From: an uncultured Candidatus Saccharibacteria bacterium | Lineage (GTDB): Bacteria > Patescibacteriota > Saccharimonadia > Saccharimonadales > Saccharimonadaceae | DNA length: 64,000 nucleotides | Reading direction: 5' to 3' | NCBI GenBank assembly: GCA_964397215.1 | Contig: CAYNHE010000001.1 | Coordinates: forward strand, 5,075-69,074 | Part shown: piece by piece, positions 1 to 64,000 of the stretch | Position numbering within the stretch: position 1 is the first letter of the stretch | Layout of the letters: each line of letters begins with the position of its first letter | Made by a program: the position numbers and the translations under genes | The notes under the pieces: generated by a model | Seen by the model: only the letters and a program-made list of their open reading frames with translations | The model's database searches: none | Told to the model about the DNA's origin: nothing

Positions 1-837
1 ACGTTCGGAGACGTCGTTGACTTTTTGTACGAAAGTTGTGAGAGTACCGTCGTCGTTAATCTTGAACCAGCCATAAATTGCCTCGTGTAGGCCGCCGATG
101 TCTAGGACGAGTTGATTGTTGAGATAAACCCAAACGTCGTCGTCACCGGAGAATTCAAACAACTCAGTACCGTTGGCGTCAATTTTGGCTGAAAAACCGA
201 GGTGAGCGGTGAAGTGGAAGTTGTGATTTTTGTCGTCTTTGCCCTGCCATTTTTTATCGCCTAGCGAAGTAGAATTGTCGACTGGGAAGATGTTGTGGCC
301 GCCGTAAGTGTAAGTTTTTGGTCCGGTGCGGCGGAAAGTGACTTCGCCATCGATTTGTTTAGAAAGCCCTGGAACCTCATGGAACCAGCGGTAGAAGTTG
401 TCGGTAGATTTGACAGGGTCGTTGCCGGTAACGTTCATGGTGAAAACGTCGTGATTGGCTACCCAAGCATCGGCGCTACTGACGAAAGCTGGAATTGGCA
501 AGCGATCAGTGCCAAGGTTTTTCTTGACGATTCCCTGCAAGACGCCCTTGGTCCAGTAGCCACAATCTACCCATTCAAATTGACGATTAGGGTCGTCACA
601 ACTGTCGATTTTTTGATCCCAGTAGGTGATTGGCACGGTGATGGTCTCAGGATTACCGAGTGAACCAACCGCCCAGGCTGCTGGGATGCCATTTTCGTTA
701 GCAAGGTTCTCTAGTGACATCGCGCGTACCAAAGATGAGACGCCGATGATGGTCAAGACCAAGAACGATGCGCAGGCCACGACACGCGAGACAGAACAGA
801 TGCGAGCCTTGATTGCTATTTTTCTTGCTTTATTCAT
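1..837 (-). CDS. Fibro-slime domain surface protein, 5' part (runs off window start); paralog of 8583-10700
   Basis: Hand translation from ATG at 837 gives MNKARKIAIKARICSVSRVVACASFLVLTIIGVSSLVRAMSLENLANENGIP...HFTAHLGF...LFEFSGDDDVWVYLNNQLVLDIGGLH, colinear with the 705-aa ORF. Not in the ORF track because it is incomplete. Confidence 0.85.
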   Translation of the reverse strand, partial: MNKARKIAIKARICSVSRVVACASFLVLTIIGVSSLVRAMSLENLANENGIPAAWAVGSLGNPETITVPITYWDQKIDSCDDPNRQFEWVDCGYWTKGVLQGIVKKNLGTDRLPIPAFVSSADAWVANHDVFTMNVTGNDPVKSTDNFYRWFHEVPGLSKQIDGEVTFRRTGPKTYTYGGHNIFPVDNSTSLGDKKWQGKDDKNHNFHFTAHLGFSAKIDANGTELFEFSGDDDVWVYLNNQLVLDIGGLHEAIYGWFKINDDGTLTTFVQKVNDVSER

Positions 838-916
838 GATTATTACTCTCTTTATACTTAAACTTATTGTATTTTAAATTGAAAATAAGGTCAAGTGTTT
901 TAAAAATAACATAAGT

Positions 917-2188
917 GTGATTAAATGGTGTACTTTTGGAGAATGGTGTGCTATGATTATGAATAGCGATGAGTTTGGCTATACGGGGCTCATGCACAAA
1001 TTAATAAGAAAGAAGGTGATTACTCTGGGAAGAGTAGAAGAATTAGGTAAGGTGATGCAATCTGAACGGATGTGTCGTATTGCTAAGAATGCCGTGCCGC
1101 CGAATTATGATATGATTAAGCGTAAATGCTTATATTATATCGGTTTGGCGACTGGAATGAATATCTTGACACAAGAACCTATTGCAGTTTCTCCTGTGAC
1201 TGAGGATGAAGTGGCTTGGGTTTACGACATTTTTCGGCAGAGTATGTCCGCGAAGGCGGCTGACGAGGCAGACTTGAAGACGCGTCTATGGCGTCTGGAG
1301 GCTATGTGGTCGGTCATGCAAAGAGATATGTTGGCTAATCGTGGTTTTTACGAGTTTGTCAAGGAAAACGGTCTCGACTCTGATTTTATGTTGCAATTTT
1401 ACTTCGATATACCTAATCGTGTGCGTCCCGGCGACCAGCTGCCGGAGGGACTTGTGTCGGATTCATCTCATTTGATGGACACTGCATATGGATGGTATAT
1501 ATGTGGGAATGGCACCTACCGGGAGATTCCGGTGAGCGATCAGGCGGCGCGTCAGGTGGTATATGAAGCGACTTGGGGTGGGATACGCTTCCGTGGTGCT
1601 AATACCTGCTATGAAAGATTGCAGCTCGGCGATGGAGCATTGATTGCTTCACTCTGTGCCGGAACATCTCCGGAGAGCCGATTCTTTGATTGGCAAAATC
1701 GTGGGGTGAAGCAGCGGTTGGTAGCATATGATGAGAATCTGCAGCTACAGAAAGCATTGCCGGTAGTTTTTCCGAAACCTTTATCTGAGTATGGTATTGA
1801 AAGGTTTTATTTCGATGAAATGAAACAGGGCTTCAAGAATCCTGATTTGTATCGCGCGTGTGATATGACTTTGATTCAGGGTGGCTTGTCTTATAACTTT
1901 GACCATACGCAGGAAGTATTTGAAGGCATGAAAAACATTACGCGTCCGGGTGGATGTATTTGCGGCGAAGTTCAGGTCGGCGAAATTGGCCTTTTGAACT
2001 GCAGTAAAACCCTTGGATGGGAAGAAACTCGACGCAAGATGCAGCCCGATCAGGATGTGCCTAGTGCACAGAAACGTATCGAAGAATGCGCACATGCGGC
2101 CGGCTTGAAGGTAGATATTATGATGGATGACTATTCATCTGGATTCAACTATGTGCCTACGACCGTGTGGTTCAAGTTAATTGTGTAA
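917..2188 (+). CDS. Hypothetical protein with probable C-terminal SAM-dependent methyltransferase-like fold
   Basis: 423-aa ORF; SLCAG, AYDEN, LIQGGLSY and RPGG segments resemble Rossmann MTase motifs. Start uncertain. Confidence 0.45.
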   Translation: MIKWCTFGEWCAMIMNSDEFGYTGLMHKLIRKKVITLGRVEELGKVMQSERMCRIAKNAVPPNYDMIKRKCLYYIGLATGMNILTQEPIAVSPVTEDEVAWVYDIFRQSMSAKAADEADLKTRLWRLEAMWSVMQRDMLANRGFYEFVKENGLDSDFMLQFYFDIPNRVRPGDQLPEGLVSDSSHLMDTAYGWYICGNGTYREIPVSDQAARQVVYEATWGGIRFRGANTCYERLQLGDGALIASLCAGTSPESRFFDWQNRGVKQRLVAYDENLQLQKALPVVFPKPLSEYGIERFYFDEMKQGFKNPDLYRACDMTLIQGGLSYNFDHTQEVFEGMKNITRPGGCICGEVQVGEIGLLNCSKTLGWEETRRKMQPDQDVPSAQKRIEECAHAAGLKVDIMMDDYSSGFNYVPTTVWFKLIV

Positions 2189-2361
2189 TTCGGAGAACAG
2201 AAACTGGTTCTGTGAAATCCTCGGCTGAGTGGACTCGTGATTCTTACCTTAGTAACTTAAGGAACCTTGGCACTTGCCGGGGTTTCTTTTTTGTTTAATG
2301 AAGAAAAAGATTGACGAGTTTTTTGTACTTATGCTACAATTTAGTTAATTATAGGAGGTTT

Positions 2362-3714
2362 ATGAGTTTAATATCAATTTTGCTGATTGCAACGGCGATT
2401 TTGGTGGTACTGACCGGGTTAGTATCACTGGTCGGTGCATCGAAAATCGACAAGAGCAGAATGGCGTGGTTCTTCGTGGCTACGTTAGGCTTGTCGGCGT
2501 GGTCTTTGTCGATTGCTGGATTTTTGGGTATGCCAGCGACGGCACATGAGACTACTGCTACTATTTTTATTTATGGTATATATTTGAGTGCGCTCGTTGC
2601 AGTGCCAGCGCTGTTAGGATATAGTGCTTGGAAATATACATTTGGTAAAATCTTGACCATTTTGTATATTTTGGGTGGTTTTATATTAGCGGCTTGTTTG
2701 ATACATGACCAAGGTATATTGTACGATGCCTTAACTATGAGCGAAGCAAGTGGAAACTCTATCCATATTGTTAATGGTTGGTTCTACTATACGTATGTGA
2801 TTTATTTCTGTACCTGCTTTACAATTTATCTTGGCATATTGTTTTATCGGGCCAAACACACCAAGAACAAGCGAGTGCGTTCTGGTGATATGATTTTACT
2901 AATTGGGATGGTGATTTCTTCTGGATTTACCGGACTCTTTGACCTTATCTTGCCATTCTTTGGTAAATATGACTCTATTTGGGTTGGGCCTCTAGTTCTC
3001 TCGATTGTGATGGTGATATTCTTTTACTCAATTGTGAAATACCGCATTATTACGGTTGAAGCTCGTTGGATGCGTTTGATGGCGTACGTAGTAGTGATGT
3101 CCGTTGGTGTAATCATCTACATGTTGATTTTTTACCTCATCTTCACGGCGCTATTTAAGATTCCAAATCCGTCAGCTTCTGTGCTCGTCTTGAACTTCAT
3201 CATGATTGTAATTGTGTTACTACTGATGCCGGTAATTAATGAGCTTATCGCTTCAATTCGTTCAATGATTTCTTCGGGACAAGTTGATATTGCTTATGTA
3301 ATTAAAAAGCTTAATAAACTAGCAACTCGCAACGTGGATTTGCGCGACCTTGCTGCTTTCTTGGCTGACCATTTGCACTTCTCCTATATCGGTTTTATTA
3401 TTAACGGTAAACTCTATGGCTCTAAGCCTTTAGCGATGTCGAGTGATGAGATCGCTTCGGTTTCTCGTATGAAAAGTGCTTCACATGATGGGGTCTGGCA
3501 GGAACCAAACAAGACAGTTTCTAAGACTCTTGACGAATTAGGCCTGAAAGCGGTTGCAGAATTACGGAATGCAAAAGGTAAAACATTTGGTCAGTTGATT
3601 GTCGGCAAGCCTTTGGGCAAGAATAGTTTTGAGCGCCGTGATTTGATTCAGCTTGAGATGATTATCAATTTGGTGGCGACCGTGATTGACTCGGAGAAAC
3701 ATATTAGGGCTTAA
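2362..3714 (+). CDS. Multi-pass membrane protein with N-terminal 7TM (HisKA_7TM-like) domain, no kinase domain
   Basis: AGGAGG then ATG at 2362; about 9 hydrophobic segments, then a short soluble GAF-like tail. Confidence 0.55.
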   Translation: MSLISILLIATAILVVLTGLVSLVGASKIDKSRMAWFFVATLGLSAWSLSIAGFLGMPATAHETTATIFIYGIYLSALVAVPALLGYSAWKYTFGKILTILYILGGFILAACLIHDQGILYDALTMSEASGNSIHIVNGWFYYTYVIYFCTCFTIYLGILFYRAKHTKNKRVRSGDMILLIGMVISSGFTGLFDLILPFFGKYDSIWVGPLVLSIVMVIFFYSIVKYRIITVEARWMRLMAYVVVMSVGVIIYMLIFYLIFTALFKIPNPSASVLVLNFIMIVIVLLLMPVINELIASIRSMISSGQVDIAYVIKKLNKLATRNVDLRDLAAFLADHLHFSYIGFIINGKLYGSKPLAMSSDEIASVSRMKSASHDGVWQEPNKTVSKTLDELGLKAVAELRNAKGKTFGQLIVGKPLGKNSFERRDLIQLEMIINLVATVIDSEKHIRA

Positions 3715-3735
3715 TTGATAGGTTAGGTGTAGAAT

Positions 3736-4752
3736 ATGACGGCTGCGAGATTAATGCATCAAACTAAAATGACGATTCTCTTGTCGCTTAATGCGGTGGC
3801 AATCTTGATTGTTGGTGTGATGATTTTTTCGGCAATCAATTTGAACGGCGGAATTGAATTCCAGGTAGTTGCTGAGCGTAGTGATGTGATTGATGATGCG
3901 CTAGAATCGGTGGACCTCTTGGCGCCAGAGATTGATTCTCTCGATGCGCCAGTGACTGTGGTTTCTGGTGGGCATACTGCGACGATTCCTTCTGGGGGTG
4001 GCAGTAGCAACGGTGGGTATGTTTCGACCGGCAGTTCTACTAGGAGTTCGGGAGGTATTGGCAATGGTGCTGTGGCGTCGGGTGAATTATGGAATGAAGA
4101 CGCAATTACGATTTTCCAGACAGCAGATTTTGATATTTGTGTTGGCGGAGGACTAAGCGGTTTGGGTGATATGTACTGGCAGAGTAGTAACCCAAATGTG
4201 ATTGCTGGGTTCTATAATAGCGCTCGGACTTGGTTAGGCTATAATTCGGCGACTTGTCGCTATCCAAGTATCGTCGGTACTGGTACGACGACGATTACCG
4301 CTGGTACTTATGATGGTAAACGCCATGACAAATTAACTGTGACGGTAATTGCTCCGCCAGTAGAACAATGGAAACGAGATGTTCTAGCGCTAGTTAACGA
4401 AGAACGCCGTAAGAATGGTCTTTCGGCTCTAGCGTGGGGTACGACTTGTGAACAAGCAGCAAATGTCCGTGCGCGAGAGATTATGTCGGTCTATTCTCAT
4501 ACGCGACCAGATGGAAGTGCGTTTAGTACGGCCTGTCCAATTCCAACCGCAACCGGTGGTAAATCTGGTGAAAACTTGGCCGCTGGCAATGCAGCAGTTT
4601 CTCCGGAGACGGTAGTGGCAACTTGGATGGCGTCAGAGGCGCACCGGCAGAATATTCTTGATCCAGACTTTAAGTATGTGTCGGTCGGATTTGTCTTTGA
4701 TCCGGGGTCGACGTATAAGACGTATTGGTCCCAATACTTCACTACATACTAA
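3736..4752 (+). CDS. Membrane-anchored/secreted CAP (SCP) domain protein
   Basis: N-terminal TM; LVNEERRKNGL, HTRPDG, GENLA, WMASEAHRQNIL are CAP signatures. Confidence 0.85.
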   Translation: MTAARLMHQTKMTILLSLNAVAILIVGVMIFSAINLNGGIEFQVVAERSDVIDDALESVDLLAPEIDSLDAPVTVVSGGHTATIPSGGGSSNGGYVSTGSSTRSSGGIGNGAVASGELWNEDAITIFQTADFDICVGGGLSGLGDMYWQSSNPNVIAGFYNSARTWLGYNSATCRYPSIVGTGTTTITAGTYDGKRHDKLTVTVIAPPVEQWKRDVLALVNEERRKNGLSALAWGTTCEQAANVRAREIMSVYSHTRPDGSAFSTACPIPTATGGKSGENLAAGNAAVSPETVVATWMASEAHRQNILDPDFKYVSVGFVFDPGSTYKTYWSQYFTTY

Positions 4753-4878
4753 GGGCTCGTTCTTTTCGCGCACTACTTTGTCAGAGGCTGTACTGCTCCG
4801 TCGACGTACCATTAAGTACGTCTCCGTCCGCGGTGCGCCTCTTCCTCGTATTGCATCGAAAATAACTTCGCCCAAAAT

Positions 4879-5595
4879 CTATGTACGGAAAATGTTGCGC
4901 GAACATTGTAACAAATCAGCCACTACGTGCAGCTTAATATGGCCGTTATTGCTTAAATTGTCGTGTAGTTTGAGCAGATTTGGTAGTTTGGTGAGGAATT
5001 TTTCGTTGTTGGTTTTGAAATACGATTTGTAGAGGATTTCGATGGCGGTGCTAACGACAGCAAGAGCCTGTTCGCGTGGTTTCGGTTTGGCGGTAGTGAG
5101 CTGATTGGCGATACTTGGCAGGTCTAGCACATCGGTGGTGATGAGTATTTTGGCAAGCTCCATAATTTCTGGGTCGGCCTGAGGCGCTTGATTGATGGAA
5201 TTCTGGATTCTTTGGTAAAAAATCTGCGCACGAGAACGGATAGTCGGCAACAATTTCAAAGGCTCATCTGTAAATAACACAAAATGATAATTTTTGCCTG
5301 GTTCTTCAAAAGTTTTGAGAAAAGCGTTCTGGGCGGCTTCGTTCATCGCATCGGCCGGAGCTATCACTAAGAATTGTTCGCTGGTCGAGATATTATTAGT
5401 TTGTGCGATAAAATTACGCAGGTTTTCGACAGAAATAAGCGTGGTGGTTTTGTCTTCGTCAGGACCAAGCAGAAGTGAACGCGGAAATAGTCGGTTAATC
5501 CGGTCTGGCGCGAAATGACTTCTTGGTACGACAAAAATCGCACAACTGACGCGGTGAGCAATTTCTGGTATATTATCTAGTTCATCAAAAAACAT
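4879..5595 (-). CDS. holB: DNA polymerase III delta-prime-like subunit
   Basis: ADAMNEAAQNAFLKTFEEP motif; probable ATG at 5595. Confidence 0.7.
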   Translation of the reverse strand: MFFDELDNIPEIAHRVSCAIFVVPRSHFAPDRINRLFPRSLLLGPDEDKTTTLISVENLRNFIAQTNNISTSEQFLVIAPADAMNEAAQNAFLKTFEEPGKNYHFVLFTDEPLKLLPTIRSRAQIFYQRIQNSINQAPQADPEIMELAKILITTDVLDLPSIANQLTTAKPKPREQALAVVSTAIEILYKSYFKTNNEKFLTKLPNLLKLHDNLSNNGHIKLHVVADLLQCSRNIFRT

Positions 5596-6496
5596 TAAAT
5601 TCCTCTGGAACTTCAGCGACAAAAGTTTTGCGGATACCACCATTTTGACCAGGAATTGTGATTTCTAGTTTCCTGGCATGCAAATAAAGGCGCGGTGCAG
5701 TACGTTTGTGAAAGTCTAATTGATTACCGCGTTCCCAATTGCCATATACTACGTCACCGACAATTGGCGTGCCGAGATATTTTAGATGAACGCGTAGCTG
5801 ATGTGTGCGGCCAGTACGCGGTTTCAGCTCCAAGAGACTGAGTTGATTATTACTAGTGATGACTTGATAATAAGTCTCGGAGGCTTTGCCGTTTTGATCA
5901 ACTTGAAAAGTGGTTGGCCGTTTGAGGTTGCGGCTAATTGGTAAGTTAATTAGAGCTTCGGGATGTTCTGGATGACCTTCTACAAGAGCAACGTAAGTTT
6001 TGTGAGTTTTGCGATCCTGAAATTGTTTGCGAAGCATTTTTTGAGTAGAAGCATTTTTGGCTAAAATTACCACGCCACTCGTGTCGCGGTCCAGACGATG
6101 GACGAGTAAACCAAAATCCTCCAGCGTACTTTCTGGACAGAATTCGCCTTTAGCCATGCTAAGCAGTCCGGCAGGTTTGTTCAGGACAGTTACGTTATCA
6201 TCCTCGTAAATTATTGGTGGTCGTTCGGTAGTTACCTTAGTATTTGGTGCGTCGAGAATAATCTCTACGTCTTTTTCGAATTTTTGGTTTGGCTTTTCGG
6301 CCACTACTCCATTTACAGTAACACGGCCCATTGAAACGAATTTTTGTAAGGTTGAACGGTTATATTGGGGATACTTTTCGACTAATAAATGATCTAGCCT
6401 AAATTTAGGCGTAGCAACTTGTTCTTCGATTACGCGGTCACCATTAATAACTCTTGAGAGTTCTGGTTTGCTGAATTTTTTGCCAGTAACAATCAT
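5585..6496 (-). CDS. RluA-family pseudouridine synthase with S4 domain
   Basis: RLDHLL S4 start, NKPAGL, HRLDRDTSG, GRTHQLRVH. Confidence 0.92.
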   Translation of the reverse strand: MIVTGKKFSKPELSRVINGDRVIEEQVATPKFRLDHLLVEKYPQYNRSTLQKFVSMGRVTVNGVVAEKPNQKFEKDVEIILDAPNTKVTTERPPIIYEDDNVTVLNKPAGLLSMAKGEFCPESTLEDFGLLVHRLDRDTSGVVILAKNASTQKMLRKQFQDRKTHKTYVALVEGHPEHPEALINLPISRNLKRPTTFQVDQNGKASETYYQVITSNNQLSLLELKPRTGRTHQLRVHLKYLGTPIVGDVVYGNWERGNQLDFHKRTAPRLYLHARKLEITIPGQNGGIRKTFVAEVPEEFNVF

Positions 6497-7515
6497 CGAA
6501 GTCCAATTAACTCCTGAACGCGATGTAGCTTACGATTGGCGACTTCGTTAGCGTAAGTTTCACCTTGCTCAAGCAGGGTGAGGACGGTATTGTCGTCGAC
6601 TTCTTGAAGCTTGGCTTGGAAGCTTTCTAGGAAAGTACTGACACTTGCGGCAACTTTTTGTTTAAGGTCGCCATAATGTGTCTCGCCAGCATAAGTGCTA
6701 ATCACATCTTGGAGTGGCACGTCGTTTACTAAGCTCTCAATCTGGAGAAGGTTGCTAATGCCTGGCTGGTTAAACATATCATATTGAATTTTGCCAACTG
6801 AATCGGTGGTGGCGCTCATGATTTTTTTGGCGGCAGCTGCTGGGTCATCATTAATCATGATCTTAGCCTTTTCGTTGGCGGTTGATTTGCTCATTTTCTT
6901 CTCTGGATTAACTAGGTCACGAATCCGAATTCCACCATCGGTCTGCATAAATTTGGCTTGCTCACTCGGCTCGACTGGCAAGGTAAAAACTTCGCCATAT
7001 TTAGCATTAAATTTTGCACCCAGACGACGAGTGAGTTCGAGATGCTGGAATTGATCCTCGCCAACTGGAATATATTCAGCATCGTAGAGCAAAATATCGG
7101 CAGCCATGAGGACTGGGTAATCAAAAATTCCCACGCCGACGCTCTTTTTGCCTTCGCTTTTATCTTTGTATTGAGTCATGCGATTAAGATCGCCCATACT
7201 GGCGATACAATTAAGAATCCAACAGAGTTCAGAGTGTGCCGGAACGCGTGATTGGCGATAAAAATGCACATTTTGGTTAATAACTAGACCGGCAGCGAGG
7301 TAATTTTTGAGTGAAGCAATCAGATTAGTCTGTAAATTACCATCGATGTCGTCGATGATAGAGTGAAGGTCAGGAACGAAAATATTGATTTGGTTATTTT
7401 GAGAATGAGCATTGGCAAGACGTACCATTGGCAGCAGCGCACCAAGAAAATTCCCAAGCGTTAACTCGCTATTAACGCGGAGACCAGTTAAAATTGTTGA
7501 ATTCTGTGTTTTCAT
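6493..7515 (-). CDS. trpS: Tryptophanyl-tRNA synthetase
   Basis: TLGNFLGA, YPVLMAADIL, VPVGEDQ-like, KMSKS motifs. Confidence 0.95.
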   Translation of the reverse strand: MKTQNSTILTGLRVNSELTLGNFLGALLPMVRLANAHSQNNQINIFVPDLHSIIDDIDGNLQTNLIASLKNYLAAGLVINQNVHFYRQSRVPAHSELCWILNCIASMGDLNRMTQYKDKSEGKKSVGVGIFDYPVLMAADILLYDAEYIPVGEDQFQHLELTRRLGAKFNAKYGEVFTLPVEPSEQAKFMQTDGGIRIRDLVNPEKKMSKSTANEKAKIMINDDPAAAAKKIMSATTDSVGKIQYDMFNQPGISNLLQIESLVNDVPLQDVISTYAGETHYGDLKQKVAASVSTFLESFQAKLQEVDDNTVLTLLEQGETYANEVANRKLHRVQELIGLR

Positions 7516-7554
7516 ATTATATATTATACCACATCAGATGGGTCTGGAATATGT

Positions 7555-8481
7555 TTAATCCGTTTCGTCGAATAAACCGCAGTCTTGCGCTTGGCATTTT
7601 TCGATTGGGCTTTCCATCTCGATGGTAACATGACTAAGATTATGGCTTAGTAAATATTCTCTCACGGCGTTTTTGGCTTGAACTTCGTTCTGTTGATAGA
7701 CTACATGTACAGTAGCATAGTTACGCTCATTATCTAATGCCCAAATATGTAAATGATGCACGTTTTTGACGTGTGGTAGGTTGAGTAGCCCTTGTTTGAG
7801 CTTTTTTATGGAAATATCGTGTGGAGTTTTTTCGAGAAAAATTTCTAGGATTTCTAAACAATTGCTCACGGCTTCCTTAAGAATAAAAATTGCCACAGCG
7901 ATAGAAAGAATTGGGTCAAGCAGATGCCAATTAGTAAACCGCATAACGATTGCGCCAATTAATACAACTACCCAACCTAAGACATCTTCTAGCATATGAA
8001 GGTTAACTGATTTTTGATTGAGTGAATGGCTGCCGTGTGTAAACCAAGCAGCTAAAAAATTTACGACGACGCCTATCAGCGCAAGCAAAATCATGCCATC
8101 ATAGTGTATTTCGACTGGCTGAAAAAGACGTGTCACAGCGTTAAGAATTACGAAGCTTGAACCAAAAATTAAAATTATAGTAGTAATGAGACCACCAATT
8201 AAAGAGTAGCGTAGATAACCATAAGTATAGTTAGCGTCAGGTGCCTTTTGGCTACGTTTTTCAAGTAGATAGGCAATACCAATACTGAGCGCATCACCGA
8301 TGTCATGAATTGAATCAGAAACGATAGCTACGCTGCCCGTCAAGGTGCCGCCGATAAACTCATAGATTGAAAAACCTAGATTGAGGATAAATGCGACGAG
8401 GATATTCTTGGCACTCTTCGTGGTGTGCTGATGCGTATGCGTGTGGCGTGTTGCATGTGAGTTTGAGTGGTCTTTAGTCAT
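7555..8481 (-). CDS. Cation diffusion facilitator (CzcD-like metal exporter)
   Basis: His-rich N-terminus, SDSIHDIGD, HMLEDVLG, HHLHIW; AAAGGAG before ATG 8481. Confidence 0.9.
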   Translation of the reverse strand: MTKDHSNSHATRHTHTHQHTTKSAKNILVAFILNLGFSIYEFIGGTLTGSVAIVSDSIHDIGDALSIGIAYLLEKRSQKAPDANYTYGYLRYSLIGGLITTIILIFGSSFVILNAVTRLFQPVEIHYDGMILLALIGVVVNFLAAWFTHGSHSLNQKSVNLHMLEDVLGWVVVLIGAIVMRFTNWHLLDPILSIAVAIFILKEAVSNCLEILEIFLEKTPHDISIKKLKQGLLNLPHVKNVHHLHIWALDNERNYATVHVVYQQNEVQAKNAVREYLLSHNLSHVTIEMESPIEKCQAQDCGLFDETD

Positions 8482-8582
8482 TTTGGCTCCTTTCTTGGTG
8501 TTTAACATGTGTGAAACTAAGTGCGAACAATTTTCGGACGTTCTTGTGCTTTAATAAAATGTGCTATATAGCTATATATGTT

Positions 8583-10700
8583 TTATGATTTCTTACTAGA
8601 CTTTGTCCCCTTTGTGGACTTTGTTGCGGTTGTTTTGATGCTGCTCTTTGCGGCCGTGCTTTTAGCTGGTTTTTGGGCTTCTGTAGGCTTTTTTGCTGAC
8701 ATTTTATTGGACATTTTGGCACGGTTCGCTTTATTGGTGGTCATGTTAGCCATCTCGATTGTTGCATATTTGCGTGTAGAGAAGCAAGCGGAGAATGAAC
8801 CGGCAAAAATCAGGAGAACCACCATTACGAAACCTTGCGACAGGATGGCTTCAGTGAAGAAATCTTCAAAGATAGTGGCGGCAGCATCCTTAATTAAACC
8901 AGTGTTAGGTACAAAAGCGACGGCGCCGAGTGGATCGAGATAGAGTGAACCAGAATCGAGGATGTCATCTTTCGGAATGACTGGAGGTGTTGGCAAATCC
9001 GGTGTATCTGGAGTGGTCGGGTCGCTTGGTTCGGTTGGATCAGTTGGCTCGTCAGGGATGACTGGAGTATCTGGCTCTGGATTAGGTTCTGGATCTGGGT
9101 CGGGGTTAGGGTCAGGATTAGGATTAGGGTCAGGATCAACTGGGCCGACTGGTGCTTTGTAGGTGACTTGATCATGGTCGTAAGTTACACCAGCTTGTCC
9201 AGCAAGTGAGGTGTAATAACTGATTACGCTCGCCATGTTGCCATCAAGATCCGCGCTTTCGCCAAAATAGCGGAAATAAAGTGTGTCGCCAGTGGTTCCT
9301 GACGGAGCAAGCCGTAGCGGGGTTGATAGTTTGAAACCGTCCATGGTGTTGTCTGGAGCAGAAATTTCTACTGGTTGCCAAGAATCTTTATCTTCTGGAT
9401 TGGCAGTATAGTAGAGCGTGGTAGCAGATAATGGTAAGAAACCCGTGCTAGTATCGCCGGCGTCCGTGGAATCTTCTATATAGGCCGCAATGCGTTCAAT
9501 GTCCAGTGGGTGCTCAGGGTCTCGATTGGTAATACTAGAATTAAAGCCGATGAGGTTGCTATTACTGTCGCCGATGCGCCCCATGTTCTCGGCTTGGAGG
9601 TGACTATCGGCAGAAATTGGCCAATTCATGTTATTAACGGTAATTTTGGTGTTTGAACCATCCGTACTACGTTCGGCGTAGAAGAAATCTAGGTTAACAA
9701 CATCGTCAGGTTTTAGCCCAAAATCGAGATTCTCAGTCGTGACGTTGTGGAAATTATTTCGAATAATGGTATTGTAATTGGTGACACAGGATTGACTGGC
9801 GTAAACATTGTCACGGATGCGCATACACTCAACCCAGTTACCATGACGAATGCTCAAATCATTCACTTTTTCGATGTAGGTAGTCACGGTGCCATCAGTG
9901 TTAATCTTGAACCAACCAGAAATCGGCCCATGCAAACCGCCAATATCGAGGACTAAGCGATTATTAAGAAATACCCAGACATCGTCGTCTCCTGAGAACT
10001 CAAAAAGTTCTTTGCCACTAGCATCGACTTTAATCGAGAAACCAAGGTGTGCGGTGAAGTTAAAATTATGGAGATTCCCTCGCCAGTCCTTAAGTTTAAC
10101 ATCGGCTGCGTCGAGTCCAGCGACGTCATCAATTGGATAAATATCTTGCCCACCATAGGTATAAGTGCCTTTGGACGTGCGGTTAAAAGTTACGGTGCGC
10201 CCATCAACATATTTAGATGAACCTGGTACTTCATGGAACCACCGATAAAAATTATCGGTGGGTTGTACTGGGTCGTGACCAATCACGTTAATGGATAGAG
10301 CGTCATGTAAAGCTTCCCAAGATGAATCATTATCCGAAAAAGCTGGAATTGGTCGCCGGTCGGTACCCAAGTATGGCTTAACCATGCCGGTGAGTACGCC
10401 GTGCGAGCGATATTGATTGCATTTGGTCCATTCGAATTGACGATTAGGATTATCGCAGGCGTCAGCTTTTTGATCCCAATAGGAAATTGGTAGCGTAATG
10501 GAATCTGGCTCGCCGAGTGAGGCGGCTTGCCAAACGGCTGGAATGCCGTTTTCGTTAGCGATGTTTTCGAGCGACATGGCACGAACGACCGAAGAAATAC
10601 CAATAATAGTGAGTAGTAAGAAAGAAACGCAAGTCGTGACACGTGTAATGGCAAAAACTCGGTGTTTCATGATTTTTTGCTTAACCTTTTTTGATACCAT
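8583..10700 (-). CDS. Fibro-slime domain surface protein with Pro/Asp linker, VPNTG motif, C-terminal TM and basic tail
   Basis: HNFNFTAHL, FEFSGDDDVWVFLNNRLVLDIGGLH, LDFFYAER are fibro-slime motifs; PD/PN repeats; VPNTG-hydrophobic-K-rich end. Confidence 0.8.
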   Translation of the reverse strand: MVSKKVKQKIMKHRVFAITRVTTCVSFLLLTIIGISSVVRAMSLENIANENGIPAVWQAASLGEPDSITLPISYWDQKADACDNPNRQFEWTKCNQYRSHGVLTGMVKPYLGTDRRPIPAFSDNDSSWEALHDALSINVIGHDPVQPTDNFYRWFHEVPGSSKYVDGRTVTFNRTSKGTYTYGGQDIYPIDDVAGLDAADVKLKDWRGNLHNFNFTAHLGFSIKVDASGKELFEFSGDDDVWVFLNNRLVLDIGGLHGPISGWFKINTDGTVTTYIEKVNDLSIRHGNWVECMRIRDNVYASQSCVTNYNTIIRNNFHNVTTENLDFGLKPDDVVNLDFFYAERSTDGSNTKITVNNMNWPISADSHLQAENMGRIGDSNSNLIGFNSSITNRDPEHPLDIERIAAYIEDSTDAGDTSTGFLPLSATTLYYTANPEDKDSWQPVEISAPDNTMDGFKLSTPLRLAPSGTTGDTLYFRYFGESADLDGNMASVISYYTSLAGQAGVTYDHDQVTYKAPVGPVDPDPNPNPDPNPDPDPEPNPEPDTPVIPDEPTDPTEPSDPTTPDTPDLPTPPVIPKDDILDSGSLYLDPLGAVAFVPNTGLIKDAAATIFEDFFTEAILSQGFVMVVLLIFAGSFSACFSTRKYATIEMANMTTNKANRAKMSNKMSAKKPTEAQKPAKSTAAKSSIKTTATKSTKGTKSSKKS
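9071..9138 (-). repeat. Degenerate 6-bp coding tandem repeat (Pro-Asp/Asn/Glu linker)
   Basis: Translates DPDPNPNPDPNPDPDPEPNPEPD. Confidence 0.8.
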
Positions 10701-10834
10701 AGATATGCTCCTGTTGCATGCTTATGCATATATAATATATGTTATCGATGTTAAGGTCAAGCAGAATAAAGATATCAAACAAAAATATCTCTCGCAAATA
10801 TATAGCAAGAGATATTTCTAGTGTTTTCAAGTCA

Positions 10835-10911
10835 TGGTGGAGTATACGAGACTCAAACTCGTGACCTCTTCGCTGCCAGCGAAGCGCTCTAATCAACTGA
10901 GCTAATACCCC
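10835..10911 (-). tRNA. tRNA-Ala (GGC), CCA encoded
   Basis: Reverse complement GGGGTATTAGCTCAGTTGATTAGAGCGCTTCGCTGGCAGCGAAGAGGTCACGAGTTTGAGTCTCGTATACTCCACCA folds as a cloverleaf; anticodon GGC, G3-U70 pair. Confidence 0.95.
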
Positions 10912-11050
10912 ATAAGAGAATAATAACACAAGTTGTACTCATGGGCAAGGTTTATTTTCGAACAAAATTTTCTAATTTGTCGGTTTGCTAAGTATTTGAC
11001 TTGCGATTTTTGCGGTGAAAAGATAAAATAAACTTAAGCAGGTACAAAAT

Positions 11051-11794
11051 ATGCAAAGTCAGACTAAAAAGCAGACAAAAAGTATCAGTAAGCAGAAATT
11101 GCACGAAGATAGTGATAGGCAAGTTGAACCTTTTGCACACGGCATGAGCTTTCGCAAAATGTTTTTTATTTTTCTGATTGGCTCGATTATTGGTTCGATC
11201 TACGAAGAAGCGCTTTTTATGATTACTACTTGGTTTGAGACGGGCGCGCCAGAGTTTGCTTTGCGGCGTGGCGTGATTTATGGACCGTTCAACGTGATTT
11301 ATGGTTTTGGCGCGGTAATCATGTGCTTGGTCTTGGTTGCTAAACCGCGTTCTAATCTCAAGATTTTCTTGATGTCAGCGGTGTTGGGCGGTCTGGTGGA
11401 ATATTCCCTTAGCTTAGGTCAAGAATTGGTGACGCATACGGTTTCGTGGAATTATGCTGACAAATTTTTGAACATTGGTGGCCGCACAACTATTCCCTAC
11501 ATGGTGGTTTGGGGTCTTTTGGGGCTGATTTTTGTAAAATATGTCTATCCGTTTTTCTCAGATTTGATTGAAAAAATCCCACCTAAACCAGGTGAAATGA
11601 TTTTTCGGGTGATGCTAGTCTTTATGGTGTTGGACATGGCGATTTCTTGGACGGCGGTAATTCGGCAGACTTTGCGACATAATCATGTGCCACCATTTAC
11701 GCCGATTGGTGAATTCTATGACAATTATTATAATGATGAATTTTTGAAACATTATTATCCTAACATGGAGCATCATGATTTAGAAAATGATTGA
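11051..11794 (+). CDS. Putative ABC transporter permease (CmpB/DUF1113-like) membrane protein
   Basis: GPFNVIYGFG, WNYADKFLNIGGR motifs; paralog at 46015-46704. Confidence 0.75.
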   Translation: MQSQTKKQTKSISKQKLHEDSDRQVEPFAHGMSFRKMFFIFLIGSIIGSIYEEALFMITTWFETGAPEFALRRGVIYGPFNVIYGFGAVIMCLVLVAKPRSNLKIFLMSAVLGGLVEYSLSLGQELVTHTVSWNYADKFLNIGGRTTIPYMVVWGLLGLIFVKYVYPFFSDLIEKIPPKPGEMIFRVMLVFMVLDMAISWTAVIRQTLRHNHVPPFTPIGEFYDNYYNDEFLKHYYPNMEHHDLEND

Positions 11795-13013
11795 GCTAAT
11801 CTTGTGGATTTCATTAGGCCTGGGGGTAGTAGTATTTTTGAGTGGTCTGACACTTTGGGCGATTTCGTATTTTTGCCTAGGGCATGATAATCTGAAACTC
11901 GTAGAGCGCAAAACAGACGATTTGCGTCCGGCAGTGTTAATTCCGGCACGGTTTGAGAGCAATGTAATTGCTGGGATTTTGTCAGATTTGAAAAAGCAAA
12001 GTTTTCCGTTAAAAATGGCGGATGTTTATGTAATCGTCGAATCCGAAGATGACCCTACGGTTGAGATTTGTGAAAAACACGGTGCGAGCTGTATCGTGAG
12101 GCAGAATTTATCAGCTAGAACTGCGCGCAAAGGTTTTGCTTTAGATGAAGCGGTCAAAGCGATTTTGGCCGATCAGAAACATTACGATTTGTATTTTATT
12201 TTTGATGCGGATAATCGAGTGGACGAGCATTTTATCGAAAAGATGATTCTAGCTTATCAAGCTGGCTACCAGATGGCGACTAGTTATCGTAACGCGGCAA
12301 ATGCTGGGGAAAGCGTGGTGGCTACCGCTGCGGCACTGACTTTTTCGATGTTAAACACCGTAGAGAACCGTCGTCGAGTTAAGTTTGGTTGGAATATTGT
12401 TTTTTCTGGTACGGGTTGTTTTGTAGCTGGTGAGTTAGTGGAAAAATGGCATGGCTGGCCATTTCGCTCGCTCACAGAAGATTACGAAATGTCACTTTAT
12501 GCCATACTGCGAGGTGTTAAGACGACTTATTTTGACGAAGCAGAGTTTTTTGATGAGCAGCCGGAGACTTTTCGACAATCTTTTACTCAGCGCCTGCGTT
12601 GGTTAAAAGGCTATTTTTCGGTGCGCAAGAAATATATTCCGCTGATTAAACATAAGAAGAACCATGCTAAAAATCTTGGTAGCGTGCGACGAGAGATTAT
12701 TGGCATGTGGCCATTTATTTTGATTGCGGTTGGCGCGATTTGGAGTGTTATCATGATAATTATTCTTGGAATTGTGCAGATTGGCGTGTGGAAAGCTCTC
12801 TTGATTGTAGCAAGTGTCGTTGGTGTGGTTTATCTAGTAATGATGTTTGTGACGATCAAATTACTTACTCTAGAAAAGTATCAGTTAAATTTCTGGCAGA
12901 AGCTAAAAGTAGCACTATACAACCCAATTTATTTGGTGTCTTACGTTCCCTGTGCGATAGTAGTGATTTTTAAACGCAATATTGCTTGGGATAGAATTAA
13001 GCACGGAGAATAA
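11787..13013 (+). CDS. Glycosyltransferase family 2, processive type
   Basis: LIPARFE, KGFAL, FDAD, LTED, QRLRW motifs; C-terminal TMs. Confidence 0.9.
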   Translation: MIELILWISLGLGVVVFLSGLTLWAISYFCLGHDNLKLVERKTDDLRPAVLIPARFESNVIAGILSDLKKQSFPLKMADVYVIVESEDDPTVEICEKHGASCIVRQNLSARTARKGFALDEAVKAILADQKHYDLYFIFDADNRVDEHFIEKMILAYQAGYQMATSYRNAANAGESVVATAAALTFSMLNTVENRRRVKFGWNIVFSGTGCFVAGELVEKWHGWPFRSLTEDYEMSLYAILRGVKTTYFDEAEFFDEQPETFRQSFTQRLRWLKGYFSVRKKYIPLIKHKKNHAKNLGSVRREIIGMWPFILIAVGAIWSVIMIIILGIVQIGVWKALLIVASVVGVVYLVMMFVTIKLLTLEKYQLNFWQKLKVALYNPIYLVSYVPCAIVVIFKRNIAWDRIKHGE

Positions 13014-13053
13014 TGCTCAAGAGGGTTCTAGACGCCTTGTTTTAGTCTCAGAA

Positions 13054-14238
13054 TCACTCCGTCTCGTTTGGCTTGAAGCCAAATTTCTTCTGTTTCTGTC
13101 CTTCTGCGGTGTCGCAGTAAATATTGAAACGTTGTTCGGATAACTCTAGTGCGAGCGACCAGATGGTCTCGTCGTTATAAACATAGTGCGAATTGCGTAG
13201 AATGCGCCAAATATCGGTGAACTGGAAATTAGGCAGTTGATTTTTTACTAGATAATTGGTCTCGGCAAACCTAATGAATGAATTGGTTTTGAGCGTCTGC
13301 CTGGCTTGGTCTTGAGGGGTGAGTCTAGGACTGAGGCAGTGATTAGTATGAACTGCTAGTTTGCCCAAATGGGTGTGCTGCTCAAGATTAATTTGCTTAG
13401 TTCTGCCACGAGTAGAGCTAATCGGAAGTTTTTCGGTGGTAGTAAGTTCGAGATTTTCGGGGCGGATAATTTCATATGATTTGGCTGCATGCTCGACGAT
13501 GGCGATGTCGCCTTTGGCATCGGCGATGAGGAAATTTTTGGGTTCGGCACAAGGAACTTTGGCAAAAATATTGAGTGCTTGGCGCGTAGTACGACACTTT
13601 TCGGCAATGAGGCGGAGAAAATGCGAGGGACAGAGTCCGTAATTCCACTGTTTAATGTTAGCAAAAGTAATTCCGATGTATAGGCCGTGCTCGTTAACGG
13701 TATCTTCAGTGTACATTTTTCGGTTATTCTTGCTGGTATGTCGATCCCAGACTGCCTCGTCCGAAAAAGCGAAATAGCGGTATGAGCCAGAAAGATCGAA
13801 TTCATATTGTTCGAAGAAATTTCGGGCGTTAGACAACCAATCATAATTGCGGCCGACATAAGTTTTGCCGTTTTCGTTTAAGGCGAAGATAGTACAACCA
13901 TGTTCTCGTGGCTTAACTAATTTATCGCTACTCTCAGCCTTTTTGTCTGTTGAATCGAGACTAGTATCGTCTAAGTTCTTGTGCGTTGCAGCGCGCCTCT
14001 GCCAAGTTTTAACAAAACTGGCCAAATCTTCGTACAACAAGAAACTGGGATCAAGGCCAATCACTTCGGCTGCGGCAGTGCGCTCTATGATGAGTTCTGG
14101 ATAATATTTTTCATAAATTTTAAGTTGAGTCTCAAGTAGCTCTTCGTCAATTTGACGACAAAAATCATGATGAAACTCTCGGAGTCGATTGCCGTAAAAC
14201 TCTCCTAATTCTTTCCTGGTGCCACGAAACTTAATCAT
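13054..14238 (-). CDS. Ntn-hydrolase, peptidase C45-like
   Basis: HGCT nucleophile site, GRNYDW, VNEHGL, HTNH. Confidence 0.75.
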   Translation of the reverse strand: MIKFRGTRKELGEFYGNRLREFHHDFCRQIDEELLETQLKIYEKYYPELIIERTAAAEVIGLDPSFLLYEDLASFVKTWQRRAATHKNLDDTSLDSTDKKAESSDKLVKPREHGCTIFALNENGKTYVGRNYDWLSNARNFFEQYEFDLSGSYRYFAFSDEAVWDRHTSKNNRKMYTEDTVNEHGLYIGITFANIKQWNYGLCPSHFLRLIAEKCRTTRQALNIFAKVPCAEPKNFLIADAKGDIAIVEHAAKSYEIIRPENLELTTTEKLPISSTRGRTKQINLEQHTHLGKLAVHTNHCLSPRLTPQDQARQTLKTNSFIRFAETNYLVKNQLPNFQFTDIWRILRNSHYVYNDETIWSLALELSEQRFNIYCDTAEGQKQKKFGFKPNETE

Positions 14239-14269
14239 AAGTATATTATAGCACAGAAAAGCTGGAGAA

Positions 14270-14599
14270 TTATGCGGTTTTTGCGGTAGCTTTTTCGGCT
14301 TGTTTAGCTTTAAGACCTTCGTAGGTGAGATCGATAATTTCTTTGAGTTTTTCGCTGTTGTCGAGATCTTTAATTAAGTAGAGTTTTTTCTTGGCTTCTG
14401 GATAGGGCTCAATCTTAGGTAAACGATAAGACTTGGTGGCTGGAACTTTTTTAAGTAAGAGCTGTCCGTCATAGAAACCACCAATCAGTAAACCGTCACG
14501 GTAGAGAAGGTATTCGCCCATCATCAGTCTAGTGGTGAACTCGCCGATTTTTGAAACTTTTCCTAAGAGTTCATCGCGCTGTTCTTTTGTGGTTGGCAT
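14270..14599 (-). CDS. TfoX N-terminal domain protein
   Basis: TTRLMMGEYLLYRDGLLIGGFYDGQLLLK pattern. Confidence 0.75.
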   Translation of the reverse strand: MPTTKEQRDELLGKVSKIGEFTTRLMMGEYLLYRDGLLIGGFYDGQLLLKKVPATKSYRLPKIEPYPEAKKKLYLIKDLDNSEKLKEIIDLTYEGLKAKQAEKATAKTA

Positions 14600-14605
14600 T
14601 TAATT

Positions 14606-15220
14606 TTATTCTTTCTGTTGCTTAATATCTGGCAACTTAAATTCATATTTCTGCTTATTTTTCAACCAATCTGGCAAGGGAGTAAACTTAATCTCCGGAG
14701 CAAAATTGATGTCATCATTACTTACATTATAGTACACCTTATAGATTTCGTCAACACTTCCGAAGTGAGCGTCGGCAAAGTCAAAACCCAGTTTCTCCGC
14801 TACGTTTCTAACATTATCAACACTAGTTCCCTCGATTTCGACAAAAGCTGGCAACCACGGCCAGGTGTCGATATCGATTTCGGCTCCATCTAGCGTCCAA
14901 GATTCGCGATAAGTCTCTTGCTGCGCTTTAGGTTTGATGCCCAGAGCGGTAATAAAAGCGACTGCGCGGTCATAGTCGTCGACAATGAGATTAACTTCGT
15001 GCGTGCCATCAATCCTAGAAGCATCGGAAACGTTTTTGTAAGTTACGGTAATATGATCGCCCTCATCGCGTACGCGGGCAAACACATTACGAGCTAAATC
15101 GAAGATGGTTTTCTTCATCTTGAGTTCTGGTCGCACCAGCGTGGCGCCGTTCTCGCGGAGGCGTTTTCGCAAATCCTTTTTGTCGATATTGATAAATTTG
15201 GCTTCTAATTCTAATTCCAT
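14606..15220 (-). CDS. CYTH domain protein
   Basis: ELEAKF (EXEXK), ARVRDEG, DTWP, FVEIEG. Confidence 0.85.
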   Translation of the reverse strand: MELELEAKFINIDKKDLRKRLRENGATLVRPELKMKKTIFDLARNVFARVRDEGDHITVTYKNVSDASRIDGTHEVNLIVDDYDRAVAFITALGIKPKAQQETYRESWTLDGAEIDIDTWPWLPAFVEIEGTSVDNVRNVAEKLGFDFADAHFGSVDEIYKVYYNVSNDDINFAPEIKFTPLPDWLKNKQKYEFKLPDIKQQKE

Positions 15221-15221
15221 C

Positions 15222-15977
15222 TTACTCCTTAATTTTTACGCCAACGGCTGGCTCATTCGGGCAATTCTCTAAAATTTTTGCTATGGCTTGATGCTCGGCT
15301 TCGGTTACCCAGAGACCATACTTATATTTGACTGAAACTTGTCTAGCGACATATTGGCAGCGGAAGGCTTTGTTGGGCGGTAGCCAAGTAGCGGCATCGC
15401 CATCGGATTTTTGCTGGTTAGCACTTGAATCGGCGGCGAGCAAATTTAATGGGTCGGTCGCCATGGCATATCTCGTATCGGCATCCATGTATTGTGCACC
15501 CTTTTGCCAAGCATCAGAGAGGGCTACTACGTGGTCGATTTGAATCTTCTTGCTGAATTCGGCTTTTTCGGAAAAAACTAAGTGCGTTCCAGTGTATGGT
15601 TCGTCGAATTCGCCGGCGACCACGTCGCATTGATTATCTCCTAGCACCGCGCTATCTCCAACTTCACGTTTAATAATGCGTTGTCTAAGACTGCAACCGT
15701 CGATAATCGGCCAACTACCGTAGAATTTATCACGACTATAATCAGTTTTAGGTGCGCGACCTTTAATCTCAAGCAATTTTAAGACTTCCGTTGCTAACGA
15801 ATCGCTGGTTTCAACTCCAGTAGCCTTGATTACAGTGCTGTTACTGGTTGTTTCGGCTTCGGCTGGCGCGTAAAAAGCTTCGTAACTCGCCGGATTGGCG
15901 ATAATAATCCCGATTAATACGACTAATGCGCCAAGCATCCCGATGACTCTTCTGGTGCGAAATTTTGCCTTAGCCAT
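15222..15977 (-). CDS. Membrane-anchored HNH nuclease (DUF1524-like)
   Basis: N-terminal TM; IQIDHVVALSDAW, DPLNLLA, NQQKSD, WLPPN. Confidence 0.8.
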   Translation of the reverse strand: MAKAKFRTRRVIGMLGALVVLIGIIIANPASYEAFYAPAEAETTSNSTVIKATGVETSDSLATEVLKLLEIKGRAPKTDYSRDKFYGSWPIIDGCSLRQRIIKREVGDSAVLGDNQCDVVAGEFDEPYTGTHLVFSEKAEFSKKIQIDHVVALSDAWQKGAQYMDADTRYAMATDPLNLLAADSSANQQKSDGDAATWLPPNKAFRCQYVARQVSVKYKYGLWVTEAEHQAIAKILENCPNEPAVGVKIKE

Positions 15978-16682
15978 TTATTTATTGATCTCCCGGTAAA
16001 TTTCGGCGTGAATTTCTTCGGGGGTCTTCATCTCGGTGCCGCGATTCTTGCCACAGTTGATGAGTTTCCAGTTGCAATGCTTAGCGACGAACATGGCGTT
16101 GTCATAAACCTTTTGCATAAAATCCAAATCGCGTTCATGAATGTCATGTTCAATTCCTTCATTACTGACTCGTGTCACACGCATTTTAGTTACTAATTTG
16201 AGCGGAGCATAGAGAAAAATTACTAAATCAGGTCGGCCAATGCCAAGTTTGTTGTATTCGAAGTCCTCGATATAATCGAGAAAAGCGCGTTTCTCTTTTT
16301 CGTTTTCGATGAGCGCAGACTGGTAGATGAGGCTAGAAGTGGTGTAGCGATCGAGCAAAATTGTCTTGCCTCGATTAAATTCAGCCTTAAGTTTAATCTG
16401 CCAAGTGACTGCGCGGTCGTGTGCGTAGAGGCTATTGATAAAATATGGCGATAAATCTTCTGGTTTACCATACTCGCCGGCTAAATACATTTCGACTGGT
16501 TTCCCTTGGTAGGCGTAATAGGTGGGAAAATGGTGAGTAACGATTTTATGACCATCGTTTTTTAGGTGGGTGCTGAGTAGTTTGAACTGAGTTGTCTTCC
16601 CGATACCGTCGCTAGCGCCTTCAATGACGATTAGACGACCTTGGGATTTTGTTTTTTGCTCCGTCGATGAGGGCTTCTGCAT
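15978..16682 (-). CDS. tmk: Thymidylate kinase
   Basis: IVIEGASDGIGKTTQ P-loop, LLDRYTTS, PDLVIFL. Confidence 0.85.
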   Translation of the reverse strand: MQKPSSTEQKTKSQGRLIVIEGASDGIGKTTQFKLLSTHLKNDGHKIVTHHFPTYYAYQGKPVEMYLAGEYGKPEDLSPYFINSLYAHDRAVTWQIKLKAEFNRGKTILLDRYTTSSLIYQSALIENEKEKRAFLDYIEDFEYNKLGIGRPDLVIFLYAPLKLVTKMRVTRVSNEGIEHDIHERDLDFMQKVYDNAMFVAKHCNWKLINCGKNRGTEMKTPEEIHAEIYREINK

Positions 16683-16806
16683 GTTTACCTCCTGTGCTAT
16701 CTGTAATTATTGTAGCATAAATCGGGCAAGATTTGTTTTTTTTCGCCGGCTTGTGCTATAATGAAAAGTAGATAATTTAACATAAACATTAAAATAAGAT
16801 AACACT

Positions 16807-17886
16807 ATGGTTTTACTTAATATTACACTACTTGTGGTAGGATTTTTCCTACTGATTAAGGGCGCGGATATTTTCGTCGATGGAGCATCTAGCACGGCAT
16901 CGAATTTTCGGGTGCCAAAAATTCTAATTGGTCTCACAATTGTAGCATTTGGTACTAGTGCGCCGGAGTTTGCGGTGTCAGTCTCGGCGTTAGCTAGCGG
17001 TAGTACAGATATGGTCCTTGGTAACGTGATTGGTAGCTGTATTTTGAATATTCTGTTAATTCTTGGCGTGGCAGCGGTAATTATGCCAATCAAAATTAGT
17101 GATGATACAGTGAAAAAGGAGCTGCCGCTTTGTATGTTGATTTCGGTGCTTCTAGTTGTGCTTTTTCTCGATAGAAGTCTGGCTGGTGGCAGCGTGAATG
17201 AAATTACTCGTGAAGACGCCATTGTAATTCTATTATTCTTCTTGGTGTTCATCTATTATCTTGTAACTCTAGCTAGGCGAAACCATAAGCAGGTTAATGC
17301 TTCCAAGTCATCAAAGAAACTTACCAAGGTTAGCAAAACTGCAAAATCGACTAAGTCAGCTAGAGCTAGTAAGGCGGCTCAGGTTGCCCAGAAAACTCCT
17401 TCAATCGCCGCCGAAGAAAAGCCGAAGTTCACGCTTGGTAAATCGCTACTATTTGTATTGCTTGGTCTAGTAGGGATTGTCATTGGTAGTGAATTGGTGG
17501 TAGATAATGCGACTTCAATCGCTGAAACAGTCGGCTGGAGTGAACGCGTAATTGCGTTGACGGTGGTTGCGTTTGGTACATCTCTGCCGGAGTTGGTTAC
17601 GACAATTGTTGCCGCGAGGAAGGGTGAACCAGATCTCGCTGTGGGTAACGTGATTGGCAGTAACGTCTTTAATATTTGTGTAGTACTAGGTATCCCGGTG
17701 GCGATTTTTGGTGCGATTACGCCAGGTAGTTTCGAGACAATTGATCTGGTGATGCTAGTTGCCTCGGCAGTGTTACTGTTTATCTTTGCCAAAACAACAC
17801 GTCGCATTACGCGACTTGAGGGCGTAATGATGCTCCTGCTGTTCGCGACGTATTTAGCTTTCTTGCTGGTGCCAAGTTTTGCCTAG
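16807..17886 (+). CDS. Ca2+/Na+ antiporter (YrbG family)
   Basis: Two alpha repeats GTSAPE and GTSLPE, GNVIGS twice. Confidence 0.92.
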   Translation: MVLLNITLLVVGFFLLIKGADIFVDGASSTASNFRVPKILIGLTIVAFGTSAPEFAVSVSALASGSTDMVLGNVIGSCILNILLILGVAAVIMPIKISDDTVKKELPLCMLISVLLVVLFLDRSLAGGSVNEITREDAIVILLFFLVFIYYLVTLARRNHKQVNASKSSKKLTKVSKTAKSTKSARASKAAQVAQKTPSIAAEEKPKFTLGKSLLFVLLGLVGIVIGSELVVDNATSIAETVGWSERVIALTVVAFGTSLPELVTTIVAARKGEPDLAVGNVIGSNVFNICVVLGIPVAIFGAITPGSFETIDLVMLVASAVLLFIFAKTTRRITRLEGVMMLLLFATYLAFLLVPSFA

Positions 17887-17888
17887 AA

Positions 17889-18611
17889 TTAATCTTCGAG
17901 GATTTCTGCGGTGAGAATTAATCGATGTGTAGCGTCTTGATTAGGCAAATTCTCGCCAGCGCAAGTCATAATGACAAGAGTTGGGGTTTCGCTTGGCGCA
18001 AGTATGTCATACATATTGATTTGGGCTTTTTCGAGAATTTCACGTTTATCAATACGGTATTTTGCACCATCGTAGTCAACAACATCACCTACCTCGGCTC
18101 GATCCAGCTTGCGAAATACGGTCGAAGAATGGCCGATGATGAAAAATTTGTTCTCAGCACTAGCATAACTACCGGCGATATTGGCTGGAGCAATCAGTTC
18201 TTGATTAGTTAATTCTAGCGTGGAAACTGGTGTTTCGAGTCCAATGCTAGGCACTACGAGCGTTGGTAGTCCTTCGGTATTGATTGACGAAGCTGGTTGC
18301 ATACCAATGAATATATAAATTGGCAGCATAACAGCAAAAAATCCGGTAGTAAAAACCCGTATCGCTCTTCTCGACCAACGAAACGGATTAAGATTATGCC
18401 AGTCCCATGTGTGCTTTAGGCTAAAATTACGCTTGTGGCTATTATCCGTATAATCAATGCGAATATTCTCGCCGAATCCACTAAAATAATCCGTTTCGCG
18501 CTGAGTTGTCTCTTTGGCGAGCGCCATCGGTGCCATGATTCTTTCGCACGAAAAATGCATTTTATGTTTAGCAATCCAGTAGAATGGATTGTATTTCCAC
18601 ACTTTACCCAT
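17889..18611 (-). CDS. Sortase-family protein (class F-like)
   Basis: TM anchor, then LVVPSIG, IIGHS (His), LVIMTCAG (Cys) and HRLILTA (Arg) in catalytic-triad order; GGAGG before ATG 18611. Confidence 0.75.
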   Translation of the reverse strand: MGKVWKYNPFYWIAKHKMHFSCERIMAPMALAKETTQRETDYFSGFGENIRIDYTDNSHKRNFSLKHTWDWHNLNPFRWSRRAIRVFTTGFFAVMLPIYIFIGMQPASSINTEGLPTLVVPSIGLETPVSTLELTNQELIAPANIAGSYASAENKFFIIGHSSTVFRKLDRAEVGDVVDYDGAKYRIDKREILEKAQINMYDILAPSETPTLVIMTCAGENLPNQDATHRLILTAEILED

Positions 18612-18691
18612 ATTGACCTCCAATACTTATGCTTATTATAGCACAAGTATTATGAATGTGGAGAAAAACCTAAAGATTATTTAATTGGAAT

Positions 18692-19504
18692 TTAGAAGCC
18701 AAGAATTAAAGTTACGCCTAGCACAATACAGGCGAGGACGACGCGGTAGCGACCGAAGCTCTGCAAAGCCCCCGGTTTTTTAAGATAATCAAGCAAAAAT
18801 TTGAGCGCAAACATACCGACAATAAAGGCTATGACGTTGCTAAGTAATAATAAATTAAGATTATTGAAGAAATATGCTCGACCGCTATCGGATAAGAACA
18901 TTTTGAGACAAACGCCACACATGATTGGAATTGACGCCAAGAACGAATATTCAGCTGAGGATTCGGAATCTAGCCCCACTAGACGCCCAGCTACAATTGT
19001 CGTGCCTGACCTTGAAGTGCCTGGAATTAGCGCAAAAGTTTGCATAAGGCCGATAATTAGAGCGCGTTTTGGTGTAAGAGTATTCTCATTCTTGAGTGAG
19101 CTAAGATGTGGTAGATGGTCGATAGCCCACATCAGGATGCCCACAATCCCCATAGCGATTGCTAAGGTAATAATCGAGTTAAAGAACGGAGCGTTTTCGA
19201 TTACATCCGATAGCAAGAGTCCTGCGAGTCCGGCTGGCACTGAAGTAATAACGATATTAAGAGCCAGTTTATAATTATGCTCTTCAAAAACATTCCGGAT
19301 AATCCTGACGATGCGTTTACGAAAATAGAATAGCAGCGCTAGCAAAGTACCCAGGTTAATAAATTCTAGAAAAAGATGAAAATTATCTGTGGTAGGGATA
19401 TTGAATATAATCTGGGTGAGTTCGAGGTGACCCGATGAGGAGACCGGAATGAACTCAGTAATTCCCTGCACGAAACCCAGTAGTATTGCTTGCCAAATTT
19501 CCAT
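18692..19504 (-). CDS. uppP: Undecaprenyl-diphosphate phosphatase
   Basis: QGITEFIPVSSSGH, PGTSRSG; ATG 19504. Confidence 0.93.
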   Translation of the reverse strand: MEIWQAILLGFVQGITEFIPVSSSGHLELTQIIFNIPTTDNFHLFLEFINLGTLLALLFYFRKRIVRIIRNVFEEHNYKLALNIVITSVPAGLAGLLLSDVIENAPFFNSIITLAIAMGIVGILMWAIDHLPHLSSLKNENTLTPKRALIIGLMQTFALIPGTSRSGTTIVAGRLVGLDSESSAEYSFLASIPIMCGVCLKMFLSDSGRAYFFNNLNLLLLSNVIAFIVGMFALKFLLDYLKKPGALQSFGRYRVVLACIVLGVTLILGF

Positions 19505-19550
19505 AAGCCCATTGTAGCACAAAAATGATTTTTGCCCAAGTCGGTTTGGA

Positions 19551-21182
19551 CTATTTCACTTCTTTCATTAAAGTTTTGCTGAGCTTCTTGATGAGCGGTT
19601 TGACTTCTTCTAGATCAAGGAAATAGCCAGCAATCAAGTAGGCGATGAGTGAACCAGCGGCGATGACGCAGAATTTAGGAAAAGTGATAAAAATCGAATC
19701 GTCGCTCGCCATTAGCGGGAAAAATTTAGTCAGTGAGTAGGCTACGCAAGCGGTGATGCCGGTAGCAAAGAGCATTTTGCCGATGTTTTTCCAAAAAGTT
19801 TTCTCAAAAAGTCGATAGCCCGAACGTCTTTGCAGTAGAATTAGCAGGATAATAACTTCAATGGTAGCGCCGACAGACTGCGACCAGCCTAGTCCTTCTG
19901 GTCCACAGCCAATCAGGCTCAAGACGACGGCTAATCCGATGCTGAGTCCGATTGCGACGATTGAGACAATCATTGGCGTTTTAGTGTCTTGGTGGGCATA
20001 GAAACCGCGCGCCGCAATGTGAAAAATCGAGTGGGCAAAAATTAGTACGCAGAGTGCGGCTAGAATTGAAGCAATGAGCGGATCACCACCATTTTTGATA
20101 AAGCTCACCACATAGCCGCGCGCGAAGAAAGCAATTACTGCAACTGGCAGCGCAATCCAAATAATTGTCGAGAGTGCAGAGCGAAAAGTTTTGTTGAATT
20201 TTTCTTCTTCTCCGGCGCCGACTTCTTCGGTTAACTTAGGAAAGAAAGCCGTAGAAATCGCTACTCCAATTAAGTTAACTGGCATACAAGACAAGTTGTA
20301 GGCTTGGTTGTAGCTTCTGAGCGCGCCGGCGCCCATGCGGCTTGATAGGTTGGTCATGGCGATGGTTTCGACGTAATCGATGCCTTGGTCAAGACTACGG
20401 GAAGGCAGTAATTTAAGCACGCTCCTAAAACCGCGATTTTTCCAACTAATTTTGAACTTATAATCAAAACCGAGTCCCAGTACACCAGTTAAGCTCACGA
20501 TTAGCTGTAGAACTGCGCCGAGTACCACGCCAAGCGCGACACCCATGATTCCACCGTCAAAGATTTGTATGCCAAAAATATTAATGCCACCGGTGAACCA
20601 CAAAATCCCAATCAGAATTCCAATATTATATAATGCCGGGGCTGCCGCATGAAAAACAAAACGCCCTAATGCCTGCTGGATACTAGAAAGAATCGTGCTC
20701 ACGCTAAACAAAAACGGATTAATCGCGATCACGCGCATCATGTTAATAGCGAGAATCGTGCCGGATTCGTCAAGGCCAGGGCCAACTACGTAGCGCACGA
20801 GTGGATCGGCAAAAACCATGATTAAAATACTAGCGACGAGCGTGAGCAGAGCCATGAGGTTAAGTAAGCTTGAGCTGAGCTCCCAGGCGGATTTTCTCTC
20901 GCCTTTGGACAAGCGCTCGTTAAAAACTGGGATAAAACTGACTGCCAAGGCCCCCGACGTGAGAATGAAAAAGAGAAAATCCGGAATAGTGAAGGCTGCC
21001 GTGTAAGCGTCAATGCCTGTTGGATAGGTATCGAGGTAGAGAGAGTTCAGAATGCGGTCGCGGATGATACCGAGTAGAGCTGAGAGTAAGGTTGAACTAG
21101 CCAAGACCACTGCAGCAAAACGTACTGGTAATTTGGTATTTGCTTTGGCAACAACATCCTTAATTCCGGTTTTTTTAGCCAT
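19551..21182 (-). CDS. murJ: Lipid II flippase MurJ
   Basis: LGIIRDR, DAYTAAFTIPD, GALAVSFIPVF, RGFYAHQDTKTP. Confidence 0.9.
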   Translation of the reverse strand: MAKKTGIKDVVAKANTKLPVRFAAVVLASSTLLSALLGIIRDRILNSLYLDTYPTGIDAYTAAFTIPDFLFFILTSGALAVSFIPVFNERLSKGERKSAWELSSSLLNLMALLTLVASILIMVFADPLVRYVVGPGLDESGTILAINMMRVIAINPFLFSVSTILSSIQQALGRFVFHAAAPALYNIGILIGILWFTGGINIFGIQIFDGGIMGVALGVVLGAVLQLIVSLTGVLGLGFDYKFKISWKNRGFRSVLKLLPSRSLDQGIDYVETIAMTNLSSRMGAGALRSYNQAYNLSCMPVNLIGVAISTAFFPKLTEEVGAGEEEKFNKTFRSALSTIIWIALPVAVIAFFARGYVVSFIKNGGDPLIASILAALCVLIFAHSIFHIAARGFYAHQDTKTPMIVSIVAIGLSIGLAVVLSLIGCGPEGLGWSQSVGATIEVIILLILLQRRSGYRLFEKTFWKNIGKMLFATGITACVAYSLTKFFPLMASDDSIFITFPKFCVIAAGSLIAYLIAGYFLDLEEVKPLIKKLSKTLMKEVK

Positions 21183-21193
21183 TAAATCTCCAT

Positions 21194-22435
21194 TTATATT
21201 TCTGCGCGTCCACCCATGTATGGTCTGAGAGCCTCTGGAATGAACATTTTACCATTTTCTTGGGCGAAGTTCTCAATCATCACTACTAGCGTGCGAGCTA
21301 GGCTGATGGCGGTACCATTCAGGGTGTGGACGATTTCAATTTTACCATCGTTCCTTCTCACGCGAATGTTGAGGCTGCGTGCCTGAAAATCCGTACAGTT
21401 ACTACAGCTAGTTAACTCTTGGTATTTCTGGTTGGCTGGACTCCAATATTCGATGTCGTACTTCTTAGCGGCTGGCGCACCGAGGTCTCCGGCAGCAATA
21501 TTGATGACATGATATGGGATGCCAAGCTCTTGCCAAATTTCTTCTTCGACGGCACGGATTTTTTCGTGAATTTCTTTGGACTGTTCTGGCAAGCAGAAAA
21601 CATACATTTCCAACTTATTGAATTGGTGTACCCGGAACAAGCCTCTGGTGTATTTGCCATAGGCGCCGGCTTCTTTACGGAAACATGGACTTAGTCCAGC
21701 GTACATGAGTGGCAAATCTTTTTCGTCGAGAATTTCATCCATGTGATAGCCGGTGAGGGGCATTTCGGCGGTAGCAATCATCGCTAAATCTTCGCCTTCG
21801 ATATAATATTCGTCGCTTTGGTCACTGCTTTTCGGGTTAAAACCGCAGCCTTCCAGAATTTTGCTTGACACCATATCCGGCACCGTTATGAAGGTAAAAC
21901 CTTTTTCGGTGACTTTTTTAATGCCGTACTGAATCAAAGCCTGTTCTAGCAGAGCCAAATCGCTCTTGAGATAGTAGAATTTGGCGCCGGCGACTTTGGC
22001 TCCGCGCTCAAAATCTAGCCAGCCACGTTCGGTAGCGTAATCGACGTGATCGACGCCAGAGGTCTTATGCTCGCCCCACTGGGCGACTTCTAGGCTGCAT
22101 TCCTCGCCACCTAGTGGTACGTCGTCAAAAATAATATTTGGCACTTGCTTGATGCGATTCTCTAAATCTTTTTCGATGGTGGCCAGGCTTGGCTCGGTGT
22201 CTTGCAATTCTTGCTTAACTGCTTTGGCCTGTTCGACTAACTCTGGATTGACGCCGCCCTTCATCTGAGCTGAAAGGTCATTGCGCTTCTGTCGCAGAGC
22301 GTCAACTTTTTGTAGCAAATCTTTGCGCTCGTCGTCTAAGGAGATAATTTCGGAGACATTAACTGTGTAGCCCTTTTCTTGGGCAGATTTTTCAACTAAA
22401 GTTTGATTTTTCCGAATAAAATTAATATCTAACAT
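21194..22435 (-). CDS. serS: Seryl-tRNA synthetase
   Basis: MLDINFIR start, ATAEMPL, FRKEAG, RVHQFNKLE, HTLNGT. Confidence 0.96.
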   Translation of the reverse strand: MLDINFIRKNQTLVEKSAQEKGYTVNVSEIISLDDERKDLLQKVDALRQKRNDLSAQMKGGVNPELVEQAKAVKQELQDTEPSLATIEKDLENRIKQVPNIIFDDVPLGGEECSLEVAQWGEHKTSGVDHVDYATERGWLDFERGAKVAGAKFYYLKSDLALLEQALIQYGIKKVTEKGFTFITVPDMVSSKILEGCGFNPKSSDQSDEYYIEGEDLAMIATAEMPLTGYHMDEILDEKDLPLMYAGLSPCFRKEAGAYGKYTRGLFRVHQFNKLEMYVFCLPEQSKEIHEKIRAVEEEIWQELGIPYHVINIAAGDLGAPAAKKYDIEYWSPANQKYQELTSCSNCTDFQARSLNIRVRRNDGKIEIVHTLNGTAISLARTLVVMIENFAQENGKMFIPEALRPYMGGRAEI

Positions 22436-22542
22436 AATATTAGTATAGCACAAAATCAGTCAGTAACTCGCTTTTACCACCATTTTTATGCAACTTTTTG
22501 CTTACTAAGTCTCGTCCTTATTTCCGGTATTAGCGACTAGTA

Positions 22543-24462
22543 TTAGCATCCGCCGCCACCGCCCCCTCCACCTCCGCCGCCGGAGAAGCCACCGCCTCCA
22601 CCACCGGAGAAGCTAGAGCTGCTGCCGCTTGAACTTGAATAACTATATCCGGAATCAACGGATGTTTTGGTGCTGCTGGTGACCGAACTAAGCATGCTGC
22701 TAAATAGTAGTGCGTCAAAACCGCTGTTTGATGTATACCAAGTCGGTGCAGTAACATCGGACAATTCGTAATAATGTCCCATTTCCTTGCTCCAGGATTT
22801 TTCTAGTCCAAAAACGATGGCATATGGCAAAAGTTTCTCGTAAAGTTTCACGATTCCCTCGTTGCTGGTATCAACGCCTTCAACGCTCTGCAGGAATTTT
22901 AGACGGTCGGCTTCGGCCATTTTAATATAAAGCTTGAGTCCGTCCATATAACGTGAGTATTCTAGGCCAAGTTTTGTGCGTTTATTGTATGGTTCGTTGA
23001 GGCTGCCCACGCCACAACACAGAACAAAGACTAAGATACATAAGAAGCCGTTAACAATCATCAGCGCATTGCCACCAACTAGGACTGTGTAACTTGTTTC
23101 AAAATCGCTAAGAATTGCCAGCGCACATATGCCGACGATAAACCAAAGTGCCCCAAACACCGCCAGCATGCCCCCATCCTTTTTAACGTCTTTTTCGAAA
23201 AGTCCCTTGGATTTGAGAGCTTTTTCGACGAAGTTTCCGAAACGCTGTGCGAGTTTCAGTAGTTTGCTGGTGCCAGTATGTTTAACGATATTGATTTCGT
23301 CGCCAGCGCGCACGTCAACCTCTTTCCCTGACAATACTTGCAGGGCGTTAATTTCCCAGGTTGTGAGATCTTTGGTATTCTTGACGTGAACTTTCCACTC
23401 TTCTTTTCGTTTGCTATCTGGAAGTTTAACTAGCTCAACCTTGCCCTGTACGGCCATTTCAATCAGTGTCGCAACCATGGCTGTGCTGTCGCTAGTGTTT
23501 GACATGTAATTTTCGGACATTTCGGCTACCGAGAAGCCTTTGGCCGGCTGATATTCTGGTTTAATGAAATAATCCCGATAAAACTTACGCTTGTCGCTAA
23601 CTTTGCTGCGATTATAGATGATTAGCGCGATAACAATGGCTAGAATTGCTAACTGCACAATAAGGGCAATAATGTAGCGATAATCCTTGGTCGGCTCTGG
23701 TATGGTAAAAGTATTCGGCTCAAAATCCACCGCAAAAGTTAAGTTCTCGCCAATGCCTAAATCTTTTGCGATGAATTCGTATCCTTCACCGGTGCGACGG
23801 ATTTCGCAACGACTTTGGCCGGTTGCGCCAAAGCTCCCCACGTAGCAAGAAGTTTTATCATCAAATAGTTTGGCAAAATCTTCATCCTCGATGTGCAACC
23901 TGGCGGTGACTTTGTCAAATCTCTGCGACCAGTCGTTACCGTTAGTATCCCAGTAGAGCTCCTGAAAATCCGCAAACTCCGTAATCACATTGCGAAACTC
24001 ATATTCTAACTCGTAATATTGCGTACCATGTACGTAAGCGTTAGGCTCTTTGATCGTCACCTTAAAATACCCATCGTCAGCCGAAACATCATAAGGCTCT
24101 TCAGGCATGCCGTTATGCTTGATGCGGATTTTTAGTTCACTATCGCTCTCCATGGTGAGATTCTGGCCGTCTTGATTAGTGAACGGAATCACACGGATGA
24201 TGCCGTGATTCTGGTCGTAACTAGGAAATTCGGCAACAAACTGTTCGATCACTCTGAGACGGCTGGTGCCATCTTCGGCTTGATATAAATAATAATCCGC
24301 GCTAAAATCGGAAAACTTAAAATTATTTACGTTTTGCGAGACATAATTATCTCGGCTAGCAATAGCGTCATGCGACGTTGCGACTACGTTCTTTACGTTG
24401 GCGCCGCCAAATTGCCCCAAAATCACTCCAAAAACCACCAAAATTCCGCCAATTAAGCGCAT
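22543..24462 (-). CDS. DUF2207 family membrane protein with Gly/Ser-rich tail
   Basis: ELYWDTNG, LPYAIVFG, SGGGGGGFSGGGGGGGGGGG; probable ATG 24462. Confidence 0.85.
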   Translation of the reverse strand: MRLIGGILVVFGVILGQFGGANVKNVVATSHDAIASRDNYVSQNVNNFKFSDFSADYYLYQAEDGTSRLRVIEQFVAEFPSYDQNHGIIRVIPFTNQDGQNLTMESDSELKIRIKHNGMPEEPYDVSADDGYFKVTIKEPNAYVHGTQYYELEYEFRNVITEFADFQELYWDTNGNDWSQRFDKVTARLHIEDEDFAKLFDDKTSCYVGSFGATGQSRCEIRRTGEGYEFIAKDLGIGENLTFAVDFEPNTFTIPEPTKDYRYIIALIVQLAILAIVIALIIYNRSKVSDKRKFYRDYFIKPEYQPAKGFSVAEMSENYMSNTSDSTAMVATLIEMAVQGKVELVKLPDSKRKEEWKVHVKNTKDLTTWEINALQVLSGKEVDVRAGDEINIVKHTGTSKLLKLAQRFGNFVEKALKSKGLFEKDVKKDGGMLAVFGALWFIVGICALAILSDFETSYTVLVGGNALMIVNGFLCILVFVLCCGVGSLNEPYNKRTKLGLEYSRYMDGLKLYIKMAEADRLKFLQSVEGVDTSNEGIVKLYEKLLPYAIVFGLEKSWSKEMGHYYELSDVTAPTWYTSNSGFDALLFSSMLSSVTSSTKTSVDSGYSYSSSSGSSSSFSGGGGGGFSGGGGGGGGGGGC

Positions 24463-24477
24463 TTTTCGCAAAAACCA

Positions 24478-24506
24478 TTGACTTTTGTCCTGAAGTGTGC
24501 TATAAT
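24478..24506 (+). promoter_or_regulatory. Near-consensus sigma70 promoter pointing antisense into ldh
   Basis: TTGACT-17 bp-TATAAT with extended TG. Confidence 0.5.
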
Positions 24507-24547
24507 GAAAAGATAGGGTATGATTTTTCTTGTAAAATTTGGACATT

Positions 24548-25474
24548 TTAACTTGTTAACTCTTTCTTGATTGAATTAAAGTTACGCTTAATAATGTTGA
24601 TAGACTTTTGGAGTTTAATTCCCTCACTTTCGGGGAGGTCGAGATTGATGCGTCGGATAATGCCGGTTCGCCCCACTACCGCCGGAAAACCATAATAACT
24701 ATCACTGCAATCGTCATAGTTAGAAACCGCTAGAATCCGATGTTCGTCACCGAGAATGCAGTTGATAATCTGAACCGTGCAAGCGCCGATGCCGTAATGA
24801 GTGGCGCCTTTTTTCTCAATGATTTGGTAAGCGGTGTTTTTAACATAATCACTAATTGTAGCGCGCCGGTGCTGACTGAGCAAATCAAATAAGCGTGCTC
24901 CGCCTACGGTAGCGGTTGACCAGAGGGTAAGTTCACTGTCACCATGTTCGCCCACTTGATAAGCGTGAACGGATTTAGGATGGACATCGAGGGTGTGAGC
25001 GATTTCGTGCCGGAGTCTGGCAGAGTCAAGCACAGTGCCGCTACCAATGACTTGGTCAGGACTGAGGCTAGAAACTTCTAATGCTACCTGCGTTAGCACG
25101 TCGACTGGGTTAGCTACCACGAGAAAAATGCCTTTGAACCCACTTGCCATAATATCTGTGACAATATCACGCGTGATGAGGACGTTTTTCTTCAATAAAT
25201 CAGTGCGCGTCTCGCCTGGCTTCTGGTTAGCGCCGGCGGTCAGCACACAAATGTCGCAATCTCGCGCAGTAGAGTAATCAGTGCTACTGGTAATTTTAAG
25301 ATAACTCGGCGCAACGGCAAGGGCGTCAGACAAATCCATCTTTTCACCTTCGGCGTCGGCAGAATTAAGATCGGTCAGCACTAGTTCATTCACGGCGGTA
25401 CGTTGGTTAATTAATGCAAAAGCAATGCTCGCGCCAACATTCCCAGTTCCCACAATCATGACTTTCCCACTCAT
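24548..25474 (-). CDS. ldh: L-lactate dehydrogenase
   Basis: IVGTGNVG, TAGANQKPGETR, GSGTVLDSARL, GEHGDS, KKGATHYGI. Confidence 0.9.
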   Translation of the reverse strand: MSGKVMIVGTGNVGASIAFALINQRTAVNELVLTDLNSADAEGEKMDLSDALAVAPSYLKITSSTDYSTARDCDICVLTAGANQKPGETRTDLLKKNVLITRDIVTDIMASGFKGIFLVVANPVDVLTQVALEVSSLSPDQVIGSGTVLDSARLRHEIAHTLDVHPKSVHAYQVGEHGDSELTLWSTATVGGARLFDLLSQHRRATISDYVKNTAYQIIEKKGATHYGIGACTVQIINCILGDEHRILAVSNYDDCSDSYYGFPAVVGRTGIIRRINLDLPESEGIKLQKSINIIKRNFNSIKKELTS

Positions 25475-25557
25475 ATATTTCGATTATAGCATAAAAAGTT
25501 TTAATCAAGTAAAAATTTATGATAGACAACTAAATTTTTTGCACATATAATTACTAC

Positions 25558-28500
25558 ATGGGATTAAACAAAGAACAACGCGAAGCAGTTGAATATCTGG
25601 AAGGGCCGTTATTAGTCTTGGCAGGGCCAGGTACCGGCAAGACGCAACTTTTGTCGGCTAAGGTGGAATATATTTTGCAGCACGAGCAGACTAATCCGGA
25701 GAATATTCTTTGTGTGACCTACACGGAATCGGGAGCGGCCAACATGCGTGATCGTTTGAGTTCGATGATTGGGATTGCGGCGAGTGACGTGAATATTTTT
25801 ACTTATCATGCGCTGGGCTCGCAGATTATTGAGAAATATAAGAATTACGCCACTAATTTTGACCGGAATCTGGATGCGCCAATTGATAATGTCAAGCAGT
25901 ACAAGATTCTTCGCGAGATTCAGGCAAAACTTCCCTTTAACGACATTCTTAAGACTGCTGACCTGAGTGATATTTCTGGTACGATTGCGCAGGCTAAGGC
26001 GGCGCGACTTTTGCCAAACGATTTGCGTCAGGTGGCCGAGCAGAACAAGCAAGACGGTGAAAAAATCGCTGAGAAACTCACCCCGATTTATCAGACTCAG
26101 TGGCCGCGCAAATTTGACGAGCGCGTGGCGATGGTTTACCAACCGATTCTGGACATTTTCTTGGAATTTTCTGATCCGCAACCGATTGTGGGTAATGTTG
26201 AGCGCGTGGCGAATGTGATGGTGCGTGAGTTTAACGACGTTTTGCAAGCCGAGATAGCTAAGGCTAAGCCGAGCGTTTCTCCACCTAAGAAATGGCTGGA
26301 CCGTTTCATTGAGAGTGCGGACGGTACGAATTATCGTTTGCACGACTATGTGGCCAACCAGAAGTTACTCTCGCTCGCTAATATTATGCAACAGTACGAT
26401 GACCGTTTGGCGGAGGAAGGGCTGTTTGACTTTGCCGATATGATTGAGGAGGCGATTCGGATTCTCAAGACTGATGACGGCTTCCGAGCGACTTTGACCG
26501 AGCGCTATAACTATATTCTGCTCGACGAATTCCAGGATACTAACCCGTCGCAGTTTGAAATCATTAAGCTTTTGACCGATTATGAAAAACCGGTGGTGAT
26601 GGCGGTGGGCGATGACGACCAGGCGATTTGTGAGTTTCAGGGGGCGAATGCGTCTAACCTGCTGGATTTTCAGAATTATTATAATGCTAAAGTTATTACG
26701 CTCGTGGATAATTATCGGAGTATCGGGCGGATTCTCGACTTTTCGCACCAAGTGGCTATACAGATTAACGAAAGTTTTGCCAAGAAACGCAATGTGCTGA
26801 AGAAGCTGCGTTCGATGTTGGATATTTTTCGGAAAGAAGCTGGCGAAAAGGTCGCGAGCAAAATCGCGCGGCACGAATTCACCACCTCGACCGATGAATA
26901 TTATTGGGTGGCGGAACGGATTAATGATTTGATTCAGCGTGGGGTCAAGCCAAGCGAAATCGCCGTCATCGCTCCTCAGCATAAATTTATTGGACCGATG
27001 TTGCCTTACCTCAAAGCGCACAAAATCGACGTAGCTTATGAGCGCCGAGAGAACTTGCTGGAGGACGAAAAAATCCACCAAATCGTCACCATTGCGCAGT
27101 TCGTCCATGATTTGGCCGCAGAACGACAGCCGGGGGCGCGGCTACTGGAAATTTTGTCGTTTGATTTTTGGCAGGTGGATGCGCTGGCGGTACTCACCGC
27201 AGTGCACCGTTCGCGTGAGGAGCGTAAATCTACCTTGGAATATCTTTCGACTAGCGATAATCCTCAGCTGCAATCCATTGCGAAATTTCTCGCTGATCTC
27301 GCCATGCAGAGTTTCAACGCGCCGCTGGAACGTTTCTTCGACTATCTGCTCGGCAGACTGGAGCTAAACGGCTACACCTCGCCATTTCTGAGTTTCTGTG
27401 AGACTAAATTGACTCAGGCTGAGCTCTTTGAGTTTTACGAAAATCTTAAATCGCTTAAAACCACGGTGCTTAACCACACCGCTAATCCGCGTCCGAAACT
27501 GGCCGATTTTGTCCTAACGATTCAAGATTACGAAGACGCCGAAACGCCAATAATGAAAACCAGCCTCTACACTGACTCTGAATCTTCGGTGCAGCTGATG
27601 TCAGTGCATAAGAGTAAGGGTTTGGAGTTTCGCTACGTTTTTATGGTGTCGGTAGATGATGCCGCGTGGGGTAAGAGTACCGGTAACCGCAATAAGCTGG
27701 TCTTGCCACTCAACTTGCAACAAATTCGTCACACTGGCGGTACGGACGACGAAAAGTTACGTTTGCTCTTTGTGGCGATTACGAGGGCAAAAGATTTCCT
27801 AGTTATGACTAATGCCAAGCATGATTTTAACGGCAAGAATCAGGCGCGACTGAAATATTTGGGAGAAGTGCGAAGCGAAAAAGACGAGCAAGCGCTTTCA
27901 CCGTTTTTGATTGGTGATGAGGGGGTCATCCAGACACATTACGATGATTTTGATACGAATACGCGTCTCCTGACCGAGACTAAGGCTTGGTCAGGAGCTT
28001 ATCAAGTGCTGACGCCGAGTATTGAGAATTTGTTTCAGCAACGCGTGCAAAATTATCGGCTGAATGCGACTGATTTGACCGATTTTATCGATCTGATGTA
28101 TGCTGGGGCGGATGCAGTTTTCCAAAAATGCGTGATGCAAACTCTCGATGAGCCGATGACCGCGCAGATGGCGTATGGTACCGTGATTCACTCAGTGTTA
28201 GAGGAGGTGACCAAAGCTAAAATTTCTGACGAAGAAGCCGAGCAGTTATTTATCGCAAAAGCCGTCGAGCTGCCGCTTGATGAGAACGAAATTGCCGAAC
28301 TGACCGAGAAAGGTCGCTATAGCCTCAAAGTGGTATTGGCGCAATTTGGCCCAATCTTACGGAATGACCAGGCACGCGCTGAGGTGAATTTGTCGTCCGA
28401 ACATTTGCACCTCGAAGATGCGCCGATTACTGGTAAAATCGACCACCTTGAAATCAATGAAAATGACAAAACCATCGATATTTACGATTACAAAACCGGT

Positions 28501-28854
28501 AAATTCCACGATGGAGCTTGGACTAGCCACGCGACGTTATATAAGTATATGTTACAGCTGTTGTTCTATAAGGTGCTCCTTAATTTGTCGCCAACTTATC
28601 GCAAGTATCAAGTGACGCGCGGACATATCCTGTTTGTGACGCCGGACGCTGAGGGCGAGGTGCACGAAAAGCAACTTAACTTTACCGACCAGGACGACGC
28701 GATGATTCGGCTACTCATGAAAGCAGTTTATCACGAAATTGTGTCGCTAGATTTCATCAAAAATCCGGCCGTAAATATCTTGGCCGATCCGGAAAAATAT
28801 AAGATTAAAGACGTGCGCGAATTTGTCCAGAAACTCTGCGAGATGTATGAATAA
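25558..28854 (+). CDS. UvrD/AddA-type helicase with C-terminal PD-(D/E)XK nuclease
   Basis: AGPGTGKT, DEFQD, GDDDQAI, NYRS, SVHKSKGLEF, VAITRA; C-terminal GKIDH...DYKTG. Confidence 0.92.
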   Translation: MGLNKEQREAVEYLEGPLLVLAGPGTGKTQLLSAKVEYILQHEQTNPENILCVTYTESGAANMRDRLSSMIGIAASDVNIFTYHALGSQIIEKYKNYATNFDRNLDAPIDNVKQYKILREIQAKLPFNDILKTADLSDISGTIAQAKAARLLPNDLRQVAEQNKQDGEKIAEKLTPIYQTQWPRKFDERVAMVYQPILDIFLEFSDPQPIVGNVERVANVMVREFNDVLQAEIAKAKPSVSPPKKWLDRFIESADGTNYRLHDYVANQKLLSLANIMQQYDDRLAEEGLFDFADMIEEAIRILKTDDGFRATLTERYNYILLDEFQDTNPSQFEIIKLLTDYEKPVVMAVGDDDQAICEFQGANASNLLDFQNYYNAKVITLVDNYRSIGRILDFSHQVAIQINESFAKKRNVLKKLRSMLDIFRKEAGEKVASKIARHEFTTSTDEYYWVAERINDLIQRGVKPSEIAVIAPQHKFIGPMLPYLKAHKIDVAYERRENLLEDEKIHQIVTIAQFVHDLAAERQPGARLLEILSFDFWQVDALAVLTAVHRSREERKSTLEYLSTSDNPQLQSIAKFLADLAMQSFNAPLERFFDYLLGRLELNGYTSPFLSFCETKLTQAELFEFYENLKSLKTTVLNHTANPRPKLADFVLTIQDYEDAETPIMKTSLYTDSESSVQLMSVHKSKGLEFRYVFMVSVDDAAWGKSTGNRNKLVLPLNLQQIRHTGGTDDEKLRLLFVAITRAKDFLVMTNAKHDFNGKNQARLKYLGEVRSEKDEQALSPFLIGDEGVIQTHYDDFDTNTRLLTETKAWSGAYQVLTPSIENLFQQRVQNYRLNATDLTDFIDLMYAGADAVFQKCVMQTLDEPMTAQMAYGTVIHSVLEEVTKAKISDEEAEQLFIAKAVELPLDENEIAELTEKGRYSLKVVLAQFGPILRNDQARAEVNLSSEHLHLEDAPITGKIDHLEINENDKTIDIYDYKTGKFHDGAWTSHATLYKYMLQLLFYKVLLNLSPTYRKYQVTRGHILFVTPDAEGEVHEKQLNFTDQDDAMIRLLMKAVYHEIVSLDFIKNPAVNILADPEKYKIKDVREFVQKLCEMYE

Positions 28855-28859
28855 TTTTA

Positions 28860-28888
28860 TTGACTTCTAATTCTATCTGTGGTATAAT
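28860..28888 (+). promoter_or_regulatory. sigma70 promoter
   Basis: TTGACT-17 bp-TATAAT with extended TG. Confidence 0.65.
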
Positions 28889-28952
28889 AGAGGGATAGGG
28901 ATGTGATTCCCTTTGTGCAATATGCTTTTACCGTAAAATTCGACGAAAGGGG

Positions 28953-29180
28953 GTGGAATGGTTGAGTATATTGACTGGAACTGGTCCGGGAGTTTATCAG
29001 GGTTATGGTGAATCATGTTTGACCGAGGCGGATGCCGCGTTAAGTGGAATTCGTGACTCTGGCTCGGTAACCGATATACATGTTCCCTACAGTGGAACTC
29101 CGCGTGAGGCCGCTCAGAAGGCGATCGACAACAACGACGCCGAGACTTTGGCGTATTTACAGAAGAATTATCGTTTCTAA
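28953..29180 (+). CDS. Small hypothetical protein
   Basis: 75-aa GTG-start ORF downstream of the strong promoter; no recognisable motif. Confidence 0.4.
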   Translation: MEWLSILTGTGPGVYQGYGESCLTEADAALSGIRDSGSVTDIHVPYSGTPREAAQKAIDNNDAETLAYLQKNYRF

Positions 29181-29343
29181 TTTGGAATTAATCAAAAATA
29201 TCAAGTTGGACATAATCTGCAAATCAACCCAAATGATGTCGCGACGTTGTGATAAAAGCCTTGTAACTTGCAATTACCCTGCGAATGTGCAGGGTAATTT
29301 CATTCTTTACATATCTGAAAAATTTGTTATAATTGGGTAAGTT

Positions 29344-29688
29344 ATGAGTAAAAATGTATCACAACCGTCACAACCAGAGGATTATCGACCAGTTGTTTTC
29401 ATGGATGAAGCAGCCAAGTTCTCTTTCTTGACTCGTTCTACCGCTAAAAGCGAGGAGACAATCAAGTGGGAAGACGGCAACGAGTATCCATTGATTAAGG
29501 TGCAGATTTCTTCGGCTTCTCACCCATTCTTCACTGGCGAAGAGAAGATTATCGACACCGAAGGTCGTGTTGACCGCTTCAAGGCTCGTGCTGAACGCGC
29601 TGCTAAACTACGCGCTTCACTCGGTAACAAAGCCAAGAAGGCTCAGAAAGAAGCCGAGAAGAAAGCTGAAAAGTCTGAGGAGAAATAA
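29344..29688 (+). CDS. rpmE: 50S ribosomal protein L31, type B (no Zn-binding Cys)
   Basis: [26 protein letters not shown]. Confidence 0.92.
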
Positions 29689-29696
29689 TCCAACTA

Positions 29697-29725
29697 AAAG
29701 TCCTACCCACAAGGTGGGGCTTTTT
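29697..29725 (+). terminator. Intrinsic terminator after rpmE
   Basis: AAAAGTCCTACC-CACAA-GGTGGGGCTTTTT hairpin plus T tract. Confidence 0.6.
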
Positions 29726-29903
29726 GATGTTTGGGTACTCTGCGCCCTCTTTATAAATCATTCAACATGTCGTTGCAGAATAAGGTTCACTTGACAGAGG
29801 TGAGATTTTTTGCTAAAATCGTCTTATATTATTAAATAATGAAGCACCTAGGGGAGATTTCCTGTTTAATATTCCCTAGCGAAGCGAAAGGAAATATATC
29901 AAA

Positions 29904-30599
29904 ATGACTGTAGAAGTCGATATGAAGACCTTGCTCGAATCTGGAGCACATTTTGGTCACAAAACTAGTCGTTGGCATCCTAAGATGGCGCCTTACATTC
30001 ACAGCAAGCGTCAGGGTGGCCACATTATCAACCTTGAGAAGACGGTCGAAGCGCTTGATCAGGCTCTGCCAGAACTAACCAAAATTGCGGCTAGCGGTAA
30101 GAAGATTCTGTTCGTCGGCACCAAGAAGCAGCTTAAAGATATCACTAAGGCAGCCGCTGAGAGTGTTGACATGCCATATGTGACGGTACGCTGGGTTGGC
30201 GGTATTCTAACTAACGTTGAGACCGTGAATAAACAAATCAAGAAGTTGAAAGATCTTGAGCGCCGGATGGCTTCGGGCGAACTTGAGGCTCGTTACAATA
30301 AACTTGAGGTACAGCGTTTCCAAGAAGAAATCGACCTCTTGAACGAACGCTACGGTGGCGTAAAAGAAATGAGCGAGCAACCAGCTGCAGTGATTGTTCT
30401 CGACGCTATGCAGGACAAGAACGCAGTAAAAGAAGCAAAAACCCTGAAGATTCCGGTATTTGCGATTTGCGACACTAACGTCGACCCAACCAATATCGAT
30501 TACGTTATTCCTGCTAACGACGACGCAATCAAGGCAGTCCAGCTGATTCTCGACTACATGGTTGCCGCTATTAAAGAAGGCAAAGCAAAAACTGAATAA
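29904..30599 (+). CDS. rpsB: 30S ribosomal protein S2
   Basis: GAHFGHKTSRWHPKM, FVGTK, RWVGGILTN, DTNVDP, PANDDA. Confidence 0.97.
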   Translation: MTVEVDMKTLLESGAHFGHKTSRWHPKMAPYIHSKRQGGHIINLEKTVEALDQALPELTKIAASGKKILFVGTKKQLKDITKAAAESVDMPYVTVRWVGGILTNVETVNKQIKKLKDLERRMASGELEARYNKLEVQRFQEEIDLLNERYGGVKEMSEQPAAVIVLDAMQDKNAVKEAKTLKIPVFAICDTNVDPTNIDYVIPANDDAIKAVQLILDYMVAAIKEGKAKTE

Positions 30600-30623
30600 A
30601 ATAATCAACTAAAAGGAGGCAAA

Positions 30624-31247
30624 ATGAGCGAAGAACTAAAAGAAAAAGCCGGCGAAGTCAAGGCTGTTTCGATTGAATTGATTAAAAAACTAAAAGAACT
30701 TTCGGGTGTCGGTCTAACTGATGCCAAGAAAGCACTTGTTGAGGCTAAAGGCGATTTCGACAAGGCTCTCGAAGAAATGCGCAAAAAAGGCATGACCAAA
30801 GCCGAAAAGCGTGGCGATCGCGAGACTCGCGAAGGCGTAGTCGACAGCTACATCCACGATGGTCGTCTTGGTGCGATTATTGAGGTGAACTGCGAGACTA
30901 GTTTCGTAGCAAAGACTGAAGAATTTAAGGATTTGGCTCACAAGTTGGCTATGCAAGTTGCTTCGATGAACCCACTCTATGTCGATATGGAGAGTGTTCC
31001 AGCTGATGTGCTTGATGCCAAGAAGGCAGAGCTCGAAGCTGACTTTAAAGGTCCAGAAAAAATGAAAGATCAAATCATTTCTGGCCAAATCAAGAAGTAT
31101 TTTGCTGATAAAGTTTTGATGTTGCAACCATACATTCTCGACGATTCGATGTCGGTTGAACAATTTATCAAGGAACATATCGCAAAAACTGGTGAAAATA
31201 TCTCAGTTCGTCAGTTCAAGCGTATTGAACTTGGTGTAACCGAATAA
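30624..31247 (+). CDS. tsf: Elongation factor Ts (short type)
   Basis: IKKLKELSGVGLTDAKKAL, EVNCETSFVA. Confidence 0.95.
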   Translation: MSEELKEKAGEVKAVSIELIKKLKELSGVGLTDAKKALVEAKGDFDKALEEMRKKGMTKAEKRGDRETREGVVDSYIHDGRLGAIIEVNCETSFVAKTEEFKDLAHKLAMQVASMNPLYVDMESVPADVLDAKKAELEADFKGPEKMKDQIISGQIKKYFADKVLMLQPYILDDSMSVEQFIKEHIAKTGENISVRQFKRIELGVTE

Positions 31248-31262
31248 AGCAAGAAAATTACA

Positions 31263-31292
31263 CAGGAAGTGCTTCCTTAGGGAGGCACTTTT
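31263..31292 (+). terminator. Intrinsic terminator after tsf
   Basis: AAGTGCTTCC-TTAG-GGAGGCACTT plus T tract. Confidence 0.65.
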
Positions 31293-31351
31293 TGGGTGAT
31301 TGGGCGGAAGTATGTTATACTTGAAGTAAGATAAACGAGAGGAAGTTAGAT

Positions 31352-31894
31352 ATGTTTGACGATAGTGAATATAAGCAGGCGATGGAGGCGGCGATTCAGC
31401 GTTTCCAGGACGCTATGAAAAAGGTGCGCACCGGTCGCGCTCACCCAGACATGTTAGCAAATGTCAAAGTTGAGGCTTATGGTCAGTTCATGCCGCTCAA
31501 TCAGGTAGCCAATATTAACGCTCAAGGTGCCACGATGCTCCTGGTGCAGCCTTTTGACCCGGCCAATATTCAGGCTATTTCTAAAGCAATTCGTGACGAT
31601 CAGGCTTTAGGGCTCAATCCATCCGATGATGGCCATGTAGTACGAGTGCCAGTGCCAGCTCTGACCGAAGAACGTCGTAAAGAAATCGTCAAGCAAGCCA
31701 GCTCGGAGGTAGAAAAAGCCAAAGTTGCAGTGCGTAATGTTCGTGAAGACGCGCGCAAAGAGTTAAAATCCGCTGAACTGCCAGAAGACGTGGTAAAAAA
31801 GGCTGAAAAGAGCGTCGATGAACTGACGAAAAGGTTTTCTGACAAAATCGATGAACTTTTCAAAGAAAAAACCGCCGAAATCATGGCAATCTAA
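31352..31894 (+). CDS. frr: Ribosome recycling factor
   Basis: VRTGRAHP, GLNPSDDG, PALTEERRKE, RNVRED. Confidence 0.96.
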   Translation: MFDDSEYKQAMEAAIQRFQDAMKKVRTGRAHPDMLANVKVEAYGQFMPLNQVANINAQGATMLLVQPFDPANIQAISKAIRDDQALGLNPSDDGHVVRVPVPALTEERRKEIVKQASSEVEKAKVAVRNVREDARKELKSAELPEDVVKKAEKSVDELTKRFSDKIDELFKEKTAEIMAI

Positions 31895-31957
31895 ATTTTG
31901 TCTTAAACTTAGCAAAACACTCACTTATTCGTGAGTGTTTTGTGCTATAATGAGGTT

Positions 31958-33172
31958 ATGAATATAGTATTTGGGATTATTATCGGTCTAGTAGTTTTGA
32001 TGGCGCTGGTAGTGGCGCATGAGTTTGGGCATTTTATCATGTGTCGTCGTAATGGCGTCGATGTAAAAGAGTTCGGCATTGGTTTTCCGCCGCGAGCAGT
32101 GGCTTGGCGTCGTAATCCAGCCTGGAAAAAAGGCAACGGTGAGAAAAAATGGCTAAAATTACCCAAATCCGAATGGAATAAGCCACAGGATACTCTGATT
32201 TTTAGTATTAATTATCTACCGATTGGTGGGTTTTGCTCGATGGATGGCGAATCGGATGCCGATACGCGCAAAGGAACTTTTGGGGCGGCAAGCTTCTGGG
32301 CTAAGACCAAAATCCTCTTTGGTGGTGTGATGATGAACTGGTTGGTGGCTTTTGTACTACTAACTATTCTAGCGGTTTTTGGCATGCCGCAGTTTATCGA
32401 GAATCAGTTTTACTTAGGTAATGATGCGAAGATTGAGGGCGGTGGCGTCACGGTAACTGAAGTGATGGAAGAGTCGCCGGCGGCGCGCGCTGGTTTACAG
32501 ACTGGCGACCGGATTGTCCGAGTTGGCGATAGTGACGTGATTTACCCAACTGATGTAACCAATTTTGGCAATGCCCATGCTGGTGAGACGGTTAATTATA
32601 CGGTGGAACGTGAGGGGAGCGAGATGACCGTTGAAGCCGACTTAAATGAGGCTGGTGCAGATTATATATTAGGCGTAGCGATGGCTTATGGTCAGAGTTA
32701 TATTCGTTCGACTTGGTCGGCACCGATTGTGGGTGCTGGGTTAACTTTGCAATTAACTGGTGAGACTTTTCGTGGACTAGGTAATATGGTCTGGGGATTT
32801 GTATCGGGCGTGTTCAGTCAGTTTAGTGCGGATTCGACCGTACGTGAGAATGGTCAAGCGGCGATTTCGGCGGCTGGTGACTCAGTGAGCGGTCCGGTTG
32901 GTATTATTGGCGTGATTTTCCCGGCTTTTGCGGAGAGCGGATTGGCTAATTTGACTTTCTTGGCGGCTTTGATCTCGGTTTCTCTAGCCTGTATGAACGT
33001 TATTCCGATTCCAGCGCTTGACGGTGGTCGTTGGTTAATGATTGCAATTTATCGGATTCGTGGCAAGAAACTAGAGAAAGAAACCGAAGAAAAAATCGTT
33101 TCACGAGCGTTCATGGTATTAATGATTCTGATTGTGCTAATTACTATTCTAGATATAACGAGGTTGTTTTAG
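31958..33172 (+). CDS. rseP: RseP-like M50 intramembrane metalloprotease with PDZ domain
   Basis: HEFGH, GGVMMN, NVIPIPALDGG; ATG 31958. Confidence 0.9.
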   Translation: MNIVFGIIIGLVVLMALVVAHEFGHFIMCRRNGVDVKEFGIGFPPRAVAWRRNPAWKKGNGEKKWLKLPKSEWNKPQDTLIFSINYLPIGGFCSMDGESDADTRKGTFGAASFWAKTKILFGGVMMNWLVAFVLLTILAVFGMPQFIENQFYLGNDAKIEGGGVTVTEVMEESPAARAGLQTGDRIVRVGDSDVIYPTDVTNFGNAHAGETVNYTVEREGSEMTVEADLNEAGADYILGVAMAYGQSYIRSTWSAPIVGAGLTLQLTGETFRGLGNMVWGFVSGVFSQFSADSTVRENGQAAISAAGDSVSGPVGIIGVIFPAFAESGLANLTFLAALISVSLACMNVIPIPALDGGRWLMIAIYRIRGKKLEKETEEKIVSRAFMVLMILIVLITILDITRLF

Positions 33173-33900
33173 TGGGCGCTAAGTTCAAGTTGAATAAAAA
33201 GACGGTGGGCATGATTGTTTTTGAGCTGGTTTTTGCAGTACTCGCGACCGTGGCCAGTCAATATGTGGTAGGTTTTCCGATGATTTGGCTGCTTGGTGAT
33301 AATTTCGGTCAGCCAATTTGGACATTAGTATATTATATTCTCTCCTATGCGTTGGCGCTTTGGATGATTTTTTGGCTGGCGCCGAAACTTTGGCAACAGG
33401 CTGCACATAATGACAAAATGGCCACCAATAAGACTGAACTTGGTGTCGATAAGTGGCCGACTTTCGTTGATTTAGGTCTCGCGCCGGTTGGTTATGTGGC
33501 TTATTTGATTCTAGCGCGGATTTTGACATCGATAATGGGGATTATGCCATGGTTCAATGCGGACGAGCCACAAGATGTCGGGTTTTCTTACTTAGGGAGT
33601 TTTGCCGATAAAATCATTGCCTTTATGGCGATTGTGGTGATTGCGCCACTAGCCGAAGAACTGATTATGCGCGGCTGGCTGTATGGCAAAGTACGCAACA
33701 AGTTGAAAATGCTACCAGCCATGTTGCTAATTAGTGTGCTATTTGGGCTGCTGCATGGTCAGTGGAATGCTGGAGTAGCGACTTTTACGCTGTCGATGAT
33801 TCTTTGTAGTATGCGTGAAATGACCGGTTCGATTTGGAGCGGCGTGCTACTGCATATGTTATCGAATGGTATCGCGTTTTATCTGCTGTATTCGTTGTAA
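33172..33900 (+). CDS. CPBP (CAAX/Abi) intramembrane glutamic protease
   Basis: PLAEELIMRG, FGLLH, LLHMLSN; GTG overlapping the rseP stop is the probable start. Confidence 0.85.
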   Translation: MGAKFKLNKKTVGMIVFELVFAVLATVASQYVVGFPMIWLLGDNFGQPIWTLVYYILSYALALWMIFWLAPKLWQQAAHNDKMATNKTELGVDKWPTFVDLGLAPVGYVAYLILARILTSIMGIMPWFNADEPQDVGFSYLGSFADKIIAFMAIVVIAPLAEELIMRGWLYGKVRNKLKMLPAMLLISVLFGLLHGQWNAGVATFTLSMILCSMREMTGSIWSGVLLHMLSNGIAFYLLYSL

Positions 33901-33960
33901 AAGGGTTACTGTGATGTAATTGCACCCTCGTGGTGCCCTTTTTGTGATATAATATATATT

Positions 33961-35184
33961 ATGAAACTAACTCAGACTTTTTTTAAAACTCTCCGGAACG
34001 CTCCAAAAGAAGAAACGGCGCGTGGTGCCGGCTATCTTAGTCAGGCTGGTTACGTGCATAAGGAACTAGCTGGAATTTATGATTATTTGCCTTTGGGCCT
34101 ACGTGTACTTGAGAACATCAAGAAAATCATTCGCGAAGAATTGAACGCGATTGGCTGCGAAGAAGTATTGATGTCAACTCTGCAGAACCCGGTTCTCTGG
34201 GAAAAAACCGATCGTTGGGACATCAAGAAAATGGACGTCTGGTTCAAGACAGAACTTGCAGCTGGTGGCGAACTAGGTCTCGCGCCTACGCACGAAGAGC
34301 CTTTTACCGAAATGATGAAGACTTTTATCAATAGTTACAAGGATTTGCCGGTTTACGCTTACCAATTCCAGACTAAATTCCGTAACGAGTTGCGCGCCAA
34401 ATCTGGCATCATGCGTACACGTGAATTCTTAATGAAGGATTTGTATAGTTTCTCGACAGACGAGGCGTCGCATGACGAATTTTATCACAAAGTCGAGCTC
34501 GCTTACAAGCGCATTTATGAGCGGCTGGGGCTGGGTGATTGCACTTATCAGACTTTTGCGAGTGGTGGCGTTTTCTCTAAATACAGCCACGAGTTCCAGA
34601 CGGTTATTGAAGTTGGTGAAGATATGATTTGGCATAATGCCGACTGGAGCATCGTCTTGAACGAAGAAGTCGTGAATGACGAGACCCTGGCGAGTTTCAA
34701 CGTGAAACGCGAAGAGCTGCAGAGCACTAGGGCGGCGGAAGTTGGTAATATTTTCACTCTGAAAGACAAATATTCAGCGCCGCTCGGACTAGAATTTACC
34801 GACCAAGACAACCAAAAACACCCAGTTTTCATGGGTTGCTATGGCATTGGCGTCTCTCGTGTGATGGGGGTGATTGCGGAGAAATTTGCCGACGACAAGG
34901 GCCTAGTCTGGCCGACCGAAGTTGCACCATTCCGCTATCATATGGTGGGAATTGGCGATGAAGGAATGGAAAAGGCCGCGGAATTCTACCGTGGACACGA
35001 GGACGAGATTCTGTTTGACGACCGTGATCTCCGCCCAGGTGAAAAATTCGCCGACGCTGAGCTAATTGGTATTCCAACGCGCATTGTAATTAGCGATCGC
35101 AGTTTGCAAAATGGCGAAATCGAGGTTGCTGACCGTGCTACCGGTGAAAAACGCATGGTTAAACTAGACGGGTGGAGTTGGTAG
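33961..35184 (+). CDS. proS: Prolyl-tRNA synthetase (short form, no editing insertion)
   Basis: APTHEE, QTKFRNELR, RTREFLMKD, MGCYGIGVSR, GEKFADAELIG. Confidence 0.95.
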   Translation: MKLTQTFFKTLRNAPKEETARGAGYLSQAGYVHKELAGIYDYLPLGLRVLENIKKIIREELNAIGCEEVLMSTLQNPVLWEKTDRWDIKKMDVWFKTELAAGGELGLAPTHEEPFTEMMKTFINSYKDLPVYAYQFQTKFRNELRAKSGIMRTREFLMKDLYSFSTDEASHDEFYHKVELAYKRIYERLGLGDCTYQTFASGGVFSKYSHEFQTVIEVGEDMIWHNADWSIVLNEEVVNDETLASFNVKREELQSTRAAEVGNIFTLKDKYSAPLGLEFTDQDNQKHPVFMGCYGIGVSRVMGVIAEKFADDKGLVWPTEVAPFRYHMVGIGDEGMEKAAEFYRGHEDEILFDDRDLRPGEKFADAELIGIPTRIVISDRSLQNGEIEVADRATGEKRMVKLDGWSW

Positions 35185-35306
35185 GACTGGTTTCTGCCGA
35201 AAGATTGCTGATAACTCTTGATATTTCTTATTACCTTAATATTTCCTGCCAAAAAGTTTAAAAATCATAGACAATATCGTTACTTCGTGTTAAACTGTTG
35301 ATAGTT

Positions 35307-35750
35307 ATGAAAAAGACTGTAAATCTCACAACAGCTGGAAAAGCTGAACTAGAACAAGAATTGGCTAATCTAATTGCGCAACGCCCAGCGATTGCCGAGC
35401 GGATTGCGACGGCGCGAGCTTTTGGCGATTTGTCCGAGAATCAAGAGTATACTGACGCTCGGTCCGAACAGAAGAACGTCGAGAACCGTATCATGGAGAT
35501 TCAGGAGATTCTCAAGGATGCTGTCCTGATTAAGCCTAAGCGTACCGCTAACATTACGATCGGTTCGACAGTGATTATTAAAATGAATGGTAAAGAATTT
35601 ACTTATTCTATCGTTGGTCCGGTCGAGGCAAATCCGCTCGAAGGCAAGATTTCTCACGAATCGCCGATTGGCAAAGAGCTCATGGGCCGCAAAGTTGGCG
35701 ATAAATTCGATTTCAATGGCAAAAAAGTCGAAATCAAAAGCCTTGGATAA
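35307..35750 (+). CDS. greA: Transcription elongation factor GreA
   Basis: GDLSENQEY, ISHESPIGKELMG; ATG 35307. Confidence 0.95.
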   Translation: MKKTVNLTTAGKAELEQELANLIAQRPAIAERIATARAFGDLSENQEYTDARSEQKNVENRIMEIQEILKDAVLIKPKRTANITIGSTVIIKMNGKEFTYSIVGPVEANPLEGKISHESPIGKELMGRKVGDKFDFNGKKVEIKSLG

Positions 35751-35774
35751 TTATTTTGTTAATATAGGTTAAAA

Positions 35775-35806
35775 AATCCCCCGGTGAGCATAACTCTCCG
35801 GGGGTT
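35775..35806. terminator. Hairpin between convergent greA and hypothetical gene
   Basis: AATCCCCCGG...CCGGGGGTT inverted repeat. Confidence 0.55.
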
Positions 35807-35841
35807 CTTGTTGGGCTTGTTTGGAACTTTCCTATGCAGCA

Positions 35842-38232
35842 TTAGGTGTCACTAGACGCCACGTTCCCCTCGGCAACTTTATCCTTGGAGAAAATGAACA
35901 TTCCAGCAACTTCCTTGGCGCCGATGTCTTTCATCGCATGGTAAATATTTACCAAAGCACTGCGATTGATTTCGAACTCGGTGGCCGCGTAGTTGTCAGT
36001 TATCATAACGATCGAGCTCTGGTAATAAACCAGCTCATCGGTTGGCTGAGAGGAGTCAATCAGAGATTTAATCTCGTCAAGCTTCATCCTTTTGCAGACC
36101 GTGTAGGAGTCGGTATTCTCGGTTACCTGATCGTTGACAAAAACCGTCTCGTCAAAGGTGGTTGAGAATCCATCGCCTTCGCCAGCCACAATTTGCTCGA
36201 CCACTTCCAGTGAAATAGAGTGTGTCATGATTAAGCCGCTTTCCGGCATACAAATATATCGGAGCAAGTGAGATGATTCGTTGTTCTTTTTCATCTCGTT
36301 AAGCATAGTCTGCGCCTGATCGGGCGTGACCTTAGCCAGACAGGTATAAACCCCGTCTGACTGCTTGTCAAATGCCCCATACTGGTTAGCCGGCAGGTCA
36401 AAGGCGGAACCCGGTTCAGCTGCCACAGCAGTTACTACGATACCATCGTCGGTATCGTTATCGTCGGAGGAATCCTCCTTGGTTGCTGCTTCGGTATCGG
36501 CATCTTCCTGCTCAGCAGACTTGTCAGTCGCCGCGGACTCTAATCCTGTGCCAGCCTGGTTGTTGTCCTGACCATCGTTCTGGTCAGCTGCCGGCGCTTC
36601 CTCTGCTTTGTCCGTCTCTTCGTCGATTGTCTCTTCCGGAATCGGTTCGACCATCGGCGTGGGTTCCGTCCATTCCTCATCTTTAGCAAACATCGGGCCA
36701 ACTACTTTCCAGAAAAAGAAGACAGCTCCCACGAACATCGCCAAGATAACGACTATGGCAATAGCTATTCCAATAACCTTGCCAGCACTTTTCTTAGGTC
36801 GCGCAAATCTCGGGTCGCCGGAATCGTCGTCTTCCACGATTTCGCCCTCTACTACAGGTGTCGGCTCTTCAAATCCATCACCTTCACCGTTAGCCTGCTG
36901 CCAAGCGTTATAAGCACCTGATGAGTTAGCGCCAACATTCTGGTCGCGATTATTATGGTCACGAATTTTCTTGACATTATTATAAATCCGCTGCAGCTCT
37001 TCAACGTTAAGCGTAATGAGGTTGCCGTAAATCACGTCCTGACGCATTTCATACTTCGCGTCAGCGAAACTGAACTCAGGATTGTCTTCGCAGATTTTTC
37101 TGAATACAGCCGGTATTTTGTCTGGAGACTCGCAGACTAAGCATTTCACCGACACATTGCCATCTTCATCGCCGATATAATCAGCGACGGTATATTGGGT
37201 GTCGAGCAAATACTCGCAGTAGGCCTTGACGTGGCTCGCCGAGGCCTTTCCGAGCACATCGAGGTTGTCCCATTTAGTAGGGGTCATATCCTCAATCCTC
37301 TCGATAATGAACTCGGCCATCGAGTTAGACATGTTCTGAACTTCATAGAATCTGCTCTGAACCATGAAGCTCATATCCGCCGCCACGGTTGCGCGAAAAT
37401 CTTCGTAACTGATCTCCTCTTTTGTCTGTGCTGACTGTTCCTGCGTCCCGTTTTCCTCATCCTCGTTACCGAAGAAGTCGTTAAGGAAATCGTCGACGTC
37501 AAGGTTAAGGTCAACTTCGCCCGATTTATCGGGCTTATTGTCCTGATTCTGAGAGCCCTGATCCGAACCGGAATCCTGCCGGCCGTTCTGATTCTGCTCA
37601 TTCTGGCCTGAATTTTGGCTCCCCTCGTTCTGATTCTGGTCGTCCTGCGCCTGATTCTGACTTGCGTTGTCGGTGTTCGTTGCCGGTGTTACCGGGTTAG
37701 CACTCGACTGGGGCTTAGGTAACCTTGCCAGTACCATCTCGGTTTCCTCGATGGTCGGCTGGACAAAAGCCTGCGCAATCTTCAGAGATTCGAGCATAGA
37801 AATACCATATTCGTCTCTCAGAGAACTTGCCAAGTCAAACCCAGTGGCTTCGTCCGACTTCAGGCAGACTGTTCTTGCGAGGTCCAAGAGACCTTCGCGA
37901 AACTCTTCCGGTGTAGGCGAGTTGATTTCTAACTCCTCGCATATGAGCGTCAGCTCCGCACTACTAATTAAATTCTTTCTTCCTTTCATTTCATTTCCCT
38001 CCATATCGTCTTCTGTATCTTCTGGTTTTGCCGTCATGACGGGGTCTGCCGCCAAGATGTCATCCTCCCCGATGACAGTTGCGCTTGTATTGGGCTGAAT
38101 CGGTTTTTGCTCCGGCTGGTTCGCAGGAGACATCGATTCGGCCGTCTGTTGACCGCTGTTTGACGTGCCCGGACGCCAATTCATAGTGCCGAAATTGGGG
38201 TACATTTGTCCCCAGCCATTCTTATACATCAT
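35842..38232 (-). CDS. Large acidic hypothetical protein, one central TM, Q/N/D-rich segments
   Basis: 796-aa ORF with AGGAGGGAGG RBS; no recognisable domain. Confidence 0.7.
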   Translation of the reverse strand: MMYKNGWGQMYPNFGTMNWRPGTSNSGQQTAESMSPANQPEQKPIQPNTSATVIGEDDILAADPVMTAKPEDTEDDMEGNEMKGRKNLISSAELTLICEELEINSPTPEEFREGLLDLARTVCLKSDEATGFDLASSLRDEYGISMLESLKIAQAFVQPTIEETEMVLARLPKPQSSANPVTPATNTDNASQNQAQDDQNQNEGSQNSGQNEQNQNGRQDSGSDQGSQNQDNKPDKSGEVDLNLDVDDFLNDFFGNEDEENGTQEQSAQTKEEISYEDFRATVAADMSFMVQSRFYEVQNMSNSMAEFIIERIEDMTPTKWDNLDVLGKASASHVKAYCEYLLDTQYTVADYIGDEDGNVSVKCLVCESPDKIPAVFRKICEDNPEFSFADAKYEMRQDVIYGNLITLNVEELQRIYNNVKKIRDHNNRDQNVGANSSGAYNAWQQANGEGDGFEEPTPVVEGEIVEDDDSGDPRFARPKKSAGKVIGIAIAIVVILAMFVGAVFFFWKVVGPMFAKDEEWTEPTPMVEPIPEETIDEETDKAEEAPAADQNDGQDNNQAGTGLESAATDKSAEQEDADTEAATKEDSSDDNDTDDGIVVTAVAAEPGSAFDLPANQYGAFDKQSDGVYTCLAKVTPDQAQTMLNEMKKNNESSHLLRYICMPESGLIMTHSISLEVVEQIVAGEGDGFSTTFDETVFVNDQVTENTDSYTVCKRMKLDEIKSLIDSSQPTDELVYYQSSIVMITDNYAATEFEINRSALVNIYHAMKDIGAKEVAGMFIFSKDKVAEGNVASSDT

Positions 38233-38332
38233 AATTTTCCTCCCTCCTGCGTTTTACGCGAAAATGTGTCTCTGAATGGTTGTCCAACTGTCCGAACATA
38301 AAGTTCGGTATAGGTCTTTTTTGATTTTTCAT
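38222..38332 (-). CDS. Candidate 36-aa small ORF overlapping the start of the 796-aa gene
   Basis: GGAGGG then ATG; MKNQKRPIPNFMFGQLDNHSETHFRVKRRREENYDV*. Confidence 0.35.
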   Translation of the reverse strand: MKNQKRPIPNFMFGQLDNHSETHFRVKRRREENYDV

Positions 38333-38467
38333 CTTTTCCCTCCATAAAAATCAAAATTTTTCTCGTTAATCTATATAAAACAGTTTTCACTGGAAACAAA
38401 ATGTGTTACTGTTCCAAACAAACTGTTAAGGTTCAATAGGGTAGAAACAATTCCCACCCCTATTCTC

Positions 38468-38496
38468 ATTGTATCACACCAGAGGTAATTTGTCAA
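38468..38496 (-). promoter_or_regulatory. sigma70 promoter of the accessory unit
   Basis: TTGACA-17 bp-TACAAT with extended TG. Confidence 0.65.
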
Positions 38497-38576
38497 CCCC
38501 CTTTTGTTTACATTTAGGGTAAACTGGCGAAGTTTCCCTACCTTTTTCCGCTAAAATATGTTAAAATTAAGGTATT

Positions 38577-40028
38577 ATGACTACTTTAAATGATTATCGA
38601 GACGAGCGTTTGCGCAAATTAGCGGAGATTCGGGGGCTGAGGATTAATCCTTACCCGGCAAAATCGCATCGAAATGTCAAAATTAACGAGATTTTGGAGC
38701 ATTTTGATGAGCGACAGGGGCAAAAAGTGACGGTGGCTGGGCGAATTACGGCGATTCGGAGCTTCGGTAAGATTGCGTTCGTGAAGATTCGGGATTTTTT
38801 TGGTGAAATTCAGATTTTTTTGCAAAAAGAAGACGAGCAGGAGGGTTTATTTAACATTAAACGCCTGAAATTGCTCGATACAGGTGATTTTGTCGAAGCG
38901 ACTGGCACGGTCGAGAAGAGCTCGACTGGGGAGATTTCGGTTTTTGCTAATCAATTACGACTGCTAACTAAGGCGTTGAGACCACTGCCGGGCTTCGATG
39001 GGCTAAAAAATAAGGAGGAGCGTTATCGCCGACGCTACGTCGATATGAACGTGAATCCAGAGGTGCGCGAGCGTTTGGTGCGTCGTTCCAAATTCTGGCA
39101 GGCGACTAGGGATTTTATGAATAGCCGTGGTTTTGTCGAGGTGAACGTTCCGGTGCTGGAACATACGACTGGTGGGGCGGATGCCACGCCGTTTGTTACA
39201 CACATGGATGCGCTGGATGAGGATTTTTATCTAAGAATTAGTCATGAATTGCCGCTGAAACGCCTGTTGGGTGGTGGTTTTGATAAAGTTTATGATATTG
39301 GACCACGTTTTCGCAATGAGGGGATTGATGATGAACATCTGCCGGAACATATCGCGTTTGAGAGTTATGCCGCGTTCGAGGATTATGAGGACGGCATGGA
39401 TCTCTATGAAGAAATGATTAAATACGTCGCGAAGGAGACTTGGGGGACGCTGCAGTTTAACGTGGGCGGTTTCGAGGTGAATCTTGACCAAAAATGGCCG
39501 CGCGTAAAATACGCCGACCTGCTGATGGAAAAGTTCGGCATTGACGTGTTTAAGCCTGATCGAGCTAAGATGATTGAGATTTTGAAGAAGGAGGGGGTCG
39601 AAATTGATGACAAAGTCGCCGATGCGAGGTTGATTGATAACCTCTGGAAGTTGATTCGCAAGACTTCGGCTGGACCGTATTGGCTGGTCGAAGAGCCGCT
39701 GAGCTTGAGTCCGCTAGCCAAGGTGAGTGACGAAAATCCGCTCGTGACGCAGCGTTTTCACCCGATTATTGCTGGTACCGAAATGGGTAATGGTTATTCT
39801 GAGTTGAACGATCCGCTAGACCAGTTGGCGCGATTTCAAGAACAACAAGCGATGCGTGACAACGGGGATTCTGAAGCGCAAATGCTCGATATGGATTTCG
39901 TTGAAATGCTTGAATATGGTATGCCGCCGGCTTGTGGTTGGGGTAATAGCGAACGGAATTTCTGGCTACTCGAAGGCGTGAGCGGCCGTGAGGCGGTGCC
40001 ATTCCCGTTGATTAAGAGCAAGGAATAA
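38577..40028 (+). CDS. lysS: Lysyl-tRNA synthetase (class II)
   Basis: NPYP, RYRRRYVD, GGADATPF, FRNEG, NGYSELNDP. Confidence 0.96.
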   Translation: MTTLNDYRDERLRKLAEIRGLRINPYPAKSHRNVKINEILEHFDERQGQKVTVAGRITAIRSFGKIAFVKIRDFFGEIQIFLQKEDEQEGLFNIKRLKLLDTGDFVEATGTVEKSSTGEISVFANQLRLLTKALRPLPGFDGLKNKEERYRRRYVDMNVNPEVRERLVRRSKFWQATRDFMNSRGFVEVNVPVLEHTTGGADATPFVTHMDALDEDFYLRISHELPLKRLLGGGFDKVYDIGPRFRNEGIDDEHLPEHIAFESYAAFEDYEDGMDLYEEMIKYVAKETWGTLQFNVGGFEVNLDQKWPRVKYADLLMEKFGIDVFKPDRAKMIEILKKEGVEIDDKVADARLIDNLWKLIRKTSAGPYWLVEEPLSLSPLAKVSDENPLVTQRFHPIIAGTEMGNGYSELNDPLDQLARFQEQQAMRDNGDSEAQMLDMDFVEMLEYGMPPACGWGNSERNFWLLEGVSGREAVPFPLIKSKE

Positions 40029-40029
40029 A

Positions 40030-40491
40030 ATGGAGAAGAGAAGCGCGGTCCGCGTAGCGCTGTTCGACCAGAATGGCGCGGTCGCGATTATTAAGGTTGC
40101 AAAACTCCACTATTATAAAATTCCCGGTGGTGGCGTCGAGGTTGGCGAGTCAAATTATGACGCCGCAATACGCGAAACCCTGGAAGAGACTGGCTGCAAT
40201 TGCAAAATTATTGCGGAACTGGGCAGAATCGAGACGGACATTGCTGGTTGGAATATACATGATGTTTCGGATGGTTTTGCAGCGCTGATGGTGGGTGAGC
40301 GTGGTACACCAAGTTATGATGAATGGGAAAAGGAGCGCGGATTTAGCATAGAGTGGTTCAACGACCTCTCGGAAGCCATTGCGATGATTAGTAGCAACGA
40401 AGTTGAAGATCCTGACGCACGATTATTGCAGGAGCGAGATTTGGAATTTCTGAAGCGTGCAGTAAAAGTAGTCGAGTCCACGCATCAATAA
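40030..40491 (+). CDS. NUDIX hydrolase
   Basis: PGGGVEVGESNYDAAIRETLEETG Nudix box. Confidence 0.9.
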   Translation: MEKRSAVRVALFDQNGAVAIIKVAKLHYYKIPGGGVEVGESNYDAAIRETLEETGCNCKIIAELGRIETDIAGWNIHDVSDGFAALMVGERGTPSYDEWEKERGFSIEWFNDLSEAIAMISSNEVEDPDARLLQERDLEFLKRAVKVVESTHQ

Positions 40492-40531
40492 GCAAGACTA
40501 ATGTTGGTGTGGTCGCTGCGCACGGTTCTTC

Positions 40532-40723
40532 ATACTCCTGCAAACAGCGGAGAGAGAAACCGTGATAACGAGAATTCGGGCCGTTTGACGGATAAACGCC
40601 GGACCCATGAAAATCAAAGCGAAATGTACCTTCTGACGTAGCACCACTGCTTGACCAAGCAATGCCGGAAAAACCTGCTCCCCAAAAGAAACCGATTTTC
40701 AAATTAGTGTTACCGCTGCGCAT
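40532..40723 (-). repeat. Variable cassette C1: FISUMP/CLec C-terminal region, 63 codons
   Basis: MRSGNTNLKIGFFWGAGFSGIAWSSSGATSEGTFRFDFHGSGVYPSNGPNSRYHGFSLRCLQE followed by TAT instead of TAG. Confidence 0.85.
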
Positions 40724-40873
40724 GTAATTGAAACTAAATATGTTCTAAAAGCGCAAAAAACTATTAAAAATTGCCAAAAAATGCAAATTTTCTTATTTTT
40801 TTACGAACCTCGAAAAATTTAATTTTCCGAGGTTTACGACGCATCGCTTGTAGGTTACCATTTGCAGTGTGTT

Positions 40874-40968
40874 AGGTGATAAAAAATCGATTTTTATCAC
40901 CTGCTAGTTCGTAAGTAACAGAGGTGGAGTAGAAAATCTAGGTGATAAATTTTTAATTTTTCTCACCT
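40874..40968. repeat. Two 29-bp palindromes AGGTGATAAA-N9-TTT(A/C)TCACCT, 66 bp apart
   Basis: Copies at 40874-40902 and 40940-40968 in the spacer between divergent cassettes C1 and C2. Confidence 0.8.
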
Positions 40969-41033
40969 AAAGAAATTATGAAAAATCCGTATTTTTGACA
41001 AGATTTGGATCAAATTCCATGAAAAAGCATCTC

Positions 41034-41225
41034 GTGCGCAGCGGCTACACCTACATGGGCCTCGGTTTCTTGAGGTTCGCAGGCATCAGTGGCCTCTATT
41101 GGTCGCGTAGCGGCGTTGCCTCTACTACTGCGTACTACCTCCACTTCAATGCCTCTGGGGTGTACCCGTCGAACGGCCCGGCCAATCGTTACTACGGTTT
41201 CCCTCTCCGCTGTTTGCAGGAGTAT
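41034..41225 (+). repeat. Variable cassette C2
   Basis: VRSGYTYMGLGFLRFAGISGLYWSRSGVASTTAYYLHFNASGVYPSNGPANRYYGFPLRCLQE followed by TAT. Confidence 0.85.
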
Positions 41226-41243
41226 GAACTTTGCTTGAGCGAT

Positions 41244-42665
41244 TTACTTTCGTTTAGTTAGCACAATCAGATTCTCGATATGTGGCGTGCGTGGGAAGAA
41301 ATTGAAGGGTTGGATGAATTCTATTTGGTATTTTTCTTGGAGCATAGTAACGTCGCGTGCCTGTGTGATAGGATTGCACGAGAGGTAAATGATGCGCTCT
41401 GGCATGACTGCTAATAATTTTTCGATTAAGTCCTGATGGCACCCAGCGCGTGGCGGATCAAGAATCACGGTCTGGTCAGGCGCGATAAAATCAAGCGCCT
41501 CTTCAGATTTGGCAAGAACTGGGCGAGGGGTGGAGGCAACGCCATATGTTGCTTCTGGGGAGCTCTCGGAGCTTACGACCGGCGATTCAAGATTCCGAGA
41601 GAAACAAATGCTTGCATTTGCTTCCGAGGAATTGCAGAAGCGCGAGACGGCGAAGCCGGCGATGAGCGTAGGGCGCTTCGCGCCTGTAAAGACAGGTTGC
41701 GAAGACGCCCGGTCCTCAAAAGTAATACGCGATGCCATTTTTATCCCTTGTACATTCCTTTCCAACTCTTGATAGGCGGATTTATCACACTCGACCAGTG
41801 TTAATTCGTGGTCGCGAGCAATGGAAAGTCCGATGGTGCCGACGCCGGCATACAAATCAAGAACTTTACCAGGGAGCACCCATTTTTGCATTTCGCGTAG
41901 CGCAAGTTCGTAGACTGGCAAGTTAATTTGAAAGAAGCCATTAGGTGAATAACTGTAAGCTTGACCGAGAATCGTGTCGGTCAGATTGGCAAAAGTTGGG
42001 TGTTTCTGACCATTAACGAAGAGGCCGCCGCTAGTTTCACCAGCTTGGTTCGCTCGGAGGAGTAAACTTTGGTATTTGCGAGCGTCTTCGTGACGGTCGT
42101 TCAGGTCTTTAACAATTTCTTTAGCGCGAGCTAGGATTTCTGGACGTTCGATGCTTGACTCGCTGATCGGAATTTTACGATGGGAGCCACGCGCGTGGAA
42201 AGCCAGATGGATTCGCTGGTCATCATGGTCAAAATATAGCGCATATTCCATTTTATTACGATAATGATAATCTTGACCGTCCGTTACGACTGATTGCACT
42301 GTGAGACTGCCTAGTGCGAGATGCTGCTGGCGCAAAATTTCGACTACTAGCGCACGTTTGGTGGTGAGTTCGCAGTCGTAGGTCATGATTTGCCAAGGAG
42401 AAGTGGCGAGAAAAGCTTCGTCGCGCGGTTTAATGCGTTCCGGAGCAGGATTTTCGATTTCTAGAGCAATGCCTTCGAGATAAGTGCTTTTATCCTTGGT
42501 GATTTCGAATTTGGTGACGGTTTCACCGGGCAACGCATTCCAGAGCATGGCTTTCTTGCCGTTTGCGAGTGTGCCGAGCGCCTGTCCGCCGGGGATGATT
42601 TTAGCGATTTCGACAGAGTCGGTGGAGATTTTGGGCGCGCGAGGCTGATGAGATTTATTCCGCAT
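41244..42665 (-). CDS. RlmD/TrmA-family RNA (uracil-C5) methyltransferase carrying an in-frame ~60-aa insertion
   Basis: YRNKME, FFQIN, LDLYAGVGTIG, ILDPPRAG, YLSCNP, FPRTPHIE. Confidence 0.9.
   Translation of the reverse strand: MRNKSHQPRAPKISTDSVEIAKIIPGGQALGTLANGKKAMLWNALPGETVTKFEITKDKSTYLEGIALEIENPAPERIKPRDEAFLATSPWQIMTYDCELTTKRALVVEILRQQHLALGSLTVQSVVTDGQDYHYRNKMEYALYFDHDDQRIHLAFHARGSHRKIPISESSIERPEILARAKEIVKDLNDRHEDARKYQSLLLRANQAGETSGGLFVNGQKHPTFANLTDTILGQAYSYSPNGFFQINLPVYELALREMQKWVLPGKVLDLYAGVGTIGLSIARDHELTLVECDKSAYQELERNVQGIKMASRITFEDRASSQPVFTGAKRPTLIAGFAVSRFCNSSEANASICFSRNLESPVVSSESSPEATYGVASTPRPVLAKSEEALDFIAPDQTVILDPPRAGCHQDLIEKLLAVMPERIIYLSCNPITQARDVTMLQEKYQIEFIQPFNFFPRTPHIENLIVLTKRK
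41548..41728. mobile_element. Palindromic repeat element (REP/RPE/MITE-like), copy 1, inside the methyltransferase ORF
   Basis: Near-identical to 46791-46972 (reverse complement) and to 59552-59665. Confidence 0.8.
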
Positions 42666-44001
42666 ATTGCCAAACCTGTCCGTTTGCGGTATCTAGCACT
42701 GCGATACCACGTTTAAGAAGTTCTGCGCGTAGTTTGTCAGATTTTGCATAATCTTTTTGCTCGCGTGCGAGACGACGTTGCTCAAGTAGTGTTTTAGCAT
42801 CATCATCAATATCCTTGGCCGCATTGATTAATCCTAGCCCGAACAGTTGATCGATTTTTTGCCAGCAGGCGTAGCTTAAATCGTCGTCTTGGTCAATAAT
42901 TGCAAACGCCGCTGCCGAATTTAGATTATCATTCACTTCAGCCAGCACATTGTCGAAACAATCTTCGGTTCCCTCTTGGTTTTGCCAGTGGCGGACGATT
43001 TGGTTTATCCAGCCCAGGCGGCGAGTTTTGGCTGCGGCGAGACTAGCAAAGCTAAAATCGCGTTCAGTACGATAATTCCCTTGCAGCACCCACATTTTGT
43101 AGTCGAGCGGCGAAAAGCCTTTCTCAGCCAGTTGGTCTAGAGTCCAGCCATTGCCGAGGCTTTTAGAAATTTTTTCGCCGTCCACCGTCAAATGGTGGCA
43201 ATGCAACCAATAATTGGCGAGTTTTTTGCCGTAAGCGGCTTCACTCTGCGCGATTTCGTTAGTGTGATGCACCGGTACGTGGTCAACGCCTCCGGTGTGA
43301 ATATCGATTGGTTCCCCCAGTTCAGCATGAATAATACTGGAACATTCCAGATGCCAGCCCGGATAGCCCGGACGGCCCAGAAAATCCCAACGCATGGCGT
43401 GATCTTCGCCAGGTTTGATAAATTTCCAGACGGCAAAATCAGAAACATGTTTTTTCTCAGCGTTAAAATCGACGCGCTTGCCAGCTTCGAGTCCAGCTAG
43501 ATCCAATTTGGCAAAATCCGCATAGGTCGCAAATTTACTCGTGTCAAAATACAGGCCGTCAGTGGTTTCGTAGAGATACCCCTTTTCTAGCAAAGTTGTC
43601 ACGAGTGCCTCATCTTGGGCGATATAATCAGTCGCGCGCGCGATAATATCTGGTTCGACGAGATTAAGTGCGGCGATGCCTTTTATAAACTCGTTGCTGT
43701 AATAATCGGCGATTTGCCAGACGGTTTTGCCCTCGCGCTTGGCGCCTTTTTCGAGTTTATCCTCGCCTTCGTCACCATCGCTCGTTAGATGGCCAACGTC
43801 GGTGAGATTTAGCACTCTTTTTACTCCATAGCCGTTGGTTTTGAGAGTTCGCACCAGCAAATCCCAGTATACGTAGGCGGCATAGTTGCCGATGTGTGGC
43901 ATGGAATAAACCGTTGGGCCGCAAGTATAAATTTTTACTTCGGCCGGGTTAATAGGCTTAAATTCTTCAAGTTTGCGCGTGAGTGTGTTATATAGTTTCA
44001 T
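42655..44001 (-). CDS. cysS: Cysteinyl-tRNA synthetase
   Basis: MKLYNTLT start at 44001, CGPTVY, HIGN, PGWHLECS, HTGGVDH, KISKSLGN. Confidence 0.96.
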   Translation of the reverse strand: MKLYNTLTRKLEEFKPINPAEVKIYTCGPTVYSMPHIGNYAAYVYWDLLVRTLKTNGYGVKRVLNLTDVGHLTSDGDEGEDKLEKGAKREGKTVWQIADYYSNEFIKGIAALNLVEPDIIARATDYIAQDEALVTTLLEKGYLYETTDGLYFDTSKFATYADFAKLDLAGLEAGKRVDFNAEKKHVSDFAVWKFIKPGEDHAMRWDFLGRPGYPGWHLECSSIIHAELGEPIDIHTGGVDHVPVHHTNEIAQSEAAYGKKLANYWLHCHHLTVDGEKISKSLGNGWTLDQLAEKGFSPLDYKMWVLQGNYRTERDFSFASLAAAKTRRLGWINQIVRHWQNQEGTEDCFDNVLAEVNDNLNSAAAFAIIDQDDDLSYACWQKIDQLFGLGLINAAKDIDDDAKTLLEQRRLAREQKDYAKSDKLRAELLKRGIAVLDTANGQVWQYAE

Positions 44002-44851
44002 GATCAATCTCCCGTAAAGTTTTCTTAAGTTCGATGAGGATTTTGGTGCGCTTATGTGAAGAAACGTCATGATGCCCCATCACGCTAGCAAAACGCACGT
44101 GCGTATTATGATCGGCAACGCGCTTGAGGTTAGAATACATCACTAGCGGATCAAAATGCCCATGAATCAGCAAAGTTGGCGTTTTAATGTTGGTAAAAGT
44201 CTGGTAGTTTTTGCGATTCAGGATAATCTGGTCCATCGACTTGCCAAAAGCCGGCGTGCGCAAATATTTTGACCGAAAACTGCTAAAACGTTGGATGAAA
44301 TTAGCCAAGACTTCGACCGCTGGTTCTTCGGCAGCGATTTTTTGCAATGAACTGTAGGATTTAGTGTAGGCCTTGTCGGGCAGTTTGGCCAGCTCAGCAT
44401 TCATCAACACCGGTGGAGAAACCAGAATGAGTCGACAAATGTCAAATTTAGTCGGGAAATTCACCGCAAAATCCGCCGCAATCAGCGCCCCCATCGAATG
44501 ACCAATGAGGACTACGGGAGTTTTAATCCGGAATTTTTTCATAGTGCTTTCGAGCGCCTGCTCGTAATCGTGGTAGTCATAATCCAGCCAATCACTTTGC
44601 AAAGATTTACCAAAACCTAGCAAATCCAGCGCATAGAAACTAATTTCGTCCAGTTCGGGATTGCGGCTAAATTGGCGCATAGTAATCCGCCAGGTTTCTG
44701 AAGTAGCAGAGGTGCCGTGGAGAAAAATCACGGTGAGGCGAGGATTTTTGACTTTGCGCACGAAAAGTGGTTTCATCACAATCGGTCGATGTAGCATCTT
44801 GTGCCAAACGTAGGTTGTCAGGTTATAGAGTCCATTGCTTGACCAGGTCAC
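43988..44851 (-). CDS. Alpha/beta hydrolase
   Basis: FLHG, DLLGFGKS, GHSMG, IHGHFD. Confidence 0.88.
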   Translation of the reverse strand: MTWSSNGLYNLTTYVWHKMLHRPIVMKPLFVRKVKNPRLTVIFLHGTSATSETWRITMRQFSRNPELDEISFYALDLLGFGKSLQSDWLDYDYHDYEQALESTMKKFRIKTPVVLIGHSMGALIAADFAVNFPTKFDICRLILVSPPVLMNAELAKLPDKAYTKSYSSLQKIAAEEPAVEVLANFIQRFSSFRSKYLRTPAFGKSMDQIILNRKNYQTFTNIKTPTLLIHGHFDPLVMYSNLKRVADHNTHVRFASVMGHHDVSSHKRTKILIELKKTLREIDHETI

Positions 44852-45918
44852 GATGCTTGTTCCTTGAGTTTATCTGCGAAACCTTTGGGGAAACTAATTT
44901 TGTTGCCAGCGGTGCTAGGTTTGATTTCTGGTTCTGCGCTAGTGGTGGCTTTGGCGGCGAGTTTTGGCACGATTTTAATCAAATCTCGCACAACTTCGTC
45001 ATAACTGGTATCGTAAGTGCGGAAACCGGCCGCATAAGGGTGACCACCACCACCAAAATATCCGCTGATTTGGTCAGCAATCGGAATGGAAGTGCGGACT
45101 TTGCCGGTGACTTTACCGTCAGGATAAGTTTTGACTGCAACTGCGATTTCGACACCGGAGACTAGTCGCAGCTCTTCGAGAATTAGCACATTAGGATTAT
45201 ATTCGTCAGAGTAAGCCTGGATGTCTTCGAACGGAATGTGAATCGTGGCGAGTTTACCATCGAGATGATATTCGACGCGCTTAATTAAATCTGCCTTGTA
45301 ATCGAGAATGCGCGGAGATTTTTTCATGAATTCACGCCGACGTTCATCGAGTTCAGAAGGGTTGACGCCGAGTTCAATGAGTTCCGCCATAGTGCGCATC
45401 GTGTCAGCCGTCACACTAGCGCTGACTAAACCAAGCGTATCGCTCGCGATGGCATAATAAATTGCTTCCGCGGCGGCCAGTGGGATGGGTAGCTTCTCGG
45501 CTTTGGCGACTTGATAAATCAAATCCGCACAAGCTGGCATTACTTCGATAATTGATTCGTGTGGAAAGTCCAAATCATCAGGGGTCTCATGATGATCGAA
45601 AACAAAAACCGGTTTAGTATAAAGCGCGTTTTTAATCGCATCGTTTTCTAATAATTTTGACAAGAGGACGCTAGCCGCTGTATCCACGATAATATAAGCA
45701 TCTGCATCAAAGTCAAAATCAATCGAAACTCGCGACCATTCTTTGAAATAATGCAAATACTTGGGGATTTCTACTGGACAATAGAGCGAATTCTCGGTGT
45801 TCTGCAGAATGTAGTCGAGTGCAATGGCACTACCGAGTGAATCACCGTCTGGGTTCTCAGCTTGGATGATTGAAATGCGGTTTTTGCCATGCAAAAAATC
45901 AGAAAATTTATCGTACAT
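44848..45918 (-). CDS. DHH/DHHA1 phosphoesterase (NrnA-like)
   Basis: NPDGDSLGS, VDT, FDHH, SDT, GGGHPYAAG; ATG 45918. Confidence 0.9.
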   Translation of the reverse strand: MYDKFSDFLHGKNRISIIQAENPDGDSLGSAIALDYILQNTENSLYCPVEIPKYLHYFKEWSRVSIDFDFDADAYIIVDTAASVLLSKLLENDAIKNALYTKPVFVFDHHETPDDLDFPHESIIEVMPACADLIYQVAKAEKLPIPLAAAEAIYYAIASDTLGLVSASVTADTMRTMAELIELGVNPSELDERRREFMKKSPRILDYKADLIKRVEYHLDGKLATIHIPFEDIQAYSDEYNPNVLILEELRLVSGVEIAVAVKTYPDGKVTGKVRTSIPIADQISGYFGGGGHPYAAGFRTYDTSYDEVVRDLIKIVPKLAAKATTSAEPEIKPSTAGNKISFPKGFADKLKEQAS

Positions 45919-46014
45919 ATTATATATTATATGCCAAAGAGAAGAAAAAGGCAAATTGGATTATACCAGTAGTAAGTCTTTAAAAGCGTTAACACGTCTT
46001 CCTCGAACCGGGCA

Positions 46015-46704
46015 TCACTGTTTCTTCTTTTTGGTATTTTTCTTAGGGGTACGCTGAGATGGCGTTTGAGTTGGAAAAGCCTTGTAGTGGCGTTGTTTAA
46101 GCTTGCTTTTTTCGCCAAGAATTTCCCGAATGCGCTCGGAGATTTCTTCAGTCGCGTCACGTTTGGCTGTGTCAACGGTGACTTTATACACTGTGATAAG
46201 ATAGAGCGAAAATCCAACGTCGATTAATAACGCCATGAAAAGGACGATAGCCAAAATCTCCCAAATCCTAATTGGCAGAAGATCGAGAAGCCAAAAGAGA
46301 GTTGGGTTAACGAATTTAAGAATCAGCACGCCGGCTACGCCAAAACACAGCACCGAGCCAATACAAATCCGTCCATTGAGATTAAAGGGTTGCTCGGTGT
46401 AATCCCACCAACGAACATGAAACGCGATTTCCATCCACCAGCTAGTTAAATATTCCAGCAAAGCGCCACCAATCATGGAGACGCAGACGATTTCGATGAT
46501 GCCATCCGAACGACTACAAAGAAACGAAAGTAACAGCGCGCCAGTGCCATAAACTGGGCAAATTGGCCCGATGAGAAAGCCACGATTGATTAATTTCTTG
46601 CGATTCATGAGATTTACCAACACTTCTATCACCCAACCAGCAAAAGAGTAGAAGATAAAAATCAGAAACCAAGTTGCCAGAAAGTGAGGGATGGTGGATT
46701 GCAT
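46015..46704 (-). CDS. Putative ABC transporter permease (CmpB/DUF1113-like)
   Basis: GFLIGPICPVYG, RWWDYT, NLNGRIC. Confidence 0.8.
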   Translation of the reverse strand: MQSTIPHFLATWFLIFIFYSFAGWVIEVLVNLMNRKKLINRGFLIGPICPVYGTGALLLSFLCSRSDGIIEIVCVSMIGGALLEYLTSWWMEIAFHVRWWDYTEQPFNLNGRICIGSVLCFGVAGVLILKFVNPTLFWLLDLLPIRIWEILAIVLFMALLIDVGFSLYLITVYKVTVDTAKRDATEEISERIREILGEKSKLKQRHYKAFPTQTPSQRTPKKNTKKKKQ

Positions 46705-46777
46705 AGGGTTATTATATCATGAAAATTATGCTGAATGAAAATGCTTTTTATAAAACTGGTTTCTTATAAAACATATT

Positions 46778-46987
46778 CTAGTAATTGGCAGTATTACTTT
46801 TGAGGACCGGGCGTCTTCGCAACCTGTCTTCACAGGTGCGAAGACGCCCTGCGCTCATCGACGGCTGCGCCGTCTCGCGATTCTGCAATTCCTCGGAAGC
46901 AAATGCAAGCATTTGTTTCTCTCGGAATCTTGAACCGCCGGTCGTAAGCTCCGAGAGCTCCCCAGAAGCAACACTGCCAGTTACTAG
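46778..46987. mobile_element. Palindromic repeat element copy 2 (core 46791-46972) with 15-bp flanking inverted repeats
   Basis: CTAGTAATTGGCAGT ... ACTGCCAGTTACTAG (1 mismatch); internal hairpin GGGCGTCTTCGC-A-ACCTGT-CTTC-ACAGGT-GCGAAGACGCCC. Confidence 0.8.
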
Positions 46988-47115
46988 GACATGCTTCACA
47001 TTAATCTTGAAAAGGCACTCTAGACAACAGCATACTTAAACTAGAATAAAGTTTGAATTATATTAATAACTCAAGCGCAGTTTGCATTTTCTAAAATACT
47101 AAACAATTAAGCGAA

Positions 47116-47182
47116 GTCCATACTTTTTTGAGACTAAAGACTTGGCCTAAGCGGCGACAACGCGGTCTCAAAAAGTATGGAC
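47116..47182. repeat. Long hairpin downstream of cassette C3
   Basis: GTCCATACTTTTTTGAGAC / GTCTCAAAAAGTATGGAC arms; loop contains AAGACTTGGCCTAAGCGGC. Confidence 0.8.
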
Positions 47183-47190
47183 GAGCGCTC

Positions 47191-47382
47191 CTACTCCTGC
47201 AAACAGCGGAGAGAGAAACCGTAGAAACGAGCGCGTGGTTCAAGCGATAAAGATGTTGATCCAGCACCAAGTGCAACAAAGTAAGCGCTATCATCGTCAG
47301 TGCTATTACGAGACCAGTAATATCCGTTAATTCCTACGATTCTCAAGATGCCGCTAAACATGTCCGTATGGCCGCTGCGCAC
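47191..47382 (-). repeat. Variable cassette C3
   Basis: VRSGHTDMFSGILRIVGINGYYWSRNSTDDDSAYFVALGAGSTSLSLEPRARFYGFSLRCLQE*. Confidence 0.85.
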
Positions 47383-47390
47383 AATTCGTT

Positions 47391-47582
47391 CTACTCTTGC
47401 AAACAGCGGAGAGAGAAACCAAGGTAACGATAGGCTTGATTACTTGATACTTCAACATCTATATCACTGAATGAAAAACGGTATGCATTATAAGAATCAG
47501 CGCCAGTACGCGTCCAATAAGGCCCAGCCATGCCAACATATCCTAGAAAACCGTTACCTATGTGAGGTCGGCCGCTGCGCAC
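47391..47582 (-). repeat. Variable cassette C4 (tandem with C3, 8-bp gap)
   Basis: VRSGRPHIGNGFLGYVGMAGPYWTRTGADSYNAYRFSFSDIDVEVSSNQAYRYLGFSLRCLQE*. Confidence 0.85.
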
Positions 47583-47614
47583 GAGTGCTTTTTTGGCCCA
47601 ACCATCGCTTGCTG

Positions 47615-47714
47615 AAGTGTGCGCGGTTTTTCGATTTCTGCGCGTAGATTTTTGATGATTAACAGAGGTAGAACCGGAAAAAGTGTGTGCGGTTTTGCAA
47701 AAAGCGCGCGTAGA
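47615..47714. repeat. Two 34-bp imperfect direct repeats with palindromic cores, 66 bp apart
   Basis: AAGTGTGCGCGGTTTTTCGATTTCTGCGCGTAGA (47615-47648) and AAGTGTGTGCGGTTTTGCAAAAAGCGCGCGTAGA (47681-47714). Confidence 0.75.
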
Positions 47715-47726
47715 ATCAGCTACTTC

Positions 47727-47918
47727 GTGCGCAGCGGTAACATCTATCTAGGATACGGTCTCTTGAGGGCCGCAGACATCTACGCGTTTTACTGGTCATG
47801 CAGCGGCGGTATCTCCACTACCGTTTATAACCTCCACTTCATGGCTTCAGGAGTGTTCTCATCGCATGGCCCAGACTATCGTTACAACGGTTTCTCTCTC
47901 CGCTGTTTGCAGGAGTAG
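47727..47918 (+). repeat. Variable cassette C5
   Basis: VRSGNIYLGYGLLRAADIYAFYWSCSGGISTTVYNLHFMASGVFSSHGPDYRYNGFSLRCLQE*. Confidence 0.85.
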
Positions 47919-47930
47919 GAGCGCTTGCCC

Positions 47931-47988
47931 CTAATTTTCTGAAATATAAGACTTGGCCAAGCGGCCCGGAGCGATTTCAGAAAATTAG
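47931..47988. repeat. Perfect 15-bp hairpin downstream of cassette C5
   Basis: CTAATTTTCTGAAAT / ATTTCAGAAAATTAG; loop contains AAGACTTGGCCAAGCGGC. Confidence 0.8.
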
Positions 47989-48021
47989 AGGTTGCGCTTA
48001 GTTTTGTGTTATAATAACCAT

Positions 48022-49206
48022 ATGAATTTTGTGATAATTGGGTTAATTTTGGCGAATTTGGTACTTTTGGTTTTGCTTGTGCTTAGAAAACCAGTAGCGC
48101 GAACCGATACACGCGCTCTTGAGGAACGTTTAATCAGGATTGAAGGTGAGTTAGACAAGTTGACTCCTAAGATTGACACGGCTTTTCGCGATAATCGCAA
48201 GGAGATTGCTGATAATTTGCAGAACATTCAGCGCACGGTGGATACGCGCGTGCGGAGTTTGCAGGACGACAATTCCAAGAAACTCGAAGAAATGCGCCAG
48301 ACGGTGGATGAGAAGTTGCAGGCTTCGGTCGAGAAACGTTTTAACGAGAGTTTTAAGAACATTTCTACGCAGCTTACGCAAGTTTATACCGGCCTCGGCG
48401 AGATGAAAGCCCTCGCGAGCGATGTCGGCGGACTAAAAAAGGTGATGGAAGGCGTGAAAACCCGTGGAATTTATGGTGAAGTGCAGCTCGGTAATTTGAT
48501 TGAAGATTGTCTGAGCAAGGGGCAATATGTCGAAAATGTCATCACCAAACAAGGGAGCACGGACCGGGTGGAATTTGCGATTCGGATGCCAGGCAAGGAC
48601 ACAGCCGAAGTTTTCTTGCCGATTGATTCAAAATTTCCCATCGAGAATTATGCACGCCTCATCGAGGCCTATGATAAGGGTGACAAGGCGCAAATTTTGC
48701 ATTTTAGAAAAGCCCTAGAGGTTGATGTCAAGACGCAGGCCAAGAAAATTTCCACCAAATATCTCGATCCGCCAGCCACCACTGATTTTGGTGTGATGTT
48801 CGTGCCGACCGAGAGTTTGTACGCAGAAATTTTGCGCGTGCCAGGGCTCTCCGAAGAAGTGCGGCAGAAGTTTAACGTGACGATTTGTTCGCCGAGTACT
48901 CTGCCAGTGATTTTGTCGGGGCTTACCATGGGCTTTCGAAGCGTGGCGATTGAGCAGCGTTCGGCAGAAGTTTGGCAGACGCTTGGTAGCGTCAAGGCGC
49001 AGTTTAGTAAGTTTGGCGATTTGCTTGGCGCCGTTAAGAAAAAATTACAAGAAACCACTAACAAAATTTCTGATGCCGAGGTGACTTCGCGGAGTATCGA
49101 GCGCAAATTGCGTGATGTCGAAGTTTTGCCAGAGACCGAATCGAAACCAACCCTCAGCAGCCAGACATCAGCCCTAAGTGATCAAATTTCTGTTGAAGTC
49201 GAGTAG
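48022..49206 (+). CDS. rmuC: DNA recombination protein RmuC
   Basis: N-terminal TM and coiled coil, KTRGIYGEVQL, LPIDSKFP, MFVPTESLY, SPSTL; ATG 48022. Confidence 0.92.
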   Translation: MNFVIIGLILANLVLLVLLVLRKPVARTDTRALEERLIRIEGELDKLTPKIDTAFRDNRKEIADNLQNIQRTVDTRVRSLQDDNSKKLEEMRQTVDEKLQASVEKRFNESFKNISTQLTQVYTGLGEMKALASDVGGLKKVMEGVKTRGIYGEVQLGNLIEDCLSKGQYVENVITKQGSTDRVEFAIRMPGKDTAEVFLPIDSKFPIENYARLIEAYDKGDKAQILHFRKALEVDVKTQAKKISTKYLDPPATTDFGVMFVPTESLYAEILRVPGLSEEVRQKFNVTICSPSTLPVILSGLTMGFRSVAIEQRSAEVWQTLGSVKAQFSKFGDLLGAVKKKLQETTNKISDAEVTSRSIERKLRDVEVLPETESKPTLSSQTSALSDQISVEVE

Positions 49207-49216
49207 ACTAACAGTT

Positions 49217-49249
49217 AAAAGACGCCCTAGCGGTTGCCAGGGCGTCTTA
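49217..49249. terminator. Probable bidirectional terminator
   Basis: AAGACGCCCT...AGGGCGTCTT between convergent genes. Confidence 0.65.
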
Positions 49250-49264
49250 ACGATTACTTTGAAA

Positions 49265-50443
49265 TTATTTTTTGCCAGATTTATCGTCCTTTTTTCTAAA
49301 GTAACGCTCGATTCTGGCATTTTCGCGGACTTCTTTGGCTAACCGATAGAAGCTGTAAGCCGCTGCAAGGAGCAAAACCATGATAACAACCATCATGAAC
49401 GTGCTGGGCTTCTTACTCTTTTCTTCGGCCGGTTCATAGGAAGTGTCCGTGGTTTTATCCTCGTAGCTCCCGGTGAACTCGGTATCGCCGATTAATTCGT
49501 CAAACTCTTCCTTAGACTCGGCGTAGACCACCTTTTTGGACGGGTTTTCGCTTAGAGTTTCAAGCAGAGTCATGGCAAAATAACCAGCATCCGATCCACC
49601 CTGAATACCGAAGTTTTCCGGCCAATCCATGGTTAAGGTCACTCGCATTTCACCCTCGTAAGTTTTCATACCGAATTCCAAATCGGAGAAAAACGTTACG
49701 TCATCAGTGTGAGCGCCACGCGTACAAGCCATCGTCTTGTCAACCGGGCGCAGCCAAATTTCCTGATTGCAGACCATCTCCACCCGACAAACTCGATTGC
49801 CACCAGCGTCATTATCAGACTGCAAATAGGCGTAGAGATAATTCTGCTCACCGGCGCGCATGTGATCGGGAAAATCAAGGAACAGCTTAAGCCCAGAAAT
49901 CGCCTCGCCGTCCTCAGCTGCGGTGTTTACCAGATACTCCGTCAGCCAATATTTCCAATCAGGCTTGAGAATAATTTTGGCCACCGAATCACCGGCTGTT
50001 AAACTAGCGTCCGCCGGAGCCATCCGGGCAAACTGACGATGATCACCCCAATTGGGGTCGCCAACGTAGGACGCCAGCATGGGCTGCTCGGTAGTTTTAC
50101 CAAACTCCGCGGTCGGGAACTCGACCAAATCAGCCGGATTACTATAAATCTCCTCAATTGGCAGAGTATCATCATAGTAATCGTAGGCTTTTTCTACAAT
50201 CTTCTCAGCCTCAGTGCTGTCCGCGGTTTTCTCGACCCTGTCGTCTTCTATAACTGTTGTTCCTTCACCGGTTTCCCAGTTTTCCTCGACTACCGCTTCG
50301 TTACTTTTTTCAGCGGTTTTCGATTCGGATTCTGCAGCATAGACAACAGGTTGTTCTGCGGCACGGGCAACGACAGAAGATGGTTCTGCCGCCAAACTGA
50401 CCGTCACCGCCAGCGCAAAAAGGTTTAAAAACATTTTTTTCAT
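49265..50443 (-). CDS. Hypothetical exported protein with signal peptide and C-terminal TM
   Basis: MKKMFLNLFALAVTVSLAA start with AAGGAGGG RBS; acidic; hydrophobic segment near the C-terminus. Confidence 0.7.
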   Translation of the reverse strand: MKKMFLNLFALAVTVSLAAEPSSVVARAAEQPVVYAAESESKTAEKSNEAVVEENWETGEGTTVIEDDRVEKTADSTEAEKIVEKAYDYYDDTLPIEEIYSNPADLVEFPTAEFGKTTEQPMLASYVGDPNWGDHRQFARMAPADASLTAGDSVAKIILKPDWKYWLTEYLVNTAAEDGEAISGLKLFLDFPDHMRAGEQNYLYAYLQSDNDAGGNRVCRVEMVCNQEIWLRPVDKTMACTRGAHTDDVTFFSDLEFGMKTYEGEMRVTLTMDWPENFGIQGGSDAGYFAMTLLETLSENPSKKVVYAESKEEFDELIGDTEFTGSYEDKTTDTSYEPAEEKSKKPSTFMMVVIMVLLLAAAYSFYRLAKEVRENARIERYFRKKDDKSGKK

Positions 50444-50557
50444 TTCTTTCCCTCCTTATTTATATGAAAATTATGTTTTTGCAGAAAAATGGGCAATAAT
50501 TTCAACTTTTATCTCTTAAAGGTCTAGATTACCCCCATTTCTTACGTATATACTTCC

Positions 50558-50586
50558 ATTATAGCAAATTTTTGCTATTTTGTCAA
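50558..50586 (-). promoter_or_regulatory. Consensus sigma70 promoter of the accessory gene
   Basis: TTGACA-17 bp-TATAAT with extended TG. Confidence 0.7.
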
Positions 50587-50675
50587 TAGTAATTCGGAGT
50601 TTCTTGAGGTGATTGGGTCGCTTAGGGTCTTTATTTTGAACATAAGCCTTGGTCAAGTGGCGCGGAGCTTGTAGT

Positions 50676-51704
50676 TTATTTATCCCAGTCAAAGCCTTCG
50701 CCAAAATGCCCATAACGTGCAGTGGCTTCGTAAATTGGTCGTTTCAGCTGCAAAAACTCGATGATTCCCTGCGGCGTCAGGTTGTAGCCGGTGATTTGCT
50801 CTGGTTTGCCATCGATAACGACCGTGCGCTCAAGGGGCTCAGCGTAGCCAATGGCGTAGGCGAGGCGAACAAAAACTTCTTTTGCCTGGCGCTTTTTGAG
50901 GTAGTCAACTGCGATGCGATGCGCCATGTAGGCGGCCGAGCGGTCAACTTTGGATGGGTCTTTGCCCGAAAAACAGCCGCCACCAATCGGAATGCGTGGG
51001 CCGTAATTATCAACAATTAGTTTGCGTCCGGTAAGACCAGTGTCCGCGTCAAAACCACCTTGTTGCCAATCTCCAGCTGGATTGACATGGAGAGTAATCG
51101 ATGGTTTAGTCGGAAGAGGTTGCAAGTTTTCTTGCTTAATAAAATCTTGCACTAGCCGCTCCAACTCGTCGTGGTCAACGTTCTGAAAACTCGCCACGAT
51201 AGAATCTACTAAGTACGGTTGTGACTCTTCAAAAGTTCCGTCCGTCGTCGGCTGATAGAGTAATGTAACCTGAGTTTTGCCATCGTAGGGATGTCGGTCA
51301 AAAATATACTGGTTGAGGCGTCGCGCAAGAACAACCTCTATCGGAAGTAGCTCAGGGGTTTCGTTACAAGCATAACCAATCATAATTCCTTGATCGCCAG
51401 CACCGCCAGTATCGACGCCCTGAGCGATTTCGGGGCTTTGGCGGACAATGTTCTGTCTGACTTCAAGATTATCACCTGCGATTCGATGGACGATGCCAGG
51501 AATGTCAATGTCGTGTTTGGTAGAAGTTACCTCACCCACAACAAAAACTTGGCCATGGCCACCACAAGTTTCGACTGCGACGCGAGCATCAGGGTCGGCC
51601 GCAAGATAGGCGTCAAGAATTGCGTCGGATATTTGGTCGCAGAGTTTATCGGGGTGACGAGGCGAAACGCTCTCTGCAGTGCGAAAAGTTGTGTAGTGTT
51701 CCAT
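50676..51704 (-). CDS. metK: S-adenosylmethionine synthetase
   Basis: ESVSPRHPDKLCDQISD, GAGDQG, GGFDADTGLTGRK, GGCFSGKDPSKVDRS. Confidence 0.95.
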   Translation of the reverse strand: MEHYTTFRTAESVSPRHPDKLCDQISDAILDAYLAADPDARVAVETCGGHGQVFVVGEVTSTKHDIDIPGIVHRIAGDNLEVRQNIVRQSPEIAQGVDTGGAGDQGIMIGYACNETPELLPIEVVLARRLNQYIFDRHPYDGKTQVTLLYQPTTDGTFEESQPYLVDSIVASFQNVDHDELERLVQDFIKQENLQPLPTKPSITLHVNPAGDWQQGGFDADTGLTGRKLIVDNYGPRIPIGGGCFSGKDPSKVDRSAAYMAHRIAVDYLKKRQAKEVFVRLAYAIGYAEPLERTVVIDGKPEQITGYNLTPQGIIEFLQLKRPIYEATARYGHFGEGFDWDK

Positions 51705-51809
51705 GGAACTAGTATAGCATAAACTTGAAGCTAAGATGTGAACATAAATATCTATAAACTGCAGTATAGACTATTTTAAAACCGCTCCAGGCTGAAAGCG
51801 CAAGAGCGT

Positions 51810-51842
51810 AAGGAAAAAAGTCCCTGACGGGACCTTTTCCTT
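51810..51842 (-). terminator. Terminator after fusA
   Basis: AAGGAAAA..GTCCC-TGAC-GGGAC.TTTTCCTT hairpin. Confidence 0.6.
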
Positions 51843-51857
51843 ACCTCGTACTTTGTC

Positions 51858-53957
51858 TTACTTAGTATTGCGCTTCTCGATGATTTCGGCAGCAACATTA
51901 GGTGGTACTTCTTCGTAAGCGAAGAGCTCCATCGTACTGGCTGCGCGACCCTGAGACATCGAACGGAGATCAGAAGTGTAGCCAAACAAATTCCCAAGTG
52001 GACAGAACGCCTTGATAAGTTTAGCGCCTCCATTGAGATCTTCCATCGCGTCGATGCGACCACGGCGAGAGTTAATGTCGCCAATCACGTCACCCATGAA
52101 CTCTTCTGGAGTGGTGATTTCGAGTTTCATGATAGGCTCAAGCAACACTGGTTTAGCCTTCTTGATACCTTCGCGTGTAGCAAGGCTACCGGCGAGTTTG
52201 AAGGCGAGTTCGTTAGAGTCGACATCGTGATAACTACCATCATAGAGTGTAGCTTTAACATCGACTACTGGATAACCAGCAATCACACCGCCAGCGAGAG
52301 TTTCTTCGATACCCTTCTGAACTGGTTTGCGGAATTCTTGAGGAACCACGCCACCCTTAATCTGGTCGATAAACTCGAAGCCTTTGCCCGGCTCGTTCGG
52401 CTCAAATTTAACCCAAACGTCACCGTATTGGCCGCTACCACCAGATTGCTTGATGTGTTTACCTTGAGCCTCGGCAGTGCCACGGATGGTTTCACGGTAG
52501 GCCACCTGAGGTGCGCCGGTGTTAGCCTCGACGCCATGCTCTTTATTGAGACGGTCGATAGCGATTTCGAGGTGCAACTCACCCATACCAGAGATAATCG
52601 TCTGGCCGGTTTCTTCATCGGTATGTACGCGGAGAGTTGGGTCTTCTTCGACAAGTTTCTGAAGACCGAGACCCATTTTCTCCTGGTCGGATTTAGTCTT
52701 AGGCTCGATTGCAATCGAAACTGGAGGATCTGGGAAAGTAATATCTTCAAGGTGAATTGGATGGGCAGGGTCACAAATCGTCGTACCAGTAGTAACATTC
52801 TTCATGCCAACCACGGCAGCGATGTCACCAGCAGCAATCTCGGAGATTTCTTCGCGCTTATCAGCGAACATACGCACAATACGACCGATACGTTCCTTAT
52901 CACCGGTAGTGGCGTTAAGAACGGTGTCGCCAGATTTCATTTTGCCAGCGTAAACGCGGATGAAGATTAATTTACCCACAAATGGGTCCGTCGCAATCTT
53001 GAAAGCAAGCGCGGTAAGTGGTTCGCTATCGCTAGCTTTGCGTACAACTTCGTTGCCGGTCTTAGGATCGACGCCTACGGTCTGACCCTGATCACGATCT
53101 AGTGGGGATGGCAGATAATCAGTCACGAGGTCAAGAACCTTCTCCACAATCACGCCACGACCATCACCACCGGTCACGAGGAAGAAGTCGCCATCCAGCA
53201 CGCGCTTACGGAGAGCGGCCTTAAGTTCGGTCTCGGAAATAGCTTCTTCACCCTGGTTGAAGAATTTTTCCATCAGAGCTTCGTCGGCCTGAACCGCCTC
53301 TTCGACGAGGATGGAACGAGCGTTCTTGGCCTTCTCAAGCATGTCAGCTGGGATTTCGCCCACGGTCAATTCGTGGTCAGCGTAATCTTTATAAGTGTAA
53401 GCCTTCATGTCAATGAGGTCGACGACACCACAAATATCTTTTTCAAAACCGATTGGCAAGTGAATCGCCACGGCGTTCTTAGAAAGACGCTTATGGATAC
53501 TATCAAGTGATTTGTAGAAATCGCCACCAATCTGGTTAATTTTGTTCACGAAACAGATGCGAGGCACACCATATTTAGTCGCCTGACGCCAAACCGTCTC
53601 TGATTGGGCTTCTACGCCCATCTTACCGTCGAACACCACTACAGCGCCGTCCAGCACGCGCAAACTACGCTCCACCTCTGCGGTAAAGTCGATGTGACCC
53701 GGAGTGTCGATGATGTTAATCTTGTGATTTTTCCAATAAACCGTCACGGCAGCTGAGGTAATCGTGATACCACGTTCCTTCTCCTGCTCCATCCAGTCAG
53801 TCGTAGCACCACCAGTGCCGCCTTTAACTAGGTCGATTTTGTGTTTAAGTCCGGTACGATAGAGGATTGCCTCAGAGGTCGTAGTCTTACCGGCGTCAAT
53901 ATGCGCAATAATACCAATATTGCGGAATTTTGCTAAATCTTTGACTTCGCTTGCCAT
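51858..53957 (-). CDS. fusA: Elongation factor G
   Basis: [41 protein letters not shown]. Confidence 0.97.
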
Positions 53958-54046
53958 ATTTTCCCTTTATAATTATTATTTTGCCCCTGCCAACTGAGGG
54001 GCGCACTATGATTTATTGTAACAGATTCTGTAGAATTTTTGTAGTA

Positions 54047-54075
54047 TTGACTTTTGACAAATTATTTGATATAAT
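54047..54075 (+). promoter_or_regulatory. sigma70 promoter divergent from fusA
   Basis: TTGACT-17 bp-TATAAT with extended TG. Confidence 0.65.
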
Positions 54076-54234
54076 AGAGAGATAAGGGTCTACTTTTGTT
54101 CTTTTATTATCTGATAGCAAAATAAAAGCAGCAGGTGGACATTCTTTTTACAATCTCAGGGGTCACGCAAGCGCTATTTAGCTGGGTTGGCGGAATAATT
54201 CTTGAGAAATCAAGCACGAAGGAGGGATAATCTG

Positions 54235-54357
54235 ATGAAAGCTGGAGCCGTTAAACGGTTCTTGGCCAGTGCGGCAATTATGTGCGCAGCGGTACTGGCG
54301 TTGGTAACGTTAATTTTAATCTTAATGTCTAAGTCGCCAGCGATCTACTTAGACTAA
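54235..54357 (+). CDS. Candidate 40-aa single-TM small protein
   Basis: AAGGAGGG RBS; MKAGAVKRFLASAAIMCAAVLALVTLILILMSKSPAIYLD*. Confidence 0.45.
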   Translation: MKAGAVKRFLASAAIMCAAVLALVTLILILMSKSPAIYLD

Positions 54358-54372
54358 GAAACGGAGGGTAAA

Positions 54373-54831
54373 ATGTTAGGAAAAATTGTAAAAGTTGGCA
54401 CAACGTTTGTCAAGGATGTTTGTATGTTGGTAGGCGGAACAGTGATCGTCGGAATTGGTTGTATCATTGCTGAGGATCTGATCCAGAAGCGAGACAAGAG
54501 CAACAAGGAAAAGGCTACTGCGCGCAAGGATAGCAACGTATCTACCGCCGAGGATCCGGCTTGGAAAGAGGTGGATGAGTCTGAGTTCGATGATGAGGTC
54601 GGCGATGAATACGGTGGCGAAGACAATCTCAACGGAAATTCGGACGAGCCTATCGAGGCGAGTCATGATTTCGAGCAGCCGCTTACGGAAACATCGCCTG
54701 AAGGATCGGATGGTGCGCACCAGACCACGAAGCAGTCTGACCAGCCTACTGCCGAACAGACCGACAAAAAGGCATCTGGGCAGACTGAAGGAGCAGCTAA
54801 GCCTGTAGACGAGAAAGCCAGCGAAGAATAG
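54373..54831 (+). CDS. Acidic hypothetical protein with N-terminal hydrophobic segment
   Basis: GGAGGG RBS; 152-aa ORF. Confidence 0.6.
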   Translation: MLGKIVKVGTTFVKDVCMLVGGTVIVGIGCIIAEDLIQKRDKSNKEKATARKDSNVSTAEDPAWKEVDESEFDDEVGDEYGGEDNLNGNSDEPIEASHDFEQPLTETSPEGSDGAHQTTKQSDQPTAEQTDKKASGQTEGAAKPVDEKASEE

Positions 54832-55804
54832 ACTCGGTAGCCTTATAATGTTAGTTGGTAGTTGGCCTGACTTGGTTTGATCGGGGTTTTATTTGTTATC
54901 GAATTTTGGCACTGAGAGAATGAACTCGGTGCCAATTTTTATTATTGTAAAGTTAAACATCTTTGAGTAATCCAGACATGTTCAGCACAGTTTACCTCCT
55001 AATAAACTACTTGTGCTTTTGAAATTAATTTGCTAAAATAAAGGTACGTAAAATTGTTAGAAAAAGTTACGATGATTTATTGCTCTCTACTTAGGTAGTG
55101 AGCAATAATGGGTTTAATGCGCCATTCGACGCATATGAGCCAGAGTAAAAATCTCATCATTCCATCTCCTTTCCCACCACACTCTACAATTTAACGAACA
55201 GAGGTCTAGACCACTCTATTTCTCAGTATACCCTATTTTTGCGAGGTCGCAGAATCGAAATGTCGAGTTACTTAATAGAGTGTTAAGTAACTGGCAATTT
55301 CGTATTTTTTACCCCTGTTAAATTATTACGAGAATTTTTGGCACGATTTCGCTCATGTAAAACCAGAAAAATCACTTGCATTATCAAAATTCATGCTATA
55401 ATTAGATTGCAATAGTTCAGTAAAAATAAGCAATCATGTTTATTTTGTTTGTAATATAAAATTCACATATCAAGTGCAGAATGGGTGTCATGAGAAATTC
55501 AGGAAGCACTTGATGGAAGTCATGATTGTCTTGCTGGACTATTGCACTCGTGGCGCCCATTTTTGTTGCGCTGCCAAGTCTCTAACTTCTGGCCGGATGT
55601 ATATGAGAAAACTACTAGGGTTAGGCTCTAGGTTGGTTTGGATTTATTGTACCTCGAAAACGCGGTTTCGGTATTTTGCTAGTAGGATATAATACCGAGA
55701 TACTGGTTGTCCTCAGTATAAGACGTGTTCTCTTAAATCCATAAGCCTAGACCTAATCCAGTAGTGATAGATATCAATATACTTAAACCATGGAGTAAGT
55801 TCAT

Positions 55805-57658
55805 ATGCTTAGAAGAAATATTAACTTTAATCTGATAGGATATATCAGTGTAGGGATACTTGGTGTCGTGGCGATAGCGGCATGTTTACCCACCACCACT
55901 AGCCGCGCTTCCGCCGCTCCCCTCACTACCACGGCTGGGGTCGCCATTACGGCTAATAGTATGGCTACGGTAGCCATTAGCGTTGACGAACAAGTAACTA
56001 TCGATATTACACCCACCTCAAGCCGTAATGGCGACTTCATGAGTGGTGTAAGTAATGTGCATGTCTCTACTAATAATACGTCTGGCTATAGTCTATATAT
56101 GTCAGCCGTGAATGAGACTGGTAATTTGGAACCTATTACTACTAATGCTGATAGTAAAGCCATTACTAACCTTTCTGTAGATACTCTTGGCACTAACTTC
56201 ACTGGCAATACTTGGGGTTATAACTTAAGTAAAGTAACTAGCGCTAATACTATTAGTAGCAATGAGGGTAGGAGTGTAGAAGAGAGTGTAGAAGAGAGTG
56301 TAGAAGAGAATGTAGGAGGAGAAAGTGCAGGAAGAGCTAGTAGCAGCTCTGCTGCTACTAGTCTCACCTATTCTGCGGTTCCGACTAATGCTACTACGGC
56401 TATTTATACCACTGACTCAGCTAACCTAGAGAATAGTGATGACTACTACTTAACCTTTGGTGTAAACATTGATAATACTCTTCCAGCTGGTACTTATACT
56501 AACTCTGTCCTAGTCTCTGCGGTAGCTAATCCTATTACTATATCAGAACTATCTCAGCTTACCTACATGCAAGACATGACTAGTAGTATTTGTACTAATA
56601 CTATGGAACATGCCACCAAACAACTAGTTGATACTCGTGATGGTAAGAAATACTGGGTAGCGAAACTTAAGGATGGGAATTGTTGGATGACACAGAACCT
56701 AGCCTTGGATTTATCGAAAGAAAAGACTTTGACGAGTAGCGATACGGACCTAGAGTTTGTGCCAAAAAATGATGACGGAAGTGATTATGAGTTTACGCCA
56801 GAAAGTGACACCAATGAATATGCCTCGTTTAGTGAGGCCCAAAGCGTAAAAGACGCCTCATGGAATTTTGGAAATCTTATCATGGGCACCCCGACTTTTA
56901 GAAAACAATGTATGCCGTATGCGATGTCTATAAGTCAGATTATTGAAAACTGCGCGTCGGTGGGAGTTTATGATGTATCTGGTGATTGGAAAGCGACTTA
57001 CCAGTCCAAACCCGGCACATTGACTCTGTTAAACGGTCAAACTTATCCAACAGATTTCGCTTCAAATATTAGCCCTAATGATGCATATATTATATCTGTT
57101 GACCCAAATAATAAAACCTACGACGCACACTATCTTTTTGGTAGCACCTATTTCTTCCAGGCTGCTGCAGCCGGTACTAATACAAAAGTGACTGAGGCCA
57201 TGAGTGCAGTATCTGGTAGTATCTGTCCGAAGGGCTGGCAATTACCAAATTCGGGACGATATACTGCAGAGATTGCCGGTAGTGACACGAGTTTAATAGA
57301 AAAACCTTTAGACAGAGAAAAAAGTTTTTATCGATTACTACTTGCTTATGGTTATCCAGAGAATACACAGTATGAAGTTATTAGTAACGGCGGACAAACC
57401 AACATGTTATACGGAGCAAATCAGAATATTAACGCTGATCCATTTTATTTCTTCGCCCCTGGCTCTATTAATTTTGTTCGTGGCGTAGTGGGTATCGGCT
57501 CGCATATCTATTTTACATCGGCAACCGCTCTAAACACTATGAACAGGTTAGCGTTCTATAGTGGAATTAAAAATTTTGCGCAAGGAGAATTCGTCATTAA
57601 ACCTGCTAACGGAGATGGTGGTTTATATAGCATGCCAGTCCGTTGCCTTGCTCGCTAA
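55805..57658 (+). CDS. FISUMP (Fibrobacter succinogenes major paralogous) domain surface protein
   Basis: Signal/TM N-terminus; YMQDMT, LVDTRDGKKYWVAKLKDGNCWMTQNLAL, SICPKGWQLP, terminal PVRCLAR. Confidence 0.85.
   Translation: MLRRNINFNLIGYISVGILGVVAIAACLPTTTSRASAAPLTTTAGVAITANSMATVAISVDEQVTIDITPTSSRNGDFMSGVSNVHVSTNNTSGYSLYMSAVNETGNLEPITTNADSKAITNLSVDTLGTNFTGNTWGYNLSKVTSANTISSNEGRSVEESVEESVEENVGGESAGRASSSSAATSLTYSAVPTNATTAIYTTDSANLENSDDYYLTFGVNIDNTLPAGTYTNSVLVSAVANPITISELSQLTYMQDMTSSICTNTMEHATKQLVDTRDGKKYWVAKLKDGNCWMTQNLALDLSKEKTLTSSDTDLEFVPKNDDGSDYEFTPESDTNEYASFSEAQSVKDASWNFGNLIMGTPTFRKQCMPYAMSISQIIENCASVGVYDVSGDWKATYQSKPGTLTLLNGQTYPTDFASNISPNDAYIISVDPNNKTYDAHYLFGSTYFFQAAAAGTNTKVTEAMSAVSGSICPKGWQLPNSGRYTAEIAGSDTSLIEKPLDREKSFYRLLLAYGYPENTQYEVISNGGQTNMLYGANQNINADPFYFFAPGSINFVRGVVGIGSHIYFTSATALNTMNRLAFYSGIKNFAQGEFVIKPANGDGGLYSMPVRCLAR
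56273..56320 (+). repeat. 12-bp tandem repeat AGTGTAGAAGAG x3 plus one degenerate unit (SVEE)
   Basis: Read directly; in-frame within the FISUMP gene. Confidence 0.9.
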
Positions 57659-57708
57659 ATCAGACATTCTAACCGTTTTATGCTCCGCACCTTGTGACGG
57701 AGCATTTT

Positions 57709-59616
57709 TTACTCTAGCAAATTCCGCTTGTCCTTACTGAGGAGGTAGAGTCGATCTTTGGCGCGAGTGAGAGCGACGTAGATTAATCTCTGTTGGTCGG
57801 ATTTTTCGGTAGCGCGCGAATCGCCTAGATGTGGGAAAAGTTCGGCGTGTGGATGCGCGCCAAACAGCAAACTTCGGTCGAATTCGAGCAGCAACACTAT
57901 CTCAGCCTCTAGACCTTTAGACTTGTGCATGGTCATAGTGCGCACTTTTGCCGCAAAATCTGCCAGACTGAGCACGCAATTTTCACTACAAACTAGCCCA
58001 AGCGCCTGATGAAATGCCTCTAGTCCAATCCCCAGAAAAGTGGTAAAATTGTGGCGATGAAGCAACATAATCGAAGCCCCAGAGTGGATTTTGACAAGTT
58101 TATAACAGGTTTTTAGCAGCTGCGCCGCCTCAAGCGGAACGTCCAATAATTTAAGCTGGGTAGCCGTCGCGAGCGCGCGGACGAAACGCCCATCGATGCG
58201 CCCATCTTCAAAAATATCTTTGGCGTTAAAACGCGTCCGGGTGTAATTCAGCCATTTTACCCGGCCCTTTTGGTGACTAAACGGTCGCGCCGCTAGCGCA
58301 TTTTTATCATAATGGCTAAGCATAAACGTATTAGCGGTTTCGACCACGGCAATATTGCTCCGGTAATTGGTCGCGATCGGGAGCTTAATCTGATCTTCGG
58401 GAAAATACTGCGCAAAATCGAGAAAATAGCTCGCATCGGAACCGGCAAATCGGTTAATCATCTGCCAGTCGTCGCCCACCACGAAAAGATGCGCAGCTGG
58501 GGCGCGGACACGAATCGCCGTCACCAGCTGCCAGAACAAGAACGAAAAATCTTGATATTCGTCCACGATGAGGTAGCGCAGATTTTCGACGAAAGGATTA
58601 GCCTCTGCAGCGAGTTGCTTGGCAGCTCGGTTCATCAAAATATTAAAATCTATCAGCGGTGGCTTAAGCGAATCCAGATACCGCCGATACACCAGAAATC
58701 CTAGCCGTTCAGCACCAGTGTAGTCAGTGTCTATTTTTTTGGCAGAATCCTGGTTTATAGACCGCTGGCTCTGCTCGGCGCCACTGCAGTTCATCTTTGG
58801 CGGCCCGTCGGGATATTTTTGGCCGGCGCGGACGATGAACGAGGAGATAATCTTCAGTAATTCATCATAGCGCTCGCGGTTGAGACGAGTACGAGGGCTG
58901 TTTGTGACAAGAACCTCATCTAGGGCACGTTGGATGTAGTTTTGTTGAGTTATTTCATCGATGAGGGTGAAATTTTCGCCGTGATTTTTTAATAAATCGT
59001 AGGCAAATTTGTGAAAAGTTGAGGCGATTTTTGATGAAGAATCGCGTTTTAGGCCATTTTCTGGCCTTTCTGGCAAGTTTTGGCTCAAACTAGGGTGGTA
59101 CGGCTCTCGTTGTTCAGAATAGCCATGAGCGTCTTCTGGTGAGGTTTCAGGGGTATTTAGGCTAGTTTTCTGACTTTTTACGTATTCTACGAGCGGAATT
59201 CCATCGATTTGCATGGCCTGGACACGCTCGTTGACTTCGGCAGCAGCGGTGCGGTTAAACATGAAAACCTGAATTTCGTCAAAATTATAGCCACATTTTG
59301 CGACGAGATAGGCAATTTTGGCAACGATAACGCGAGTTTTACCAGAACCGGCGCGAGCGACCACCTGAGTGTTCTTGTGTAAGTCAATGACCGCGGCCAA
59401 CTGCTCGTCGTCGAGCGTGTAGGCCGAGCCGTTTAGCGTCACATGCTCAGAAAACCACACTCTCGCCTCATCAAGGCCAACGAGCTGCCGTACAAACGCC
59501 TCCTTTTCGGACCGGATATCGTCGCAGCCCGTCGTTACGGGTGCGCCGCATCCTACGCTCATCGCCGGCTTCGCCGTCTCGCGCTTCTGCAATTCCTCGG
59601 AAGCAAATGTAAGCAT
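57709..59616 (-). CDS. UvrD-family (helicase IV-like) DNA helicase
   Basis: ARAGSGKT, DEYQD, GDDWQMINRFAG, NYRS, TMHKSKGLE, YVALTRA; start lies inside the repeat element and is uncertain. Confidence 0.85.
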   Translation of the reverse strand: MLTFASEELQKRETAKPAMSVGCGAPVTTGCDDIRSEKEAFVRQLVGLDEARVWFSEHVTLNGSAYTLDDEQLAAVIDLHKNTQVVARAGSGKTRVIVAKIAYLVAKCGYNFDEIQVFMFNRTAAAEVNERVQAMQIDGIPLVEYVKSQKTSLNTPETSPEDAHGYSEQREPYHPSLSQNLPERPENGLKRDSSSKIASTFHKFAYDLLKNHGENFTLIDEITQQNYIQRALDEVLVTNSPRTRLNRERYDELLKIISSFIVRAGQKYPDGPPKMNCSGAEQSQRSINQDSAKKIDTDYTGAERLGFLVYRRYLDSLKPPLIDFNILMNRAAKQLAAEANPFVENLRYLIVDEYQDFSFLFWQLVTAIRVRAPAAHLFVVGDDWQMINRFAGSDASYFLDFAQYFPEDQIKLPIATNYRSNIAVVETANTFMLSHYDKNALAARPFSHQKGRVKWLNYTRTRFNAKDIFEDGRIDGRFVRALATATQLKLLDVPLEAAQLLKTCYKLVKIHSGASIMLLHRHNFTTFLGIGLEAFHQALGLVCSENCVLSLADFAAKVRTMTMHKSKGLEAEIVLLLEFDRSLLFGAHPHAELFPHLGDSRATEKSDQQRLIYVALTRAKDRLYLLSKDKRNLLE

Positions 59617-59672
59617 TTGTTTCTCTCGGAATCTTGAATCGCCGGTCGTAACCTCCGAGAGTTCCTCATAGG
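59503..59672. mobile_element. Palindromic repeat element copy 3, overlapping the helicase start
   Basis: 59552-59665 matches copy 1 with 3 mismatches by hand alignment; left part diverged but still hairpin-forming. Confidence 0.78.
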
Positions 59673-59708
59673 AGCCCTTTGCACGGCAGCCCTCGCCCTT
59701 GCTTGAGT

Positions 59709-61136
59709 TTACTGTAATTTCTGCTTTAAAATCTCCTGTACACTTGACGGATTAGCCTTGCCGTGGGATTCTTTCATTACTTGGCCGACCAAGAAACCTA
59801 GCACCTTTTCTTGTCCGTTGCGGTAATCCTCTTGTGCCTGCTTGGTTTCTGGCTTGGCTAGCACCGTATCAACAATCGCTTCAAGGGCGCCGAGATCGTT
59901 CTCTTGCACAACGCCTAGCTCTTTGGCGATGGTGACGGTATCTTTATAATGCATTTCTGGGTCGAAAAATTTAAGAAAAACTTCTTTAGCGCCGGTGCTT
60001 GAGAGTTCGTTCTTCGCCACCATGCCGGTGAGGTCAATTAGCTGCTGATTACTTGGCAACTCGTCGTTTAGCAGACTAGCATTTTCCTCGGCTAACAACA
60101 CCGAGCTAAACCAGTTCGCAACCCTCTTAATACCGCCGTCATCCAGCTCTGTTAGTTCTCCAAGCTTTTTCATCAGCACTGGATAGTCCAGCAATACCTC
60201 GATGGTATCGTCGGTCAATGTTCCGGCAAATTTATCCCGATATTCTGCTGGTTTCACTCCGAGTAATTCTCTCTGCCTGGTGACAAACTCCTCGCTAAGC
60301 CTTAGTGGAGGCAAATCTGGCTCTGGCATGTAGCGATAGTCGGCAGCGACTTCTTTACTGCGCTGGCCGGTAGTCTCGCCGGTGGCATCATTCCAACCGC
60401 GAGTTTCCTGAACGACTGGCTCGCCTTTCTCCAGCAATTTCACCTGTCGTTTAATCTCATATTCCACCGCGCGTTCTACACTGCGGAAACTATTGAGATT
60501 CTTCACTTCAGCGCGTTTGCCAAGTTCTTTGCTTCCCTCTTCGGCTACGCTAATATTTACGTCGAAACGCATGTTGCCGTTATAGAGATCACCAAGCGTC
60601 ACGCCAGCGTAAGTCATGGCGCGCCAGAGTTCTTTGGTGTACATACGGGCGTCTTCGGCGCTGTGCATGTCGGGATCAGAGACAATCTCGACTAGTGGCG
60701 TACCGGCGCGGTTCAAATCTACCAGGCTATAAGTTCCCTCATGGCTCAATTTACCAGCATCTTCCTCAAGATGAGCATGCTCAATATTTACAACGTACCC
60801 ATTAGGCAAGTCAATATGACCGCGTCCGATAATCGGCTGATACATCTGGGTAATCTGGTAGCCTTTAGGTAAATCTGGATAATAATAATGCTTACGGTCA
60901 AAACGGCTGTTTAGATTAATCTCCGCATTCAGCGCCAGACCAGCTCTCACGGCGAGCTCTACCGCCCCCTCGTTCAGCCTCGGCAACATGCCAGGCAAAG
61001 CATAATCGACCGGCGACATACAGGAATTAGGCTCTTTGTTCCGAGCGTCGTTGTCAACTTCGGAGAAAAGTTTGGTCTTGGTGGCGAGTTGAACGTGACA
61101 CTCGATACCGATGGTGGGAATGTATTTTTTACTCAT
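59709..61136 (-). CDS. gatB: Asp/Glu-tRNA amidotransferase subunit B
   Basis: IGIECHVQL, FDRKHYYYPDLPKGYQI, HLEEDAGK, NRAGTPLVEIVS, YRYMPEPDLP. Confidence 0.96.
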   Translation of the reverse strand: MSKKYIPTIGIECHVQLATKTKLFSEVDNDARNKEPNSCMSPVDYALPGMLPRLNEGAVELAVRAGLALNAEINLNSRFDRKHYYYPDLPKGYQITQMYQPIIGRGHIDLPNGYVVNIEHAHLEEDAGKLSHEGTYSLVDLNRAGTPLVEIVSDPDMHSAEDARMYTKELWRAMTYAGVTLGDLYNGNMRFDVNISVAEEGSKELGKRAEVKNLNSFRSVERAVEYEIKRQVKLLEKGEPVVQETRGWNDATGETTGQRSKEVAADYRYMPEPDLPPLRLSEEFVTRQRELLGVKPAEYRDKFAGTLTDDTIEVLLDYPVLMKKLGELTELDDGGIKRVANWFSSVLLAEENASLLNDELPSNQQLIDLTGMVAKNELSSTGAKEVFLKFFDPEMHYKDTVTIAKELGVVQENDLGALEAIVDTVLAKPETKQAQEDYRNGQEKVLGFLVGQVMKESHGKANPSSVQEILKQKLQ

Positions 61137-61549
61137 TAAATCGCTCCTAAATCTTTTAGTGCTTGCTTGAAAGCGCCGAGGGCATGTTTAGCCTGCTCGT
61201 AACTGATTTCGGCATCGGTGTTGTGCGCCAGTCCATTCCGGAGACGGTGCGCATCCCAAACCGCGCTAGGACGTTCTAGTTTGGCCATCACCTTCTTGAG
61301 GCGTTCGCCCATAGTTTTGCCGGAGAGACCCATCTCTACTAAAGCCTTGTCTAGCAGCTTATCACCATTCATCACCGCCACCGTGTAACTCTGAGGGTTA
61401 TCACGGTCGAGGCCGTTTTCGACTTTGAGCCAGCGAGTCTGGTATTCTTCCTTATTAAAACTATGCTGACGACTGGTCAACATCATGGCGACTAGCATCA
61501 GCAAGCCAACCGCAATAATCGCAATAATCAGAAAAACTACTGATGGCAT
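61136..61549 (-). CDS. Hypothetical membrane-anchored protein inside the gat operon
   Basis: 137 aa, N-terminal TM, WDAHRLRNGLAH; coupled to gatA and gatB. Confidence 0.7.
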   Translation of the reverse strand: MPSVVFLIIAIIAVGLLMLVAMMLTSRQHSFNKEEYQTRWLKVENGLDRDNPQSYTVAVMNGDKLLDKALVEMGLSGKTMGERLKKVMAKLERPSAVWDAHRLRNGLAHNTDAEISYEQAKHALGAFKQALKDLGAI

Positions 61550-62988
61550 TATACATCCTCCTTAATTTCGCCGTTAATATCTAGGCTCTCATCACCTTCG
61601 ATAGCAGACTCTCCAGCGACCACTTTGGCAAAATTCAACAAGCCCTTGTCGCTGCGACGTGGGCCAACCAGCTGCAGACCAATATCGAGTCCATCTTCTG
61701 TTTTGCCAACCGGAATCGTCAGGCCAGGGATGCCAGCCAAATTCAATGGCACCGACATGACGTCTTCTAGATACATCGAGACCGGATCGTTCACTTTTTC
61801 GCCCAGTTTAAATGCTACGTCTGGTCCAACTGGAGTCAACAAATAATCGCACTTCTCAAAAGCCCTCTGATATTCTTCGATAATGAGCGTCCTAGCTTTG
61901 GCCGCCTTGAGATAATACGCATCATAAAAGCCTGAACTGAGCACGAAGTTGCCAATCATAATGCGACGCTTGTTCTCTGGCATAAAGCCTTCGTTACGCG
62001 TGAGGTCGTAAATTTCACCGAGAGTTTTAGCTTGGCTACTTCTATCGCCATACCTAATTCCGTCATAGCGCGATAAATTGCTCGCCACCTCGGCCGGAGT
62101 AATAATATAGTAAGTCGGAAGAGCGTATTTTAGCACTGGCATTTCTAGTTCGACAATCTCATGACCGCGCTCGCGTAGTTCTTGAACCTTGCGTGCAAGC
62201 GCCACCCGAACGGCCGGAGCGACCTTGTCATTATCAAAATCCTTGATCACGCCAATGCGCTTGACTGGGTCAACGTCGGCATAATCTTCATGATAATAAT
62301 CTGGCAAAGTTGTCATATCTTTAGGATCTGGACCAGCGCAAACGTCCATCAATAGATCAATGTCGTCAGGATGCTGCGCGAAGAATCCCACACAGTCAAG
62401 GCTAGAAGTCATCGCCACCACACCGTAACGACTAATCGTACCATAAGTCGGTTTGAATCCATAAACGCCGTTCAAACTGGCTGGCTGACGAATCGAGCCA
62501 CCAGTGTCAGTGCCAGTAGCAAACTGCACAATGTCTAGCGCCACTGCCACCGCCGAGCCGCCACTACTACCGCCGGCGACACGGGTTAAATCCTTGCTGT
62601 TCTTGGTCGGGCCGAAATAGCTGTTTTCCGTACTCGAACCGTGTGCAAAAGCGTCCAGATTAGTCCGTCCGACACAAATCGCCCCTTCATTCTCGAGTTT
62701 AGTCACGGTAGTTGACTCAATTGGACTGGCAAAATTTTCCAAAATCTTAGCCGAAGCCGTGGTCCAGCCTTGGCGGCTTAAAAAGTTATCTTTTAGAGCA
62801 TAAGGCACCCCTGCTAGACGCCCTACATTCTCTCCATTAGCAATCCTCGCGTCGATTTCTTCAGCTTGCTTGATAGCATCATCGTTAATCCAGGTAAAAA
62901 CGTTATACTCACCTTGGTAGGCGTGAGCCTTCTGCAGCGCATCCTGCACCAAATTAACTGCACTTAATTCTCTACTTGCTACTCTCAT
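61549..62988 (-). CDS. gatA: Asp/Glu-tRNA amidotransferase subunit A
   Basis: KDNF, GGSSGGSA, GTDTGGSIRQPA amidase signature. Confidence 0.95.
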   Translation of the reverse strand: MRVASRELSAVNLVQDALQKAHAYQGEYNVFTWINDDAIKQAEEIDARIANGENVGRLAGVPYALKDNFLSRQGWTTASAKILENFASPIESTTVTKLENEGAICVGRTNLDAFAHGSSTENSYFGPTKNSKDLTRVAGGSSGGSAVAVALDIVQFATGTDTGGSIRQPASLNGVYGFKPTYGTISRYGVVAMTSSLDCVGFFAQHPDDIDLLMDVCAGPDPKDMTTLPDYYHEDYADVDPVKRIGVIKDFDNDKVAPAVRVALARKVQELRERGHEIVELEMPVLKYALPTYYIITPAEVASNLSRYDGIRYGDRSSQAKTLGEIYDLTRNEGFMPENKRRIMIGNFVLSSGFYDAYYLKAAKARTLIIEEYQRAFEKCDYLLTPVGPDVAFKLGEKVNDPVSMYLEDVMSVPLNLAGIPGLTIPVGKTEDGLDIGLQLVGPRRSDKGLLNFAKVVAGESAIEGDESLDINGEIKEDV

Positions 62989-63272
62989 AGAACCCTCGGT
63001 ACTTTAATTTGATTATCTTGGACTTCGGTAGTCAAAGCCAAAAGCTGCTCACGGTCAGCATCCTGAGGGAGGATTTCGTCGGGACGCCAAATGTTTTCCA
63101 TTTCAAAAACCTGATAAGTCGGCTCCACACCGTCAGTATCCAACTCGTCGAGCTGAGAAATATAAGCCAAAATTCCGCCTAGATCCGTCTCAAGGCTTGC
63201 GCTCTGCTCTGGAGTCAGCGCAAAATTCGATAACTTCGCCAGATGCGAAATTGTTTCCTGATTAACTTCCAT
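62985..63272 (-). CDS. gatC: Asp/Glu-tRNA amidotransferase subunit C
   Basis: ISHLAKLS, LDELDTDGVEPT, IKVPRVL. Confidence 0.92.
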   Translation of the reverse strand: MEVNQETISHLAKLSNFALTPEQSASLETDLGGILAYISQLDELDTDGVEPTYQVFEMENIWRPDEILPQDADREQLLALTTEVQDNQIKVPRVL

Positions 63273-63319
63273 AGTTATATTATACTACAAGTCCGGAGGT
63301 TGAGGTGAAATATCTGTAA

Positions 63320-63355
63320 AAACGTGGACCTCGCCTTTTAGCAAAGTCCACGTTC
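63320..63355 (-). terminator. Hairpin terminator after rpoC
   Basis: AACGTGGAC...GTCCACGTT inverted repeat. Confidence 0.55.
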
Positions 63356-63372
63356 ATGTTCGGCCTTAGAAA

Positions 63373-64000
63373 TTACTCTTCTGTAGCTGTCTCTTCAGCT
63401 GATTTCATATCGGTGTTTTCAGCTTTTTCCTCGTCTTCTACTTCTTCAGCGACGGCGAGCGGAGTGATACCAGTACCAACTGGAATCTTGCGACCGATAA
63501 TCACGTTTTCCTTGAGACCATTCAAGTGGTCAACACGGCCATTAATAGCAGCGTTAATCAACACGCGAGTGGTATCTTGGAAGGAAGCTGCTGACAAGAA
63601 CGAGTCTGACCAGATACTGACCTTGGTAATACCAAGTAACAAGCTTTCGTAAGTGGCCGGCTCTCGGCCTTCTGCTTCGAGCTTTTGGTTCTCGGCAATG
63701 ATAGCTGCCTTCGATACGATGTCGCCTGAGACGAAACTCGAATCTCCAGCTTCATCAATCATCACGCGGCTGAACATCTGGCGAACGATGATTTCGAGGT
63801 GTTTCGCTGAAATCTCGTGACCTTGCGCTGCGTAGACCGCAATCACGTCGTTCATAATGTAACGAGCAGTAGCTTCAGCGCCCTTGTACTTCAGGAGGTC
63901 TTGCAAGTTCAAAGAACCAGTTGTTAGGCGATCGCCAGCTTCGAGCTTGTCACCACTCTTGACGACGAGTTCGGCGTCATTCGGGATTTCAAACCTGATG
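63373..64000 (-). CDS. rpoC: RNA polymerase beta-prime subunit, 3' end (partial)
   Basis: KHLEIIVRQM, LLGITK, SFLSAASFQDTTRVL, GLKENVIIGRKIPVGTG; the frame stays open to the window end. Confidence 0.96.
   Translation of the reverse strand, partial: IRFEIPNDAELVVKSGDKLEAGDRLTTGSLNLQDLLKYKGAEATARYIMNDVIAVYAAQGHEISAKHLEIIVRQMFSRVMIDEAGDSSFVSGDIVSKAAIIAENQKLEAEGREPATYESLLLGITKVSIWSDSFLSAASFQDTTRVLINAAINGRVDHLNGLKENVIIGRKIPVGTGITPLAVAEEVEDEEKAENTDMKSAEETATEE

Follow-up and report, generated by a model that had tools for sequence, protein, structure and literature searches.

A candidate system of silent adhesin-tip cassettes in a gut Saccharibacteria genome

Five cassettes and their surroundings

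The stretch of DNA analysed here (hereafter the window, 64 kb in length) derives from a Saccharibacteria bacterium of the rodent gut. It carries five open units, C1 to C5, each made up of 63 codons followed by TAG or TAT (Table 1). The original prediction, made from the sequence alone, described them as equal in length, alignable without gaps and free of internal stops; all of this held when exact coordinates were assigned (internal stops in 0 of 5). The predicted conservation of the 3' end, with a single mismatch each in C2 and C4, was recovered by motif search: the 29-nt 3' motif occurs five times in the window at no more than 3 mismatches, against 0 occurrences expected from shuffled sequences. 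The 5' motif TCGTGCGCAGCGG marks the five cassette starts as well as the start of a truncated sixth cassette, which is interrupted by the 3' end of a NUDIX gene. The claim that the units share their ends was thereby confirmed, except that C1 and C2 close with TAT, lack a stop and read on into a linker; this read-through (LQEYE..) is the form taken by in-frame tandem arrays in other loci. One further match to the 5' motif in the window, at 54280, is unrelated.

Table 1. Positions of the cassettes and associated elements in the window
Feature	Position	Strand	Description
Truncated sixth cassette start	40513-40523 (5' motif match 40513-40525)	-	GTGCGCAGCGA; 8 nt past C1 linker
Cassette C1	40532-40723	-	63 codons; ATG start; LQE end, then TAT; runs on into linker YEE
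Head-to-head spacer 1	40724-41033		Between C1 and C2
Spacer 1 palindrome copies	40873-40902 and 40939-40968		66 bp apart; flank the core
Spacer 1 conserved core	40916-40928		TAACAGAGGTGGA
Cassette C2	41034-41225	+	GTG start; TAT end; runs on into linker YEL; single mismatch in 3' handle, Pro for Ser
Long hairpin	47105-47190	-	Directly 3' of C3; RNA fold z = -4.8
Cassette C3	47191-47382	-	TAG end; in tandem with C4, 8 nt past the C4 stop
Cassette C4	47391-47582	-	Single synonymous mismatch (CAA) in 3' handle
Head-to-head spacer 2	47583-47726		144 bp; between C4 and C5
Spacer 2 palindromes	47615-47648 and 47681-47714		66 bp apart
Spacer 2 core	47660-47672		TAACAGAGGTAGA
Cassette C5	47727-47918	+	TAG end
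Long hairpin	47919-47995	+	Directly 3' of C5; z = -3.9
Full-length adhesin-family paralogue	55805-57658	+	617 aa; signal peptide, Ig-like domain, FISUMP-like domain

The hairpins 3' of C3 and C5 are homologous, with a common loop and different stems. Among the metagenome loci listed (see below), cassette pairs were arranged head to head in 38 cases, tail to tail in 14 and in tandem in 5, and most of the listed cassettes belong to head-to-head pairs placed around a conserved hairpin-core-hairpin spacer, whose length in these other loci has its mode at 140-141 bp. The outer ends of head-to-head pairs form 29-bp inverted repeats. A search for flipped spacers (invertons) in orthologous pairs found none.

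Signals of independent expression were not detected at the cassettes. The frames upstream of C1-C5 had no gene-body homology, in line with the claim that no FISUMP body precedes them; direct reading of the sequence found no Shine-Dalgarno sequence at the cassette starts, and promoter and terminator scans stayed at background level, with no convincing promoters. The window matched no Rfam family, and RNAalifold applied to the five cassettes (covariation term -0.16) gave no evidence of structured RNA beyond an invariant terminal stem.

The tail of a FISUMP-type domain with ends constrained as DNA

The cassettes match only positions 130-175 of the 176 positions of TIGR02145, that is, the C-terminal third of the FISUMP model, and by themselves score 13-16 bits against FISUMP (TIGR02145 / PF09603), for which the curated cutoff is 41.65. 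Full-length relatives exceed that cutoff (P0218, 42.1; P0211, 57.2; P0112, 157.2) or remain below it (P0161, 32.7; the 617-aa gene of the window, 36.9), the latter with E-values of 1e-7 to 1e-9. In the full-length relatives, the stretch equivalent to a cassette closes the FISUMP-type domain. Judging from the profile match and from this position, each cassette corresponds to the tail end of a FISUMP-type domain and contains no whole domain, as had been proposed. For FISUMP, a C-type-lectin-like fold is assumed. The residues conserved across cassettes (W, YWS, AY.L.F, PS, R..GF.LRC) form a pattern which, as read from the alignment, is that of a protein.

The AF2 model of the full-length protein P0161 reached a pLDDT of 88.9. 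In the full protein the cassette-equivalent region scored about 95 and was modelled as beta strands of a larger domain; a lone cassette scored 46. Foldseek with the whole P0161 model returned matches to the N-terminal pilin-like domain only, and a PDB sequence search gave no match. These models bear on the suggestion that the units are translated as free-standing 63-aa peptides with GTG or ATG starts. Five intact frames, each with a possible start codon, and the annotation of such ORFs by gene callers elsewhere are what this suggestion can draw on. However, full-length genes use this GTG for the Val of their F-V-R-S-G junction, the starts lack Shine-Dalgarno sequences and convincing promoters, the segment scores poorly when modelled outside its domain, and there are truncated stubs as well as tandem copies that are fused in frame without starts of their own. 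We find free peptides hardly credible.

The five cassettes are strongly divergent between their ends. Pairwise differences range from 48 to 89 of 189 nt, the closest pair being C2/C5 with 48, close to the earlier hand count of about 49. In the core, dS is at least 0.9 or not computable and dN lies between 0.29 and 0.86. By comparison, the first 11 nt and the last 29 nt are 98-100% identical, which bears out the claim of fixed synonymous positions at the ends. At their ends the cassettes invariably use GTG CGC AGC and CTC CGC TGY, whereas paralogues whose ends do not match write the same residues with CGT, TCA or GTT. The cassette ends are thus constrained as DNA, beyond the protein level. The 5' motif is also identical in a lineage whose CysS is just 62% identical to that of the window and in which codons match at only 43% of conserved residues. 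We refer to the conserved ends as handles. The 5' handle, (T)TCGTGCGCAGCGG, measures 11-15 nt and encodes the F-V-R-S-G junction; the 3' handle consists of GGTTTCTCTCTCCGCTGTTTGCAGGAGTA and a few more bases and measures 29-45 nt. The two are complementary to each other (UGCGCAGCGG / CCGCUG..UGCA).

The 617-aa paralogue in the window was considered as an acceptor of cassette sequence and ruled out: its C-terminus is written with other codons and carries neither handle.

A dispersed cassette family and tip replacement between strains

An exhaustive HMMER search returned 3425 proteins, most of the top matches being ORFs of 63-200 aa. A metagenome scan yielded at least 80 loci in 742 kb of related contigs, and the loci listed contain 164 cassettes, 137 of them unique and 126 of these complete open frames. 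One 176-kb contig alone has at least 21 cassettes, and the overall density is about one per 8-13 kb (17-21 or more per ~150-175 kb). The original prediction had described a repertoire of five cassettes; these are not the whole of it: the family is far larger, and read depth at the cassette ends in the source metagenomes is about 4-20 times that of the flanks. Read joints linking the two cassette clusters were also found; they reflect short unitigs common to paralogous cassettes and were not taken as rearrangements.

The cassettes are intergenic and dispersed among housekeeping genes. The only other gene family recurring near them is that of the adhesin (9 distinct members), the remaining neighbours being housekeeping genes. 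The same cassette can lie in unrelated contexts (98% identity over 221-253 nt), and some long cassettes (L041, L069, L088) have additional homology upstream. Viral contigs contained no cassette matches. A scan of GTDB genomes with the 3' motif gave only 2 chance matches (SAR202, Nitrospinota), the window genome not being among the species representatives.

Full-length homologues number 426. The expectation that a full-length FISUMP gene would carry the cassette ends was borne out at the DNA level in sister lineages (L067, L074 and L089) and, for the QE type of the window, at the protein level in P0218, the C-terminus of which (...GFSLRCLQE) is that of the window cassettes; within the 64-kb window, no full-length gene has both handles. 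L067 is a 552-aa gene ending in ...PLYF|VRSG...GFPLRCLSTVPGM. Compared with P0161/L089 from another assembly, its body is 99.8% identical over 483 aa, whereas the tips are only 62% identical and differ in length. DNA identity between L067 and L089 ends at ...TTCGTGCGCAGCGGG and restarts at CGTTGGCATGGTT.CCCCCTCCGCTGCC, so that, on this alignment, the breakpoints lie exactly at the two conserved ends. Individual segments of the L067 core match different silent cassettes at 93-95% identity; no exact donor for the expressed-type tip was found, 93-95% being the best match.

Comparable differences were seen at silent loci. L041 and L069 have flanks that are 97-98% identical and cores that cannot be aligned. 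P0107, from another strain, shares 40 of 41 spacer-derived residues with window C4 but only 31 of 63 residues of the cassette; the spacer is the one found at C4, and the cassette at that position is a different one. Thus, the proposed comparison of strains found cores that differ at fixed loci. On a smaller scale, L001 and L003 differ by 7 changes inside one 20-bp patch of one cassette, for which a donor was looked for and none found. Between strains that are 99.6% identical overall, 4 of 6 cassettes are identical. Where strains differ (L041/L069, L067/L089), the core has been replaced in place, without insertion or deletion of cassettes. These alignments show that tips have been replaced between strains, within the bounds of the handles, at one expressed-type locus and at silent loci, which supports the original idea of a stored library swapped onto an adhesin gene. 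All evidence for swapping is comparative, between assemblies of metagenome contigs; none of it comes from reads within one population.

The same data bear on whether the cassettes could be gene fragments in decay, or selfish repeats of the MITE type, without any role in variation. Their intergenic dispersal, the identical copies in unrelated contexts and the 29-bp inverted repeats at the outer ends of head-to-head pairs would suit such elements. However, 126 of the 137 unique copies listed are fully open despite saturated dS. Furthermore, conservation is of the protein type, cores are replaced in place at fixed loci and are not inserted or deleted, and the same handles bound the variable tip of full-length genes. 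No target-site duplications were noticed by eye in the cassette flanks displayed, which were not surveyed systematically. Decay or selfish spread seems to us very improbable.

Proposed silent tip cassettes and their relation to known systems

The cassettes are partial copies with a variable core between conserved ends and with neither promoter nor 5' body, and so meet the criterion for silent cassettes. In the explanation that we consider probable, though far from settled, C1-C5 are silent tip cassettes from which handle-guided recombination replaces the tip of an adhesin by gene conversion. Each would duplicate the final 63 codons of the gene for a surface lipoprotein adhesin, without its promoter and body; that adhesin would begin with an N-terminal signal and carry a pilin-like Ig domain and, at the C-terminus, a FISUMP-type domain. 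The five would belong to a genome-wide library in this gut bacterium. Recombination between the handles would swap the hypervariable core in a full-length gene that serves as the expression site at another place in the genome, and cores may also be exchanged between silent loci; the body would stay as it was and receive a tip with new binding or antigenic properties. The presumed mode is non-reciprocal, homology-guided copying (gene conversion) of whole cores or segments, as in vls, pilS, msp2 and MgPar. The direction from silent to expressed and the dependence on general recombination machinery are inferred, as are the absence of cassette transcription, for which no RNA data are available, and a role of the palindromic spacers and downstream hairpins as insulators. 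The benefit, likewise inferred, may lie in a changed attachment to host bacteria or in escape from antibody or phage.

A 5' handle of 11-15 nt is short for RecA-type recombination, and its invariance over deeply diverged lineages hints at sequence-specific recognition over plain homology. A dedicated site- or structure-specific system, such as a shufflon/Min-type invertase or one resembling integron attC, would take the handles as recognition sites for an enzyme encoded elsewhere. Several features speak for it: the handles remain invariant across lineages as distant as that defined by its CysS and codon usage, they are complementary to each other, breakpoints fall exactly at them, cassette orientations alternate, and a conserved hairpin-core-hairpin element lies between the heads. 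Against it, no member of a recombinase family was detected in the window, and around the ~160 cassettes of the listed loci no such family is enriched; nor were the cassettes, dispersed as they are, found beside a site-specific recombinase or clustered behind one constant gene segment. With cassettes scattered among housekeeping genes, the genome would be scrambled by inversions between them. L014 and L042, two full-length genes that are each followed closely by an inverted cassette, show no inverted repeat at the junction, the orthologous pairs include no flipped spacer, and both sides of the terminal stem are invariant, so that support from covariation is not possible. We regard such a system as unlikely.

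It is also improbable, in our judgement, that the cassettes are variable repeats of a diversity-generating retroelement (DGR), or relics of them, with a distant reverse transcriptase (RT) copying a template repeat that has the same ends. FISUMP proteins are reported DGR targets (PMC11661182). In the locus L007, 32 tandem cassettes of the same kind lie between a bAvd gene and an RVT_1 gene, and one pair of them differs at 25 sites, 80% of which are adenines in the Asn-rich copy; this lineage is distant and looks Bacteroidota-like, which has not been verified. Moreover, the 3' handle is similar to a G/C-rich segment with an IMH after it, and variable positions are rich in NAC codons. However, the window has no YxDD motif in ORFs of at least 120 aa, and phmmer with the L007 RT and Avd found no match in the 742 kb around ~160 cassettes, although the rest of the genome is not excluded; the RT that was to support the original prediction was thus as absent from the window and the cassette surroundings as a recombinase. 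The lack of viral-contig matches also counts against a DGR. Variation among C1-C5 extends over 122 of 189 columns and all three codon positions, and adenine makes up 12-35% of the source bases of the differences in every ordered pair; the adenine-only pattern is absent, as the original prediction had argued in finding such mutagenesis insufficient. Finally, 4 of 6 cassettes did not change between the 99.6%-identical strains, and alleles differ in length, which is not expected from template-directed homing with a single template repeat. The DGR-flanked L007 array suggests an evolutionary link, with stored and generated diversity on one protein scaffold.

A further reading, which joins a tip library to a dedicated mechanism, can be put forward only tentatively. 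Here, Saccharibacteria would maintain a genome-wide tip library of ~100 copies, amounting to ~2% of a genome of <1 Mb, with sequence-specific, complementary and invariant handles that would imply a dedicated exchange mechanism, as yet unidentified, and with the hairpin-core-hairpin spacers as part of the machinery, retargeting a pilin-like FISUMP adhesin. The substrate of this mechanism could be a folded strand, as with integron attC sites; alternatively, the mechanism could be a form of homing with DGR ancestry.

As ultrasmall epibionts, Saccharibacteria (TM7) depend on attachment to specific hosts among the bacteria; those studied here live in the mammalian gut. Little is known of the ways in which they select or switch hosts or escape antibodies and phages, and almost no genetics exists for them. 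If true, the proposed explanation would make this the first description of variation by silent cassettes in the Candidate Phyla Radiation and would account for a large class of unannotated metagenome ORFs of 63-200 aa, represented by the 3425 matches above. A literature search found no paper describing a tip-cassette system in Saccharibacteria, and antigenic variation in Patescibacteria has only been speculated on, in one paper (PMC11809585).

Several known systems resemble this arrangement in part. The R64 shufflon and Min, Gin and Cin also have alternative C-terminal segments of adhesins or fibres in alternating orientations and a short conserved sequence at the fusion point, but here there is no invertase gene, no clustering behind one constant segment and no detected inversion. 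DGRs acting on C-type-lectin-fold tips (Bordetella phage Mtd, Treponema TvpA) diversify the same part of the same kind of domain, likewise with a conserved G/C-rich 3' boundary and a short 5' boundary, and a related cassette array (L007) sits inside a DGR locus; unlike DGR targets, the Saccharibacteria cassettes are without a neighbouring RT, Avd or template repeat and lack an adenine-specific pattern, and their diversity is stored as many copies, not generated from one template. In Neisseria pilE/pilS, silent copies without the 5' part give variable C-terminal sequence to an expressed gene for a surface filament or adhesin, and short conserved islands guide segmental conversion; in contrast, no G4 element or pilS-type locus was seen here, and the protein is a lipoprotein with chaperone-usher-pilin-like Ig and FISUMP domains, not a type IV pilin.

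Borrelia vlsE/vls shares promoterless cassettes with open frames, some in in-frame tandem, short conserved repeats on both sides of a variable region, complete or segmental copying of this region into a single expressed lipoprotein gene, and the lack of a dedicated recombinase encoded nearby. However, vls is a single contiguous array beside vlsE on a linear plasmid, whereas in Saccharibacteria the cassettes lie dispersed along the chromosome amid housekeeping genes, for the most part as head-to-head pairs, and what they exchange is limited to the C-terminal tip of a FISUMP-type domain. Mycoplasma genitalium MgPar, M. pneumoniae RepMP and Anaplasma msp2/p44 likewise involve host-dependent bacteria with small genomes, numerous dispersed and incomplete copies of a gene for an adhesin or surface protein, a hypervariable core between conserved ends, recombination with one or few expression sites, and some copies with extra upstream homology, as in the long cassettes mentioned above. 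Compared with these, the Saccharibacteria system concerns another protein family and phylum, its handles are far shorter and invariant across deep lineages, and its copy number appears to be higher.

Cassettes as fragments of a FISUMP tip

Each of the five cassettes (C1-C5) matched the FISUMP model TIGR02145 at positions 130-175/176 only, that is, over its last third (E = 0.01-0.1), as expected from the C-terminal identity originally assigned to them. A profile built from the five cassettes retrieved only short ORFs in a word-indexed search and 3425 proteins in an exhaustive one; the best matches of the latter were mostly ORFs of 63-200 aa with one to three cassettes, and the remainder were genuine multi-FISUMP giants, matched by the profile at the tail of each domain. 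A single cassette folded alone reached a pLDDT of 46, whereas the same 76 residues inside a 559-aa full-length relative (pLDDT 88.9 for the whole model) reached ~95 and formed beta strands that are part of the C-terminal domain itself. Furthermore, a Shine-Dalgarno sequence is absent at every cassette start. Thus, the cassettes are fragments, not proteins, and the alternative of free 63-aa peptides is disfavoured.

The cassettes are bounded by conserved DNA ends, or handles, TTCGTGCGCAGCGG at the 5' end and GGTTTCTCTCTCCGCTGTTTGCAGGAGTAG at the 3' end. All five have the same length and align without gaps, with pairwise differences at 48-89 of 189 nt and 23-42 of 63 aa. The combination of conserved ends and divergent middle originally noted held: identity is 98-100% over the first 11 and last 29 nt, and dS in the core is >= 0.9 or not computable. 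The 29-nt 3' motif occurs 5 times in the window (0 expected), and the 5' motif is found at all five cassette starts and at a truncated sixth one, to which the C1 linker leads. The linker following C1 and C2 is the same as in cassettes joined in frame elsewhere (e.g., LQEYELVRSG in the related protein P0019). Only in C1 does ATG replace GTG, without the preceding TTC/CTC (TAC|ATG; window 40723), one of very few 5'-handle variants among 126 copies.

Coordinates of cassettes and associated elements (window positions unless a metagenome locus, L, is named)
Feature	Position	Strand	Description
Truncated sixth cassette start	40513-40525	-	5' motif match, immediately after C1
C1	40532-40723	-	63 sense codons, then TAT, linker YEE..
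C2	41034-41225	+	63 sense codons, then TAT, linker YEL..
C3	47191-47382	-	63 sense codons, TAG directly after LQE
C4	47391-47582	-	63 sense codons, TAG directly after LQE
C5	47727-47918	+	63 sense codons, TAG directly after LQE
Spacers	40873-40968; 47615-47714		palindrome-core-palindrome
Spacers	L001 6791-6930; L070 145-270; L021 1006-1178; L061 903-1047		palindrome-core-palindrome
Hairpin after C3	47105-47190		strong, long
Hairpin after C5	47919-47995		strong, long
183-bp inverted repeat	41547-41728; 46791-46973		96% identical
Spacer-core near-copy	55308-55320	-	TAACAGGGGTAAA
617-aa adhesin paralogue	55805-57658

Genomic setting and layout of the cassette family

The window is ordinary chromosome, with genes for LysS/AsnS, NUDIX, RumA, CysS, a hydrolase, a DHH protein, CmpB-like proteins, RmuC, MetK, EF-G, GatCAB, UvrD/AddA-like helicases, sortase, LDH and MurJ among its contents. 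Its EF-G is 89-90% identical to proteins labelled Candidatus Saccharibacteria bacterium (NCBI), and its sequence is present in rat and mouse gut metagenomes. C1 and C2 are flanked by the NUDIX and rumA genes, which converge, and C3-C5 by the CmpB-like and rmuC genes, which diverge. The 5.2-kb housekeeping block separating the two clusters is flanked by a 183-bp inverted repeat, the right copy of which, intergenic and adjoining C3, is a reversed piece of rumA, the methyltransferase gene, covering roughly aa 312-373. This repeat may be the scar of an inversion or duplication.

Sequencing depth at the window cassette ends is, in the source metagenomes, roughly 4-20x that of the flanks, and beyond sharp boundaries, at 41032 and 47920, many differing sequences follow. 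When JGI metagenomes were scanned for the 5' handle, 160-190 nt and the 3' core, at least 80 loci were found, with no match to this pattern in viral contigs. Six-frame HMM searches of the loci listed identified at least 164 cassettes, at least 137 of them unique, in 742 kb, including at least 21 on one 176-kb contig and at least 17 on one of 154 kb. Complete open frames were found in 126 of the 137 unique cassettes, most of the others being cut by contig ends. The repertoire of five is present in the window as originally described, but, given the excess depth and the number of related cassettes, these five represent only part of a large family that is dispersed.

Cassettes are positioned between housekeeping genes, and among the loci listed head-to-head pairs are the commonest (38; modal spacer 140-141 bp), followed by tail-to-tail (14; modal gap about 53 bp) and tandem pairs (5). 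All head-to-head spacers contain two palindrome copies around the conserved core TAACAGGGGTAGAG (TAACAG(G/A)GGT(A/G)GAG). The palindromes are wholly different between spacer families, including the two spacers of the window, whereas architecture and core are kept, a pattern that, from sequence alone, points to a need for structure and not to a single DNA-binding protein. The C3 and C5 hairpins are also homologous; they differ in their stems but have a loop in common (AAGACTTGGCC.AAGCGGC). C3 and C5 point in opposite directions, yet their loops read identically on the + strand, so that the loop is inverted with respect to its cassette. We infer that spacer elements and hairpins insulate cassettes against read-through transcription or join in recombination; this role is untested.

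Full-length genes and DNA-level handles

Of the 164 cassettes in the loci listed, only that of locus L067 has a long in-frame upstream ORF. The encoded protein, of 552 aa, has a signal peptide, a body homologous to that of the window's 617-aa gene, the junction ...APLYF|VRSG and the C-terminus ...GFPLRCLSTVPGM*. Many of the 426 full-length homologues, some annotated PF09603, carry the FVRSG junction and RCL tail, and the 605-aa NCBI protein P0218 (...QPLYFVRSG...GFSLRCLQE) is of the window's own type. Long cassettes (L041, L069 and L088) include 31-73 body residues preceding the handle. Full-length genes with the same ends, of the kind anticipated, exist outside the window, at the DNA level in L067 and at the protein level in P0218; the window's own 617-aa paralogue lacks both handles.

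A lineage with CysS 62% identical to that of the window uses the same codon at only 43% of conserved residues, and yet its cassettes start with the identical TTC|GTGCGCAGCGG and retain the 3' end CTCCGCTG. The former is found in 96 of 126 full-length copies, nearly all others varying only at the 3 nt preceding GTG. Full-length paralogues with non-matching ends encode the same residues with different codons (TTC ACT CGT TCA GGC at the L042 junction; TTT GTT CGT GGC and GTC CGT TGC at the ends of the window 617-aa gene). Judging from these comparisons, the handles are specified as DNA. The 5' and 3' handles are mutually complementary through CAGCGG/CCGCTG, and since both are invariant, a stem between them cannot be tested by covariation.

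About 490 bp upstream of the 617-aa paralogue, a near-copy of the spacer core adjoins a small hairpin, GTTACTTAA...TTAAGTAAC. The closest relative found (L090 6681-7990; EF-G 96% identical) has an unrelated 314-aa gene between the UvrD-like helicase and EF-G where the window (54000-57700) carries the paralogue and a long intergenic region, which marks the locus of the adhesin as a variable island. The N-terminal domain of full-length adhesins (residues about 55-205 of the P0161 model) resembles the chaperone-usher pilins CfaB, FimA and Csu (Foldseek E = 1e-4, target TM 0.55-0.6), despite the lipoprotein-like character of the proteins, the monoderm-type bacterium and the presence of a sortase.

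Evidence for tip exchange and a proposed mechanism

At the expression locus, the bodies of the L067 protein and P0161 (locus L089) share 99.8% identity over 483 aa, and their tips are 62% identical and differ in length. Their DNA is identical through ...TACTTCGTGCGCAGCGGG, then about half identical with indels, and identity resumes at CGTTGGCATGGTT.CCCCCTCCGCTGCCTGAGTACTGTA. Identity breaks and resumes at the handles. At the silent locus shared by L041 and L069, flanks 97-98% identical enclose unalignable cores of 153 and 183 bp. Similarly, the C4 locus and the related protein P0107 have 40 of 41 upstream translated-spacer residues in common, but only 31 of 63 in the cassette; P0107 continues into the GAGCGC flank, with no second cassette there. 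In strains 99.6% identical overall, 4 of 6 cassettes were unchanged and one had 7 changes in a 20-bp patch. One cassette, 98% identical over 221-253 nt, was found in unrelated contexts. The expressed L067 core matches different silent cassettes by segment (93% over 130 nt, 94.5% over 55 nt), and no exact donor for it was found.

The recombinase or reverse transcriptase (RT) sought as support was not found in the 64-kb window; neither RT nor the accessory protein Avd occurs in the window or in the loci listed (at least 80). A diversity-generating retroelement (DGR) acting on the cassettes is thus unlikely, although not excluded genome-wide: FISUMP proteins are among reported DGR targets (PMC11661182), and locus L007, Bacteroidota-like in appearance but of unverified lineage, carries a tandem array of 32 such cassettes between bAvd and RT, one pair of which has 80% adenine-specific differences. 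In C1-C5, by contrast, no ordered pair has an excess of adenine as source base, and variable columns fall at all codon positions (40, 35 and 47 at positions 1, 2 and 3), in agreement with the view that adenine-only mutagenesis is inadequate.

The cassettes of this DGR locus in a distant lineage (L007 8861-21188; FFPASGYR...GF.VRCVQASAAVFAFTK) are read without interruption, as ORFs of 976, 734 and 815 aa, between the bAvd gene and an RVT_1 gene that is followed by HU. Between the Asn-rich copy at 13164 and the copy at 17117 there are 25 differences, 80% of them at adenines. That a cassette array lies within a DGR seems unusual in its own right.

A dedicated, sequence-specific exchange mechanism remains a live possibility, given the very short 5' handle and the deep invariance of both handles. 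However, no recombinase family is enriched near cassettes in the window or the loci listed, where the only recurring family is the adhesin family itself, and no flipped spacer was found. At L014 7567-7775 and L042 95-336, full-length paralogues without the cassette 5' handle (LYLSG in L014; FTRSG, in other codons, in L042) are followed, 13-34 bp past the stop codon, by an inverted, tail-to-tail cassette; no inverted repeat able to fuse the two by inversion was found at these junctions.

In the absence of RT/Avd, recombinase enrichment, inversion-permitting repeats and flipped spacers from the window and the loci listed, the simplest mechanism is homology-guided, non-reciprocal copying between handles, which would be performed by the general recombination machinery; the enzyme is inferred. 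The original prediction of a stored tip library swapped onto an expressed adhesin is supported in its main points, whereas its purpose, the enzyme, switching within one population and the expression site of this genome have not been shown. We found no description of this cassette system in the searchable literature. The proposed homology-guided, non-reciprocal copying would liken it to vls, pilS, msp2 and MgPar.

Follow-up and report, generated by a model that had tools for sequence, protein, structure and literature searches.

What is the 10-mer GTGCGCAGCG doing at 40514-40523 in a 64,000-nt stretch of DNA (hereafter the window) from a rodent-gut Candidatus Saccharibacteria? It stands next to a NUDIX gene, 8 nt after the end of a 192-nt repeat unit, and could be the empty attachment site of an array that moves by site-specific recombination, as the initial annotation proposed, or the remnant of something else. 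The evidence assembled below makes it very probable that the five repeat units of the window, C1-C5, are orphan, 'beheaded' variable repeats of a diversity-generating retroelement (DGR) and that 40514-40523 belongs to a sixth, truncated copy of the C2 family.

Two clusters of cassettes with conserved ends

The five 192-nt cassettes, a density of 5 copies per 64 kb, align without gaps over their full 192 nt. All of them start with (G/A)TGCGCAGCGG and end with CGTTAC.ACGGTTTCTCTCTCCGCTGTTTGCAGGAGTA(G/T), and their interiors are alike at only about 50-60%. One cluster lies between lysS/NUDIX (38577-40491) and a tRNA-U5-methyltransferase-like gene (41244-42665), and the other between a CmpB-like gene (46015-46704) and rmuC (47992-49206). 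Both loci follow the same plan of minus-strand cassettes, a spacer and then an outward-reading plus-strand cassette. At the first locus, C1 (40532-40723, minus strand; ATGCGCAGCGG...CAGGAGTAT) has a unique interior at single-copy depth that is deeply diverged from that of C2 (saturated dS), and a spacer (40724-41033) separates it from the divergent C2 (41034-41225, plus strand). At the second, C4 (47391-47582, minus strand) ends with ...CAAGAGTAG at 47391 and is followed by C3 (47191-47382, minus strand), which starts with GTGCGCAGCGG at 47382; the spacer 47583-47726 separates C4 from the divergent C5 (47727-47918, plus strand).

The exact 10-mer GTGCGCAGCG occurs six times in the window, five of these being at cassette starts or at 40514-40523; the remaining match, at 54282, was rejected as a cassette start and attributed to chance. 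When up to one mismatch was allowed, 10 matches were found against 4.1 expected, a number reached in only 1 of 100 shuffles, and the 3' motif occurs five times against 0.02 expected. C1-C5 hardly differ in their last 30 nt, whereas the interior dS is saturated, indicating that the ends are preserved at the nucleotide level. Tandem Repeats Finder detected no array in the window because the cassette copies are too diverged.

Significant long hairpins follow just two cassettes, the terminal ones C3 and C5, and are multi-copy in metagenomes. The first lies directly 3' of the C3 stop (47110-47190, minus strand; fold -24.2 kcal/mol, z -4.81; metagenome depth 141-340 vs about 11) and the second directly 3' of the C5 stop (47919-47998, plus strand; -25.2 kcal/mol, z -4.95). 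The C1/C2 spacer contains two 30-nt A/T-rich palindromes (40873-40902 and 40939-40968; repeats D1, I3 and I18), paired 66 nt apart (TAGGTGATAAAAAATCGATTTTTATCACCT) and also noted for 47583-47726. Parts of both inter-cassette spacers are present at 3-9 times single-copy depth in metagenomes (4-9 times for the C4/C5 spacer), so cassettes and spacer may be repeated together as one module. Between the clusters, C2 (plus strand) faces C3 and C4 (minus strand) across 6 kb occupied by five housekeeping genes on the minus strand, the flanking genes being on the plus strand. An inversion between cassettes is conceivable, the contig joints that link opposite strands being indistinguishable from paralogues; joints at which an assembled contig goes back correspond to tandem paralogues.

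The cassettes are surrounded by lysS, NUDIX, RNA methyltransferase, cysS, hydrolase, DHH protein, CmpB-like, RmuC, metK, fusA and other genes. Pfam searches of 18 neighbouring ORFs revealed no integrase, resolvase, recombinase or reverse transcriptase (RT), and no RT, Avd or template repeat was found within the 64-kb window (YxDD scan for RT; Pfam on the neighbours). Exact sequence look-up of the NUDIX protein, P0001 and P0019 returned no record. The single tRNA of the window is unrelated to the cassette locus. Two inverted copies of a 183-nt element, sharing 96% identity, occupy 41547-41728 and 46791-46973, the left one lying in frame within the tRNA-U5-methyltransferase-like ORF, between the SAM-binding and C-terminal catalytic parts; the element reaches several times single-copy depth in metagenomes, and contigs break there. 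The ORF at 35842-38232 (minus strand) encodes a very acidic, low-complexity protein of 796 aa with one predicted membrane segment and no Pfam match.

Cassettes probably encode the end of a lectin-type domain

The frames of all five cassettes are open and read VRSG...YWS...AY...GFSLRCLQE followed by a stop, with GTG as the first codon in four cassettes and ATG in C1. Each cassette appears to cover the C-terminal 63 residues of a FISUMP/C-type-lectin domain and finishes at the stop codon. A single cassette matched Pfam Fib_succ_major weakly, below the curated threshold (E 0.15, profile positions 143-186). A profile built from C1-C5 matched 2377 proteins, including AAC/Asn-rich members, 62-64-aa MRSG...RCLQE ORFs and multi-unit arrays, and these relatives place the unit at positions 129-187 of Fib_succ_major (P0088, P0030) and 68-117 of Lcl_C. 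The full-length relative P0028 matched Fib_succ_major above threshold (56.9 bits over 5-186/187), and a full-length relative ending in the same RCLQE tail was found as P0067 on contig L017. Near all five cassettes of the window, the N-terminal half of the domain is absent, the upstream stop-to-stop frames reaching just 33-55 codons.

Pairwise comparison of the interiors gave saturated dS and dN of 0.3-0.9, below dS, and codons without template adenines differ between cassettes mostly synonymously, indicating that the interiors are old paralogous coding sequences, their presumed source being different templates. The tail of L017 (TGC CTC CAG GAG) shows synonymous differences only, which suggests protein-level constraint on the RCLQE end as well. 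A small, weak hairpin predicted near the cassette 3' end, CTCCGC/GC(A)GGAG, was considered as a target signal, but it is not conserved and is disrupted by the synonymous changes in the L017 tail. Promoter and terminator scans around the cassettes stayed at chance level, and the C1/C2 spacer contains no promoter-like sites beyond chance. The locus was found in no RNA run.

Searching the window by tblastn with P0028 and P0067 located one full-length paralogue (55805-57658, plus strand; 617 aa, secreted or anchored) with a C-terminal FISUMP-like domain (...PFYFFAPGSINFVRG...YSMPVRCLAR, then stop), for which Pfam Fib_succ_major gave no match at E <= 1. This gene is a distant paralogue of the cassettes, lacks both cassette end motifs and has a terminator hairpin downstream.

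The motif at 40514-40523 belongs to a truncated cassette

C1 closes with ...CAGGAGTAT at 40532 and is followed by the 8-nt linker GAAGAACC (40531-40524, minus strand) and then by GTGCGCAGCG at 40523-40514, exactly as first described. The sequence beyond, which had been called unrelated, is cassette sequence: on the minus strand it matches the start of C2 at 20/23 and 24/32 positions, and only the next 28 positions (9/28) are random. Consistently, nhmmer with the cassette profile aligned 40525-40494 to profile positions 11-42 (E 0.007). Since cassette homology continues 23-32 nt past the motif, 40514-40523 is part of a truncated sixth cassette and not a bare site. This 5' stump (GTGCGCAGCGACCACACCAACAT..., 40494-40523, minus strand; family D2) abuts the NUDIX stop codon (40489-40491) and has changed where live copies are invariant (GCGG to GCGA, for example). 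The supposed leftover attachment site is thus indeed a leftover, but of another cassette. A candidate second stump 3' of C2 was dropped (p 0.54).

The 8-nt spacing reported between C4 and C3 was likewise borne out: C4 ends at 47391, the linker AACGAATT occupies 47390-47383 (minus strand) and C3 starts at 47382, giving a 200-bp unit, and this junction is kept in a related strain (X6). In other arrays, in which the units measure 62-64 codons, the linkers are 6 nt (RCLQE-YEL/YKL-VRSG), 7 nt (TAG AGCGATT GTG, X6) or 9 nt (YSIF; TAC AGCATTTTC GTG, on an X1 contig), indicating that the 8-nt gap and the 200-bp period are local and not general. The imperfect palindrome ascribed to the junction is present as CCGCTG..CAGCGG, but it is weak: as single-stranded DNA the junctions folded at -6.9 and -7.1 kcal/mol (z -0.66 and -0.75), and 50 and 37 of 200 shuffles, respectively, folded as well.

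Adenine-specific variation and stand-alone template units

DGRs are recognised by adenine-specific variation against an AAC-rich copy that itself stays invariant (PMC6182149, PMC5758913). Among the relatives of the cassettes, the Asn-rich P0014 is encoded on metagenome contig L001 by a sequence that reads GTGCGCAGCGG C AAC GTC AAC ATG GGC AAC ... GGTTTCTCTCTCCGCT and then continues with CGTGAGTG..., where cassettes have GTTTGCAGGAG. Comparison of C2 with this L001 template, which comes from a related contig of another metagenome and not from the genome of the window, revealed 23 mismatches in 178 nt, of which 18 fall at the 42 A sites and 5 at the 136 other sites (odds ratio 19.7, p 2.7e-9). 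In four rodent-gut runs (Logan contigs), dozens of C2-like copies could be aligned to C2, and 21 of the 26 variable columns listed for them are template adenines (p 5.5e-11). These columns occupy the first two positions of template AAC/AAT codons, and all four bases are seen there, A often being the commonest. We therefore regard C2 as a DGR variable repeat (VR) cognate to an L001-type template repeat. C1, C3, C4 and C5 show weak A enrichment (odds ratio 2.2-2.8) and 29-52 non-A mismatches to the same template, and classical single-template DGR activity does not account for these four; their origin must lie in other templates or other processes.

Template/target homology accordingly has GTGCGCAGCGG as its 5' edge and CTCTCCGCT as its 3' edge. 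Template and VR sequences part directly after CTCTCCGCT, and the tail GTTTGCAGGAGTA(G/T), which encodes ...CLQE and the stop, is found in VRs only. DGR targets are known to have a 3' element confined to VRs (IMH), with a hairpin or cruciform downstream of it (PMC3240598).

Template units were found on contigs L001 (1-345), L002 (9770-10250), L003 (1-1800) and L012 (920-1440), where they stand alone as promoter, leader, template repeat and trailer: a TATAAT-type promoter, a leader of about 250 nt with conserved pieces, the AAC-rich unit and the trailer GGTGCCGATCTT, whose CGATCTT is complementary to AAGATCG of the leader. They are placed between housekeeping genes, for example mnmA and alaS, and no RT is adjacent to the units of these four contigs. 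The leader also contains a GTGGA..TCCATGG hairpin and, besides AAGATCG, one copy of TCTCCGCTCGC; L003 has four template units arranged as two converging pairs. Rfam detected no family in the window, nor in the leaders of the template units; a metagenome scan with the template probe gave chance matches only, and scans of viral contigs found nothing.

In another lineage, four proteins of 700-980 aa (P0015, P0016, P0029 and P0068) consist of stop-free tandem arrays of 7-12 FISUMP-tail cassettes with the units FFPASGYR...GF(S/P)VRC VQASA... and periods of about 75 or 142 aa, some units being Asn-rich like the templates. Headless cassette arrays are therefore not limited to Saccharibacteria-type sequences.

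Copy number and strain variation

The summed contig depth of the 3' motif was 2700-5200 vs 11-14 for the flanks, about 250-370 times single copy, to which other Saccharibacteria in the samples contribute, so that it is not a per-genome count. A search of genome contigs with both end motifs, in a collection that does not include the genome of the window, returned a single cassette, in the mouse-gut Saccharibacteria MAG L004.

The window was compared, on assembled contigs of gut runs (among them X5 and X10 from rat and X6 from mouse), with strains whose flanking genes differ from it by 0.7-2.7%. The C3 interior is present in X1 and X6 and absent from X5 at >=80% identity. The C5 interior is replaced in other strains: its depth is 0 in X5 and X6, where the 5' part of C5 is C2-family-like. 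The window-type C1 interior is absent from X5 and X6, and in X1 a 95% variant of C1 and its spacer, which may be a paralogue, occurs alongside the window type. C4 has just 2 differences in X5 and X6 and is thus not visibly active. Cassette interiors are therefore either conserved at background level or swapped whole.

The boundary at the stump varies as well. The NUDIX contigs of X5, X10 and X6 (1 mismatch in 145 nt) run through the stump, depart from the window exactly after 40524 (breakpoint 40524/40525) and go on with AAAAAAGTAAAATGTGTGCTCCAAAGGCAA..., 62-67 nt that are absent from the whole window. This departure at the 5' edge of the motif shows that the boundary differs between strains on the cassette side of the stump. 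The prediction that DNA is gained or lost at the motif is accordingly supported for the boundary, which varies between strains even though gap lengths in other arrays are unequal, but not for a site-specific mechanism. A further flush edge was found on L017, where the 5' edge of another cassette lies head to head against a 5'-truncated FISUMP gene. Such flush 5' edges fit either recombination starting where homology starts or the joining of full-length cDNA ends.

Origin of the cassettes and competing explanations

In the explanation that we favour, a cassette is the last 63 codons of a gene, the variable ligand-binding half of a FISUMP/C-type-lectin domain, present without the rest of the gene. 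Adenine-mutagenised cDNA from a template would overwrite the stretch between the GTGCGCAGCGG and CTCTCCGCT edges, so that the ends would stay nucleotide-identical while the interiors diverge. The anatomy, the adenine bias, the copy number, the stump homology and the strain breakpoint are direct observations; we infer that an RT encoded in the genome of the window drives the process, and likewise the way in which the junctions form. The stump, having lost everything beyond about 30 nt and with it the 3' target end, would no longer be rewritable and would be decaying, with changes at non-A positions included. Tandem copies, stumps and strain junctions flush with the 5' motif would be products of DNA joining, or of recombination, at the conserved ends, and the 8-nt gap would be a local accident inside the 6-9-nt range.

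As for how the junctions form, one tentative proposal, to which we give a minor chance, is that the flush 5' edges are cDNA ends, a full-length template cDNA being primed at the 3' tail of a cassette and its other end being joined to a break elsewhere. That break would often lie a few bases beyond the tail of another cassette, instead of in the homologous 5' region. Such joining would cover the orphan cassettes, the head-to-tail arrays with their 6-9-nt linkers, the head-to-head pairs and the 40524/40525 breakpoint.

The same cassettes might instead serve as a silent store. In Borrelia (vlsE/vls) and Neisseria (pilE/pilS), silent cassette arrays provide antigenic variation, and here headless donors would be copied through their conserved ends (GTGCGCAGCGG...CTGTTTGCAGGAGTAG) into one or a few expressed full-length genes; the stump would be a recombination scar, and a DGR might diversify the store beforehand. 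Promoter-less partial gene ends, arrayed and tightly packed in both orientations, combine nucleotide-identical flanks with diverged interiors, whole interiors have been swapped between near-identical strains (C3 in X5; C5 in X5 and X6), and full-length relatives share the RCLQE tail (P0067/L017). However, the window contains no expression site with cassette ends, the paralogue at 55805-57658 having neither motif; no mosaic or segmental conversion tracts were demonstrated, and the interior swaps are equally explained by DGR overwriting from different templates. Unlike vls and pilS, moreover, the cassettes bear an adenine (reverse-transcription) signature and not only ancient paralogy, and the units are the extreme C-terminal 63 codons plus the stop. 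We consider a silent store unlikely.

Expression of the cassettes as mini-genes is less probable again. They would yield 63-aa peptides from the GTG or ATG codon, with AGGAG of the preceding tail as a Shine-Dalgarno sequence 9-12 nt upstream in tandem arrays, and in-frame linkers would yield poly-cassette proteins. The start codons, the five open frames and the dN below dS in the interiors agree with this, as do the many 62-64-aa MRSG...RCLQE proteins and in-frame proteins of 2-3 units delivered by gene callers. However, AAC-based templates cannot yield stop codons, so the open frames require no selection; head cassettes have no Shine-Dalgarno sequence or promoter, and both junctions in the window are out of frame. 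A lone cassette is also only half a domain and is predicted to be unfolded (AlphaFold pLDDT 44, pTM 0.27).

The integron-like reading, in which GTGCGCAGCG would be the attachment site of 200-bp units moved by a recombinase and 40514-40523 an empty one, is close to refuted. It shares with integron cassettes and attC sites the discrete tandem units with a recurrent boundary motif, and it would account for the conserved ends, the equal 8-nt gaps at two junctions and the strain breakpoint exactly at the motif. Yet there is no intI by the array and no integrase, resolvase, recombinase or RT among the 18 neighbouring ORFs scanned; the cassettes are mutually homologous gene ends, not unrelated ORFs; and the junction, unlike a structured attC, shows no folding advantage over shuffles. 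Other arrays have gaps of 6, 7 and 9 nt, and the 'empty site' carries cassette sequence for a further 23-32 nt. The boundary motif is itself coding sequence (VRSG) that marks the edge of template homology, and the adenine-specific pattern requires reverse transcription.

Inert debris, that is, pseudogene fragments of a paralogous FISUMP family with no maintaining process, is the least credible possibility, for although C4 is unchanged between strains, the stump is decaying and the N-terminal halves are absent, the 30-nt 3' end is near-invariant despite saturated interior dS, its motif is present at hundreds-fold depth, C2-like variation is adenine-specific and interiors are replaced between close strains.

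Discussion

The orphan-VR explanation places the locus within a known kind of system. The usual description of DGRs, whose prototype is the mtd/avd/TR/brt system of Bordetella phage BPP-1, has a single RT and a single template that serve one to a few intact target genes. Shufflons and invertible segments, such as the R64 pilV shufflon and the Gin/Cin-controlled tail fibres of Mu and P1, likewise have alternative C-terminal coding segments that lie in both orientations and carry a repeat at the 5' end. Unlike those, the cassettes have no nearby recombinase gene and no constant N-terminal gene part leading into the cluster, and they form two clusters 6.5 kb apart around housekeeping genes.

Patescibacteria (CPR) have DGRs of their own, described as DGR clade 2 (Roux et al. 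2021, PMC8144416) and as the 'CPR set' (Wu et al. 2018, PMC5758913). The cassettes share with them an AAC-rich template set against copies that differ at template adenines, a variable stretch that maps to the C-terminal part of a C-type-lectin-clan domain (Fib_succ_major/Lcl_C), and a VR-specific sequence that begins where template homology stops, the position of IMH versus IMH*. DGRs are known to act on sites remote from their template (PMC5758913). Surveys report a single target for most CPR DGRs and maxima of 8 target genes in tandem or 7 at remote positions (PMC5758913), as well as 2-3 VRs within a gene (PMC11661182). Unlike the surveyed DGRs, the cassettes lack the rest of the gene, are clustered head to tail and head to head between housekeeping genes and carry a 3' motif that is present hundreds-fold, and the related template units stand alone with no RT adjacent. 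The kind of system is thus known, and its headless, high-copy, arrayed form is absent from the surveys (PMC5758913, PMC8144416, PMC11661182).

The narrow result is that a supposed attachment site is the stump of a dead cassette and that the 200-bp period is local only. More broadly, the locus represents a layout in which the rewritable tip of a gene has been multiplied to high copy without the gene, and in which the array boundaries fall on the edges of template homology and vary among closely related strains. Such a layout would explain why assemblies of such genomes break at cassette sites. Were the flush edges indeed cDNA ends, the retroelement would behead its own targets, build arrays and rearrange the chromosome in the stretches between housekeeping genes, so that a genome of ~1 Mb would hold dozens of headless tips open to rewriting. 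Should the copies be a store of variants or faulty products of retrohoming, the view of the role that DGRs play in small symbiont genomes would change.

Follow-up and report, generated by a model that had tools for sequence, protein, structure and literature searches.

A recurrent hairpin-core-hairpin module in the spacers between truncated lectin cassettes of rodent-gut bacteria

Both spacers that separate divergent lectin cassettes in the window (the whole 64-kb stretch of DNA that was analysed) contain, once each, a recurrent module that is directional and about 100 nt long, i.e. a hairpin, 11-16 nt, a 13-base core (YTAACAGRGGTAGA), 9-13 nt and a second hairpin. The strand of the module is defined by the core reading TAACAGRGGTAGA. 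A search for further copies near other cassettes, suggested in an earlier note on this DNA, turned up six more spacers on five metagenome contigs, so that eight copies are available. The module adjoins highly repeated truncated lectin cassettes in rodent-gut bacteria, it is the sole conserved non-coding feature that we found between cassette starts, and it was not found in about 400 kb of other sequence. The reading that we favour, with a confidence just short of even, is that the module serves the cassette system as a structure-specific cis element, with a core mimicking the inverted cassette 3' end, and that it is not a flip-switch.

At the first locus, spacer 1 (40724..41033, 310 nt) separates the starts of cassette c1m (40532..40723, minus strand; MRSG...GFSLRCLQE, 63 codons, without a stop right after LQE) and cassette c1p (41034..41225, plus strand; VRSG...GFPLRCLQE). 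A 5' remnant (about 35 nt) of a further minus-strand cassette is found at 40490..40523, 200 nt downstream of the c1m start, as indicated by the repeats I9, D6 and D14 (inverted and direct) and by alignment. The module lies on the plus strand: HP1 (40874..40902; 12-bp stem, AGGTGATAAAAA arms, repeats D11 and I10) is centred at -28 from the core (TAACAGAGGTGGA, 40916..40928), and HP2 (40940..40968) at +38. Spacer 1 has an extra hairpin, AACCTCG...CGAGGTT (40806..40834), and the segment 40806-40857, which comprises this hairpin and CATCGCTTG, is present at 5-10x single-copy depth. At the second locus, spacer 2 (47583..47726, 144 nt) lies between c2m1 (47391..47582, minus strand) and c2p (47727..47918, plus strand); c2m1 is in tandem with c2m2 (47191..47382, minus strand; 63 codons and a stop), with an 11-nt linker and a 200-nt period. 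Here the plus-strand module consists of HP1 (47618..47646; GC-rich arms, 7 Watson-Crick pairs and 3 G-T appositions, centre -28), the core (TAACAGAGGTAGA, 47660..47672) and HP2 (47686..47712, centre +39).

The 63-codon units correspond to the C-terminal third of FISUMP/Lcl_C lectin domains. This homology is transitive, i.e. the cassettes match Fib_succ_major positions 128-187, or Lcl_C, through homologs such as P0016 (E 2e-23), and direct Pfam and NCBIfam scans of the cassettes gave no match. Of the full Fib_succ_major (PF09603) or Lcl_C (PF07603) domain (~187 positions) the cassettes hold the last ~60 positions only; the N-terminal two thirds and a signal peptide are missing. Every cassette, tandem ones included, opens with the invariant first codons VRSG, and a 3' block (GGTTTCTCTCTCCGCTGTTTGCAGGAG) is invariant across cassettes; the most invariant part of the cassette 3' end reads CTCCGYTG.... 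The cassettes number about 100, and their 3' end is present at about 100-130x single-copy depth. Variants within a sample were not seen in the cassette interiors in X2 and X3. A scan of genome contigs with the narrow peptide pattern GF[SP]LRCLQE gave mostly Rikenella, and no module is present in the Rikenella cassette arrays. Viral contigs gave no match to the cassette end, exact-protein look-ups of P0019, P0001 and c2m1 returned no record, and no metatranscriptome contains the locus.

Both loci are absent in syntenic relatives and are therefore insertions; relatives with 88-92% RmuC identity have gaps of 74 nt and 44-50 nt there. The neighbours identified around the loci are LysRS, Nudix, RumA, CysRS, a hydrolase, a DHH protein, CmpB, RmuC, MetK and EF-G, and a neighbouring 392-aa ORF has no Pfam match. 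RmuC is equally present in relatives without the loci. The idea that the hairpin arms were copied from a local terminator, as a target-site duplication, was rejected, as the intergenic hairpin of the relatives L033/L034 is unrelated to the arms of locus 1.

Three words that the earlier note had listed are found in both spacers on inspection of the sequence: CATCGCTTG (40842 and 47603), TCGATTT (40887 and 47631) and TAACAGAGGT (40916 and 47660), the last two at the same offset of 6744. The two dyad units that it described in each spacer, 66 nt apart, are also there (D11, 40873/40939; D8, 47615/47681), those of locus 2 being weak palindromes with 6-7 Watson-Crick pairs and 3 G-T appositions apiece. 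Homology of the spacers as wholes, which had been claimed as well, is unsupported and was rejected: the local alignment score is 21 as against 18.0 +/- 2.6 for shuffled sequences (69 out of 500 shuffles equal it), and the offset of 6744 is not the best one (51 out of 144 bases identical, up to 53 at other offsets). In a chance test on the spacers a shared 9-mer occurred in 11% of the shuffles and a shared 10-mer in 2.8%, while a 10-mer and a 7-mer on one diagonal occurred in 1 out of 3000, i.e. this coincidence is non-random. CATCGCTTG was rejected as a shared signal: a shared 9-mer is expected in 11% of the shuffles, the word lies on a different diagonal from the other two, and it is missing from the six other modules. 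It is thus a chance or local match.

The core is present in all of the examined cassette spacers (8 out of 8), as an exact TAACAGRGGT in six and with one mismatch in two (L054 and L056b), and it is kept across three cassette subtypes. Outside these spacers the exact core has a single further match within the 64-kb window, and the other loci that were retrieved contain none. In both window copies, L047 and L056a the hairpin centres are 66-68 nt apart, at -28/-29 and +38/+39 from the core; L054 and L055 have them at -23/-24 and +34, with a distance of 57-58 nt, and L048 at -28.5 and +51.5. In other words, the 66-bp spacing that had been described as conserved holds in four out of eight copies and does not extend to the others, three of the eight available copies deviating from this geometry.

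It is conspicuous that the stem sequences are wholly different between the loci with the pairing kept, and the linkers likewise share no sequence. In helix 1 all pairs (12 out of 12) are changed on both sides, and 85% of the cells are paired. For the whole structure 77% of the cells are paired, as compared to 60.6% in shuffles (0 out of 500 as high) and 35-59% with the partners slid. Among paralogs of spacer 2, three out of four stem changes convert a G-T apposition to a Watson-Crick pair (47619 G>A, 47639 T>C and 47644 G>A, all in HP1 of locus 2). A covariance model built from four copies recovers the untrained L048 (E 0.043), L055 (0.046) and L054 (0.28), and found no further credible site in searches of 212 kb and 196 kb. 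The suggestion of the earlier note that a conserved geometry with changed arms marks a structure-dependent site is borne out by these data, i.e. by a layout repeated in six more spacers, by stems replaced yet paired, and by the paralog changes. The palindrome alone is compatible with RNA or single-stranded DNA, with a cruciform and with a dimer-binding site, and cannot distinguish between them. On the core strand, G-T appositions outnumber A-C appositions 9 to 5 over all hairpins, and 9 to 2 without the poorly defined hairpin of L056b. The whole-spacer RNA fold of locus 2 is only weakly better than shuffles (z -1.2). In a crude test the duplex energies of spacer and cassette 3' flank were no better than those of shuffles, and such a pairing was rejected. 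The core itself resembles the inverted cassette 3' end: the summed alignment is 107 as against 88.7 +/- 6.5 for shuffled sequences (8 out of 1000 as high), and in L056b the alignment of core and cassette end spans 22 columns that are mostly identical.

The earlier note had also suggested an invertible control element, in which a site-specific recombinase would flip the spacer between 11-nt inverted GTGCGCAGCGG repeats and so aim a promoter at either cassette. Both window spacers are flanked by inverted GTGCGCAGCGG motifs (11-15 nt as repeats) and the module is directional, in line with this idea; the fimS element of E. coli and the Bacteroides invertons have a similar outline, with short inverted repeats bounding an intergenic segment of 150-300 bp. 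The present loci differ from these systems in that the repeats are the VRSG codons, i.e. coding starts common to all cassettes, and in that a single orientation is seen. The spacer borders are crossed in the window orientation only in the contigs of seven runs (X1-X5, X7 and X8), where opposite-strand joints at 40723/41034 or 47582/47727 were not found; note that contigs can miss rare forms. No -35/-10 pair stands at a conserved position across the eight copies, and the idea that the core is a sigma-70 promoter (-35 TTAACA, or antisense TGnTA) was rejected, as there is no consistent partner hexamer. No site-specific recombinase is found among the genes identified around the loci. In these data the loci show neither the two orientations of an inverton nor its internal promoter and nearby recombinase. 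We find such a switch hardly credible. A recombinase or other structure-specific DNA enzyme may act on the hairpins.

It is conceivable, if somewhat unlikely, that the loci are mobile foldback units in which minus-strand cassette, module and plus-strand cassette move as one. The cassettes would then be long inverted terminal repeats and the module a DNA-level site, with hairpins or cruciforms around a conserved core that would be cleaved or nicked by a structure-specific enzyme, e.g. an HUH nuclease, transposase or recombinase. Single-strand transposons have hairpin-guided cleavage sites, and the order hairpin, ~14 nt, conserved motif, ~12 nt, hairpin recalls them. The insertion of both loci as whole units points the same way, as do the inverted repeats of 74-80 nt that the cassette ends form at the borders (I2, I3) and the A/T-rich, often self-complementary hairpin centres, which favour cruciform extrusion. 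However, no transposase or HUH gene is seen among the genes identified around the loci and no target-site duplication at their borders, the module of L056b separates two tandem cassettes of the same orientation, and the surplus of G-T appositions relative to A-C suggests a single strand. We judge an ordinary divergent control region, which would serve the small cassette ORFs to both sides with promoters, leaders or face-to-face terminators, to be quite unlikely: the conserved promoter pair is missing, the hairpins of L056a abut both cassette starts and leave no room for a promoter, the 200-nt tandem period is not a multiple of 3, and the cassettes lack the N-terminal two thirds of the domain and any signal peptide. 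What speaks for it is that every cassette begins with a GTG or ATG of its own and most also end in a stop of their own, that TAGAAT occurs 10 nt before the c2p start and TATGAT 4 nt before the start in L048, and that these two modules have T5 after HP1 and A5 before HP2. Slightly less probable still is a decayed relic without present function, whose core would be the rest of an internally deleted opposite cassette and whose hairpins would be duplicates of a flanking hairpin. The likeness of the core region to the reverse complement of the cassette 3' end is consistent with this, as are the remnant (GTGCGCAG...GCAAACAGCGTAGTA) that L039 and L040 have there in rearranged form and the similarity of HP1 and HP2 within one locus (usually 76-100% identity). 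A relic is hard to reconcile with the same geometry in copies without shared stem or linker sequence, with compensatory stem changes, and with a core kept across three cassette subtypes.

The structure-specific cis element that we favour could work as follows. The strand reading TAACAGRGGTAGA would fold into two stem-loops, free in sequence and fixed in position, which would hold the 13-nt core unpaired between them. The core would be a degenerate inverted copy of the most invariant cassette 3' end, which would allow base pairing of the two, or their recognition by one and the same factor. The module would then be a handle that identifies a cassette locus to the machinery for copying, installing or exchanging the headless lectin-tip cassettes. 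Most likely this machinery would be a reverse transcriptase of the DGR type, with its gene at another place in the genome, and the module would most likely act single-stranded, either as an RNA leader read toward the downstream cassette or as an extruded DNA hairpin.

A link to DGR retroelements is plausible by analogy. The Fib_succ_major/Lcl_C fold class is used by DGR targets (PMC5758913) and, judged by homologs, the cassettes have a C-type-lectin-type variable C-terminus and a conserved 3' block, followed by a hairpin in c2m2 and c2p (I18). Target recognition by the DGR of Bordetella phage BPP-1 relies on stem structure, not stem sequence, and on a sequence-dependent unpaired part (Guo et al. 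2011, PMC3240598). The module resembles the IMH and hairpin/cruciform of BPP-1 as a cis element that depends on structure and lies next to a variable cassette of the C-type-lectin type, with stems that may vary in sequence and a sequence-specific unpaired part. The antisense strand of the module is BPP-1-like in that a cassette-3'-end-like motif is followed by a hairpin ~13 nt later. In contrast to the single hairpin after the IMH of BPP-1, the module has two hairpins around a core, and the cassettes here are headless and number about 100. No RT, TR or adenine signature was found here: the scan for a reverse transcriptase covered the 64-kb window and found none, and the adenine test covered the window cassettes. 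In 20 ordered pairs of these, no adenine-specific mismatches were found (A fraction of mismatches 0.12-0.35), and a template/target relation of this kind among the window cassettes, all of which are A-poor (14-21% A), was rejected; a template may lie elsewhere.

The template RNA of DGRs comes with structured flanks (avd 3' end, TR, spacer Sp). By analogy, a folded non-coding RNA beside a cassette-length repeat would recruit and position the reverse transcriptase, and the G-T bias of the module fits a transcript toward the downstream cassette. Unlike Sp, which lies 3' of TR, the module is on the 5' side; the cassettes downstream of it contain little adenine (14-19% A) and pairing between spacer and cassette tail is at shuffle level. 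Rfam 15 has no match in the window at gathering score, and at E up to 10 both loci give chance hairpin matches only. We think it unlikely, and propose it in that sense, that the module is a new class of cis element licensing the RT-mediated copying or installation of headless lectin-tip cassettes. It would then be the leader of a template RNA that is poor in adenine and largely non-mutagenic, or a landing pad with a core mimicking the inverted cassette 3' end.

Integron attC sites and REP/BIME elements are dispersed sites conserved in fold rather than in sequence, attC being linked to cassettes, but R/L boxes and a GTTRRRY core are missing from the module, genes for an integrase or RAYT were not seen, and the two separate hairpins of the module flank a conserved single-stranded core. 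The pair of partly palindromic units, each of 25-30 nt and with a period of 66 nt, recalls a mini-CRISPR. This candidate was rejected: the units are unrelated between loci of one genome and only 76-80% alike within a locus, the "spacer" interval holds the conserved core, and no cas genes were seen.

Gut Saccharibacteria are tiny epibionts that need surface recognition of their host. About 100 truncated lectin-tip cassettes with invariant ends are a large investment for a tiny epibiont genome, and the module behaves like a structure-read signal and so offers a concrete handle on the cassette system. If it is part of a retroelement, the target and template signals known from DGRs would reach to the 5' side of the repeat as well. 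A licensing element, if true, would explain how ~100 invariant-ended cassettes could spread and exchange their interiors in so small a genome.

The spacers at 40724-41033 (locus 1) and 47583-47726 (locus 2) are intergenic, and each is bordered on both sides by 63-codon units that read outward. The window holds five such cassettes, i.e. c1m (40723 to 40532, minus strand) and c1p (41034-41225, plus strand) at locus 1, and c2m1 (47582 to 47391, minus), c2m2 (47382 to 47191, minus) and c2p (47727-47918, plus) at locus 2, as well as a 35-nt cassette remnant at 40523. Their protein sequences are 33-63% identical to each other, and the nucleotide sequence does not vary at the ends, the start being GTGCGCAGCGG and the end GGTTTCTCTCTCCGCTGTTTGCAGGAG. 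Scanned directly against Pfam and NCBIfam, the cassettes gave no hit. A profile of the five cassettes matched 2377 proteins, among them giant proteins, tandem arrays and free-standing ORFs of 63 residues. The cassettes correspond to the C-terminal third of a lectin-type Fib_succ_major/Lcl_C domain, without its N-terminal part, since in proteins such as P0016, P0015 and P0013 the matched stretch falls on positions 128-187 of Fib_succ_major (PF09603) and also on Lcl_C (PF07603). In the rodent-gut runs that hold the window stretch, the cassette 3' end reaches 100-130 times the depth of the flanking single-copy sequence and parts of the spacers 2-10 times single-copy depth; in runs X2 and X3 the cassette interiors showed no within-sample variation.

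Cassettes are also seen in Rikenella MAG contigs (L001-L032; GC-rich Bacteroidota, mouse gut), as tandem same-strand arrays of up to 11 units ending in GFPLRCLQE and scattered among housekeeping genes (e.g. L008:306-5569). Within the window, a gene at 55805-57658 (plus strand) encodes a protein of 617 aa that has a membrane segment at its N-terminus, the motifs CWMTQNL and CPKGWQLPN and the C-terminal end MPVRCLAR. Its sole Pfam match is a faint one to Fib_succ_major (E 0.029), and hhalign gave no match between this protein and the cassettes.

The earlier note had taken the two spacers to be homologous. For the spacers as whole sequences this was not borne out: the local alignment score is 21, against 18.0 +/- 2.6 in shuffles, and at the proposed offset 51 of 144 bases are identical, other offsets being equal or better. 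The three short words said to be common to both spacers, and the two pairs of dyad units, are indeed in place. CATCGCTTG is unremarkable, since a common 9-mer arises in 11% of shuffles; TCGATTT and TAACAGAGGT in register are not a chance match, since a 10-mer and a 7-mer on a single diagonal occur in 1 of 3000.

Scanning metagenomes for the cassette end, together with three contig look-ups, yielded six further inter-cassette spacers (L047, L048, L054, L055 and two in L056). When aligned by the core, the eight spacers all have the same layout: a hairpin, 11-16 nt, YTAACAGRGGTAGA, 9-13 nt and a second hairpin, about 100 nt altogether. The core TAACAGRGGT is exact in six spacers and has one mismatch in the remaining two. 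Outside these spacers it occurs exactly at a single window site, 55311 (minus strand, in the long region 54832-55804 upstream of the 617-aa gene), without hairpins, and nowhere in the other fetched loci. The stems are self-complementary each, yet unrelated across loci (AGGTGATAAA, GTGCGCGG, AAACCTATAC, AAACCCTAAAG, GTGGTAAA and others). The 66-nt dyad spacing pointed out previously applies to four of the eight modules, both window pairs among them, with hairpin centres at -28/-29 and +38/+39 relative to the core; the others deviate, two copies having centres at -23/-24 and +34, and L048 and L056b (one of the L056 pair) departing from both patterns.

The conserved feature of the stems is pairing. 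Across the four copies that are in register, each of the 12 pairs of helix 1 has changed on both sides, with 85% of cells paired. Pairing over the whole structure is 77%, a value that none of 500 shuffles reached (60.6%); with slid partners it is 35-59%. A covariance model built on these four copies recovers L048, L055 and L054, on which it was not trained, at E 0.04-0.3. Beyond these it gave no credible hit, either in the window and the syntenic relatives or across 196 kb of Rikenella loci with cassette arrays, and no hairpin-core-hairpin module is present in contigs L001-L032. Spacer 2 has at least four paralogs or variants in the runs (86-98% identity), in which three of four stem changes convert G-T appositions to Watson-Crick pairs. 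The module has no match to known RNA families and is described neither in Rfam nor in the literature searched. A CRISPR-like unit was ruled out, as the repeats differ across loci and the conserved part is the interval between them. A duplicated local terminator was rejected as the source of the module.

The module is directional. Read along the core strand, every copy has the start of a diverging cassette upstream, and 7 of 8 have a cassette start downstream; the L056b module sits between two tandem cassettes. On this strand G-T appositions outnumber A-C ones by 9 to 5 over all hairpins, and by 9 to 2 if the poorly defined L056b hairpin is left out, which hints weakly that folding takes place on the core strand. 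The invariant cassette 3' end, once reverse-complemented, is similar to the core region (summed score 107 vs 88.7 +/- 6.5; 8 of 1000 shuffles as high), and in L056b the two align over 22 columns, mostly identical. Because of this resemblance the core could pair with the cassette end or be recognised in the same way.

Relatives with an RmuC 88-92% identical keep the full order LysRS, Nudix, RumA, CysRS, hydrolase, DHH, CmpB, RmuC, and their Nudix-RumA and CmpB-RmuC gaps are only 74 nt and 44-50 nt. Since syntenic relatives that lack the loci have only these short gaps, both loci are insertions. The 91-95% relatives differ upstream of RmuC, where a single minus-strand cassette is separated by a gap of 30 nt from a rearranged remnant. 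In L039 (160-260) and L040, which cover this locus 2 site, the cassette and gap are followed by a bare GTGCGCAG start and then by GCAAACAGCGTAGTA, whose sequence falls between that of the inverted cassette end and that of the module core. A 555-nt contig of run X1 (386 nt in X4) carries a version of spacer 2 that shows 3 differences over 138 nt (region 47570-47915). The cassettes on either side of it match c2m1 and c2p in length, but their interiors are <80% identical to those of c2m1 and c2p; this low-depth variant represents a paralogous locus or else a strain with exchanged interiors.

Other elements lie close to the loci. Long hairpins immediately 3' of c2m2 (47118-47170) and c2p (47928-47991), at about 15 times single-copy depth, have unrelated stems and a common loop (AAGACTTGGCC.AGCGGC); as in the spacer module, the stems vary and an unpaired part is conserved. 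A palindromic element of ~180-260 nt (41472-41728; depth ~10 times single copy) forms an in-frame insert within the RumA-type methyltransferase, which has 473 aa in the window vs 387-407 aa in relatives L033 and L034. A second, inverted copy, 96% identical, is found beside locus 2 (46791-46974), and in relative L037 the RumA insert sits at the identical position but is reversed. TGTGTTATAAT lies 6 nt upstream of the RmuC ATG at 48022 (47985-48024), relatives being alike, a pattern that suggests that this lineage uses extended -10 promoters and has nearly leaderless mRNAs.

We tentatively infer that the module belongs to the cassette system as a structure-specific cis element. Among the alternatives, a foldback mobile unit whose core is cleaved under hairpin guidance seems unlikely to us, an ordinary control region decidedly so, and a relic slightly more so again. 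The invertible switch suggested in the earlier note is highly improbable: contigs of seven runs (X1-X5, X7, X8) cross the spacer borders in the window orientation only, the flanking inverted repeats are merely the first codons of every cassette, there is no position-conserved -35/-10 pair, and the identified neighbour genes include no site-specific recombinase. What stands of the original observation has been sharpened to a recurrent, covarying module, and the inversion reading is unsupported.

The target of the BPP-1 diversity-generating retroelement needs the IMH signal and a downstream hairpin, of which the structure, not the sequence, matters, and upstream sequence is dispensable (PMC3240598). 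The module shares this design principle but differs in position. No reverse transcriptase is present in the window, and no adenine-specific pattern is seen among the window cassettes. As a cis element of the cassette system, the module would use two interchangeable stems to display its conserved core, a mimic of the inverted cassette 3' end, and may serve machinery that copies or installs cassettes.

Follow-up and report, generated by a model that had tools for sequence, protein, structure and literature searches.

The window, that is, the whole stretch of 64,000 nucleotides analysed here, derives from an uncultured Saccharibacterium and carries on its minus strand an intact gene for an RNA methyltransferase, in which a palindromic repeat lies in frame; the window holds three copies of this repeat (A, B and C), whose conserved cores and private flanking stems are located, together with the host gene, as follows.

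41244-42665, minus strand: host gene, intact open reading frame of 473 residues, class I SAM-dependent m5U RNA methyltransferase of the RlmCD/RumA/TrmA type
41509-41546: private outer-stem arm of copy A, encoding YGVASTPRPVLAK on the minus strand; inverted repeat of 41729-41766
41547-41728, minus strand: core of copy A (181 nt), in frame, residues about 313-373 of the methyltransferase
41729-41766: other private outer-stem arm of copy A, encoding LERNVQGIKMASR on the minus strand
46763-46790: private stem arm of copy B; inverted repeat of 46974-47001
46791-46973, minus strand: core of copy B (182 nt), intergenic, about 85 nt upstream of the start of a CmpB-like gene
46974-47001: other private stem arm of copy B, pairing with 46763-46790
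59484-59503: private stem arm of copy C, GCTGCCGTACAAACGCCTCC, overlapping the ancestral 5' end of the helicase gene
59504-59670, minus strand: core of copy C, flanked by the gatB stop (59709) and by the conserved region in which a UvrD-type helicase starts
59671-59690: other private stem arm of copy C, GGAGCCCTTTGCACGGCAGC, an inverted flank

The assignment of the host gene to the m5U RNA methyltransferases is based on a match to Pfam PF05958, on a Rossmann-type fold and on the presence of the DPPR(A)G and SCNP motifs; RlmCD, RlmC, RumA and TrmA are its sequence matches in the PDB, and an AlphaFold model (mean pLDDT 86.5, from an alignment of 77 sequences) was aligned by Foldseek to RlmCD and RumA with TM scores of 0.73-0.78. 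In this model the pLDDT falls below 50 solely at residues 313-375, between a helix (295-306) and the third strand of the SAM-binding domain (381-384); the insert, which adds about 69 residues to the enzyme, is thus modelled as a disordered surface loop joining that helix to that strand, and, from the general topology of Rossmann-type methyltransferases, this link would face away from the cofactor and the RNA site. All of the family-invariant residues are kept, including DPPRAG, the SCNP cysteine and a late glutamate, and the four clean strain differences found outside the element affect third positions and are without exception synonymous; the gene is hence no pseudogene, a possibility that the first-pass annotation of this DNA had allowed. 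Given the purifying selection acting on the gene, the simplest view is that the insert is translated through and tolerated by the enzyme; moreover, the frame is kept in all of the five inserts recovered by a DNA search independent of gene calling, which argues for translation of the insert rather than for its removal from the RNA. Translation would accordingly be the probable fate of the insert, judging from the conservation of frame. The peptides encoded by the element were searched against a database of 5.8 billion sequences, in which no protein carries them beyond this methyltransferase and the methyltransferase of one related species; a further match (P0121) turned out to be an unrelated eukaryote-like repeat protein and was discarded.

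Copy A is the reverse complement of copy B, with an identity of 96% over 129 + 53 nt and a single 1-nt indel; copy C is more diverged, with a core identity of 88-92%. The core of copy A is open in the frame of the gene and in two frames of the opposite strand. The first-pass annotation had described a palindromic element within the methyltransferase, open on both strands and nearly identical to an intergenic sequence starting at 46791, and each part of this description is borne out, including the presence of the quoted peptide in the intact reading frame. In public rodent-gut runs, the element is sequenced 4-7 times as deeply as its flanks, and contig ends disclose two more flank pairs, named copies D and E; the copy number, as inferred from depth ratios and contig ends, is at least 5 loci per genome and is estimated at about 5, the identity between cores being 88-96%. 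Copy A is the only demonstrably coding copy in this genome. It was found in the same orientation in contigs of several independent studies, and copy C in all four of the strains examined. Strains of runs X28, X11 and X29 carry an extra GGA (a 3-nt indel) inside copy C at 59513. A contig of run X28 joins 46743 directly to 47099, lacking both copy B and its AT-rich flanks; this absence is nevertheless ambiguous, because the ends of the joint lie in a multi-copy motif. A second contig of the same run has the element end (46972) joined to 47109, the locus 46744-47098 being rearranged between strains. No clean pair of empty and filled alleles within one species was seen in the contigs of the public runs.

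When a 22-mer of the core was compared with genome contigs, the single match, on a Paludibacter contig, was at chance level, and metagenome and viral contigs gave none; no match at gathering score was obtained with Rfam in the window, copy B reaching chance level only (E of at least 1.7) at a permissive threshold. Differences between the copies of the adenine-specific type produced by DGRs were absent from the alignment inspected by eye.

As to the surroundings of the intergenic copies, a syntenic relative (L089/L091) has none of copies A, B and C; its spacer between gatB and the helicase gene (L091) measures 32 nt, and its helicase starts MGRPAVLSLAEAREWF. In the window, copy C supplies the ATG of the longest helicase reading frame, and the start of the relative's helicase lies downstream of the equivalent point; taken together, the spacer and the helicase start of the relative place copy C at or just upstream of the ancestral helicase start, with an uncertain coding status. 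The same helicase has, compared with that of L091, 35 and 20 additional residues at 59035-59154 and 58726-58800, encoded by DNA that is not strongly palindromic (z of -2.6 and -0.2). Among the roughly 44 open reading frames of the window that were scanned, no transposase, reverse transcriptase or recombinase family was detected, and RmuC is the only recombination-related family; its gene (47992-49206) adjoins copy B. In E. coli, RmuC has been linked to the limitation of inversions at short inverted repeats; its position here is probably a coincidence, since it is kept in relatives that lack copy B. Small reading frames ending in GF(S/P)LRCLQE, present in several copies 75-93% similar to each other, occur at 40388-41261 and 47091-47918, and thereby flank on both sides a block of 6.5 kb that contains the methyltransferase gene.

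Both strands of the element fold much more stably than shuffled sequence (z of -8.4 and -9.6), and the strand with the better fold is that whose G-U pairs correspond to A-C mismatches on the other. In copy A this is the plus strand, antisense to the methyltransferase gene, in copy B it is the minus strand, and in both B and C the G-U strand is the one transcribed locally. The terminal inverted repeats, TGTTGCTTCTGGGGA and TCCTCAAAAGTAATA, pair through G-U pairs. The better-folding strand of the core also carries, in all copies, GAGAGAAACAA followed by ATG, a Shine-Dalgarno-like run with a start codon (minus strand of 59600-59640 in the window); in copy C it is this ATG that opens the longest reading frame of the helicase. 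Outside the conserved core, every copy is enclosed by inverted flanks of its own, whose two arms differ mostly by transitions; the counts below come from a scoring that favoured transitions, the comparisons for copies D, E and B being contiguous and ungapped near the core.

Copy A, 38 nt: 19 identical, 16 transitions, 3 transversions
Copy B, about 35 nt: 25 identical, 10 transitions, 0 transversions
Copy C, about 36 nt: 29 identical, 3 transitions, 4 transversions
Copy D, 28 nt: 23 identical, 5 transitions, 0 transversions
Copy E, 27 nt: 21 identical, 6 transitions, 0 transversions
Copy in the related species (L001), 38 nt: 29 identical, 5 transitions, 4 transversions

A weak direct repeat, ATGGCATCGC and ATGGCGTTGC, had been reported at the ends of the insert; it does exist at copy A (8 of 10 positions) but is not a general feature, as the flanks of copies B, C, D, E and of the L001 copy are inverted, and it does not represent a target-site duplication. 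Indeed, no target-site duplication and no consistent direct repeat were found at the ends of copies A-E and of the L001 copy.

The distribution of the element among orthologs of the methyltransferase is informative. The loop could be measured in 119 of the 120 best homologs, and it is minimal in 80 of these 119. The closest orthologs (P0002-4; 78% identity, 403 residues) have nothing at the insert site. In a different species, on a syntenic contig (P0005, locus L001), the same element occupies the same codon position in the opposite orientation and is again open, being read as VASGELSEL...RSPEVI; this species thus has a flipped copy A, and lacks copy B. In a sister clade (L003, L006-L009, L011, L012 and L014), this loop holds shorter inserts, 84-150 nt long, each of which is a long imperfect palindrome and shares with the large element both an outer stem, TTCNGRGGAGC/GYTCCNNGAA, and an inner hairpin, GCCCGT-RACG-ACGGGC. 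The latter yields PVTTG in some orthologs, PRNDG or ARDDG in others; the same hairpin being translated in different frames, it is the nucleic acid and not the peptide that is conserved. Across the clade, the related hairpin elements in this loop range from 84 to 234 nt. The expectation that relatives would simply lack the segment therefore holds for the closest orthologs and only in part for the sister clade, whose shorter segments are homologous at the level of nucleotides and hairpins rather than of protein.

Conservation of structure is evident also from the substitution pattern. In the eight sister-clade inserts, changes on both sides are seen in 23 of 30 pairs, and pairing holds in 91.6% of the cells, whereas shuffles reach 72% and slid controls 51% at the most; in the large family compensatory changes affect 15 of 83 pairs. 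The sister-clade inserts are 0.76-0.93 identical to each other, compared to 0.37-0.52 at the four-fold degenerate sites of the host gene, and the cores of the window and of L001 are 87.5-89.7% identical (0.875 for the flipped core) compared to 40% at such sites. The sense-strand fold is stronger than the antisense one in nine orthologs out of nine. Because copies A and B are 96% identical while the silent sites of the two species are saturated, copy A appears young, either by recent insertion or by recent conversion. When a tree was built with the loop masked, all inserts of at least 20 residues fell inside one clade of 33 sequences, within which their distribution is patchy and needs at least 3-4 changes; close relatives without the insert exist for both P0001 and P0005. 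Within the 10-20 kb read of the other genomes, the small hairpins were single-copy, multiple copies being shown for the rodent lineage only; a search of the window and of 27 loci with a covariance model of these hairpins yielded no additional copy.

Among close relatives, then, elements may be present, absent, internally deleted or in either orientation. In L010, the segment 3847-3897 keeps the outer stem and one hairpin end of the insert of L014 (1242-1358), with 96% identity over 24 nt; this stub looks like an internal deletion. The loop-flank duplex at the same L010 segment has an energy of -19 kcal/mol. As to the difference in orientation between the window and L001, tree parsimony and the youth of copy A would lean towards independent entry or replacement, whereas the similarity of the flanks would lean towards a flip in place; the arms, being palindromes in their own right, can be aligned in either direction with about the same quality. 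Insert-free relatives hold small stems at sites that are filled elsewhere, namely GCGGG/CCCGC in L002 and CAGCCGG/CCGGCTG upstream of the helicase in L091, which may be taken as no more than suggestive, stems of this length often arising by chance. The conserved codons of the host gene that border the loop (L-A/E-R-N and V-L-A-K; 41509-41530 and 41745-41766 in the window) are also partly reverse-complementary in several orthologs, insert-free ones included, which points to a natural weak hairpin at the site; the difference in this pairing between filled and empty sites is not significant (p = 0.40, with two anchors mis-set).

On the whole, the family of copy A is best read as a small, hairpin-rich, non-coding and apparently undescribed repeat of rodent-gut Saccharibacteria. 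We assign a probability of about 0.55 to the view that it is a low-copy fold-back repeat family, mobile or gene-converting, which is tolerated in frame in a permissive loop of the methyltransferase. This view is favoured by the occurrence of the element at unrelated loci, by its lineage-specific presence, by an identity far above the neutral level and by the occurrence of both orientations; its low copy number, the lack of a target-site duplication and the lack of a transposase among the scanned reading frames of the window count against it. The strand asymmetry and the private stems suggest a single-stranded fold-back intermediate together with hairpin-associated entry or with extension of a palindrome. 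According to such a scheme, the element would spread as a single-stranded, strand-specific fold-back, or be refreshed by gene conversion in that form; entry would take place at or near small hairpins of the target with the help of a putative trans-acting enzyme, and the methyltransferase loop would be a recurrent and tolerated landing site. An element of this kind would be selfish in nature. A more specific proposal, which we regard as tentative and rather doubtful, is that these are members of an undescribed class of structure-guided fold-back elements of Saccharibacteria, in which the folded core alone is copied as one specific strand and either enters the tip of a small hairpin or creates such a hairpin through an inverted copy of the target, producing the private closing stem; the element could then lie in either orientation, or flip, with the frame kept.

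The alternative that deserves the most attention, even if it appears improbable, is that the hairpin acts in cis as a functional RNA structure of the methyltransferase mRNA, for instance an autoregulatory one or one affecting stability, inherited vertically in the clade, with copies B-E representing the same regulatory module elsewhere. The occupancy of one loop across the whole clade, the strong covariation and the better folding of the sense strand in all nine orthologs fit a functional mRNA structure equally well, and the excess of insert identity over that of the host silent sites and the coincidence between the G-U strand of copies B and C and the locally transcribed strand also speak for it. 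The nine orthologs are, however, not independent events; the better-folding strand of copy A is here antisense to the gene, despite the purifying selection acting on the latter, close relatives are frequently without the element, copy B lies upstream of the likely CmpB promoter, a match in Rfam is absent, and the identity between copies A and B implies recent copying instead of ancient vertical descent. The related idea that the element mimics a substrate of the enzyme (H35/H70 of the 23S rRNA, or a T-arm) was discarded, as no convincing likeness emerged from the comparison; the window is without rRNA.

A somewhat less probable possibility is that a small natural hairpin of the loop was enlarged where it stood by replication template switching at quasi-palindromes, with occasional ectopic gene conversion or illegitimate recombination accounting for the other copies and recombination between arms for the flips. 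Outward correction of a palindrome would indeed yield private stems, and the small stems at insert-free sites of L002 and L091, the natural partial complementarity of the loop-flanking codons (LARN and VLAK) and the stub hairpin left after internal deletion in L010 as compared with L014 all agree with it; stems of 5-7 bp are nonetheless common by chance, the flank-duplex test is the non-significant one mentioned above, and such growth explains neither a 181-nt core that is 88-96% identical at no fewer than five unrelated loci nor an identity of nearly 90% between species whose silent sites are saturated. It is very improbable that the insert is an ordinary lineage-specific protein loop or domain that resembles intergenic sequence by chance: the open frame and a length that is a multiple of three would agree with a protein segment, but the frame in which one nucleotide hairpin is read changes from ortholog to ortholog, and in L001 it is the opposite strand that is read, observations which already contradict it, and both the low pLDDT and the existence of intergenic copies add to the case against it. 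Least credible of all is an artefact of assembly by which a collapsed or mis-joined repeat was placed into the gene; short-read contigs do break at the element, yet contigs from independent runs and studies (X4, X9 and X28) cross the two methyltransferase-element junctions with the orientation unchanged, and the ortholog of the other species carries the element too.

The fold-back repeat family may be compared with several known systems. The Rickettsia palindromic elements (RPEs; Ogata et al. 2000, summarised in PMC10969869) form families, each with a conserved peptide that it encodes. Like these, the element is a short dispersed repeat of palindromic structure, which occurs in intergenic DNA as well as in frame within housekeeping genes, adds a peptide where the protein fold allows it and occupies orthologous sites in related species (PMC10969869); a core of 181 nt at five or more loci is comparable to the dispersed palindromic repeats of about 100-150 bp, and insertion in frame with retention of the host protein is seen in copy A and, in the other orientation, in L001. 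A conserved family peptide, on the other hand, is not encoded, the hairpins being read in different frames and on either strand; the element also belongs to a different phylum and has no known sequence relation to RPEs, is present in about 5 copies instead of dozens, possesses a private outer stem of inverted flanks and re-uses the same loop across a clade. Membership of an RPE family by descent is not to be expected, the host being a Saccharibacterium. The analogy with Rickettsia drawn in the first-pass annotation is thus fair for behaviour and fails for the peptide, for copy number and for the number of demonstrably coding copies, which is one; its remark that no such element was known from this phylum agrees with the searchable literature, in which no description of palindromic elements or MITEs from Saccharibacteria or Patescibacteria was found. 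The best reading is that the element behaves like an RPE but is built differently.

A second comparison is with bacterial MITEs lying inside genes, such as QMITE1 of Coxiella, intragenic ERIC and large BOX elements (PMC10969869, PMC5896051), which share small size, terminal inverted repeats, a strong predicted structure and occasional in-frame fusions, together with the lack of a coding capacity of their own. Unlike these, the element has inverted, not direct, flanks and shows no target-site duplication; the window revealed neither a parent insertion sequence nor a transposase, and compensatory change preserves its internal hairpins. REP doublets (REPINs) are mobilised by RAYT transposases and are extragenic, high-copy arrangements of two short tagged REPs tied to a RAYT gene. 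The REP super-families are treated in PMC3733652. The element resembles REPINs in being an imperfect palindrome that folds as a single strand, in a strand asymmetry that fits a single-stranded intermediate and in its long vertical persistence, but no arrangement of the REPIN type was seen in the window. In the attC sites of integrons, structure is conserved over sequence, one folded strand is active and the core sites are R'' and R' (RYYYAAC and GTTRRRY). Conserved structure and the prevalence of one folded strand are likewise found in the element, but R''/R' core sites were not found by eye at its ends, neither an integrase nor a cassette array was seen in the window, and the element resides inside a coding loop. 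Finally, in the model reportedly due to Ripley, template switching at a quasi-palindrome perfects or extends the arms of a hairpin by using the opposite arm as a template; this would give copy-specific outer stems, but as a mutational process it does not disperse a conserved 181-nt core.

The usual cut-and-paste model of MITEs does not fit an element whose conserved core is closed by a stem peculiar to each copy, which leaves no target duplication, which lies in frame in either orientation and whose evolution is strongly compensatory; the architecture of core and private stem, together with the compensatory changes, points to a structure-dependent mechanism. Saccharibacteria can reportedly now be transformed. 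For annotation, inserts of this type inflate protein lengths, break alignments and fragment short-read assemblies. If the tentative class of structure-guided elements were real, fold-back elements could live inside essential genes of a genome of roughly 1 Mb, with the methyltransferase loop as a recurrent landing site. The ultra-small genomes of Saccharibacteria are thought to be streamlined; these organisms would nevertheless tolerate, and perhaps propagate, hairpin repeats inside essential enzymes, echoing Rickettsia in a very different lineage with reduced genomes.
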